Part shown: one piece after another, positions 1-32,000 of the stretch
Position numbering within the stretch: the stretch's first letter is position 1
Layout: every line of letters starts with the position of its first letter
Source: Thermococcus kodakarensis KOD1
GTDB taxonomy: Archaea > Methanobacteriota_B > Thermococci > Thermococcales > Thermococcaceae
DNA: 32,000 nucleotides
Assembly (NCBI RefSeq): GCF_000009965.1
Contig: NC_006624.1
Coordinates: forward strand, 1,680,001-1,712,000
Reading direction: 5' to 3'
Notes under the pieces: generated by a model
Told to the model about the DNA's origin: nothing
Seen by the model: the letters and a program-made list of their open reading frames with translations, nothing else
The model's database searches: none
Program-made: the position numbers and the translations under genes

Positions 1-2
1 TA

Positions 3-602
3 GAGCTGAACGAAGATGCCAGAGTTGAGGGTGAGGTAAGGCTCTTCGGAGAGAACATCTATTCGGAGGACGTTGACCCGATAGAGGTCAGGAAGAAGGT
101 GGGGATGGTGTTCCAGTACCCGAACCCCTTCCCCCACCTGACCATATATGACAACGTTGCCATAGGCCTCAAGCTGAACGGACTCGTCAAGTCAAGGGAA
201 GAGCTCGACGAAAGGGTTGAATGGGCCCTGAAGAAGGCTGCCCTATGGGACGAGGTTAAGGACAGGCTGAACGATTATCCTGGGAACCTCTCTGGAGGAC
301 AGAGGCAGAGGCTCGTTATAGCGAGGGCTCTCGCAATGAAGCCGGAAGTCCTTCTGATGGACGAGCCCACAGCCAACATAGACCCTGTCGGAACTGCCAA
401 GATAGAGGAGCTCCTCCTGGAGCTTAAGGAGGACTACACGATAGTTCTCGTTACCCATTCTCCAGCCCAGGCGGCGAGAGTTGCTGATTACGTTGCCTTC
501 CTCTACCTCGGTGAGCTGATAGAGGTTGGGCCAGCAAGGAAGGTCTTCGAGAACCCGGAGCATGAATTAACCGAGAAGTACGTTACGGGGGCGCTTGGAT
601 GA
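3..602 (+). CDS. pstB: Phosphate ABC transporter ATP-binding protein PstB (5' end cut by window edge)
   Basis: Frame 3 is open from the window edge ([20 protein letters not shown]...[12 protein letters not shown]). ABC signature LSGGQRQR, Walker B LLMDEPT and H-loop VTHS are present. The stop overlaps the next start as ATGA at 599-602. Confidence 0.9.
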
Positions 603-1204
603 AAAGGAAAGCCCTAGAGAAGGCCCGAAATCTTTTGAGGGCAGAGGGGGATGGAGTCATAAATGGCATGAGAACCCTGACTACCGAGGTCCAAAGAAAC
701 GAGTACGGAAGAATGGAAGATCTCCTTTGGGAAGTAACCAATACGAGCGAAGAGTTGAATAACGTTTTGATAGAGATCCTTCTTAGGTATCAGCCCTTGG
801 CAAGCGAACTTCGCTTCGTAAGGTCAGCCTTCAATGCAAACTACGACTTATACAGAATGATGAGACACCTCTCGTGCATTGAGGTTCTGCTTAATCTCCA
901 TGGATCAGAGGAGCAGAGGGATCTCGTAATGGAGGCAATGGAAATCTTTCTCCCATGGGTCACCAGAGGAGTTGAGGCTCTAGTTTCAAAAAGGGAAATT
1001 CCAGTGGAAGAGCTCCCTTTCATTGAGTTCGAGTTTAACGAACTCTGGGACTCTTATGTTAGGACGGAGACCCCCTACGTTATGGGAACCTTAGTACACC
1101 TGGAGGGTTTCTTCAACCATACGAAGAACCTGCTTCGCTCGGCGGTTTATTATCTCTTAGGCTCCAAAGGGCTTGAAAAGACGCCCATACTATATATCGT
1201 ATGA
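599..1204 (+). CDS. PhoU-family protein, divergent paralogue
   Basis: 201 aa, translationally coupled to pstB. The first PhoU repeat is recognisable ([12 protein letters not shown]). The second repeat is degenerate: [12 protein letters not shown] where the next gene has HLERISDHAKEI. Confidence 0.75.
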
Positions 1205-1213
1205 GGTGATACC

Positions 1214-1807
1214 ATGAGAAAGCTCCTTGATATTGGTGAGGAACAGCTCAAAAAGCTGATAAACGAGATGGGAAACGATGCCCTCAACTCCCTGGAGAAC
1301 GCCAGGAAAAGCCTCAAAGGAGAGTTCAACTCAACAGAGGAGATATCGAGCAAGCTCCACCTTCTCAGGAACGAGGTTCTCGATATAGCGACCGAGCTCC
1401 TCGTGAGGTACTCGCCGGTTGCCAGCGACCTGCGCTTCATCCAGAGCTCGATAGATGTCTCCTACGACCTCTACAGGATTTCGCGCTACGCCATGGAGAT
1501 AGAGAGAACTGCGAAGATAGTAGGGGCAGAGGAGAGCGAACTCATCAGGGAGGGCTTTGAGCTAACTGTTGAGGCCGTTAAAACTGCAATAGAAGCCTTT
1601 GAGAACCTCGATGAAGTCTCGGCAGGAAAGCTCCTTGAGATAGATAACAGAATAGACGACCTCTACATCCAGTCGCTGGAGAACCTGAAAAGCTCGGCCT
1701 CTTCTCCGGTTGAGGCCCTCATAATGCGCCACCTGGAGAGGATAAGCGACCACGCGAAGGAAATCGGGGCGCGGGTCGTTTACGTGAAGGAAGGGAAGAG
1801 GGTGTAA
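1214..1807 (+). CDS. phoU: Phosphate uptake regulator PhoU
   Basis: 197 aa with two canonical PhoU repeats (RYSPVASDLRFI; HLERISDHAKEIG). A GAGGTGAT RBS lies 3 nt upstream of the ATG. Confidence 0.85.
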   Translation: MRKLLDIGEEQLKKLINEMGNDALNSLENARKSLKGEFNSTEEISSKLHLLRNEVLDIATELLVRYSPVASDLRFIQSSIDVSYDLYRISRYAMEIERTAKIVGAEESELIREGFELTVEAVKTAIEAFENLDEVSAGKLLEIDNRIDDLYIQSLENLKSSASSPVEALIMRHLERISDHAKEIGARVVYVKEGKRV

Positions 1808-1901
1808 AGCCAGTTTGCAAAGGGAAGATCTTCCACGCAATTTGGTAATTTTCCGTAAACTTTTTTAAGTTGTATTTCACATATTTTCTGGGGGGTGGCT
1901 T

Positions 1902-2291
1902 ATGGGGAAGGCCAGCACTGTGATTTTAACCCTGATCCTCATCCTTGCAGTAGGCCTCGGCATTAACTACGCGGTCAACCACTATGGGAGCTTCAACTAC
2001 GAGTGGAAGAGGGGCTTCACGAACTACAACACCTACAACCTTGCCGGGAACTCGGTTCTCAACGGCTACATCAAGGCAGACGGAGATGTCAGCGTTTACA
2101 TCCTCACCAAGGAGAACTTCAAAAAGATGAAGAACGGCGAGCCCTTCAGCTACTACAAGGCCTGGGAGCACGTTCGGAGCGTCGAGTTCGATGGCATTAA
2201 GATACCCGATGGAGACTACATCCTCGTCGTCAAGAACGAAGGGGAAGGAATGAGGTGGATTTCAGCGAAGATCGTAAACAAAAAGGAATAG
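1902..2291 (+). CDS. Hypothetical membrane-anchored or secreted small protein
   Basis: 129 aa with an N-terminal hydrophobic segment (VILTLILILAVGLGI). A GGGGGTGG RBS and a T/A-rich TATA-like box (~1860) lie upstream. No family recognised. Confidence 0.6.
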   Translation: MGKASTVILTLILILAVGLGINYAVNHYGSFNYEWKRGFTNYNTYNLAGNSVLNGYIKADGDVSVYILTKENFKKMKNGEPFSYYKAWEHVRSVEFDGIKIPDGDYILVVKNEGEGMRWISAKIVNKKE

Positions 2292-2969
2292 TCAGCACAG
2301 AATCGAGTCCTCAGCTAAAACGTCGAACTCTACCTTCCCTATCCCTTCTATCCACGCCTCGATGTGATCGCCGTGCCTGAGCGGGCCGACACCGGCAGGC
2401 GTTCCTGTCGCTATTATATCGCCGGGCTCGAGCGTCATCACCGAGCTTATGTACTCTATCAGCTCCGGAACTTTAAAGACCATCTGGCTCGTCCTTCCGA
2501 GCTGCCTAAGCTCGCCGTTCACCTTGAGGCCGATTTCGAGGTCTTCAACCTTTAACTCGCGCCTGTCAACGACCCTCGGCCCAACGGGGGCGAAGGTGTC
2601 GAAGCCCTTCGCTATCGTCCACGGAAGACCCTTCTTCCTCGCCTCTGCCTGGAGGTCGCGGGCGGTTATGTCGAGCATTATAGTGTAGCCCATGACGTAG
2701 TCTATTGCTTTTTCAGCCGGAACGCGCTTTGCGCGCTTCCCGATTATCACCGCCAGCTCGACCTCGTGGTCAACCCTCTTGCTCATTCTGGGAAGGATTA
2801 TCGGGTCTCCTGGGCCAATAAGGGCGCTCGGTGGCTTGAGGAAGAATATCGGCTTCTCCGGGACGTCGCTCTCCATTTCCTTTGCGTGCTCCGCGTAGTT
2901 TTTGGCCAAGGCCACTATCTTGCTCGGCCTGAGTTCGTAGTAGGTATCTCGAAAGGGGAGGCGGATCAT
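2292..2969 (-). CDS. Fumarylacetoacetate hydrolase (FAH) family protein
   Basis: 225 aa with FAH-fold motifs (HEVELAVIIGK, GYTIMLDITARD, KGFDTFAPVGP, LEPGDIIATGTPAGVG). Confidence 0.85.
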   Translation of the reverse strand: MIRLPFRDTYYELRPSKIVALAKNYAEHAKEMESDVPEKPIFFLKPPSALIGPGDPIILPRMSKRVDHEVELAVIIGKRAKRVPAEKAIDYVMGYTIMLDITARDLQAEARKKGLPWTIAKGFDTFAPVGPRVVDRRELKVEDLEIGLKVNGELRQLGRTSQMVFKVPELIEYISSVMTLEPGDIIATGTPAGVGPLRHGDHIEAWIEGIGKVEFDVLAEDSILC

Positions 2970-3041
2970 TTTGCAACACCAGTGACAATTCCCAACAAGC
3001 TAATAAAAATAGCACGCCAGAAATGAAAAAGAAGGAGAAGG

Positions 3042-4898
3042 TTAATCCACTTTAATCCAGATGTCACTAAGACGGAATTCTCTGTTCACGTTCACAATGA
3101 CTTCTTCGGGGTCAATGACGATCTTAACTGGTTTGTCCGGTAGTTCAAGGCTTACTGTGGCGGTGCCATTCACCCAGACTCTTTCGTCAACGTACTCGCC
3201 GTTTTCCATGTAGATCCTGACCGGAACCGGCATTTTGAAGTCGTTGGCATCGTTTATCGTGAATGTGAGGTTGTAAGTATCCCCTGCTTGCGTAATTTTG
3301 AGAACGGTGACGTTGTAGTCCGGCACCTCTGTTGTGTTGAACCACTCGTTGAAGAACCAGCTTAGGTCGTCTCCATAGACTTTCTCAGAGATTCTAATAA
3401 AGTCTCTGTAGTCACAGTAGGAACCGTGACATTCTTCAAGAACTGTGTGGAAGATTTGCCTAAACTTTTGATCACCCACCAAGAAGCGCAGGGAGCGCAG
3501 TATGTAGGGGCCTTTGAAGTAGCGGATGTACCATGCCTCTCGTGAGTAAAGACGTGGGTCGCTGAAATTGTCGTATTTTCCGGTTATGGTTTCGATGTAA
3601 GTGAAATTCTTAATTGACACAACTTGCTTCTCAACTTCATCCATATAGTAGTCGTAGAAATAATCCTGAGGCACTGAGCGGGAATAAGCTTCAAGCATGA
3701 GAAACTGGGTCGGGGTTTCCACAAAGAGGCCAAAGCCAGCATAATGTCCAAACCACTCATGGCCTAATTCGTGGAAGAGGTTAAGCTGATAGTTATTCAA
3801 TGTTGTGAGGAGGTCATTGTCGTATGGGAGAACGAGCGTGCCAAAGTAGTTAATGCCCCTAGCGGTGTAGCCATAGGTTTCCTGGGAAAACCTCCAGAAT
3901 AACGGGTGGAAAATGATAAAGAATCTGTCAGTCGGTCTCTCTATGCCCGTCAGGTTGCCGTACACGGAGAGAGCCAGGCTCAAGTTCGACTTAAGAGCCT
4001 CAATGCCTTCACTTGATATCGCCCACGAGGGCAGATAAACAGTGAAGTTCATGCCCCTGAGTGTGAAATCAACCCTGTCAAGGTCGGGTACTTGGACTAT
4101 GACGGTGGAGATGCTACGATGCTGTATCCGGGAATCAGGGGAGTAGACAACAGTGCTACCATTTTCGACAGTTCCATAGCAAGCTATGACGTACAGAGTC
4201 TCCTCGGGAAGCTTTGGAGTCACAACGATACGGTAACTATCGGGATTCGACGCCAAGTCCCAGAACGAGAAGTCAGTACCAATCGTTATGTTCTCCTTAA
4301 GAGAGTAGAACAGCTTCCAGTTCTTCTTGTACCTAACCTCGTATGTTGCAACGCCTTGCAGTTTTGTAAGGTTCGTTGAAACGTTTACCGCGTAGAACTC
4401 AATGCCTGAGCCATTGTTAATCTCATACCTGTACCTGTCGAGCTTAGAGAGGTTCAGTGGTACCCCTTCAATTGTTATGTTATTGATGTCAACGAACCCA
4501 TCTGGAGCAAAGTACCTGGCAATGTAGAGAGTCTTAGACGTGAAATTGAATATCGTGAACTCGTACCTGCCCCTGAAAGTTCCATCCCGATACTCAACGC
4601 TTATGTTTCCATGAACATAGTAAGGGACCTTTAAGAAATGGTTCTCCCAGAAATCGTATGCTACAGTACGATTCATCTCCCTGATTTGAGGTGTTTCTGG
4701 GTACTCAAACTCAAGAGGGGCCGATTTATGATCCTCATTCGAGGTTGAAGTTAAACTCGCTTCCGTATTACTCGTAACTGATTCTGGGGAAGACGCTGAT
4801 GGTTGTACTGAACTAGCTGTTTGATCGCTCCTATTCAAACACCCACTGACGACAACTAAAACCGCAACTAAGAGAACGACGACTGGCTTCTTCCACAA
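3042..4898 (-). CDS. Secreted lipoprotein, putative gluzincin zinc metallopeptidase (M1-like)
   Basis: 618 aa. Signal peptide ends in the lipobox-like LVVVSGC, followed by an S/T-rich linker. HEXXH motif HELGH lies at 3759-3773 with Glu residues downstream. N-X-S/T sequons are very frequent. G+C is visibly lower than in neighbouring genes. Confidence 0.7.
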   Translation of the reverse strand: MWKKPVVVLLVAVLVVVSGCLNRSDQTASSVQPSASSPESVTSNTEASLTSTSNEDHKSAPLEFEYPETPQIREMNRTVAYDFWENHFLKVPYYVHGNISVEYRDGTFRGRYEFTIFNFTSKTLYIARYFAPDGFVDINNITIEGVPLNLSKLDRYRYEINNGSGIEFYAVNVSTNLTKLQGVATYEVRYKKNWKLFYSLKENITIGTDFSFWDLASNPDSYRIVVTPKLPEETLYVIACYGTVENGSTVVYSPDSRIQHRSISTVIVQVPDLDRVDFTLRGMNFTVYLPSWAISSEGIEALKSNLSLALSVYGNLTGIERPTDRFFIIFHPLFWRFSQETYGYTARGINYFGTLVLPYDNDLLTTLNNYQLNLFHELGHEWFGHYAGFGLFVETPTQFLMLEAYSRSVPQDYFYDYYMDEVEKQVVSIKNFTYIETITGKYDNFSDPRLYSREAWYIRYFKGPYILRSLRFLVGDQKFRQIFHTVLEECHGSYCDYRDFIRISEKVYGDDLSWFFNEWFNTTEVPDYNVTVLKITQAGDTYNLTFTINDANDFKMPVPVRIYMENGEYVDERVWVNGTATVSLELPDKPVKIVIDPEEVIVNVNREFRLSDIWIKVD

Positions 4899-5008
4899 CT
4901 CAGATCCCTCCGAAGGAATCCTTGTTCTAACTTTTACAAGTCAGAAAATAAAAATGTTTTGGGAATATGAAAAACACCGAAGAGGAATAATTTGGGTAAC
5001 TTCAATTT

Positions 5009-6163
5009 TTAAGTTCTCAGCGGTTCAGGAATCGCCTTGTCCCACTGCTCCTGAGCAAGCTCGCCGGTGTACTTGAACTTCTCGACCTTCTTTTCTGCCT
5101 CCTTCCTCTTCTTCTGGTGCTCCTTGAGGAACTTCTGGACGCGCTCGATCAGCTCGCGCTTGCACTGGCCGCAGGTCAGCTCGCCAGCTTTACAGGCGCG
5201 GTAGCGCTCCATGAGCTTCTCGTCGTCGGGTTCAAAGAAGATCTCAAACCACTTGAAGACGACGCACTTCTCCGGGTTCCCGCCCTTCTCGCGCTGCTCC
5301 TTGAGCGTTGGTTGGCCGCCGGTGAGGGCGAACTTCCATATCTTCTTTCCGGCCTCCTCGGGGTCGTCCGTGAGGTAAACGGCAGTTTCGGGCTTGCTCG
5401 CGCTCATCTTGCCCTCCAAGCTGGTCAAACCTGGCACGAACTTTGAGTGTATTGCAGCAGTCTTGTAGTAGCCAAGGCTTTCGGCGAAGTCCCTCTGGAG
5501 CCTCCAATAAGGATCTTGATCTATTGCCGCCGGAATGAGACAGCGCTTCTTCTCGAAGAAGGTTGGAGCGGCCTGTATTGCTGGATAGAATATCATTCCA
5601 ATCTTGCTCTGCTCGTTGAAGCCAAAAACAGCCCTCGCCATCGAGAAGTTTATCTTCTTCGCTATCGGGAGGGCCATCTCGTAAATCTTGGTAAACTCAC
5701 TGTTCTGGAAGATGAATGTCTTGTCCGGGTCAAAGCCTACCGCTATGATATCCAGAATGTTCTCGTAAGCCCACCTCTTGGTGTCCTCAAAGCTCAGCTT
5801 CTCCTTGAAGAGGAACTTCTCGTCGTCGGTTATCTGGATGTAGAGGTTGACGTCGAAGTTCTCCTGGAGCCACTTGGTAGCGAAGAACGGGATTATGTGG
5901 CCGATGTGCATCGGGCCGCTCGGACCCCTCCCAGTGTAGAGGAAGAAGCCCCTTCCACTCTCATAATCCGCTAAAACCTTGTCGTAGTCCCTGTGGGAGA
6001 AGAAGAACCTCCTCCTGAAGAACAGAGGCAGCTCGCTCTTCGTGAGCTCTGCGGTCTTCTCTATCAGCTCGTCCGTCAGCGGGCTGGTTCCGAACTGCTC
6101 TATCAGCTTGTTGTAGTCCACGACACCCTCAACGTCCCATGGGGTAACCTTAAAGTCGTCCAT
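5009..6163 (-). CDS. trpS: Tryptophan--tRNA ligase (archaeal/eukaryal type)
   Basis: 384 aa with the class I motifs HIGH (PSGPMHIGH) and KMSAS, plus overall TrpRS-like sequence. A GGAGGTG RBS lies 5 nt upstream of the ATG. Confidence 0.95.
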   Translation of the reverse strand: MDDFKVTPWDVEGVVDYNKLIEQFGTSPLTDELIEKTAELTKSELPLFFRRRFFFSHRDYDKVLADYESGRGFFLYTGRGPSGPMHIGHIIPFFATKWLQENFDVNLYIQITDDEKFLFKEKLSFEDTKRWAYENILDIIAVGFDPDKTFIFQNSEFTKIYEMALPIAKKINFSMARAVFGFNEQSKIGMIFYPAIQAAPTFFEKKRCLIPAAIDQDPYWRLQRDFAESLGYYKTAAIHSKFVPGLTSLEGKMSASKPETAVYLTDDPEEAGKKIWKFALTGGQPTLKEQREKGGNPEKCVVFKWFEIFFEPDDEKLMERYRACKAGELTCGQCKRELIERVQKFLKEHQKKRKEAEKKVEKFKYTGELAQEQWDKAIPEPLRT

Positions 6164-6177
6164 TCAAACACCTCCGC

Positions 6178-6198
6178 TTCCAGTGGAAACCAAACTCC
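6178..6198 (+). promoter_or_regulatory. ORB-type box TTCCAGTGGAAACCAAACTCC (origin-recognition-box core without G-string) upstream of trpS
   Basis: The 21-mer is identical to the one at 25552-25572 and shares the dyad plus AAAC..AACTC extension with the ORB boxes at 31324-31674. It lies 15 nt upstream of the trpS ATG. Confidence 0.5.
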
Positions 6199-6342
6199 AG
6201 ACTAAGGCGGTGCAGAAGAGGGATTCCTCACCAAAGCCAAAAACGACCACCGAGCATGGAAGAAGAAATGGCGGAGAGATTTTAAAGTTTTTGGGTGCGA
6301 AAGTGTTTTTAGGAAAAGGGAACACATCCAATTGGTGGGAGT

Positions 6343-6519
6343 ATGGAGGTAGTTGAGGCTATTTATGAAAACGGCGTCCTCAAGCTCAAGAAAAAGCTCA
6401 ACTTACCCGACGGTACCGAGGTCAGCGTTAAGCTCATTCCCAAGAAAATATCCGAGAAGACCTTTGGAATCGTGAAGCTTGAGAAAGAGGAAGCTGACAA
6501 GCTGATCCAGGACTTATGA
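6343..6519 (+). CDS. DUF104 / AF2212-type small 'antitoxin-family' protein (58 aa, below the ORF-track cut-off)
   Basis: Own translation: MEVVEAIYENGVLKLKKKLNLPDGTEVSVKLIPKKISEKTFGIVKLEKEEADKLIQDL*. The N-terminus fits the DUF104 pattern (A.YENGVLK....L.L.EG..V.v.i). GGTGGGAG lies just upstream of the ATG. Confidence 0.7.
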   Translation: MEVVEAIYENGVLKLKKKLNLPDGTEVSVKLIPKKISEKTFGIVKLEKEEADKLIQDL

Positions 6520-6562
6520 CTTACTGAAAAAGCTTTTTTACCTGTTGCTTCTATCCGTCATC

Positions 6563-7405
6563 ATGAAAACCGAAACCGAAGGCACTCTCCTCGCTTTCCT
6601 CGTCCTCCTGGCTCTGGGCCTTGAGCCGGCCGTCATAAAGGCCAATCCCTCCAATCCAATCAGCTTCATAGCCCTGTCCGTCTTCTTCGCGGCCCTTATC
6701 CTGTGGACGGTTCTTTTGACAACTGGCAGGTTCAAGGAAATCCTGGAAAAACCCGCCGAGCTTAAGAGGACGTTCCTGACTGGCCTCTTCGCCACCGCCA
6801 TAGCTTACTCCCTCTACTCCCTCGGAACCAGCATGAGCACCGCCGTGAACTCCGCCATAATCACACGACTTGAGGTGTTCTATTCCCTCGCGATCGGCTG
6901 GCTCCTCCTCAGGGAGAGAGTGAGCGGGAGAGCATTAGCCGCTTCCCTCCTTCTCTTTGGCGGGGTCTTCCTCGTCCTCACGCAGGGAAAGGGGATAACA
7001 CCGAGGAAAGGTGACCTCCTGCTCCTCATAACGCCGCTCTTCTGGCAGCTGGGGCATGCCGTTGCCAAGTTCACAGACTACTCACCGCTGACAATAGCGA
7101 CACTCAGGAACACCTTCGGCTTTCTCCTCCTGCTTCCGTTCGCCCTCATGAGCGGAATCCAGCTCACGGGCCTTGCCGTTGCCGAAGGAGTCATAATAGC
7201 CGCAACCCAGGCCCTCTGGTACGCTTCAATCTCGAGGATAAACCTCTCGAAGGCTACCGCAATACTCACTCCGGCCCCGGCAGTCACGATAGCCGTGGCC
7301 ATAGCCTTCCTTGGGGAGAAGGTGGGGGTTTACCATCTGCTCGGCTTCCTTCTTGTGACAATCGGAACGCTCCTGATAGCCTTTGAAGAAAGCGGGACGA
7401 GGTAG
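6563..7405 (+). CDS. EamA/DMT-family transporter
   Basis: About 280 aa and polytopic (about 10 hydrophobic segments), with the duplicated EamA-like architecture. ATG at 6563 is preferred over the TTG at 6545 used by the ORF track. Confidence 0.8.
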   Translation: MKTETEGTLLAFLVLLALGLEPAVIKANPSNPISFIALSVFFAALILWTVLLTTGRFKEILEKPAELKRTFLTGLFATAIAYSLYSLGTSMSTAVNSAIITRLEVFYSLAIGWLLLRERVSGRALAASLLLFGGVFLVLTQGKGITPRKGDLLLLITPLFWQLGHAVAKFTDYSPLTIATLRNTFGFLLLLPFALMSGIQLTGLAVAEGVIIAATQALWYASISRINLSKATAILTPAPAVTIAVAIAFLGEKVGVYHLLGFLLVTIGTLLIAFEESGTR

Positions 7406-8773
7406 TCAGGTTGATGTTTCGAAGTCCCCCAGGTCCCAGACCAGCCAACAATCTTCTCTAAGCCCCTCTTTTCCCTCGACGCTTTTAGCAATCAGTCCAT
7501 AGTGCTTTTCCCAACCCTCGAGACTTACAAGTTCCACCTTCCTCTCCAAGTCCTTCAAAATCCCCCTCACTTCCCTCTCGCTCAAATCCTTCCACTTGAC
7601 CTCAACGAACAGAGCCTTCTTCTCACGCTCGTTCAAGGCCACTAGGTCAATTTCCTCACCCTTACGCCACCACTTTCCAATCTTGGTGAACCTAAATGGA
7701 AGCCTCCCCGCTTTGTTCATCTCCCTGAGGAAGTCCGCGCTGACCTTTTCAAAGACGAAGCCGAGATAGCGGTTGTATTCCTCTTCAAAGTTCTCGATGT
7801 AGCCAAAGTCGAGGAGCTGTGAGCGGTTGGGGTAGATGAAGCGGAACCAGAAGTTGAAGTAGAGGTCGCTCAGGTAGTAGCGCGCGTTCCTCTTCCGCTC
7901 TGGCTCGCCTACAGGATGCCTCTCCTCTACTATGTGGAGAGTCTGCAGGTTGCTGAGGTACTTTGAGACGGTTGAGCCTGGAAGCCCGGTGAAGCTCACT
8001 ATCTCCCCGAACTTCGTCTTTCCGAAGGCTATGGCCTTGAGTATCGCGAAGTACCTGGCGGGTTCTCTCAGCTCGCTCCTGAGGAGGAACTCCGCCTCGT
8101 CGAAGAGCGGCTTGTTGGGCTGGAAGACTTCCTCAAGGCTTTCCCCAGCATTCAGCCGGAACTGGACTTCCCTGAGGTAGGCCGGAATCCCGTCGGTTAT
8201 CCCGTATATCCTCACGAGCTCCTCCCAGCTTTTCTCTGGGAAGAAATCCCTCAGGTGGAGAAAGCTCAGGGGCTTAAGCATTATGGACAGCGTCCTCCTC
8301 CCGTAGAGGGGGCTTTTGTAGCCGAGGACGTGGCTCTCCATCACGCTGATGGCAGAGCCCGTCAGGACGAGCTTGAGCCCCTTGGCCGAGTCCCATATCT
8401 TCTGGAACTTTGAAACCAGCCCCCTGTTGGCCTTCAAAAGGTTCGGGAACTCATCTATTATCACGACAACTCCAGAACCGTCGAGGAGTTCGAAAAGCTC
8501 CTCCCACGAGAGCTCGGCCTTCTCAACCAGAGGGTTCCCAAGGGCCTTTGCGACTAAGCTCTTGAACGTCCTGAGGTTTTCGCTCTCGAGGGTCTCCTCC
8601 GCGAAGAAGTAGATGTGGGGAATATCTTCCACCGACTTCTTAACGAGTGCAGTCTTTCCAACCCTTCTCCTACCGTAAACGATTATCAGCTCTTTCCGGT
8701 TACTCTCATAGGCTCCCCTGAGGGCTTTCAGCTCTTCAGCCCTATTAACAAATTGTTCACTCATGATTATCAT
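7406..8773 (-). CDS. Archaeal ATPase (Arch_ATPase/AAA+ fold) with wHTH and C-terminal DUF234 PD-(D/E)xK-like domain
   Basis: 455 aa. Walker A is GRRRVGKT and Walker B is VVVIIDEF. HTH-like segment: FGEIVSFTGLPGSTVSKYLSNL. Nuclease-like C-terminal motif: EIDLVAL...ALFVEVKWK. A TATA-like GCTTAAATAG lies ~27 nt upstream of the ATG, suggesting a near-leaderless transcript. Confidence 0.85.
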   Translation of the reverse strand: MIIMSEQFVNRAEELKALRGAYESNRKELIIVYGRRRVGKTALVKKSVEDIPHIYFFAEETLESENLRTFKSLVAKALGNPLVEKAELSWEELFELLDGSGVVVIIDEFPNLLKANRGLVSKFQKIWDSAKGLKLVLTGSAISVMESHVLGYKSPLYGRRTLSIMLKPLSFLHLRDFFPEKSWEELVRIYGITDGIPAYLREVQFRLNAGESLEEVFQPNKPLFDEAEFLLRSELREPARYFAILKAIAFGKTKFGEIVSFTGLPGSTVSKYLSNLQTLHIVEERHPVGEPERKRNARYYLSDLYFNFWFRFIYPNRSQLLDFGYIENFEEEYNRYLGFVFEKVSADFLREMNKAGRLPFRFTKIGKWWRKGEEIDLVALNEREKKALFVEVKWKDLSEREVRGILKDLERKVELVSLEGWEKHYGLIAKSVEGKEGLREDCWLVWDLGDFETST

Positions 8774-8872
8774 AATTTAGTGTGAACTATTTAAGCCTTT
8801 ACATGATTCGAAAAAGACAAGCTAAATGCTCAAGCTTAAATTTCCCCGTTAGAATTGGGGAGAGGTGATGCC

Positions 8873-9649
8873 ATGAAGGTCATCATCCTCGGCTCCGGCT
8901 CATACAGTGGAACTCCCAAGCCCCTCTGCACCTGCGAGAACTGTTCAAGGGCGAGGATAAACCCAGCGTTGAGGAGAACGCGCTTTTCACTCTATATTGA
9001 GGGTGGAATCCTAGTTGACCCCAGCCCGGATCTGCACTACCACCTTGAGCGGCTGAACAGGAAAGTTGAGAAGGTATTCATAACCCACGCCCACTTCGAC
9101 CACATAGCGGGCTTTCCGGAGCTTCAGGTCTTCAAGAGGATAGACGTCTACTCCCACAGGCAGGCGATTGATATGGCCAAGCACCTATCGGCCATCTTCC
9201 TCGGGGGAGCCGCTCCAGAAAACAGGGACTGGGGCTATCACGAGCTCGAATTCGGGAAATGGTATGAGATTGACGGGATGAAAGTCCATCACTTCAGAAC
9301 GACCCACCGCTCGATTGAGAACGCCGGCGGCTTCCTCTTTGAAATCAAAGGAAAAAGAATAGCCGTAACCGGGGACACAGGGCCGGAGATACTAAAGGAT
9401 AAGAAAACGCTTAAGCTCCTAGAAGGCGCTGACCTTCTTATAGCAGAGATGACCCACAGGGAGTCAATCCCCGGAACTCACCTCGGGGTGGAAGATGCCA
9501 TAAAGCTGGCAGAGATAACGGGCGCTTCCTACGCCGTCTTCGCCCACATAAGCCACAGCAACTATACACACGAGGTTCTTGAGAAGAGAGTGAGGGAGAG
9601 CGGAATAAAAGGAGAGGTCGCGAGGGACTTCACATGGATTGAACTATAA
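8873..9649 (+). CDS. MBL-fold metallo-hydrolase (PhnP/RNase Z-like subgroup)
   Basis: HxHxDH motif (THAHFDH) and an N-terminal Cys cluster (CTCENC), as in PhnP-type phosphodiesterases. A GAGGTGAT RBS precedes the ATG at 8873, which is preferred over the track start at 8855. Confidence 0.85.
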   Translation: MKVIILGSGSYSGTPKPLCTCENCSRARINPALRRTRFSLYIEGGILVDPSPDLHYHLERLNRKVEKVFITHAHFDHIAGFPELQVFKRIDVYSHRQAIDMAKHLSAIFLGGAAPENRDWGYHELEFGKWYEIDGMKVHHFRTTHRSIENAGGFLFEIKGKRIAVTGDTGPEILKDKKTLKLLEGADLLIAEMTHRESIPGTHLGVEDAIKLAEITGASYAVFAHISHSNYTHEVLEKRVRESGIKGEVARDFTWIEL

Positions 9650-9707
9650 ACAAGAATTACAAAAACTTTTATATATTCCATGCTTTATACTATTTTTGGT
9701 GGTATAG

Positions 9708-10472
9708 ATGTTGGATACTGACATAATGGTTGCAAAAATTGGGTGGTCATTCAACAACTGGAGAGGATTTGACCAGGAGATGTTCAAGAACAGGCTTCTT
9801 TACGACTTTGAGTACATTAGGAATACAGGGTTCGGACATGAGCTGTGGAACTTCTACGAGGGATTCAGCAAAAACAACTACTTTGGCCACATTGAGGGTA
9901 ATCCAGCCAACTTTACTTCGGGTATTGTGCTTTTTGTCTCAAAATTCATTGATCCTCGGGACCCAAGGCCCAGGGGGAGTTCATTGTACTTAGTTGGATT
10001 GTATGGAAACGCAATATACGAACCCAATGGCTTCAAAACCGGTACGAGGATCGTTGATCTTCTGCCCGACTATGCGGTTGAACACATCGAAAATCTTGTC
10101 CAAATGAGATCGTGGAAGGGAAAAGACCCAGACCGCCACTTGGAATACCTTGAAAGGCTATTGGACGGTGAGGAATACACGGCTAGGCTTGTTGCCAGCA
10201 AGAAGTACTCCACCGCGTTCATCCCAAGATACAATGGATATGTTGAAATAGACAAAACCGATATAGGAGTTGAAGAGGTTAAACAGTGGAAGTTCACGTA
10301 CAGGATCCCTCTAGAAAACGCACTCAGGCTACTTGATATAGCAATATTCCGACATGAACGCATAGCAAGAAATGAAGTTGAGGAATCTGTACCAGGAGAA
10401 CTCAGAAAACAAGCAATAGAAATAGCCACAAGGATTAAAAGAGTCAAAAAGATTTTAGAGCGCTTGGGCTAA
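9708..10472 (+). CDS. Hypothetical protein, no family recognised; low-GC gene
   Basis: 254-aa intact ORF. A GGTGGT RBS lies 5 nt upstream and a TATA-like CTTTTATATATT ~30 nt upstream. The N-terminal ~110 aa are W/F/Y/G-rich (KIGWSFNNWRGF, GFGHELWNFYEGF). The C-terminus is a helical, charged tail. The first 120 nt are ~39% G+C by hand count. Confidence 0.6.
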   Translation: MLDTDIMVAKIGWSFNNWRGFDQEMFKNRLLYDFEYIRNTGFGHELWNFYEGFSKNNYFGHIEGNPANFTSGIVLFVSKFIDPRDPRPRGSSLYLVGLYGNAIYEPNGFKTGTRIVDLLPDYAVEHIENLVQMRSWKGKDPDRHLEYLERLLDGEEYTARLVASKKYSTAFIPRYNGYVEIDKTDIGVEEVKQWKFTYRIPLENALRLLDIAIFRHERIARNEVEESVPGELRKQAIEIATRIKRVKKILERLG

Positions 10473-10476
10473 AAGC

Positions 10477-11916
10477 TCAAAGCCTCCCGTTCTCCCTCAG
10501 CCACTCTCCGTATTTTACGAGAGCATAGACGGCGTCAACGCCGTCCTCAACCGTCTCGTAGACTGGAATGCCCTTCAGCTCGATGTTCCTTGCCATCTTG
10601 TGCGGGTAGTCTCCACCCGGAGCAACGAAGACTATCGGCTTGCCATAGACCTTCATCCTCTCCATGGCATCAACGATTCCTTCATCGAGTGCCGGGCTCT
10701 GGAAGAGGGCTATGACGACGAGGACGTCAACGTTCGGATCTTCGAGGGCGTAGCGCATGGCGATCTCATAGCGGCTCGATGGAGCATCTCCTATGACGTC
10801 TATCGGGTTCTTGTAGCTCATATGCGCCGGAAGCTTTCCTTCCTCGATGTCCTTCTTAAAGCGCTCGTTGGTTTCTTCGCTAAGCTCGGCGAGCTTCATG
10901 CCCCTCTCAAGCAGGCCGTCGCTCATCATGACTCCAGCGCCGCCGCCGTTGGTGACGATGGCCACGCGGTCGCCCTTTGCCGGGCTCTGCATTGCCAAGG
11001 CCTTGGCGTAGTTGAAGAGCTGTCTCATGCTCTTGGCCTCTAAAACTCCAGTCTGCTCGAAAGCCGCCTGGTATATCTTGTAAGAGCCTGCCAGAGAGCC
11101 AGTATGGGAAGCGGCAGCCTTTGCTCCAGCTTCAGTTCTTCCGCTCTTGAGGACAACGACGGGCTTCTTGAGGGTGACCTCTTTGGCGGTGTTGAAGAAC
11201 TTCCTGCCGTCCTTGACGCCCTCGATGTAGCCGGTTATGACGCCGGTCTTTGGATCGTCGCCGAGGTAGGCCATGAAGTCGCTCTCGTCCAGATCTGCCA
11301 TGTTGCCGAGGCTGATGAACTTGCTCATACCAATCTTGTGGCTCGCGGCCCAGTCGAGGATCGCCGCGCCGAAGGCACCGCTCTGGCTCATGAAGGCGAC
11401 CTTTCCGAAGGGCGGCCTGGCCTGCCTTTCGGGCGGGTTGAAGTTGCAGTCGAAGCCGTTCTCAAGGTTGGTAACTCCCAGACAGTTCGGGCCGACTACC
11501 CTTATACCCCACTTCCTGGCCCTTCTAACGAGCTCCTCCTCAAGATCGGCCCTTCCAGCCTCTTTGAAGCCAGCTGAGATGACAACTGCTGCCTTAACGC
11601 CCTTCTCTCCGCACTCGTCAATGACATCGGGCACGAACTTTGCGGGGACTGCTATGACGGCGACATCAACCTCATCGGGAATCTCCTTAACGCTCCTGTA
11701 GACCTTAAACTTCTTGCCGTTTACTTCAATCTCCCCGCCCTTAACGTTGACGGGGTAAACCTTTCCATCGAAGCGGAGGGTTATCGAGCGCATTATGGCG
11801 TTTCCAACCTTTCCGGGCACGTTTGAGGCACCTATGACTGCGACGCTCTTGGGATAAAACAGGAAGTCCAGGTTCGGGGTCTCCACTGAAATCACCTCCG
11901 AAGCTTTTTCGGGCAT
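10477..11916 (-). CDS. NDP(ADP)-forming acyl-CoA synthetase, alpha subunit (acetyl-/succinyl-CoA synthetase family)
   Basis: 479 aa. CoA-binding N-terminus (KSVAVIGASNVPGKVG) and a phosphohistidine loop (AASHTGSLAGS), with succinyl-CoA-synthetase-like flavodoxin domains. Substrate specificity cannot be read from the sequence. Confidence 0.9.
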   Translation of the reverse strand: MPEKASEVISVETPNLDFLFYPKSVAVIGASNVPGKVGNAIMRSITLRFDGKVYPVNVKGGEIEVNGKKFKVYRSVKEIPDEVDVAVIAVPAKFVPDVIDECGEKGVKAAVVISAGFKEAGRADLEEELVRRARKWGIRVVGPNCLGVTNLENGFDCNFNPPERQARPPFGKVAFMSQSGAFGAAILDWAASHKIGMSKFISLGNMADLDESDFMAYLGDDPKTGVITGYIEGVKDGRKFFNTAKEVTLKKPVVVLKSGRTEAGAKAAASHTGSLAGSYKIYQAAFEQTGVLEAKSMRQLFNYAKALAMQSPAKGDRVAIVTNGGGAGVMMSDGLLERGMKLAELSEETNERFKKDIEEGKLPAHMSYKNPIDVIGDAPSSRYEIAMRYALEDPNVDVLVVIALFQSPALDEGIVDAMERMKVYGKPIVFVAPGGDYPHKMARNIELKGIPVYETVEDGVDAVYALVKYGEWLRENGRL

Positions 11917-11933
11917 GAGTTTTTAAGGGTTCC

Positions 11934-11987
11934 TGGATATGGATTTTATATCCATTGGTGGTCAGGCTTTACATATATAAACCTGAC
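11934..11987. promoter_or_regulatory. Divergent promoter region with two inverted repeats overlapping TATA-like boxes
   Basis: IR1 is TGGATAT(11934-11940)/ATATCCA(11948-11954). It overlaps GGATATAAAATCC on the minus strand, a TATA candidate ~26 nt upstream of the synthetase ATG. IR2 is GTCAGG(11961-11966)/CCTGAC(11982-11987), bracketing ACATATATAAA. Confidence 0.35.
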
Positions 11988-12072
11988 GGTGATGAAGTTT
12001 CGGAAGAGAACAAAAGAGTTAAATGCCCGAACGTTAAAAGAGACGTTAGAACGTTTAAATTGGGTGGTCGAA

Positions 12073-12654
12073 ATGGCAAAGGTAAAGGTGATCACTGACC
12101 CAGAGGTCATAAAGCTGATGCTCGAAGACACAAGGAGGAAGATACTCCAACTCTTGAGAAACAGGGAGATGACGATCTCTCAGCTGAGCGAAATCCTCGG
12201 AAAGACGCCTCAGACAATCTATCACCACATTGAGAAGCTCAAGGAGGCTGGACTGGTAGAGGTCAAGCGGACGGAGATGAAGGGAAACCTCGTGGAGAAG
12301 TACTACGGAAGAACAGCTGACGCATTCTATATAAACCTCTACCTCGGCGACGAGGAGCTCCGCTATTTTGCCCGCTCAAGGCTCAAGACGAAGCTCGAGA
12401 TATTCAAAGCCCTTGGCTACGAGTTCAACGATGAGGAGCTTCTCAACGTCATGGACGAACTCCTCAAGAAGGAGCATGACTACAAGACGGAGATTTCAAA
12501 GGAGATTGAAGTAAACGAGGAAAAACTAAAGGACTTCTCAAACGAGGACATAATCCACGCAATAGAGTGGCTTGCCATGGCCAAGATGGGTAGAGACGAA
12601 GAGGTTTTGAACCTCCTCAGAAAGCTGGGCGAGATACTCAAAAAGGAGGAATAA
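12073..12654 (+). CDS. ArsR-family wHTH transcriptional regulator with C-terminal helical extension
   Basis: The N-terminus (DPEVIKLMLEDTRRKILQLLRNREMTISQLSEILGKTPQTIYHHIEKLKEAGLV) is a typical ArsR/SmtB HTH. ATG 12073 was chosen by alignment to the paralogue at 12973; the ORF track starts at 11989. Confidence 0.8.
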   Translation: MAKVKVITDPEVIKLMLEDTRRKILQLLRNREMTISQLSEILGKTPQTIYHHIEKLKEAGLVEVKRTEMKGNLVEKYYGRTADAFYINLYLGDEELRYFARSRLKTKLEIFKALGYEFNDEELLNVMDELLKKEHDYKTEISKEIEVNEEKLKDFSNEDIIHAIEWLAMAKMGRDEEVLNLLRKLGEILKKEE

Positions 12655-12657
12655 TGG

Positions 12658-12963
12658 ATGGCGAGGGGGATAAGGCTTCTCGTACTGGACGTGCTCAAGC
12701 CGCACCAGCCGATGGTCACTGACCTCGCGCTTGGTCTGAGCGAGCTTGAGGGGGTTGACGGCGTCAACATAACCCTTGTCGAGATAGACAAGGAGACTGA
12801 GAACGTAAAGATAACCATAATGGGCGACAACCTTGACTACGAGGAGATCGTCAGAACAATCGAGGAGTTCGGCGGCGTCGTCCACAGCATAGATATGGTG
12901 GCGGCCGGAAAGAGGATAATCGAAGAAGAGGAAACTCCGCAGGACAAACTGGAGGAGTACTGA
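12658..12963 (+). CDS. DUF211-family protein
   Basis: 101 aa. MARGIRLLVLDVLKPHQP...GVDGVNITLVEIDKETENVKITI.G..LDYEEI...IE..GGVVHSID matches the DUF211 pattern. It starts 3 nt after the previous stop. Confidence 0.8.
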   Translation: MARGIRLLVLDVLKPHQPMVTDLALGLSELEGVDGVNITLVEIDKETENVKITIMGDNLDYEEIVRTIEEFGGVVHSIDMVAAGKRIIEEEETPQDKLEEY

Positions 12964-12972
12964 GGGCCTGCT

Positions 12973-13530
12973 ATGAGGGAAGTTTTGATAATCACAAACC
13001 CCAAAACCGTAAAGGTGCTCTCCGACCCAACTAGATTCCAGATACTCAAACTGCTCAGAGAGAGGCCAATGAGCGTCAATGAGCTGAGCGACCTCCTGGG
13101 AAAGGACAGAACAACTGTTTACAGACACATAAAGGCGCTAGAAGCTGAAGGTCTCGTGGAGGAGATAGACACGGAGGGAAACGAGAGAATATACGCAAGA
13201 ACGGCTAGGATGTTCCTGATAAAGGCAGAACCCGATGAGAGCATCGAGGAGTTCAGACAGTCCTACCTGCAGGTCGAGGCTGAAAGAATAGTTATGATAC
13301 TCGAAAAGAGTGGCTTCCAGATAAAGGACAGGGAAGCCCTCAAGGCCCTTATAAAGGAAGTCCTCAATACAATCGAACTCCGCTCTCAGCCAGTCATAAA
13401 GAGAATTTCAGATGCCAACATTGAACTGACGGAGATAGAGCTGTTCCACCTCCTCAACATGCTCGTCTTCTTCCAGAGCTGCGAGCTCTGCGATCACGCG
13501 AAAAGAGTTAAAGACCTCATCTCGTTCTGA
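12973..13530 (+). CDS. ArsR-family wHTH transcriptional regulator (paralogue of 12073-12654)
   Basis: 185 aa with HTH core DPTRFQILKLLRERPMSVNELSDLLGKDRTTVYRHIKALEAEGLV. There is a 9-nt gap after the DUF211 gene. The C-terminal tail contains a CELCDH cluster. Confidence 0.8.
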   Translation: MREVLIITNPKTVKVLSDPTRFQILKLLRERPMSVNELSDLLGKDRTTVYRHIKALEAEGLVEEIDTEGNERIYARTARMFLIKAEPDESIEEFRQSYLQVEAERIVMILEKSGFQIKDREALKALIKEVLNTIELRSQPVIKRISDANIELTEIELFHLLNMLVFFQSCELCDHAKRVKDLISF

Positions 13531-13660
13531 TGCATCCATTCTTGTTAATTTCTATTTTGGACTTTCAAGTTGTTGGCAACTCCAACGTAACATAAAGACA
13601 CAAAACCAATATTGAGCATTGTGCATAGTAATGTTCTCCAATGTTCTTAAATGGCAAAAC

Positions 13661-13684
13661 TTAAATATTTCACCAGCAGTGATA
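13661..13684 (+). promoter_or_regulatory. Amylase promoter: TATA box (TTAAATAT) followed directly by a Thermococcales glycolytic motif (TGM, TrmBL1/Tgr operator)
   Basis: 13668-13684 reads TTTCAC-CAGCA-GTGATA, against the published TGM consensus TATCAC-N5-GTGATA (one mismatch). It abuts the TATA box ~35-50 nt upstream of ATG 13718. Confidence 0.6.
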
Positions 13685-13717
13685 CATAGAGACACCGCTG
13701 AACACAGAGGTGGTTCC

Positions 13718-15103
13718 ATGAAGAAGTTTGTCGCCCTGCTCATAACCATGTTTTTCGTAGTGAGCATGGCTGCCGTTGCACAGCCAGCTAGCGCCGCAAA
13801 GTATTCCGAACTCGAAGAAGGCGGCGTTATAATGCAGGCCTTCTACTGGGACGTTCCAGCGGGAGGAATCTGGTGGGATACAATCAGAAGCAAGATACCG
13901 GAGTGGTACGAGGCTGGAATCTCCGCCATCTGGATTCCGCCAGCCAGCAAGGGCATGGGAGGAGCTTATTCAATGGGCTACGACCCATACGACTTCTTCG
14001 ACCTCGGCGAGTACAACCAGAAGGGAACAGTTGAAACTCGCTTTGGCTCAAAGCAGGAGCTTATCAACATGATAAACACCGCCCATGCCTACGGCATAAA
14101 GGTCATAGCTGATATCGTCATAAACCACCGCGCGGGCGGAGACCTCGAGTGGAACCCGTTCGTTGGGGACTACACCTGGACGGACTTCTCGAAGGTGGCC
14201 TCGGGCAAATATACCGCCAACTACCTCGACTTCCACCCCAACGAGGTCAAGTGCTGTGACGAGGGCACATTTGGAGGTTTCCCAGACATAGCCCACGAGA
14301 AGGAGTGGGACCAGCACTGGCTCTGGGCGAGCGACGAGAGCTACGCCGCCTACCTCAGGAGCATCGGCGTTGATGCCTGGCGTTTCGACTACGTAAAGGG
14401 CTACGGAGCGTGGGTCGTCAAGGACTGGCTCAACTGGTGGGGCGGCTGGGCCGTCGGTGAGTACTGGGACACGAACGTTGATGCACTCCTCAATTGGGCA
14501 TACTCGAGCGGCGCCAAGGTCTTCGACTTCCCGCTCTACTACAAAATGGACGAGGCCTTTGACAACACCAACATCCCGGCCTTGGTTGATGCCCTCCAGA
14601 ACGGGGGAACCGTCGTCTCTCGCGACCCGTTCAAGGCCGTAACCTTTGTAGCAAACCACGACACCGATATAATCTGGAACAAGTACCCTGCTTATGCTTT
14701 CATCCTCACCTACGAGGGCCAGCCCGTCATATTCTACCGCGACTACGAGGAGTGGCTCAACAAGGACAAGCTTAACAACCTAATCTGGATACACGACCAC
14801 CTCGCGGGTGGAAGCACGAGCATAGTCTACTACGACAGCGACGAGCTGATCTTCGTGAGGAACGGCGACTCCAAGAGGCCGGGACTGATAACGTACATCA
14901 ACCTCGGCTCTAGCAAGGTCGGAAGGTGGGTGTACGTGCCGAAGTTCGCGGGCGCGTGCATCCACGAGTACACCGGCAACCTCGGAGGCTGGGTAGACAA
15001 GTACGTCGAGTCGAGCGGCTGGGTCTATCTCGAAGCTCCAGCTTACGACCCCGCCAGCGGGCAGTACGGCTACACCGTCTGGAGCTACTGCGGGGTTGGA
15101 TGA
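13718..15103 (+). CDS. Secreted GH13 alpha-amylase (Thermococcus/Pyrococcus extracellular type)
   Basis: Signal peptide [26 protein letters not shown]. The four GH13 regions are present: [30 protein letters not shown]. Overall it is very close to the Thermococcales alpha-amylases I recall. An AGAGGTGG RBS precedes ATG 13718. Confidence 0.95.
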
Positions 15104-15115
15104 TAGCCCCCCTTT

Positions 15116-15739
15116 TCATTCCTTTTGGATTTCATAGACCTCATCCGTTAGATAATTTCCTGTAACTCTCTCGACCGGAATCTCAACCGTCCCATTTCCT
15201 GTTTCAATTCTTACCAGCACATCGTAGAGCCTCCCCCTCACTTCGACGGTCTCGTTCACGCAGGTGGTCTCATTCGCTGTCCTGAACTTGAAGATTAGTA
15301 TTGCATTCCTCTCTAGGCTGTAACCTATGTAAATGGCATTGAGACAGCCGGTCAAGGTTATGCGTCTCGTTAAGGCATCATCAAGAGTTTTGTAGCAGTT
15401 CTCTCTCCTGAAAACAAAAGTGTCATTCTGGCTCTCCGCCCTGCAGAAGAGCGTTGAGCCGTCCTGTATCTCGGCGATGACGTAGTCGGGGGCAACGTCA
15501 AAGACTTCCTCAAGTTCCCAAACGTTCTTTCCCGCTGGTGACTCTTTAAAGCGAAAAACGGCAACGTGGGTGACGGCGTTTGGATAGCCCTTGAGCAACC
15601 CGGCTCCGTTAAACTCTACCGGTCTTTGAAACTCCGCGTGGAACCTGGCTGGATACTTCTCGGATGAGTCCAGGAGAAATGTAAAAACCACAACCGAGGT
15701 GAGAACTAAAAAGAGAAAGAGGCCAACGACTCGCTTCAT
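15116..15739 (-). CDS. Hypothetical exported or membrane-anchored protein
   Basis: 207 aa with an N-terminal hydrophobic anchor (VVGLFLFLVLTSVVVFTFLL) and several Cys and N-X-T sites. It starts 9 nt after the nnr stop, so it is probably co-transcribed. Confidence 0.6.
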   Translation of the reverse strand: MKRVVGLFLFLVLTSVVVFTFLLDSSEKYPARFHAEFQRPVEFNGAGLLKGYPNAVTHVAVFRFKESPAGKNVWELEEVFDVAPDYVIAEIQDGSTLFCRAESQNDTFVFRRENCYKTLDDALTRRITLTGCLNAIYIGYSLERNAILIFKFRTANETTCVNETVEVRGRLYDVLVRIETGNGTVEIPVERVTGNYLTDEVYEIQKE

Positions 15740-15748
15740 GAGACCACC

Positions 15749-17191
15749 TCAAAACTCCAGCACCCACTTTACTGCCTGCGGCACCTTTTCGGCAACGTCC
15801 AAAGCCGTGAAGTTCTCTCCCATCTCTTCCTTCACCATATCGCCAGCGAGGCCGTTTAGGAAGGCCCCAGCAGAGGCGGCTCTCAGCGGAGAGTTTCCAA
15901 GCGCAAGGAGTGCTCCTACTAGACCAGCCAAAACGTCTCCAGTCCCGCCGGTCGTCATGCCCCTGTTGCCGGTCTTGTTGTACTTCCAGCCTTTTCCGTC
16001 GCTTATGATGTCATAGGCTCCCTTGAGCAGGACCGTTCCCCCAACGCCCTTTGCTTTCTCCACCACGAGCTTCGCCTTCTCTTCAAGGCTTCCTTCAGGC
16101 TTCTCACCAAACAGTATCCTGAACTCACCGGCGTGGGGTGTCAGAACGAAGTTCTTGCCCTTGAGAACGTCCAAATCCTCGGCGACGGCCTTCAGGGCGT
16201 CGGCGTCTATAACTACAGGCTTCTCGCACCAGCGGAGAAACTCAACGACGAACTCCTTTGTCTCGGCCCTCTGTCCAATTCCCGGCCCGATAACGACTGC
16301 ATCAACCCCATCAGCTATTGCCAGAACGTCCTCAACGTCTTCCTTCCTGAAGTTTCTCCTCTCAAAGGGACGCAGGATTACGTTGGGGTCGTTTATTCTC
16401 CTCGCCGAATACTCGGGCATCGCAAGGTAGACCAGATCAACGAGGTATGAAGCCGCTTTCGCCGCGAGATAAGGCGCTCCGAAGTAGTCCTCGCTTCCTC
16501 CTATGACAAGTAGCTTCCCGTTCTGCCCCTTGTGCTCGCCCTTCTTCCTCAGCGCGAACTTGGCATCGCCCGGGCCCACTAGGTGGTAAAGCTCCTTCGG
16601 GTAGCCTATTTTCACTATAACGCGCTCAAAACCCCCGTATTCTTCCTTGTCCCACTGGAAAGTGACGGCAAAATCACACTTAACGCGGATATCGCTCGGA
16701 TAACCGCTCGGAAGGTCAACGCTCACTATCTTGGCTTTTCCGGAGTACTCGTTTATCTTCTCGATGGCGCTCCGTATCGGCTCCCTTGGTTCTCCTTTCG
16801 TTCCTGCTCCCAAAAGTGCATCCACTATGACATCGAACTCAGAGAGATCGAGAGACTTGATGTAAGACGAGTCCTTTAGAATTCTAATCTTAACGAAGTC
16901 GAGCTTTTTGAGAATCTCCCAGTTGTGCTTTGCCTCCTCGCTTCTAATCTTCGCCTCGTCGCCAACGAGGAAGAGGGTAACATCGTTCTCGAAGCTGAGG
17001 TGTCTCGTCGCGACGAAGCCGTCGCCCCCGTTGTTTCCAGTTCCAGAAAAGACCGCTACCTTAAGCCCCTTCCCGAAGCGCTCCTCAATTGTTCTCGCGA
17101 CACCAGCGCCGGCGTTCTCCATGAGCTGAACCGGTGAAATCCCAAGCCACTTAGCGTTTATGTCCCAGATATAAACGTCTTCGATTCTCAT
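15749..17191 (-). CDS. nnr: Bifunctional NAD(P)H-hydrate repair enzyme (epimerase + ADP-dependent dehydratase)
   Basis: YjeF-N domain (FSGTGNNGGDGFV) fused to a YjeF-C carbohydrate-kinase domain (GGSEDYFGAPYLAA, TTGGTGDVLAG). ATG 17191 has a GGTGGTG RBS; the track uses the GTG at 17200. Confidence 0.9.
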   Translation of the reverse strand: MRIEDVYIWDINAKWLGISPVQLMENAGAGVARTIEERFGKGLKVAVFSGTGNNGGDGFVATRHLSFENDVTLFLVGDEAKIRSEEAKHNWEILKKLDFVKIRILKDSSYIKSLDLSEFDVIVDALLGAGTKGEPREPIRSAIEKINEYSGKAKIVSVDLPSGYPSDIRVKCDFAVTFQWDKEEYGGFERVIVKIGYPKELYHLVGPGDAKFALRKKGEHKGQNGKLLVIGGSEDYFGAPYLAAKAASYLVDLVYLAMPEYSARRINDPNVILRPFERRNFRKEDVEDVLAIADGVDAVVIGPGIGQRAETKEFVVEFLRWCEKPVVIDADALKAVAEDLDVLKGKNFVLTPHAGEFRILFGEKPEGSLEEKAKLVVEKAKGVGGTVLLKGAYDIISDGKGWKYNKTGNRGMTTGGTGDVLAGLVGALLALGNSPLRAASAGAFLNGLAGDMVKEEMGENFTALDVAEKVPQAVKWVLEF

Positions 17192-17280
17192 GCGCACCAC
17201 CAGTACAATTTCGGAGGGAAATAATAAAAGGGCATCGCAAGAGTTTTATACTCACAGGCGTAATAACCTCGGGAGCACCC

Positions 17281-17619
17281 ATGATCGTTGAGGCCATCTT
17301 CGGCTTCCTGTTCATGCTCGGCTGGGCGCTTTCCTATGCCTACGTTGCAAGGGTCAAAAGCACGCCCAGGGCCATCCTTGGAGTTTCCCTGCTCTATGGG
17401 GTGATGTTGCTCTTCTCCAAGCTCCGCTTTGAGAGCTACAAACACGGAGGCAGCCTACTCGGGTGGCTGATGGGCATCGCTTCGGGCTTCTTTGTCGGCC
17501 TGTGGCTCGTTCAAAAACACGGGCCAGACAAGATGACAGAGGAGAGCGCGGTGGCGATGCTCCTCGTCGGCCCCGTGATTCTTGTGGGCCTTTTAATCGC
17601 CGTGATGTTGCTGTTTTAG
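17281..17619 (+). CDS. Hypothetical small membrane protein
   Basis: 112 aa with about 4 hydrophobic helices. Its 3' end overlaps the convergent gene by 27 nt. No family recognised. Confidence 0.5.
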   Translation: MIVEAIFGFLFMLGWALSYAYVARVKSTPRAILGVSLLYGVMLLFSKLRFESYKHGGSLLGWLMGIASGFFVGLWLVQKHGPDKMTEESAVAMLLVGPVILVGLLIAVMLLF

Positions 17620-18609
17620 CATCGCCGCGCTTTTCTTCCCTGATGCTAAGGGCACGAGCGCCAGGAGAAGCAGGGCGCCGATGCCACATACCTTTTCTTG
17701 ATCCGGCTGGCCGAGGGTTTCTCTACACTCCGGAAGTTCTTGAATACCCGTACTCAAATCGAGGCGCCTCAGATTCTTCCCATCGTAAAAGAACACGAGC
17801 GGAAGCTCCGAAAGGAAACCGCTTTTCTCAACTCTAATCTCGTCAGGATAATAAATTAGAATCCCTTTATCAAAGGGCAGTGCATATAGAGCAGATAAAG
17901 CCCTGGAGAGCTCTTTGTCTTCAAAAAAGTCTGAGAAATACCTTTCAAACTCGGAAACGGGGATTCTGCAGTTCAAGTTCTCAAAAGTTACGAAGCCGTC
18001 ATTAATTTTTCCCCTGATGCCCTCCAGACTTCCAGTATTCCCAGCGAAGAAGTAGTCCAGTACTGGACTTTCCGTACAGTCCGACTCCACCGTGCCGTTC
18101 TGAAGCTCCACTCTCGTGCAGTTCCAGACCATCTCGGCGCATCCATCAAATCGGTAAACCCTCGTCTCAATCCTCCTGGCGGCAATCGTGAAGTTACGGG
18201 CTTCACCGTTGACGATCAGCGTAACGTTCCCGTGGGGAACAGTTTTCTCCCTTCGCTGCAGGATATAGAAAGTCCCGTTGATTTTCGTCACTATCGATGG
18301 CTCACCGAGTAAAGGGTTGCTTTTCCCCAAAAAGAGCAGGTCGCTTCCGTTGAAGAGGTAGTAGAGGTCGTACTCCCCATCGGGCATGTTGCGGCGAAGG
18401 GATTTCTCCCCGGCGATTTCCCCGCATATCCACTCGGAATGATGGATAACGATAAACGCATAGCCACCTCCAGGCAGCACGGATGTTATTGAGTAGGCCT
18501 CGTAGGGGATGCATCTCCCGCCTGAGACTAATGAGGAGAACAGCAACAGAGGCAAAATCAAAAACATGATTTGCTTAAGAATCCTGCACATAGTTCTCCC
18601 CCCGTACAA
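17593..18609 (-). CDS. Hypothetical secreted protein with C-terminal hydrophobic anchor
   Basis: 338 aa. N-terminal signal-like segment (IMFLILPLLLFSSLVSGG), Cys-rich body with N-X-S/T sites, and a C-terminal TM plus basic residues (CGIGALLLLALVPLASGKK). Confidence 0.6.
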   Translation of the reverse strand: MYGGRTMCRILKQIMFLILPLLLFSSLVSGGRCIPYEAYSITSVLPGGGYAFIVIHHSEWICGEIAGEKSLRRNMPDGEYDLYYLFNGSDLLFLGKSNPLLGEPSIVTKINGTFYILQRREKTVPHGNVTLIVNGEARNFTIAARRIETRVYRFDGCAEMVWNCTRVELQNGTVESDCTESPVLDYFFAGNTGSLEGIRGKINDGFVTFENLNCRIPVSEFERYFSDFFEDKELSRALSALYALPFDKGILIYYPDEIRVEKSGFLSELPLVFFYDGKNLRRLDLSTGIQELPECRETLGQPDQEKVCGIGALLLLALVPLASGKKSAAMLKQQHHGD

Positions 18610-18623
18610 TCAACCAAAACCTC

Positions 18624-19049
18624 TTAAAAATCATTCGGTTTTGCCTTCATAGTATCGTTACCCAAACCAGACGAAAAGACACATATCAAGAACACCGGCA
18701 AATACCACAGGAGCGCCCATCCAAAAAATGGTGCATACCCATAAATCCGGCCACTTACCGGGAGCTCCACCACCGCAGATGGGAACTCAAAGACGATCGC
18801 AAGTGCCAGATAAACCTTTGTTAGAGCCCCTATCCATGGCTTCTCCGAGAAAATAAGGACAGTAAGCTCAACCATATCCATTACGACGATGTAAACCACT
18901 AGCGCCCATGAAGGGATTCTCGTGAAAATCCAGAAGTTGTACATAACCGTGAGAAAAAGAGGATAGCCGAAGGCAAATACCCTCAGGAAGAGCCTGAGAA
19001 GGAAGAGAAGCCTGACGTATTCTTTCACAGCGTTCACCTCAAACACCAC
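18624..19049 (-). CDS. Hypothetical integral membrane protein
   Basis: 141 aa with 4 predicted hydrophobic helices. It lies in a same-strand string with mtaD, the macro-domain gene and the secreted protein. Confidence 0.55.
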   Translation of the reverse strand: MVFEVNAVKEYVRLLFLLRLFLRVFAFGYPLFLTVMYNFWIFTRIPSWALVVYIVVMDMVELTVLIFSEKPWIGALTKVYLALAIVFEFPSAVVELPVSGRIYGYAPFFGWALLWYLPVFLICVFSSGLGNDTMKAKPNDF

Positions 19050-19095
19050 AGGACTACCAGAGGCATTTCACCCACGTACGTTTCCGGACCCGCCC

Positions 19096-19647
19096 TCAAA
19101 CAGCTCTCAGAGCCCTCTCGTAATCCTTTTCCGAGTACAGCACAAGATAGACTCTCTCAACGCTCCCTGCTTCTCTCTCGAACTCATCAATGACCTCCTT
19201 GAATGTCTTCACGACTTCCTCAAGCGGACAGCCGTAGATGCCAGCGCTTACCGCCGGGAAGGCTATCGTTTTGACTCCAAGCTCCTCGGCCTTCCTCAGC
19301 GCCCCGAGGATGGCCTTCCTCAGCTTCTCCTTCTTGTCCTCGTCCCAGATTCCGCCGCAGTAAGGGCCAACTGTGTGGATGACGTAGCGGATGCCGTGTT
19401 TCTCCAGCCTCATCGCCGGCGTTACAACAACTTCCCCATGCTCGATGTGGTCCTTTCCAAGCTGCTCGCGCATGGCTTCCTTGCTTATCCTGATGTATTC
19501 CCTCGGATCGCCAGCCGCTGCTTTCGCAATGGCGTAGGCAACACCGCCGCCGTGCTCGAGGTACCTATTGGCCGCGTTGACTATCGCCTCGGCCGGAAAG
19601 CGGGTTATGTCTCCTTTAACGATCTCAAACTCTACCACGACCACCAC
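19096..19647 (-). CDS. Macro-domain protein (ADP-ribose / O-acetyl-ADP-ribose binding or hydrolase, AF1521-like)
   Basis: GDITRFPAEAIVNAANRYLEHGGGVAYAI and IAFPAVSAGIYG are canonical macro-domain motifs. There is no in-frame ATG, so a GTG start is implied (19647, 19644 or 19638) after GGTGGTG. Confidence 0.9.
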   Translation of the reverse strand: MVVVVEFEIVKGDITRFPAEAIVNAANRYLEHGGGVAYAIAKAAAGDPREYIRISKEAMREQLGKDHIEHGEVVVTPAMRLEKHGIRYVIHTVGPYCGGIWDEDKKEKLRKAILGALRKAEELGVKTIAFPAVSAGIYGCPLEEVVKTFKEVIDEFEREAGSVERVYLVLYSEKDYERALRAV

Positions 19648-19683
19648 CAGAGAAAATAGGAAAGAAGAGGATTTAACGCTAAC

Positions 19684-20958
19684 TCAGGCGAGCTTTTCTG
19701 AGACTTTCTCGGCCTCGCTGATAACCTTCTCCTCGTCGAGGGTCAGAACTTCCCCGTCAAGCATCAGGATTTTTCCGTCAACTATCGTTGTCTCCACGTC
19801 GTTTCCGTTGGCCGAATAAACGAGATGGCTTATCACGTCGTTGATGGGCCTGAGGTGCGGCCTGTTGAAGTTGATTATGGCGATATCAGCCAGATAGCCC
19901 TCTTTGATTATTCCAGCGTTGAGTCTCAGTGCCTTTGCCCCGTTTTGCGTGGCCATCCTGAAGACCGTCCTGGCGTCCGCTATGGTGGGATCGAGGTTGT
20001 GAACCTTGTGGAGCAGGGCCGCGAGCTTCATCTCCTCAAGCATGTCGAGGTTGTTGTTGCTCGCACTTCCATCTGTGCCAAGGCCGATGTTGACGCCAGC
20101 GTTTAGGAGCTTTTCGAGGGGCATGACACCGCTCGCGAGCTTCATGTTGCTTCCGGGGTTGTGGGCAACTGTAACGCCGTGCCTCGCCAATATTTGAATG
20201 TCCCTGCTGTCCAGCCAGACGCCGTGGGCTATTATGACGTCGTTTCCAAGGAAGCCGATGTCGTCGAGGAGGACGACGGGGCTTTTTCCGTAGCGCTCGG
20301 TTATCTGGCCTATTTCCGCCATCGTCTCGCTCACGTGGATGGTTATGAGCTTGTTGTGCTCGCTGGCGAGTTTTCTGACCTCCTTCAGGAGGGCTATCGA
20401 ACAGGTGTAAGGCGCGTGAGGCCCGAAGACGAAGTGGACTCTCTCGGAGTTTAGTTTCTCTATCGCCTCCATCTCGCGGAGGGCCTCCTTCAGCTCCTTC
20501 TCAGTCCTGTCTGGATCGCCGAGGTCTATCATGCCGTAGGAAAGGTATCCCCTTAAGCCAGCATCGAGGACGGCCTCTGCCACCTTGTCCATGTGGAAGT
20601 ACATGTCCAGGAAGGTCGTAGTTCCGCTCCGGATCATCTCCAGAGCGCCCAGATAGGCACCGACTTTGACGTATTCGGGAGTGAGCTTAGCTTCTCTCGG
20701 CCAGATGTGGTTCTGGAGCCACTCCATCAGCGGTAGGTCGTCGGCGAGCCCCCTGAGGAGGCCCATCGGCGAGTGGGTGTGCAGGTTTATGAAGCCAGGA
20801 GAAACTACCCTCCCTGTGGCATCTATGACGGTATCTGCGGCCTCGTTTATGTTTCTCTCGACGCTTACAATCCTGTTGCTCTCGATGAGGACGTCCGCCC
20901 TCACAACGTCGAGGTTCTCGCCGTATATGACGTGGCCGTTCTTGATGAGAATGCTCAT
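19684..20958 (-). CDS. mtaD: 5'-methylthioadenosine/S-adenosylhomocysteine deaminase (amidohydrolase family)
   Basis: Amidohydrolase metal ligands are present (INLHTHSPM, TIHVSET, AHGVWL, LGTDGSASNN), with overall MtaD/SsnA-like organisation. ATG 20958 is preceded by AAGGTGGT. Confidence 0.85.
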   Translation of the reverse strand: MSILIKNGHVIYGENLDVVRADVLIESNRIVSVERNINEAADTVIDATGRVVSPGFINLHTHSPMGLLRGLADDLPLMEWLQNHIWPREAKLTPEYVKVGAYLGALEMIRSGTTTFLDMYFHMDKVAEAVLDAGLRGYLSYGMIDLGDPDRTEKELKEALREMEAIEKLNSERVHFVFGPHAPYTCSIALLKEVRKLASEHNKLITIHVSETMAEIGQITERYGKSPVVLLDDIGFLGNDVIIAHGVWLDSRDIQILARHGVTVAHNPGSNMKLASGVMPLEKLLNAGVNIGLGTDGSASNNNLDMLEEMKLAALLHKVHNLDPTIADARTVFRMATQNGAKALRLNAGIIKEGYLADIAIINFNRPHLRPINDVISHLVYSANGNDVETTIVDGKILMLDGEVLTLDEEKVISEAEKVSEKLA

Positions 20959-21160
20959 GGGGACCACCTTTTAACCCTTTGAAAAGTTCTGTTTCTGATG
21001 GAAGTTAAAAAGATGTTGGATTCAAAGAAACAGGAAAACGAAAACAATGATTTCCCGCATCCATCATAAAGGTCATTCAACCTTCGTTGTACAATACTTT
21101 GAACCTCCAAAAGATTTATATGAAACAAACCAAATTCACAATTAACTCCCGGTGAGAGTT

Positions 21161-23527
21161 ATGGTGGACGATCTGCCATCTAAAGATCTACACTACCTTA
21201 TAACTAGGGTCATAAATCCGATTCTAAACTCAATAATCGCCACATTGCACAGTGGCCCCATTGTACACTACAAGGATGGAACACTAGACGTCACGGAGTA
21301 CCCAATCCCCAAGTTAATGGCCAAGTTTTTGGCGGACTGGAGAGATGAGCTGTGGTACAGGTACTCTAGAAAAAATCTTGGCGACGTTTCAGAGGACATC
21401 CTCCACGAGTACATAGAGACGATAAACTACGTATACCGCCGCCTCCACAGTGTAGACGAGAAAACCGCTAAACAAGTCGGAAGGGATCTGATACTCCTGG
21501 GACAGAAGATCGAGGAGTACCTCACCGGAAAAGTTGAGGTGTTCTCAGATTTCGTGTTTGAGGTCGAAAAAATCAGAAAAGGGCAGCCCACAAAAGCCGT
21601 GAGAGAACCCGCCGATAGAAATCATCAAGGAAGGGTGGAAACAGCAGATGTTCGTGAGAAGAAGGAGATTAATCGCTCTTCTGGGAAAAAAGCCAAAGAT
21701 TTCGGCGTCTGTCCAAGATGTGCAGCTTACGACGGCGATAGGAGCGAAAAGAAGCTTTATCAGTGCCCTCACTGTGGCGAGTGGTTCTGTGAAAAGCACG
21801 TTAAACCGGCCCTCGTGTTGACGTTCGACAGATATCAAGAACTCTGGAGAAAGCATCCTGAGTTGAGAGCGTTTCTAGAAGAGGAATGGCACCGTGAAGA
21901 TGGCCACCCGTGCTACCCATACACAAAGAAATTCTGGGAAGGGTACGAGAACAAAAGGGAGAGCCTGTACGGTGCCAGGAGAACGTCTACTAGAACCGAA
22001 AAGAGGTTCATTCCCCAGAGGGAGCCTGTTAGAGTTCCATCGAGTTCTGGAACATGGAAACCCAAAGAGCGCACCCGCTACGAGGACGTGATAATAAACG
22101 TCAAAAACAGATTTAAAGATCGGGGCAGCATTTATGTGACTCCCCGAGAGATCCGCATAGAAACTTCCAGAATCAAAAAAGTACTTCCTCGTTCACCTTC
22201 AATCAGATTTGAGATCAGGGACGGAAAGAGGTGGGTCATCATCCCAGAGAGCGTCTACTCAATGGCATACACGCCGGAGAGGAAACATGAGGGGAGAAAA
22301 CACGGCAAATACGCTCTCATCGGAATCGCTCTCCTGATACTACTCCTGGCCGGCTATCTGTATTCCAGGGGAAGTTTCGATAACCTTGGGGTACCCTTCC
22401 TCGGGAATTCGAGCGGTTCCTCCCAAGGAGCCAGCACCCACACACCAGAATACTCAGGTACTCAAACAATTGACAAAACCAATACTGCACCGATCTACTC
22501 TACGAGCACTCCAACGCATACATCAGAACAAGCACCACTAATAACCCCTGAATCACCTTGTTCGAATAGCTACTGGCGATATATTTTCCAAGACGCCCTT
22601 AAATGTGCTCTGACTGAAGAAGAACTCTCAAAAATTTCCAATCTCGCCAGCCAGTTGAAAGGAGAGAGTCTCCAGGAAAGCGCCTGGAATACTCTGGAGT
22701 GGCTCCACGAGAACATAGAGTACAACTATTCCAAAGCCTCCCTCCCAGCGCCGGTTATCTGGACTTCCAACGGAAGAATAAGCAGAGTCGATGCAGCGCC
22801 GGGCGTTGAAATCCAAACCCCATACGAGACCATCCGGAGGGGAGCGGGCGTCTGCAGGGATTATGCCATCTTAACAGCTGCGCTCCTGCTCGAAATGAAC
22901 TACTCTCCTGTTTACGTATTCAGCATTGAGTTCGAGAACTCGCCGATAGGACACGCGGCCGTGGCGATAAAGATCAACGGGGAGTACTTTATTCTTGATC
23001 AGCATCCACCCGTTATGGATCTGGGGACGTACTACACCGACTTGGCAGTCTACAGGCAAGAAACCCTTGGCGAGAGGCTATTCATTTCAAACGCTACTGT
23101 CTATGAGATAAGCAGGGATAAAAACGGCGCGATAGTTAGAGAAATCGGAATCCTATCAGCTGAAGACTTTAAGCAAAAGGATCACGTGTTCAGCCCTACA
23201 GACTTGATCAGAATATCCACAGATCTAAGGAAGATCCTTGAGGACAGATATCCCCATTTAATTTCCGACAAAAACATTGCCAACCTCGAAGAAAAAAGTT
23301 ATTTACCCCCAGGATACTCAGACGGAAGGATTTGGAGATTAAACTTCCCCCACTACGCGGACTACTACAACCCCGTCTTTCATGAGCAATTCGTGGAATA
23401 CATGCTTATGGCTCTTACGAACGATGAGAACGTCAAGAGCGACTTGAAGAAATTCAACAGGTTTTGGATCAAAGTTGAACATGAAGGGGACTCGCTAAAA
23501 GTAACGCTAAACTTAGCCAAAAAATAA
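21161..23527 (+). CDS. Large single-pass membrane protein: unknown N-terminal domain + Cys/His Zn-finger (AN1-like), TM helix, S/T-rich linker, transglutaminase-like cysteine-protease domain
   Basis: Zn-finger cluster CPRC-X14-CPHC-X4-C-X2-H ... H-X4-H-X-C at ~21710-21913. TM helix YALIGIALLILLLAGYLY at ~22310-22363. Transglutaminase core triad: GVCRDYA (Cys ~22853), GHAAV (His ~22952), ILDQH (Asp ~22997). A GGTGAG RBS precedes ATG 21161. Confidence 0.75.
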   Translation: MVDDLPSKDLHYLITRVINPILNSIIATLHSGPIVHYKDGTLDVTEYPIPKLMAKFLADWRDELWYRYSRKNLGDVSEDILHEYIETINYVYRRLHSVDEKTAKQVGRDLILLGQKIEEYLTGKVEVFSDFVFEVEKIRKGQPTKAVREPADRNHQGRVETADVREKKEINRSSGKKAKDFGVCPRCAAYDGDRSEKKLYQCPHCGEWFCEKHVKPALVLTFDRYQELWRKHPELRAFLEEEWHREDGHPCYPYTKKFWEGYENKRESLYGARRTSTRTEKRFIPQREPVRVPSSSGTWKPKERTRYEDVIINVKNRFKDRGSIYVTPREIRIETSRIKKVLPRSPSIRFEIRDGKRWVIIPESVYSMAYTPERKHEGRKHGKYALIGIALLILLLAGYLYSRGSFDNLGVPFLGNSSGSSQGASTHTPEYSGTQTIDKTNTAPIYSTSTPTHTSEQAPLITPESPCSNSYWRYIFQDALKCALTEEELSKISNLASQLKGESLQESAWNTLEWLHENIEYNYSKASLPAPVIWTSNGRISRVDAAPGVEIQTPYETIRRGAGVCRDYAILTAALLLEMNYSPVYVFSIEFENSPIGHAAVAIKINGEYFILDQHPPVMDLGTYYTDLAVYRQETLGERLFISNATVYEISRDKNGAIVREIGILSAEDFKQKDHVFSPTDLIRISTDLRKILEDRYPHLISDKNIANLEEKSYLPPGYSDGRIWRLNFPHYADYYNPVFHEQFVEYMLMALTNDENVKSDLKKFNRFWIKVEHEGDSLKVTLNLAKK

Positions 23528-23587
23528 TGCAAAATCAGAATGAACAAGCCCCCATCAATTGAGTCAACCAAAAACAAGAAAAACCTG

Positions 23588-24334
23588 CTAAAGAATCACC
23601 CCAATTACTATCGAGTTAACGTTAGTTCTCGTAGGACCAGTCACTACCAGGGCCTTAGCCTTTTTCAAAGCCTCGTAGGCGTTGTGGCTTCTCAGGTACT
23701 CCTCAAGGTCTATTCCCTCGTTTCTGAGGACTTCCGCAGTATGGCTGTCCACAAGTCCTCCGGCGGCATCCGTTGGGCCGTCCGTTCCGTCGGTGTCCAT
23801 CGCCAGAACAGCAACTCCCCTAAGGCCCGAAATCTTTCTCGCTATGCTCAAAGCGAACTCCTGGTTCGGCCCGCCGAGGCCCGCTTTTCCTTCTATAGTC
23901 ACCGTGGTTTCCCCACCGGCTATCAGAACACAGGGCCTCTTAAAGGGCCTGTTCCTGTGGTAGATTTCCTCAATGACTGAACCAAAAGCCAATGCAACTT
24001 CTCTGGCTTCCCCTTCAAGCGTGGTTGTGAGGATGTGGGCTTCGAGACCGAGCTCCTTAGCTTTTCTCTGGGCCGCTTCACAGACCAGGACGTTGCTCGC
24101 TATGAGGAAGTTGTGGACGTTTGGGAGGTCTTCCTTTAGAGTCTCCTCCGCTTTTCCCTCCAGGCCGAGCTCTATGTAATGCCTAACGCTCTCGGGGAGC
24201 TTTTCCCATAGGCCGTAGAGCTTGAGTATCCGGTAAGAGGCTATTTCCTCTACGGAGTGTGCGCTGTTGATGCATCCGGAGAGGACTACTGGGATAACTA
24301 CCAACGACAAAATTATTGCCCACTTCAACTTCAT
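23588..24334 (-). CDS. Truncated glycerate 2-kinase homologue (C-terminal half with MOFRL domain) fused to a lipoprotein-type signal peptide; possible gene remnant
   Basis: Residues ~28-248 (YRILKLYGLWEKLPESVRHYIELGL...GGETTVTIEGKAGLGGPNQE...DTDGTDGPTDAAGG...TGPTRTNVNSIVI) match the distal half of archaeal GckA/MOFRL enzymes, which are ~440 aa. The first ~25 aa (MKLKWAIILSLVVIPVVLSGC) are an unrelated signal/lipobox. Confidence 0.7.
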   Translation of the reverse strand: MKLKWAIILSLVVIPVVLSGCINSAHSVEEIASYRILKLYGLWEKLPESVRHYIELGLEGKAEETLKEDLPNVHNFLIASNVLVCEAAQRKAKELGLEAHILTTTLEGEAREVALAFGSVIEEIYHRNRPFKRPCVLIAGGETTVTIEGKAGLGGPNQEFALSIARKISGLRGVAVLAMDTDGTDGPTDAAGGLVDSHTAEVLRNEGIDLEEYLRSHNAYEALKKAKALVVTGPTRTNVNSIVIGVIL

Positions 24335-24352
24335 TACTTCTCACTTCTCAGT

Positions 24353-24616
24353 TTAACCAACTTTCAAAAGCAGAGAGACCATGTAGAGTGCTCCAACGAA
24401 CGCTATAAAGTCTAAAACAAAGTCTCTAATTTTGATCTCTCTTTGTTTTAATATAAACACCCTCTCAACTTCAGTAGCGATAGAAGCAAAGAGCGCCGCA
24501 AGCACAATTGCTAGCCATCCAAGAGTTTGATAGTATGCGAGAGCAAATGCCCATGGAAGGTTAATCAAAAAGAAAAATATATAACGGAGAGTGCGACTTC
24601 CAGTACGAGTGGCCAC
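24353..24616 (-). CDS. Hypothetical small membrane protein (AT-rich gene)
   Basis: 87 aa with 3 hydrophobic segments. It lies 18 nt upstream of the truncated kinase gene on the same strand. Base composition is markedly AT-rich relative to its neighbours. Confidence 0.45.
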   Translation of the reverse strand: MATRTGSRTLRYIFFFLINLPWAFALAYYQTLGWLAIVLAALFASIATEVERVFILKQREIKIRDFVLDFIAFVGALYMVSLLLKVG

Positions 24617-24730
24617 ATCTCTTCACCCCTTGCAAGCTCCAATAGCAGTACATATTGCGGCAGCACCAGCCCCACATGCAACTCGTATATTTGTCAGAGT
24701 GTTAAATAATGAAAATTCAAACCATAAAAA

Positions 24731-25504
24731 TCACACAAACATCGTCTTCAGCACATCGGCACAGCCGCAGTGCCTCTCCTCTGGGATCTTCGGGATGCCC
24801 TTCTTGAGGAGCTCCTGAACCTTGTAGTTGTTCTCGGCCATGACCTTGAGGACCTCCTGGGCATCTACTGGCTTGTCAGCCCAGACGTCGTAGTCGGTGA
24901 CGGTCGCTATGTTGACGTAGCACATTCCAAGCTCGCGGGCGAGGTTTACCTCCGGGACAAGGGTCATTCCGATGATGTGGGCGAACTGGCGGAACATGAA
25001 GCTCTCGGCCCTTGTGGAGAAGCGCGGGCCTTCGATGCAGACGTAGGTGCCCTTCTCGTGGACAGGGAAGCCAAGCTCCTTGGCCGTCTCGTAGAATATC
25101 TTCCTCATCTCAGGACAGAATGGATCGGCCATGGAGACGTGGGCAACGCGCGGCCCGTTGTAGAAGGTGTAGTCCCTCTTCTTGGTGAAGTCGATGAACT
25201 GGTCAGTTATGACGATGTCCCCGGGCTTGTACTCCTCGCGCAGCGAACCAACGGCCGTGATTCCAATAACCCTCTCGACGCCAAGCTCCTTGAGGGCCCA
25301 GATGTTGGCCCTGTACGGGACTTCGTGCGGTGGGAACTCGTGGTGCTTGCCGTGGCGCGGAATGAAGGCAACCTCAACGCCCTCGATCTCTCCTATTTCC
25401 ACTGGAGCTGAAGGCCTTCCATACGGGGTGTGCACCTTAACGGTCTCCTTAGGCTCGAAGACGCCGTAAACTCCAGAACCGCCGATAATACCTATCCTCG
25501 GCAT
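24731..25504 (-). CDS. mtnP: S-methyl-5'-thioadenosine phosphorylase
   Basis: [14 protein letters not shown]..., [14 protein letters not shown] and ITAVGSL are MTAP/PNP-family motifs. GGTG lies just upstream of the tandem ATGs at 25510 and 25504. The 315-aa track ORF is an upstream read-through artefact. Confidence 0.92.
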
Positions 25505-25551
25505 GGTCATCACCGTGTTGATTGGGCGCTTGGATAATATAAGGGTTGCCT

Positions 25552-25572
25552 TTCCAGTGGAAACCAAACTCC
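25552..25572 (+). promoter_or_regulatory. ORB-type box TTCCAGTGGAAACCAAACTCC between the divergent mtnP and PAC2 core promoters
   Basis: Identical to 6178-6198. It is flanked by a minus-strand TATA (CTTATATTAT, ~25531-25540) and a plus-strand BRE/TATA (GAAAG-TTTAATAA, ~25573-25585). Confidence 0.5.
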
Positions 25573-25619
25573 GAAAGTTTAATAACCTTTGGAAACTAAA
25601 GTTTTCCGGAGGTGAGAGA

Positions 25620-26348
25620 ATGGAGAACGGGAAGCCGGTCAAGCTCGTCCTGCCTGAGGTCAAGAACCCGATTCTCATAGAGGGCTACCCCGGGATAGGC
25701 CTCGTGGGTCATATAGCGGCGAACTTTCTGGCGAAGGAGCTGAAGATGGACATGATAGGCTACGTAGAAAGCCCGTTCTTGCCGCCGATGGCCCTGATCC
25801 TTGAGGGGAAGCCGAACCCGCCGCTGAGGTTCTACGGAAAGGACAACATCATAGTTGCGGTAGCGGACATCTACGTCCCACCCACGCTCGTCAACGAGAT
25901 AGCCAAGGAGCTTGTGAACTACCTGAGCGAGATGAAGGCCGAGAAGGTAATTTCGATGGGCGGCATAGGGATAGGCTTCTTCAAGGAGCAGCTTGAGGTC
26001 TGGGGCGTCGGTTCCAGAGATGAGCTCAACAAGGAGCTTGAGGAGAAGGGGGTTAAGATACTCCAGTACGGCTCGATAATGGGCATGAGCGGGAAGCTCC
26101 TCTGGGAAGCTAGCAGGAAGGGCCTGAACGCCTACGCGCTAATGGGTGAGACCTTCGGCGACAGGCCCGATCCGAGGGCAGCAGCAAACGTCCTGGAGGT
26201 AGTCAAGAAGCTCACCAGCCTCGACTTCAGCACTGAGCCTCTCCTCCAGGAGGCCAGGATGATAGAGGAGCAGCTGAGGAAGATGCACGAGCAGATGGAG
26301 CAGGCCAGACAGAGGGCCGAGAAGCAGTACGAGAGCCTGTACCTGTGA
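25620..26348 (+). CDS. PAC2-family proteasome assembly chaperone/activator homologue (PbaB-like)
   Basis: [19 protein letters not shown] is a PAC2/COG1938 N-terminal motif. A C-terminal coiled coil ends in ...SLYL, a hydrophobic-Tyr-X (HbYX) type terminus. A GGAGGTGAG RBS precedes ATG 25620. Confidence 0.85.
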
Positions 26349-26352
26349 GGTG

Positions 26353-26742
26353 ATGGCCATGGAGGCAGTGCTGATAGCTGGAATCGCAAGGAGGCTCCTC
26401 GACGAGCTTTTGAGGAACCCCTACCGGACAATCGAGCTCAGAAGTGCCAGAAACGTCCTCGCAGTTGAGAGGGCTATGGAAGACTTAAGGAGGCTATTTC
26501 TGACGTACGAACCGTTTGAAGACGTTAGAACAGGAACAGAAGGGCTAATAACCGAGTTAATAGAGGCCAGAGAGCTCAACATGAGAGTTCCGTGGGAGGA
26601 GAGCGATGAGAGGGAGGTGACCGTCTGCAGGGCGAGGGTGAAGCTCCTCGGCCTCGGGAGGGTCGTGGAGATGGAGAGAAGAGACTCCATAACAGTAGTC
26701 AAGGTTAGGGAGATGCTCCCGCAGGAGATGCAGATCGGCTAA
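26353..26742 (+). CDS. Hypothetical protein (~128 aa)
   Basis: Intact ORF directly after the PAC2 stop (GAGGTG then ATG 26353; alternative ATG 26359). Its 3' end overlaps the nucS stop by 4 nt. No family recognised. Confidence 0.55.
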   Translation: MAMEAVLIAGIARRLLDELLRNPYRTIELRSARNVLAVERAMEDLRRLFLTYEPFEDVRTGTEGLITELIEARELNMRVPWEESDEREVTVCRARVKLLGLGRVVEMERRDSITVVKVREMLPQEMQIG

Positions 26743-27497
26743 AACAGTGTCTTCTGTCTGCCCTTCTTTTTGGAGTCTCTTTTAGGCGGTTCGAGCTTCC
26801 TGAACTCGAGGCCCTCCTTTTCCAGGAGTCTTTTTGCCCCAGAAGTGAGCGAGGGAGCAACGAGAATTCCACGGACTTTATCGCCGTACTCCTCTCTCAG
26901 AATCTCGACGTAGCTCTTGAGCTGTCTAACGGCATGGAGTTCCGCCCTCCTGCGCTTAAGCTCAAGGACAACTATATTCCCATCACTGTCCCTTCCAAGG
27001 ACATCAACGATTCCAGTTCCTATCGCCTTCTCCCTGAACAGCGGCTTGAAGCCAGGCTCTATGACCTCTGGATTTTCAAAGATAAGCTCCGCCATCTCGG
27101 CCTCGCTCCCCGTAAGGGCGAGCTCCTCGTAGTCCTCAGCTCGGAAGACGGAGACCATGTAGACCTCTTCGAGCTCGACCTCAAGGGTCTCCCTCGGCTT
27201 TCTCCTTATCGAGACGAGAACTGGGTTCTCCCTCAGCTCCAGCCTCACTCTGCTACCCGGTGGCTGCCAGTTCACGGGCTCGCGCTTCTTGCTCTGGTGG
27301 ATGAGAAAAGAGCCGTCGGGCTTGACTATGATGACCCTATCGCCGGAGCCGAGCTCGCTCTTTGCCCTTCCATCGTAGTGGACCTTACAGCGGGCAAAAA
27401 TCGTCAGCATGGCCTCTTCTAAGAGAGCTGAATTGACTAGCGAAACGAGTTCTTCGGTTGATGGCGACGTGATGACCGTTACCTTATCCTTGGACAT
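26739..27497 (-). CDS. nucS: Endonuclease NucS / EndoMS (mismatch-specific endonuclease)
   Basis: 252 aa. N-terminal beta-barrel region (CKVHYDGRAKSELGSGDRVIIVKPDGSFLIH) and a C-terminal PD-(D/E)xK core (IVDVLGRDSDGNIVVLELKRRRA). The terminal QKTLF is a PIP-like tail. It lies immediately downstream of radA. Confidence 0.9.
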   Translation of the reverse strand: MSKDKVTVITSPSTEELVSLVNSALLEEAMLTIFARCKVHYDGRAKSELGSGDRVIIVKPDGSFLIHQSKKREPVNWQPPGSRVRLELRENPVLVSIRRKPRETLEVELEEVYMVSVFRAEDYEELALTGSEAEMAELIFENPEVIEPGFKPLFREKAIGTGIVDVLGRDSDGNIVVLELKRRRAELHAVRQLKSYVEILREEYGDKVRGILVAPSLTSGAKRLLEKEGLEFRKLEPPKRDSKKKGRQKTLF

Positions 27498-27531
27498 GGG
27501 GATGGGTAAAAGAAGAGGGTATTTAAAGCCT

Positions 27532-30042
27532 TCAGTCCTCGACTCCCTTCTCGGTTATCCTGAAGACCGCCTCCCCCTCGGGAAGGTGCGGGCTGTCTAT
27601 CAGGCGAGCGACCCTCTTTCCGGCCTTGCCCTTACGGAGATAGACCCTGAGAGTGGCGCTGTGGGCTAGGATGTGGCCGCCGACAGGCCTCGTAGGATCA
27701 CCGAAGAAGGCATCCGGTTTCGCCTGAACCTGGTTGGTTACAAAGACCGCTATGTCGTAGAGGTCTGCCAATCTGTGGAGGTCGGCGAGGTGCTTGGCGA
27801 GCTTCTGCTGCCTCTCAGCCAACGTGCCTCTTCCCACGTACTCGGCACGGAAGTGCGCCATGAGTGAATCCACGACGAGAAGTTTTACAGGCCTGTCGCT
27901 CTCAGCCTTCTCCTTGATTATCTCCTCGGCCTTCTCGACGAGGAGCATCTGGTGGTTGCTGTTGAACGCCCTCGCAACGTAGATGTTCTTGAGGGTCTCC
28001 TCAGGATCGAGGCCGCGGTTTTCGGCGATCTGCTTTATCCTCTCAGGCCTGAAGGTGTTCTCAGTGTCAATCCAGATGACGGAACCGCCGAGACCACCTT
28101 CCTCGGGCGGCTTCTGAACCATGACAGCAAGTGTGTGGGCGAGCTGGGTGTTGTGGAGCACGAGACCGTTCGGTGCGATGAAGTTGTGGGTCTCTGGAAT
28201 GACCAGATCGTAGACCCAGTCGTTGTAGTCAACGACCTCAACGGACGAGACTTCGTGGAACTCCAGCCTTCTCGCGAGCTCTATCGTTTCTAGGGCAAGC
28301 TTTGCAACTCCCTCCAACCTCTCAATCTCCTTGAGGAGCGCTGAAACAACTTTCTCCTTCAGCTCGGGCCTCTTTGGAAGTCCTCTCGTCCGGTAGTTCG
28401 CCACCTGCCTGTCTGTAAAGCCGTACTTCGTGATGGCCGTCCACGGGAACGGGAGCTCGGGTTTATCGCCCATTTCCAGTGCCTTTCTGGCCTCGGAAAG
28501 CTTCTCAAGGGCTTCCCTAAAGTATTCTTCTATCCTGGAGAGAGTCTTCTCGGTGAACCACACATTCCTGCTTCTCGTGAGTATGTGGTAAGCCGTCTCA
28601 TTGTCCCTCTTAGGCAGTCTGAACTCCGAGTAGAGCTTTCCAAGGAACTTGCCCAGGGCGGGTGGATACCTGCCAACGCCGCCCTCGTTCATCTCGCCCG
28701 GCTTTATGCGGCTCTTCTCAAGGACTTTCTCGAAGGTCTTCCTGTCTTCACCCGTTATGTAGATGCGGTAGTAAACGCTTCCCTCGATTGTTTTCTGAGA
28801 GATCCTCGGAGTTATTCCAAGCCTCTTAAGTAGGAAGACAAGTCCATCGGCGAGCTCACGGCTCTTTGTGACCAGCTCAACTATTGACTCGGTTAAATAG
28901 CCATCCCCATCCAAGTATCCAGCCAGAAACGCCGCGATGGCAGATTCTCCAGCGTTCAGCACTCTCTCGGGAACGACTTTCGTTGATGCGTTTGACGTGG
29001 CAAGCTCACCGAGCCACTCGGCGGTCTTCTTTCTAAAGAGTATCCTGTAGAGACCGCGTCTTACCTCAACCGTCGGAGTGTAGCCGTCGTGATCTTCGAT
29101 AAAAGAAACTATGAAGTCCTTAAGCTCCTCGGATCCTGTTGTTATGGAGAGCGGGTTCGAAGTACCCTCGGCAACGAACAGGCCGAGGAAGTAAGCCTCG
29201 GACTCCTCAATGGTAGCTGCGTTAGCAGGAACGCTTCTTATGCCAACGATCAGGTCACCCGGCTTGATCATGCCAGCTGGAACCCACTGGAGCCCGTTCC
29301 TGAAGACGAGAACCGGATGCAGTAGCGTGATCCTGAGGAGATATCCATTGGAAAGCCTTATCTCGGCAAGCTTCTCGACCTTTTCACGGTATATGTAAGA
29401 GGCCTTCGTCCTCTTTACCTCACCTGTTTTAGGGTCAAATGTGTAAACCGAGACCGTTTCCAGTGGAACCGCGTAGCCGTTGTCGAATGGAACCTCTCTT
29501 CCGAGGGATGCGTATTTGTGATACATATCCTCGATGGACTCAAAGTGAACTAGCGTATCGTTCTCGTAGTAGACCTTGGTGTCCTTTGCGAAGCACTTTC
29601 CACTGCCGAACTCACCGAATACCTCCGTGATGGCCTGCGTCTCAATGCCGCCGCCCAGGAGCTTGTCGAGGGCTTTGCTTCCAGTGGAAATCTTGCCTAT
29701 TGTGGTTCTCCTCTTCATGTACTCGTCGGCGCGCATGAAGGTTCCAATGTTAGCTGCCTCTCTTGCGGCCTGGATGATCTTGAGTGCGGCACCTTCGCTT
29801 ATCCCCGCTATCTCCTTAAGCTCCAGCGGCGAGGCAACCGCTATTGCCTCTATCGTGTCGTAACCAGCCTCGCGAAGCTTTTCAGCGGTGGCAGGACCAA
29901 CGCCAGGGAGATCCTCAAGAGCGGAGATTTTTTTCTCTGGCTTTGACTGCTTATCCGACGATGAAAGTGACTCTTCAACATCGAGCTCTTCAAACTCCTC
30001 AAGCTCTTTGACTTCATCTTCAACCTTCTTTTTGCGGGCCAT
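27532..30042 (-). CDS. radA: DNA repair and recombination protein RadA, interrupted by one intein
   Basis: HhH N-terminal domain ([27 protein letters not shown]). Walker A is split as GEFGSGK|C...HN|TQLAH. Walker B is KLLVVDS. The C-terminal RecA fold is intact. Exteins total ~354 aa. ATG 30042 was chosen after GGGTGATGATG. Confidence 0.95.
28150..29595 (-). mobile_element. RadA P-loop intein (482 aa) with LAGLIDADG homing-endonuclease domain
   Basis: It begins with Cys (CFAKDTKV, codon 29595-29593) and ends with HN (codon for N at 28152-28150), followed by the +1 Thr. The two LAGLIDADG blocks are [11 protein letters not shown] and [12 protein letters not shown]. Length is exactly 1446 nt, in frame. 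Confidence 0.9.
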
Positions 30043-30218
30043 CATCATCACCCAATACCTTTGATGTGGGTAAAACATGGGGAGGTTATATACTTTATGT
30101 CCCTCAGGGACTTGGCAATGAAACTTTTAAGAATTTCGTCCGATTCTAGAATCAAACTGTAAAAGACCCATATTTTACAATAGCAGCCAGGAAAGAATAT
30201 TAAACAGAAAATAAGGGA

Positions 30219-31250
30219 TTAAATGCCGTTATCCCCAACCTCCCGAAGGACTATGAGCTTTGAACCCTCTGGAACCGGGGAGTCAAGCCTTGGAACGAGC
30301 ACTGGGCGGTTGGTGTAGTAACCCATCACGTACAAATTATACTTCCTCTGAACCAGCTCAAGCGCTTCCGAGTACTTCACACCCCAGACTTCTGGGAGTT
30401 CAACCACGGTGATGTCGTACCCTCCAAGGGAGCTTGTTATGTCGTCAATGACGTCCACAACTTCAGGCTCGATGACGGCGCTGGCGAGCAGCCTACCCGC
30501 TAGACCTCTGCTGAGGATAACCCTGTCGGCCCCAGCCTGTTTCAACAGGTCTATGCTGTCCGCGCTCAGGGCTTCCACGAACACCTTTGCACCGGAAATG
30601 CTCTTGACACGGAGGGTCACGAAGACCGACTTCGAGTCATCGTCGAGAGCCAGAACAACATGGGAAGCACTCTCGACCCGGGCCCTTTCGAGTGTCTCCT
30701 TATTGATGGGGTCACCTATAAGAACCTCGACTTCCTCTGGAAGCTCAACCTTCCTGCGCTCTTCTTCGTTAGGGAATACCACAACAACTGGCCTGTGGGG
30801 AACCTCTCCTCGGCCCATCGCAGAGAGTATCTCGTCCACAAAGCTGGCCACGCTACTACCCTGCCCGATTACAACGTAATGTCCCGAGTACCCAACACGG
30901 TGCATGCCCATCATCCTCCTAAGTGAGGAAGAAATTAGGAATTCAGCCAGAAGGGAAACGAGGGCCGTAAAAGTAGAGATGCCCGCGACCGCCGCAACCA
31001 TAGCAACTATTCTTCCCGCCTCCGTCTGAGGGGTTATATCACCGTAACCTATCGTCGCCATGGTTATTACGGCCCAGTAGAAGGCAGTGAAGAAGTCCAG
31101 CCCTTCAAAGTACGCAAACAGTCCGGCAAAGACTAAGGAGAGAACTATCACAGCAGCACCTATCTGTAGGAGCTTGCTCCGCCTCACCCGATATCTAATC
31201 TTAACAAGCCTGCGGATTACAGTTATCGGTATCATCGTTGTGGTGTGCAT
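30219..31250 (-). CDS. Potassium channel with C-terminal RCK/TrkA-N domain (MthK-like)
   Basis: Two TM segments plus a pore loop carrying the selectivity filter TIGYGD. The RCK Rossmann motif is VVIGQGSSVASFV. An alternative start at Met6 (31235) would fit a TATA-like TTTTTAAC at ~31262. Confidence 0.85.
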   Translation of the reverse strand: MHTTTMIPITVIRRLVKIRYRVRRSKLLQIGAAVIVLSLVFAGLFAYFEGLDFFTAFYWAVITMATIGYGDITPQTEAGRIVAMVAAVAGISTFTALVSLLAEFLISSSLRRMMGMHRVGYSGHYVVIGQGSSVASFVDEILSAMGRGEVPHRPVVVVFPNEEERRKVELPEEVEVLIGDPINKETLERARVESASHVVLALDDDSKSVFVTLRVKSISGAKVFVEALSADSIDLLKQAGADRVILSRGLAGRLLASAVIEPEVVDVIDDITSSLGGYDITVVELPEVWGVKYSEALELVQRKYNLYVMGYYTNRPVLVPRLDSPVPEGSKLIVLREVGDNGI

Positions 31251-31323
31251 GCAAGGGGTTAAAAACGTTGGGACGTGGTTAAGTGAACTTTAATGAACAT
31301 AAGAATACCACTAGGCACAAGTT

Positions 31324-31344
31324 TTCCAGTGGAAACGGAACTCT
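31324..31344 (+). repeat. ORB box a (no G-string): TTCCAGTGGAAACGGAACTCT
   Basis: Dyad TTCCAGTGGAA plus the AC..GAACTCT extension. It forms an 18/21 inverted repeat with 31373-31393. Confidence 0.75.
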
Positions 31345-31366
31345 TTTTCGATACTCATCGAAAAGA

Positions 31367-31393
31367 CCCCCCAGAGTTTTATTTCCACTGGAA
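31367..31393 (-). repeat. ORB box b (full, with G-string): TTCCAGTGGAAATAAAACTCTGGGGGG on the minus strand
   Basis: The reverse complement of 31367-31393 gives dyad + AAACTCT + G6, matching the archaeal ORB architecture. Confidence 0.8.
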
Positions 31394-31399
31394 CCAACT

Positions 31400-31645
31400 T
31401 TCGGAGAATGGATGGATTTGATGGCTTTAAACAACAGAAAGGGTATTTTTAAAGCGTCTGTGTCAATGTAAATATGATTTTGTTCATTTAAACTTTGTTC
31501 TTTCAGTATTTTTTCAATCTTACATCTTAATACCCGCTAATTATTGAACATTGTTTATGGAAAATTATAAATACATGATGGGAAAGAAAAAGCGGGAGTG
31601 TTTGCACCAAAATTCGATATTGAAAATGGGTGTAGCAACGAAAGC
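31400..31645. other. AT-rich candidate duplex-unwinding element (DUE)
   Basis: It lies between the inverted ORB boxes b and c, whose dyad ends face it. It contains long A/T tracts (e.g. TATTTTTAAAG, TTCAGTATTTTTTCAATC, AAAATTATAAATAC). Confidence 0.65.
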
Positions 31646-31648
31646 TGC

Positions 31649-31674
31649 CTCCACTGGAAACAGAACTCTGGGGG
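31649..31674 (+). repeat. ORB box c (full, with G-string): CTCCACTGGAAACAGAACTCTGGGGG
   Basis: Dyad + AAAC..GAACTCT + G5 on the plus strand, in inverted orientation relative to box b. Confidence 0.8.
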
Positions 31675-31784
31675 ACTACAAAATTGTTTATTTTTTGAGA
31701 TTGCGAAAACAAAGATGTTTTCTAAAAATGATCCCTTTTGTCCATCATTGTTCGTGTTTTCATGTATATCCCTGTTCATTCCTC

Positions 31785-31797
31785 TTTCAGTGGAAAT
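31785..31797 (+). repeat. Degenerate mini-ORB TTTCAGTGGAAAT
   Basis: One mismatch to the dyad core. Weaker copies lie at 31913-31926 (TTCGAGTGGAATTC) and 31985-31994 (TTCCAGTGTA). Confidence 0.5.
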
Positions 31798-32000
31798 AGG
31801 CACACCTACCGATGTTTTGTTTGTCTAATGCAAACTTGTATGTGCATCCCTGATCATTGCTTGCTTCGCGTTTCCTCTGGAGAGGTCTTTTTGCACAGGT
31901 TAGAACTGGAACTTCGAGTGGAATTCTTTGACAGCTCCATGTTCAACAATCCATATAAACCAGCGGCCTACACATAGGTATGCCTTCCAGTGTATCCGCT

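Follow-up and report, generated by a model that had tools for sequence, protein, structure and literature searches.

The Spacer between TK1895 and TK1896

The window analyzed here, namely the whole stretch of 32,000 nucleotides at positions 1,680,001-1,712,000 of NC_006624.1 in Thermococcus kodakarensis KOD1, contains the divergent gene pair TK1895 (mtnP) and TK1896, the trpS gene and the replication origin oriC, together with the features collected in table 1. Positions 25505-25619 correspond to the exact gap between TK1895, described as acting in the pentose bisphosphate pathway as adenosine phosphorylase (PMC9700705), and its PAC2-family neighbor. Within this gap lies an ORB-type 21-mer, hereafter called box B, whose identical counterpart near trpS is called box A. 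The core of box B is a perfect 13-bp palindrome, TTTCCAGTGGAAA, which has one other copy within the window (31323-31335).

Table 1. Genes, promoter elements and ORB-type boxes in the window.
Feature	Position	Strand	Description
TK1874 (trpS)	5009-6163	minus	Tryptophanyl-tRNA synthetase (TrpRS)
Box A	6178-6198	plus	21-mer identical to box B, in the trpS leader, 2 nt upstream of the Shine-Dalgarno
uORF	6228-6257	minus	Trp-rich, leaderless (MLGGRFWLW*), at the 5' end of the trpS mRNA
trpS BRE/TATA	6278-6295	minus	CCCAAAAACTTTAAAATC, ~21-22 nt upstream of the uORF AUG
TK1895 (mtnP)	24731-25504	minus	Nucleoside (adenosine/MTA) phosphorylase, Pfam PNP_UDP_1; box-carrying promoter
mtnP BRE/TATA	25534-25550	minus	GGCAACCCTTATATTAT, from sequence conservation; TATA start 8 nt from the palindrome
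13-bp palindrome	25551-25563		TTTCCAGTGGAAA, perfect, core of box B
Box B	25552-25572	plus	ORB-type 21-mer TTCCAGTGGAAACCAAACTCC: dyad plus AAAC-CA-AACTCC extension, without G-string
PAC2 (TK1896) BRE/TATA	25573-25585	plus	GAAAG TTTAATAA, equal to GAAAGTTTAATAA; adjoins the AACTCC end of box B
TK1896	25620-26348	plus	PAC2-family proteasome assembly chaperone, divergent neighbor of TK1895
RadA with intein	27532-30078	minus	
K+ channel	30219-31250	minus	
oriC	between 31251 and window end		Two inverted full ORBs around an AT-rich stretch
Palindromic box without G-string	31322-31344	plus	TTTTCCAGTGGAAACGGAACTCT, third such box; TK1900-proximal edge of oriC
Full oriC ORB with G-string	31365-31393	minus	TTCCAGTGGAAATAAAACTCTGGGGGGTC
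Full oriC ORB with G-string	31649-31676	plus	CTCCACTGGAAACAGAACTCTGGGGGAC, opposite side of the AT-rich region

An earlier note on this DNA had placed the box exactly between two divergent core promoters. This holds insofar as box B lies directly upstream of both BRE/TATA elements, filling the space between the minus-strand and the plus-strand element in T. kodakarensis, but the box is tied to mtnP and not to PAC2, as detailed below. The PAC2 element is found precisely where it had been described; the minus-strand TATA of mtnP is also present, but its position had been given 3 nt off and CTTATATTAT actually covers 25534-25543. The distance of about 6 kb that had been estimated between box and origin agrees with the 5.7 kb separating box B from the edge of oriC.

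Relationship with the Origin Boxes

The ORBs of oriC in T. kodakarensis combine a dyad with an extension of the form AAAY-NN-AACTC, as seen at 31324 (TTCCAGTGGAAACGGAACTCT), at 31365-31393 on the minus strand (TTCCAGTGGAAATAAAACTCTGGGGGG) and at 31649 (CTCCACTGGAAACAGAACTCTGGGGG). The same arrangement recurs in the two boxes, as had been proposed earlier: the dyad core TTCCA-N-TGGAA is perfect at 25552-25562 and at 6178-6188, and the extension reads AAAC-CA-AACTC, compared with AAAC-GG-AACTC, AAAT-AA-AACTC and AAAC-AG-AACTC in oriC. The G-string (GGGGG) is missing: the letters after box B are GAAAGTT, those after box A AGACTAA. With its TTCC and GAA motifs and an ORB3-type AACTC extension, box B fits the core of the mini-ORB/ORB3 class. 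Unlike origin ORBs, which form inverted clusters around an AT-rich unwinding region beside cdc6, the boxes are solitary and are associated with no AT-rich region, box A lying 25 kb from oriC; each spacer carries a single copy, in contrast to the clusters of mini-ORB/ORB3 in oriC or dp1.

The copies at 25552-25572 and 6178-6198 match with 0 mismatches, and the earlier judgment that such an identity would hardly arise by chance is borne out by our analysis: none of 100 dinucleotide-preserving shuffles contained even a 3-mismatch match to the 21-mer, and under a uniform model only 2e-4 repeats of 21 nt would be expected in 32 kb. Moreover, the 13-mer core with at most 2 mismatches occurs 19 times in the window versus 0.94 times expected. 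The box is an ORB-type sequence and not a chance match. Because the identity stops exactly at the 21-mer on both sides and the flanks are unrelated, a larger repeat or a mobile element is ruled out. The identity of boxes A and B can be explained without invoking recent copying or gene conversion, because the mtnP and trpS boxes of relatives differ, and only at free positions; about 17 of the 21 positions are constrained motif positions, and the trpS box of T. kodakarensis is a single base off the usual trpS form. We also considered a viral or plasmid origin, for which ten matches in IMG/VR were retrieved; these look like chance, each being a single core without G-string.

Distribution and Constraint at the mtnP Promoter

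To follow the box across genomes we scanned one genome per species with the 20-mer pattern TTCCASTGGAAAYNNAACTC. We retrieved 103 loci, about 40 of which are bacterial, roughly the number expected by chance, the remainder belonging to Thermococcales. The Thermococcales loci are from MAGs, cultured Thermococcus genomes (KOD1 included) being outside the retrieved set, and per-genome counts rest on these MAGs. They comprise oriC ORBs with G-string, a dp1-internal ORB3-type box with a C-rich tail, boxes at the radA-side edge of oriC, and the regions upstream of mtnP (7 loci) and of trpS (9 loci). In those MAGs having several checkable contigs, the 20-mer was found only at oriC, dp1, mtnP and trpS, plus one intergenic site (L064:1784) in one of them, the chance expectation for the pattern being ~6e-5 per genome.

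Spacers upstream of mtnP were then collected independently of the pattern, from metagenome contigs found via PAC2, from loci with oriC matches and from named complete genomes. This yielded at least 21 distinct box-positive spacers, including those of T. siculi and a T. cleftensis-like genome, with the G+C of box-positive loci ranging from ~0.45 to 0.57. The box is absent from the mtnP spacers of P. furiosus, Palaeococcus pacificus, T. barophilus and five low-GC MAG loci (G+C 0.38-0.49), as well as from metagenome locus L116 (G+C 0.54), in which the upstream region of MTAP is entirely different. The BRE/TATA elements of both mtnP and PAC2 are retained in orthologous spacers, box-less species included, and one locus (L018) shows a clean indel, ...AAATTTTCG-TT-GGCAACCCTTAAATA... 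(TTTTCG-TT-GGCAACCC), in place of the 21-bp box. Within high-GC Thermococcus the box passes the conservation check suggested in the earlier note, both copies being kept there at orthologous positions, and it is missing from Pyrococcus, Palaeococcus and the T. barophilus group. Because of its absence from these three groups, the mtnP box is, judging from the genomes compared, a derived and clade-specific feature of high-GC Thermococcus.

Constraint along the 21 mtnP spacers is unevenly distributed. The 13-bp palindrome, TTTCCACTGGAAA (TTTCCAsTGGAAA), has a mean pairwise identity of 0.96 with 10 of 13 columns invariant, and the mtnP BRE/TATA one of 0.90 (9 of 14 columns), whereas the background formed by the TATA-to-SD spacer has an identity of 0.59 (2 of 22 columns). 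The palindrome is therefore under purifying selection. The 8-nt ORB extension does not exceed this background (0.58, 1 invariant column of 8), with variants such as AAGGGCG, AGCCCC and GACTCC, and is not kept in about half of the orthologous spacers; at mtnP it is thus the palindrome that is selected, not the ORB-specific extension. An extended palindrome of 17 bp, with C at -3 and G at +13, was suggested by the pattern-biased set but fails in the unbiased mtnP spacers.

The palindrome lies 8 nt from the mtnP TATA in all 21 distinct spacers, the box abutting the BRE, whereas the gap toward the PAC2 promoter is variable: 0 nt in T. kodakarensis, ~8 nt in L060, ~25 nt in L040 and more than 600 nt in L143. 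In the latter locus a gene of 122 aa is interposed between the box and the PAC2 promoter, and the 8-nt spacing to the mtnP TATA is unchanged. The PAC2 element itself, CGAAAATTTAATAACC, is kept in the orthologues. Since the spacing to the mtnP TATA is fixed and that to PAC2 is variable, these alignments assign the box to the mtnP promoter; that it touches the PAC2 BRE in T. kodakarensis is lineage-specific. A fixed position with respect to BRE/TATA and an identity of 0.96 against 0.59 in the surrounding spacer are as expected of a promoter-proximal operator of an archaeal regulator.

The Second Copy in the trpS Leader

The aligned regions upstream of trpS display a constant order of elements: a TATA (CTTTAAAT, identity 0.98), the ATG of an ORF of 7-10 codons, a variable stretch, the box and, 2 nt further, the GGAGGTG Shine-Dalgarno. 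The peptide encoded by the uORF in T. kodakarensis has the variant MPGDCFWPW* in several relatives, and conservation of the uORF extends from Palaeococcus to Thermococcus. The primary TSS of the T. onnurineus orthologue of trpS produces a 5'UTR of 95 nt, which equals the distance between the AUG of the uORF and that of trpS; hence, the uORF is leaderless and the DNA of box A, at ~+70 to +90, is transcribed. The pair had originally been described as two intergenic copies; their identity is real, but the second is located in a transcribed leader and not in a promoter. Box A also occurs in T. celer, T. piezophilus and T. radiotolerans, and Thermococcus sp. P6 has a degenerate version of it. T. 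barophilus, T. paralvinellae and Palaeococcus lack the box and all retain the uORF.

At this site too the palindrome is strongly conserved (0.94-0.97) relative to the background (0.58-0.69), with the extension at 0.79-0.85. These values bear on the possibility that the boxes are non-functional relics of ORBs in permissive spacers, or that the trpS copy is an element of the leader RNA. Both places do tolerate insertions, lying between divergent promoters in one case and between uORF and Shine-Dalgarno in the other, the presence or absence of the box amounts to a clean indel, and the trpS copy is transcribed. However, a palindrome so conserved in spacers of such low identity indicates purifying selection, and the mtnP copy is placed upstream of both TATA boxes, where transcription is not expected. 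Neither is an RNA role supported for the trpS box, because RNAalifold gave no supported structure in the leader (-2.56 kcal/mol, 0 compensatory pairs) and no gathering-score match to Rfam was found in the whole window, region 6100-6400 giving only a chance-level match (E = 9); a known RNA family or structured RNA at this copy was discarded on these grounds. We consequently deem the relic or RNA explanation very improbable.

The boxes might also be satellite Cdc6 sites serving origin biology, through looping to oriC, domain marking or titration and loading, in which case their promoter position would be incidental. Consistent with this, mtnP is syntenic with oriC in all the Thermococcales examined (1-6 kb), trpS usually lies within tens of kb of oriC, a third box without G-string is found at the oriC edge, and Cdc6 sites flanking the origin have a precedent in the ORB cluster of dp1. 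Yet the invariant distances of 8 nt to the mtnP TATA and of 2 nt to the trpS Shine-Dalgarno would be superfluous for looping or titration, trpS is ~73 kb from oriC in one MAG contig, low-GC Thermococcus and Pyrococcus share the synteny without having the box, and oriC is dispensable in T. kodakarensis. The specific idea of an Orc1-titrating site, raised in the earlier note, is unlikely for one single site, which would titrate little protein. Overall, this origin-architecture explanation is improbable, and like that of relics or RNA it fits poorly with the fixed spacing and the selection pattern.

Differences between Promoter and Origin Boxes

Comparison of the box classes revealed a systematic difference at position -1, which is T in 21 of 26 promoter-associated boxes (box B among them) but G in 21 of 24 origin ORBs and in all 10 dp1 ORBs, counts that comprise few independent comparisons because orthologous sites were included. 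Exceptions with G at -1 are the mtnP boxes of T. siculi and L143. The T at this position makes the 13-bp palindrome of promoter-associated boxes perfect. The two classes tend to differ also at their other end, promoter boxes terminating with AACTCC and origin ORBs with AACTCT followed by the G-string, which is present in 24 of 24 members of the origin class by construction of that class.

A Candidate Operator for Cdc6/Orc1

The interpretation that we favor, and to which we would give about an even chance of being correct, is that box B is a single ORB3-like site for Cdc6/Orc1, devoid of G-string, acting as promoter-proximal operator of mtnP in high-GC Thermococcus. The sole Cdc6/Orc1 protein of the cell (TK1901) would bind the palindrome, as one or two monomers, in the same way as it binds ORB3/mini-ORB sequences of oriC and dp1. 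Because the site abuts the BRE of mtnP at fixed phase (and in T. kodakarensis also that of PAC2), the bound and DNA-bending initiator might modulate the assembly of TFB/TBP. At trpS, the same complex would sit at ~+70 to +90 and could form a roadblock to elongation beside the Shine-Dalgarno. Under such control a nucleoside-catabolic enzyme and TrpRS would be expressed according to the amount or nucleotide state of the initiator, as with DnaA boxes in bacterial promoters. A site immediately upstream of the BRE is the usual position for archaeal activators. The likeness to ORBs, the selection on the palindrome, the fixed spacing to the mtnP promoter and the clade-specific distribution are observed, whereas the identity of the binder and the direction of its effect are inferred; binding by Cdc6/Orc1 is plausible by analogy with ORB3.

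The biochemical basis of this analogy is that P. furiosus Cdc6 binds the 23-bp ORB3 lacking a G-string, TTCCAGTGGAAATAAAACTCTCT, with half-maximal binding at ~240 nM compared with 110-150 nM for full ORBs, and that the dp1 cluster containing ORB3 is occupied by Cdc6 in vivo (PMC1904270). Conversely, ChIP-chip in P. abyssi at 5-kb resolution showed oriC as practically the only Cdc6 site, with no binding to an isolated 13-bp repeat, and in vitro the binding to a single mini-ORB was weak (PMC1904270). Non-origin Orc1/Cdc6 sites detected by ChIP-seq in Sulfolobus, and changed transcript profiles in its orc1 mutants, are on record, partly as unpublished data (PMC3607249). In T. kodakarensis, Cdc6 and oriC are both dispensable and the deletion of cdc6 has no growth phenotype (PMC5663688). 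(As to the P. abyssi ChIP-chip data, Pyrococcus has none of the particular boxes considered here).

The features that count against Cdc6 are those expected if TTTCCAsTGGAAA were the operator of another, homodimeric transcription factor, coincident with or derived from a mini-ORB and retaining the extension as a historical remnant. The extension is at background level at mtnP, where the symmetric 13-mer alone is constrained, as is typical of a homodimeric regulator; the T at -1, which gives full symmetry, systematically replaces the G of origin and dp1 ORBs and could mean another binder; and archaeal activators typically sit just upstream of the BRE, as the palindrome does at mtnP. The lack of binding of Cdc6 to isolated P. 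abyssi mini-ORBs, its weak binding to a single one in vitro and the absence of phenotype in the delta-cdc6 strain also accord with such a regulator. Against it, AACTC occurs at the right offset at both independent sites, for which the chance is ~1e-3 per site, and the extension is better kept at trpS; two sites per genome would constitute a small regulon for a dedicated factor, and our literature search for the core sequence gave, among archaeal matches, papers on replication only. We know of no Thermococcales regulator with this motif. On balance a homodimeric factor other than Cdc6 is a serious alternative and the strongest rival, if rather less likely, and the operator for Cdc6/Orc1 remains our preferred reading.

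Comparison with Known Systems

Among the closest counterparts of box B is the ORB3 within dp1 of Pyrococcus and Thermococcus (PMC1904270), which likewise has the TTCCAGTGGAAA dyad followed by Y-NN-AACTC, lacks the G-string and lies outside the oriC intergenic region. The binding of purified Cdc6 to ORB3 (~240 nM) and the occupancy of its cluster in vivo are experimental, whereas box B is a candidate site known from its sequence. The two also differ in context, for ORB3 is inside a coding region, in a mini-ORB cluster next to cdc6, with G at -1 and a C-rich tail, whereas box B stands alone in an intergenic region, with T at -1 and at a fixed distance from BRE/TATA. The scattered 13-bp mini-ORB repeats of Pyrococcus have the same core outside the origin, their role having been left open by the authors; 30 of them were mapped in P. 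abyssi at positions that are not conserved among Pyrococcus genomes (PMC1904270). These repeats vary in number and position among the three genomes, and one tested region was unbound in ChIP-chip, in contrast to the Thermococcus boxes, which occupy orthologous positions across many species under strong constraint.

Reuse of an initiator site as operator has a well-known example in the DnaA boxes present in bacterial promoters (dnaA, nrdAB, guaBA and others). As with the Thermococcus boxes, an initiator sequence is found outside the origin and at genes that include those of nucleotide metabolism, but the protein belongs to another family in another domain of life, and regulation by DnaA is experimental whereas that by Cdc6 is inferred. 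Archaeal activator sites directly upstream of the BRE are known for Ptr2, TFB-RF1 and SurR in its activating mode. Box B resembles these sites in being palindromic and at a fixed spacing immediately upstream of BRE/TATA, although its sequence is unrelated to theirs and its regulator is putative. Within archaea, Sulfolobales Orc1/Cdc6 proteins occupy non-origin sites and influence transcription (PMC3607249, PMC9738581); there, however, Orc1-2 is a regulator of the response to DNA damage, namely a specialized paralogue that is not an initiator and recognizes its own short motif, whereas Cdc6 is the single such protein of Thermococcus and the motif in question is that of the origin boxes themselves.

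The existence of mini-ORBs outside origins and the action of initiators as transcription factors are therefore ideas already known. In the literature that we searched, we found no description of positionally conserved, promoter-linked ORB-type boxes in Thermococcus, of either box of T. kodakarensis, of ChIP or EMSA data for them or of Cdc6 ChIP-seq in this genus. Loss of Cdc6 or of oriC leaves the growth of T. kodakarensis normal, yet both are conserved, and the boxes bear on what else the initiator may do. If Cdc6 binds, the boxes would represent the first operator outside the origin to be defined for an archaeal initiator in Euryarchaeota, coupling replication status with nucleoside catabolism and tRNA charging. 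Should another factor bind, its operator would overlap the origin code, with possible competition at oriC. In either case, solitary boxes under selection at fixed positions in two gene-control regions are amenable to testing with existing strains such as delta-cdc6.

Further Contexts of the Box

Full 20-mers were found in additional contexts in lineages of lower GC: near DeoC (two species), both upstream of this gene and in its spacer with enolase; between PurF and PurC; and upstream of TIM (tpiA), 13 nt before its TATA. Each of these contexts is known from one or two genomes and is subject to ascertainment bias, because the search pattern required the extension. Taken together, their gene neighborhoods hint at a theme of nucleoside and central-carbon metabolism that would suit TK1895 as well. 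We tentatively extend the interpretation to a broader one, possible but somewhat doubtful, in which Thermococcus Cdc6/Orc1 would be both initiator and transcription factor, controlling via solitary palindromic ORB-type boxes a small regulon that may comprise TK1895 and TrpRS, with deoC, purF/purC and tpiA in other lineages, as an archaeal counterpart of the DnaA regulon. Such a bifunctional initiator, if real, would explain why cdc6 and the box persist in a species that can grow without Cdc6 or oriC.

Boxes upstream of radA were evaluated as a third promoter target and discarded. They lie ~110 nt upstream of the conserved radA TATA, T. kodakarensis has none, and in the T. barophilus group, in which they occur, they are better regarded as belonging to the oriC edge.

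Trp-Codon-Rich Reading Frame in the trpS Leader

The mRNA of trpS (TK1874, encoding TrpRS) opens with a leaderless upstream reading frame, or uORF, which is listed with the other features of this part in the table below. Orthologous uORFs of 7–10 codons, likewise rich in Trp codons, are present in loci L020, L029, L039, L052, L055, L106 (Thermococcus barophilus) and L135–L141, with peptides such as MPGDCFWPW*, MCGDCFWLW*, MFGDCFWLS* and MPSGDVFW*. The uORF is retained from Palaeococcus through Thermococcus, including species that are devoid of the ORB-type box (ORB, origin recognition box). The 5'UTR of T. onnurineus trpS, measured at 95 nt, puts the TSS at the AUG of the uORF. The element resembles an archaeal TrpRS leader peptide of the attenuation or arrest type, of which no description was found in the literature searched; RNAalifold gave no supported alternative hairpins in the trpS leader.

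Features of the window and of the T. barophilus locus
Feature	Location	Strand	Remarks
trpS uORF	6228-6257	minus	MLGGRFWLW*; leaderless; Trp-codon-rich; TATA at 6279-6287
Mini-ORB core	25395-25407		inside TK1895, near oriC; perfect or near-perfect
radA (TK1899)	27532-30078		intein with LAGLIDADG homing-endonuclease domain (Pfam Intein_splicing, LAGLIDADG_3)
Mini-ORB cores	29456-29470, 29677-29691		inside radA, near oriC; perfect or near-perfect
HTH_78/DUF8183 protein gene	L106:12076-12690		T. barophilus, radA-cdc6 interval that contains oriC

ORB-Type Sites Elsewhere in Thermococcales

Full ORB-type 20-mers lacking the G-string were found at four loci of other Thermococcales MAGs (L019:3302-3321, L069:1691-1710, L041:4598-4617 and L068:1373-1392). 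Two species carry them at DeoC, one match in its spacer with enolase and one upstream of the gene; another occupies a PurF/PurC spacer, where a TATA-like element is about 1 nt away, and a further one is situated 13 nt upstream of the TATA of TIM. These sites may share a nucleoside and central-carbon theme with TK1895 (mtnP). The scan, for which each species was represented by one genome, gave matches in many Thermococcus MAGs but in none of the cultured complete Thermococcus or Pyrococcus genomes, not even KOD1, which must hold at least four matches, and negatives from this collection are to be weighed accordingly.

Boxes and Gene Order around oriC

At the edge of oriC (31322-31393), a palindromic box without G-string (31322-31344) faces a full ORB (31365-31393), with the 20-nt palindrome TTTTCGATACTCATCGAAAA in between. 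Several MAGs (L002, L049, L050, L084) show a related ...AACTC(A/T)ATTTCGATGAACATC context beside their K+ channel gene. The mini-ORB cores inside radA and TK1895 could be additions to an origin-flanking cluster, as in dp1, or else coding coincidences; the core at 29677, which codes for I-S-T-G-S, a conserved motif of RadA, is found again in T. barophilus radA (L106:10621).

The linkage of the MTAP-PAC2-DUF473-NucS block to oriC is maintained across Thermococcales (Pyrococcus furiosus, L104:2982-6729, vs. window 24731-32000). MTAP directly adjoins oriC/cdc6 in P. furiosus, and RadA, sometimes together with a K+ channel, separates the two in Thermococcus. The K+ channel gene of T. kodakarensis occupies the position of the T. 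barophilus HTH_78/DUF8183 gene. Several MAG orthologues of radA align in two blocks, a pattern consistent with intein-free alleles.

Follow-up and report, generated by a model that had tools for sequence, protein, structure and literature searches.

The AT-rich stretch with inverted boxes at the end of the window (the whole 32,000-nt stretch of DNA analyzed here, NC_006624.1:1,680,001-1,712,000) is the published chromosomal oriC of Thermococcus kodakarensis KOD1, and we assign a probability of roughly 0.88 to the locus being an archaeal origin of the canonical Pyrococcus/Thermococcales type, dependent on Orc1/Cdc6. Canonical though its structure is, the origin is dispensable and is used conditionally. 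Work on the oriC of Pyrococcus is reportedly that of Myllykallio (2000) and Matsunaga (2001, 2003), work on Sulfolobus oriC1 is reportedly that of Robinson (2004) and Samson (2013), and the presumptive T. kodakarensis origin is said to have been treated by Fukui (2005) and by Ojha and Swati (2010). The origin call is already known, the locus having earlier been predicted, deleted and profiled: the published presumptive T. kodakarensis origin (Matsunaga 2007, Fig. 2B; Cossu 2015; Gehring 2017; Moalic 2024) occupies the same locus with the same flanks, TK1900 and TK1901. An earlier note made from the letters of the window had announced an unannotated origin; it was right about the origin, which is unannotated but not unknown. 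The origin could thus be recovered, and its flanking initiator gene predicted, by a reader from sequence alone, and the output of the present analysis is a base-resolution map of the origin (Table 1). Gene coordinates in Table S7 of Jager 2014 equal the window coordinate plus 1,680,000, and positions past 32000 are extended coordinates.

Table 1. Features of the T. kodakarensis origin region, in window coordinates
Feature	Position	Strand	Sequence or remark
ORB-like box, TK1874	6178-6198		
ORB-like box, TK1895/96	25542-25572		
radA	27532-30042		
TK1900, K+ channel	30219-31235/31250	minus	
TK1900 leaderless TSS and promoter	31236-31266	minus	TSS 31236, TATA-like TTTTTAA ~25 nt upstream
Box a, third ORB, short 23-bp type	31324-31344	+	TTCCAGTGGAAACGGAACTCT
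Spacer between box a and ORB1	31345-31366		small palindrome TTTTCGAT-N5-ATCGAAAA
Box b, core of ORB1	31367-31393	minus	TTCCAGTGGAAATAAAACTCTGGGGGG
ORB1 (box b extended)	31367-31403	minus	CGAAAGTTGGTTCCAGTGGAAATAAAACTCTGGGGGG; dyad end toward DUE, G-string distal
DUE	31404-31638		235 nt between ORBs, 30.6% G+C; core 31426-31576, 24.5% G+C
Origin-internal promoter 1	31445-31476	+	TATA-like ATTTTTAAA (31445-31453), mapped primary TSS 31476
Origin-internal promoter 2	31545-31610	+	palindrome, BRE/TATA-like block, mapped primary TSS 31597
ORB2 (box c extended)	31639-31674	+	CGAAAGCTGCCTCCACTGGAAACAGAACTCTGGGGG; dyad end toward DUE
Box c, core of ORB2	31649-31674	+	CTCCACTGGAAACAGAACTCTGGGGG
Second AT-rich stretch	31680-31780		28.7% G+C, cdc6 side of ORB2
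Mini-ORB	31785-31796	+	TTTCAGTGGAAA
Mini-ORB	31871-31882	minus	CTCCAGAGGAAA
Mini-ORB	31913-31924	+	TTCGAGTGGAAT
Rest of intergenic region in window	31925-32000	+	continues to 32157, includes cdc6-PolD operon promoter region
Two mini-ORBs past window	32084-32095; 32137-32148		latter just before cdc6 ATG
cdc6 (TK1901)	starts 32158 (extended)		NC_006624.1 1712158..1713405

Two long inverted origin-recognition boxes (ORBs) bracket an AT-rich unwinding element (DUE), the ORB-DUE-ORB arrangement of an oriC. Three boxes (a, b and c) that had been read in this region at the outset proved exact in position, strand and sequence. Boxes b and c are inverted as claimed: each is the core of one arm of a 36-nt inverted repeat (31368-31403 and 31639-31674). 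The two arms show 83% complementarity across a gap of 235 nt, and the dyad ends of the boxes, as read from the letters, do point to the AT-rich core. The ORB dyad TTCCAnTGGAAA, together with AACTCT and the G-string, matches ORBs that are experimentally bound by Cdc6. When compared to the P. furiosus EMSA oligonucleotides, ORB1 was identical to its counterpart at 33/38 positions and ORB2 at 26/38, and ORB2 and ORB1 of T. kodakarensis shared 30/38 positions with each other; purified Cdc6 binds both P. furiosus ORB oligonucleotides in vitro (Matsunaga 2007, PMC1904270). A 20-nt ORB pattern (TCCANTGGAAANNNAACTCT, up to 2 mismatches) had 6 matches in the window versus 0.02 expected, a number that 0/100 shuffles reached. 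The ORB1-DUE-ORB2 module was present in 16 Thermococcus genomes, with ORB counterparts in 16/16 loci and an ORB-to-ORB spacing of 252-268 nt in the 16 relatives (257 nt in KOD1). The remaining box, a, carries the dyad TTCCAGTGGAAA and AACTCT without a G-string, is inverted relative to ORB1 and lies in an inverted repeat with 21-nt arms (86% complementary); its counterpart sits 48-49 nt outside ORB1 in seven loci (L002, L003, L005, L006, L008, L011 and L018). An imperfect palindrome of ~70 nt (31324-31393) extends from box a across the spacer into ORB1; the spacer is partly conserved in the 16-sequence alignment.

The G+C count of 31441-31560 is 33/120, as the earlier note had it, versus 51.35% for the window. 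Within the 41.2-kb extended sequence, the least stable 150-bp duplex is 31426-31576 and the least stable 100-bp duplex is 31469-31569, both of them inside the DUE. Besides the DUE there is the second AT-rich stretch listed in Table 1, and two AT-rich regions are described for the P. abyssi oriC as well (Matsunaga 2007). Comparison of the intergenic region with relatives by tblastn gave similarity over the ORB blocks whichever of the six frames was read, indicating that conservation is at the DNA level and not at the protein level; the idea that the origin encodes a small conserved protein was rejected on this ground. A structured non-coding RNA was likewise ruled out, as there was no Rfam family match in the origin at E<=1 and no conserved structure: the transcript from 31597 had a consensus energy of -3.6 kcal/mol with 0 compensatory pairs and z = -0.56 versus shuffles.

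The earlier note also had degenerate mini-ORBs continuing toward the window edge, and they are there: 5 sites lie between box c and cdc6 versus 0.25 expected (0/500 shuffles reach 5), and across the whole 922-nt intergenic region (31236-32157) the dyad is matched at 8 sites, allowing 2 mismatches, versus 0.56 expected (0/500 shuffles reach 8). Past the window end, a second ORB cluster occupies the 5' part of dp1 (33586-34119), with four perfect dyads at 33586, 33922, 34018 and 34108 and a perfect 20-nt ORB match at 34009-34028, so that cdc6 stands between two ORB clusters. An ORB counterpart was found in relatives at +1572 to +1806 from cdc6, and according to Matsunaga 2007 T. kodakarensis shares the organization with ORBs in both oriC and dp1. 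Mini-ORB dyads inside radA (29457 and 29679) were considered as a third cluster and set aside, being probably a chance product of the codons that encode VPLET and ISTGS.

A public contig that runs on past the window end is 100% identical to the final 11,782 nt of the window, and extension of the contig bore out both predictions made for that side. An orc1/cdc6 gene does begin immediately beyond position 32000, 158 nt past the window end; its 415-aa product has AAA+, Cdc6 lid and WHD_Cdc6 domains and in an exact protein look-up was identical to KOD1 Cdc6 (BAD86090.1/TK1901). The predicted PolD genes follow cdc6, DP1 and then DP2. On the other side, the origin had been placed next to radA; radA is indeed nearby, but the direct neighbor is the K+ channel gene TK1900 and radA lies one gene further, giving the order radA, TK1900, oriC, cdc6. 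The left border of the intergenic region is the TSS of TK1900, listed as 1711236(-) with a corrected ATG (Jager 2014, Table S4). The 338-aa form of TK1900 that begins at the next ATG is on record in the exact look-up and fits the leaderless TSS, and the 343-aa form was not found in that same look-up. In relatives, radA lay upstream of the origin in 15/15 cases examined, and the gene order radA, (K+ channel), oriC, cdc6, PolD is kept across Thermococcus; every Thermococcus genome in the survey of Cossu 2015 has its oriC between cdc6 and radA. In 6-7 relatives we also observed an ORB-like box 130-195 nt upstream of the radA ATG, and T. barophilus primers show one too. As a general feature it was rejected, for it is absent in KOD1 and hence not part of the locus.

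The closest known systems are the oriC regions of P. abyssi and P. furiosus, which like that of KOD1 have two ORBs of ~34-36 bp as an inverted repeat around AT-rich DNA, multiple 13-bp mini-ORBs, cdc6 directly downstream followed by the PolD genes, and a second ORB/mini-ORB cluster inside dp1. ChIP-chip in P. abyssi found oriC to be practically the sole Cdc6 site (Matsunaga 2007). The two genera differ on the far side of the origin, where Thermococcus has radA (in KOD1 also the K+ channel gene) whereas Pyrococcus radA is not syntenic (Cossu 2015), and in that origin use is detectable in log phase in Pyrococcus but not in KOD1. Cdc6 binding, melting and the mapping of initiation points come from Pyrococcus proteins and sites, not from T. 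kodakarensis. Sulfolobus oriC1 resembles the KOD1 origin in having three ORBs, two of them inverted around the DUE; the Sulfolobus chromosome differs in its three origins with distinct initiators. Dhanaraju 2025 states that each inverted ORB of oriC1 binds one Orc1-1 monomer with polarity and is individually required, that Orc1-1-ATP suffices to recruit MCM, and that a conserved accessory motif inside the DUE, ucm, is essential for firing. By extension from these orthologous systems, TK1901 Cdc6 would bind as monomers, with a fixed polarity at each ORB, the weak mini-ORBs may add cooperative occupancy, and ATP-bound Cdc6 on the two inverted ORBs would recruit MCM to the AT-rich DNA between them, which would melt and allow bidirectional replication. 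According to the literature on T. kodakarensis, firing of this origin is not detectable during exponential growth, replication being started by RadA-dependent recombination, and in stationary phase, in some conditions, the origin gives a marker-frequency peak.

Two published TSSs, 1711476(+) and 1711597(+) (Jager 2014, Table S6), fall within the DUE, which may be a new observation as regards the origin. Read by eye, the alignment has a TTTATAAA-like box at the position of promoter 1 in roughly half of its 16 sequences. Promoter 2 comprises a palindrome block, TGAACATTGTTCA, with TGAACATTGTTTA at 31545-31557 (TGAACAWTGTTCA in relatives), and a BRE/TATA-like GGAAAAT-TATAAATA at 31559-31573 with its TATA box at 31566-31573; a conserved GGGAGTGTTT..CACC block belongs to the same region. 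The promoter 2 block is kept in 16/16 aligned Thermococcus sequences and the rest of the DUE varies, and the primary transcript from 31597 runs through ORB2. We compared the palindrome block with Sulfolobus ucm (ATTATACAAAC) and rejected that identity, as there is no visible likeness to the Thermococcus TGAACAWTGTTCA/TATA block. The accessible texts on the T. kodakarensis origin (figures and Ojha and Swati 2010 aside), which speak of ORBs and mini-ORBs, yielded no passage that ties the internal TSSs to the origin, and none that names the conserved palindrome/promoter block or counts box a among the ORBs as a third one. We tentatively raise the idea, itself rather doubtful, that the Thermococcus DUE doubles as a conserved transcription unit.

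On a read-depth peak at the locus, which the earlier note would have expected, published reports are divided, and its lack in exponential phase, which would have counted against the note, has in fact been described. No peak was seen in log phase (Gehring 2017, PMC5663688; Moalic 2024, PMC11005403), and strain TS559 had no marker-frequency peak anywhere, even with ori and cdc6 intact (Gehring 2017). Stationary-phase KOD1 did show a peak, at 1,712,000 (window ~32000), and in T. barophilus deletion of oriC abolished the peak (Moalic 2024). Deletion of cdc6 alone, or of cdc6 together with 640 bp of the origin, was without growth phenotype, and RadA and RadB could not be deleted (Gehring 2017). As the literature already has it, T. 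kodakarensis retains a canonical origin with its initiator but can grow in their absence by way of recombination-dependent replication. Loss of the ori region did cut long-term viability by about 40 days, and keeping Cdc6 left this phenotype unaffected (Gehring 2017), suggesting that the ori-region phenotype may not be Cdc6-mediated. A local cumulative G-C minimum lies at 31210, a skew signal that gene orientation confounds; Cossu 2015 calls GC skew unreliable for Thermococcales.

These growth data bear on an alternative that we consider unlikely, namely that the locus is a relic, its ORB-DUE-ORB architecture inherited but no longer starting replication to a meaningful extent in T. kodakarensis. 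Selection would then keep something else, such as promoter control of cdc6-PolD and TK1900 or the two transcripts from the AT-rich core. The missing peak of Gehring 2017, the lack of a growth phenotype on deletion and the Cdc6-independent viability phenotype all agree with such a relic, as do the two mapped TSSs in the DUE, one of them with a promoter kept in 16/16 sequences, and the mini-ORB that abuts the cdc6 start codon region. However, the stationary-phase peak maps exactly to the oriC position and its T. barophilus equivalent depends on oriC (Moalic 2024), and the sequence, orientation and spacing of ORB1 and ORB2 are tightly kept in 16 genomes, which promoter regulation alone does not predict.

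For a conditionally used origin, promoter 2 or a factor bound to its palindrome could gate firing, leaving the origin silent in log phase and active in stationary phase, and the conserved promoter/palindrome in the DUE would offer a handle on what switches the origin on and off. Parallels would be the ucm/UBP element of Sulfolobus and bacterial origins that are activated by transcription. A gating promoter could also explain why deletion of the ori region but not of cdc6 shortens long-term viability (Gehring 2017). From the end-points as we infer them, the 640-bp deletion of that study would have removed both internal promoters.

Even less probable than a relic is an ordinary divergent promoter or regulatory region in which the TTCCANTGGAA dyads are operators for a replication-unrelated transcription factor. 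TSSs are present in the region, the same dyad recurs as a 21-nt box at two promoters, 6 and 25 kb distant, and the box upstream of the TK1895 orthologue is kept in 9 metagenome loci, all of which an operator would accommodate; but the boxes match Pyrococcus Cdc6-binding sites almost base for base, have the least stable DNA of 41 kb between them, adjoin cdc6 and have a companion in the dp1 ORB cluster, and a read-depth peak maps to the locus (Moalic 2024). That the boxes are repeats arisen by chance in an AT-rich spacer of low complexity, or that they mark the origin of a mobile element integrated here, has the AT-richness of the region in its favor and nothing beyond, and is already refuted by the shuffling controls (0/100 and 0/500 shuffles reached the observed motif counts) and by the radA-oriC-cdc6-PolD synteny conserved across Thermococcus, with no integrase or mobile-element genes flanking the origin.

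Apart from the oriC itself, the ORB-like boxes at the two distant promoters, those of TK1874 and TK1895, may be new. Through these boxes, Cdc6 might also act as a transcription regulator, and if so, this role would explain the retention of a dispensable initiator.

The reading of the AT-rich region with inverted boxes as a replication origin is supported by our analysis, and the locus is one already known, the published oriC of T. kodakarensis KOD1. Direct inspection of the sequence bore out the earlier description of three candidate origin recognition boxes (ORBs), namely box a, box b (ORB1) and box c (ORB2), in position, strand and sequence, together with the count of 33 G+C in 31441-31560 (window average: 51.35%) and the inversion of boxes b and c, whose dyad ends face the AT-rich core while their G-runs face away from it. 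Boxes b and c form the cores of an inverted repeat (36-nt arms, 83% complementary, 235 nt apart), and boxes a and b make a second inverted pair (21-nt arms, 86% complementary); box a, a third ORB, is without the G-string and has a counterpart in at least seven relatives. TCCANTGGAAANNNAACTCT with ≤2 mismatches had 6 matches in the window vs 0.02 expected, and the 12-nt dyad had 28 matches vs 3.4 expected. The degenerate mini-ORBs that had been claimed past box c were also found, with 5 sites in the stretch from box c to the following gene (0.25 expected), a count reached in 0/500 shuffles. The ORB motif pattern is far above chance. A nearest-neighbour stability scan of the 41.2-kb extended sequence placed the least stable 100 bp and 150 bp between ORB1 and ORB2, in the AT-rich duplex unwinding element (DUE). 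No protein-coding signal was detected in the origin region, all six frames being similar to relatives over the ORB blocks, and no Rfam family matched there.

Coordinates of features at and around the origin (window numbering unless stated; extended, window numbering carried past 32000 on the overlapping contig L001; chromosome, NC_006624.1)
Feature	Coordinates	Remarks
TTCCAGTGGAAACCAAACTCC, first copy	6178-6198	15-36 nt upstream of TK1874 ATG (class-I Trp/Tyr-type tRNA synthetase)
TTCCAGTGGAAACCAAACTCC, second copy	25552-25572	Divergent TK1895 (phosphorylase)/TK1896 (PAC2) intergenic region
Double inverted box	25542-25572	Between the TATA-like elements of TK1895 and TK1896
Imperfect palindrome, ~70 nt	31324-31393	Box a, TTTTCGAT/ATCGAAAA spacer and ORB1
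Inverted repeat arms	31368-31403 / 31639-31674	
ORB1-ORB2 interval (DUE)	31404-31638	
Least stable 150 bp	31426-31576	
Least stable 100 bp	31469-31569	
Promoter stretch	31445-31610	
Primary TSSs	31476, 31597	Chromosome 1711476(+), 1711597(+); Jager 2014 Table S6
Palindrome TGAACATTGTTTA	31545-31557	Belongs to promoter of TSS 31597
Conserved TATAAATA	31566-31573	
TGAACA sites	31294, 31481, 31545, 31773, 31940; extended 32025	
radA (TK1899)	Chromosome 1707532..1710042	Jager 2014 supplementary tables
TK1900	Chromosome 1710219..1711250	Jager 2014 supplementary tables
cdc6 (TK1901)	Chromosome 1712158..1713405	Jager 2014 supplementary tables
Mini-ORB before cdc6	Extended 32137-32148 (L001 9088-9099)	Minus strand
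dp1 cluster	Extended 33586-34119 (L001 7117-7650)	Inside TK1902
Perfect TTCCANTGGAAA dyads	Extended 33586, 33922, 34018, 34108	dp1 cluster
Perfect 20-nt ORB match	Extended 34009-34028	dp1 cluster

For the sequence beyond the window we used a public contig that carries the 338-aa TK1900 and agrees with the final 11,782 nt of the window at 100% identity. As the earlier note had predicted, a gene for a 415-aa Orc1/Cdc6 begins past the window, at extended 32158, and is followed by PolD DP1 and an intein-containing PolD DP2; the Cdc6 product sequence exactly matches BAD86090.1/WP_011250852.1 of KOD1. Chromosomal gene positions in the Jager 2014 supplementary tables are the window positions shifted by 1,680,000, which places the window at NC_006624.1:1,680,001-1,712,000. 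The placement of the origin next to radA held only in part: radA is nearby, but the immediate neighbour is the K+ channel gene TK1900, with radA one gene further. In all Thermococcus genomes, oriC is reported to lie between cdc6 and radA (Cossu 2015, PMC4640148). The original KOD1 annotation gives TK1900 as 343 aa (window 31233-31250); its mapped TSS at 31236 yields a leaderless mRNA on the ATG at 31235 and a 338-aa product, in agreement with RefSeq WP_048053875.1. In the extended sequence the cumulative G-C curve has its minimum at 31210, on the left border of the origin, with negative skew before this point and a skew of +0.077 after it, a change that is confounded by divergent gene orientation; for Thermococcales, GC skew has been reported as an unreliable indicator (Cossu 2015, PMC4640148). 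Upstream of cdc6, a mini-ORB that ends ~10 nt before the ATG overlaps the probable Shine-Dalgarno GGAG; most relatives have a clean CTCCA(C/G)TGGAAA there and KOD1 a degenerate version (CTCCACTTGAAA), an arrangement that suggests Cdc6 autoregulation.

The boxes resemble those of P. furiosus, whose ORB1, ORB2 and ORB3 oligonucleotides are bound by purified Cdc6 (half-maximal binding ~110-240 nM), a single mini-ORB being bound weakly (Matsunaga 2007, PMC1904270). T. kodakarensis ORB1 is identical to P. furiosus ORB1 at 33/38 positions and ORB2 to its counterpart at 26/38, and the two T. kodakarensis boxes agree with each other at 30/38. In P. abyssi, ChIP-chip found oriC to be practically the sole Cdc6 target, and a second ORB and mini-ORB cluster was described within dp1, in a two-cluster layout conserved in T. 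kodakarensis (PMC1904270). The KOD1 cluster just past the window, with four perfect dyads and a perfect ORB match, is this dp1 cluster of Matsunaga 2007; in relatives the corresponding dp1 ORB lies +1572 to +1806 from cdc6.

Scanning species-representative genomes for Cdc6 gave 27 Thermococcaceae loci, 16 of which carry two ORBs, one on the minus and one on the plus strand, 252-268 nt apart (KOD1: 257 nt) with an AT-rich core between them (minimum 100-nt G+C: 14-32%). The origin alignment of KOD1 and 15 relatives (16 sequences) showed a footprint that runs from box a with its spacer through ORB1, a variable AT-rich stretch, a conserved TGAACAWTGTTCATAGAAA-NN-TATAWATA block and a conserved GGGAGTGTTT..CACC block to ORB2. 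Five loci from more distant Thermococcaceae (L023-L026 and L028; Cdc6 83-85% identical) lacked both a dp1 ORB and any long ORB less than 4 kb from cdc6, and fit the T. litoralis/T. sibiricus type, whose oriC lies apart from cdc6 (Cossu 2015, PMC4640148).

Two candidate small-RNA start sites (Jager 2014), both primary TSSs, lie inside the DUE; the main text of that study mentions neither oriC nor Cdc6, and the accessible published origin descriptions do not discuss TSSs at this place. The alignment alone had led us to assign a promoter to the conserved TATAAATA; the TSS mapped at 31597 lies ~27 nt downstream of this element. The palindrome, the BRE/TATA (to 31573), their fixed spacing and a GGG|AG start are conserved in 16/16 aligned Thermococcus origins. 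The transcript from 31597 matched no Rfam family and showed no conserved structure, which fits its scoring by Jager et al. (2014) as conserved in T. kodakarensis only; what is conserved is the promoter DNA and not the transcript. For the half-site TGAACA, often found as WTTGAACAT, we counted 6 sites in the 922-nt intergenic region (0.63 expected) and 25 in the whole 41.2 kb.

By analogy with orthologous systems, Cdc6 monomers would bind each ORB with fixed polarity. If the locus works like Sulfolobus oriC1, the inverted ORBs would be individually required, and ATP-bound Orc1 would suffice for MCM recruitment to the DUE between them (Dhanaraju 2025, PMC12141716); the mini-ORBs may contribute cooperative, low-affinity occupancy (PMC1904270). 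Deletion of cdc6, and then of cdc6 with 640 bp of the origin (one ORB, three mini-ORBs), gave no growth phenotype, and only long-term viability was reduced, by ~40 days, on origin deletion, independently of Cdc6; radA and radB could not be deleted (Gehring 2017, PMC5663688). The marker-frequency peak was absent in that study, as it was in log phase in a later one (Moalic 2024, PMC11005403), and the earlier note, taken literally, had counted the absence of an exponential-phase peak against an origin. The origin reading stands because stationary-phase KOD1 has a peak at the same position, 1,712,000, the right edge of the window (Moalic 2024, PMC11005403). On this published evidence, T. kodakarensis oriC is a conditional origin. 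The 640-bp deletion presumably kept the TK1900 and cdc6 promoters and took one ORB only; with these limits it would have removed both internal promoters as well. That the DUE-internal promoter and its palindrome help to switch the conditional origin, or explain the Cdc6-independent viability phenotype, seems to us an unlikely proposal.

Outside the origin, an identical 21-mer, TTCCAGTGGAAACCAAACTCC, was found twice; the accessible published origin descriptions do not discuss ORB-like boxes away from the origin. The TK1895/TK1896 copy overlaps an inverted copy of itself, and the dyad is kept in 9/9 metagenome loci in which the orthologues are divergent neighbours. It is absent from metagenome relatives in which PAC2 has a different neighbour, indicating that the dyad belongs to the TK1895 side.

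Around radA, LAGLIDADG inteins occur in both radA (27532-30042) and PolD DP2 (L001 227-5623). A TTCCACTGGAA dyad, absent upstream of KOD1 radA, precedes the strongly conserved promoter of radA (GAAAAGTATATAACC) in several relatives (loci L002, L003, L005, L011, L013 and L021; degenerate in L014), where it lies 130-195 nt ahead of the ATG, and T. barophilus radA promoter-swap primers carry the same kind of box (PMC11005403). Within KOD1 radA, perfect mini-ORB dyads at 29457 and 29679 fall on VPLET and ISTGS codons and are probably coding coincidences.
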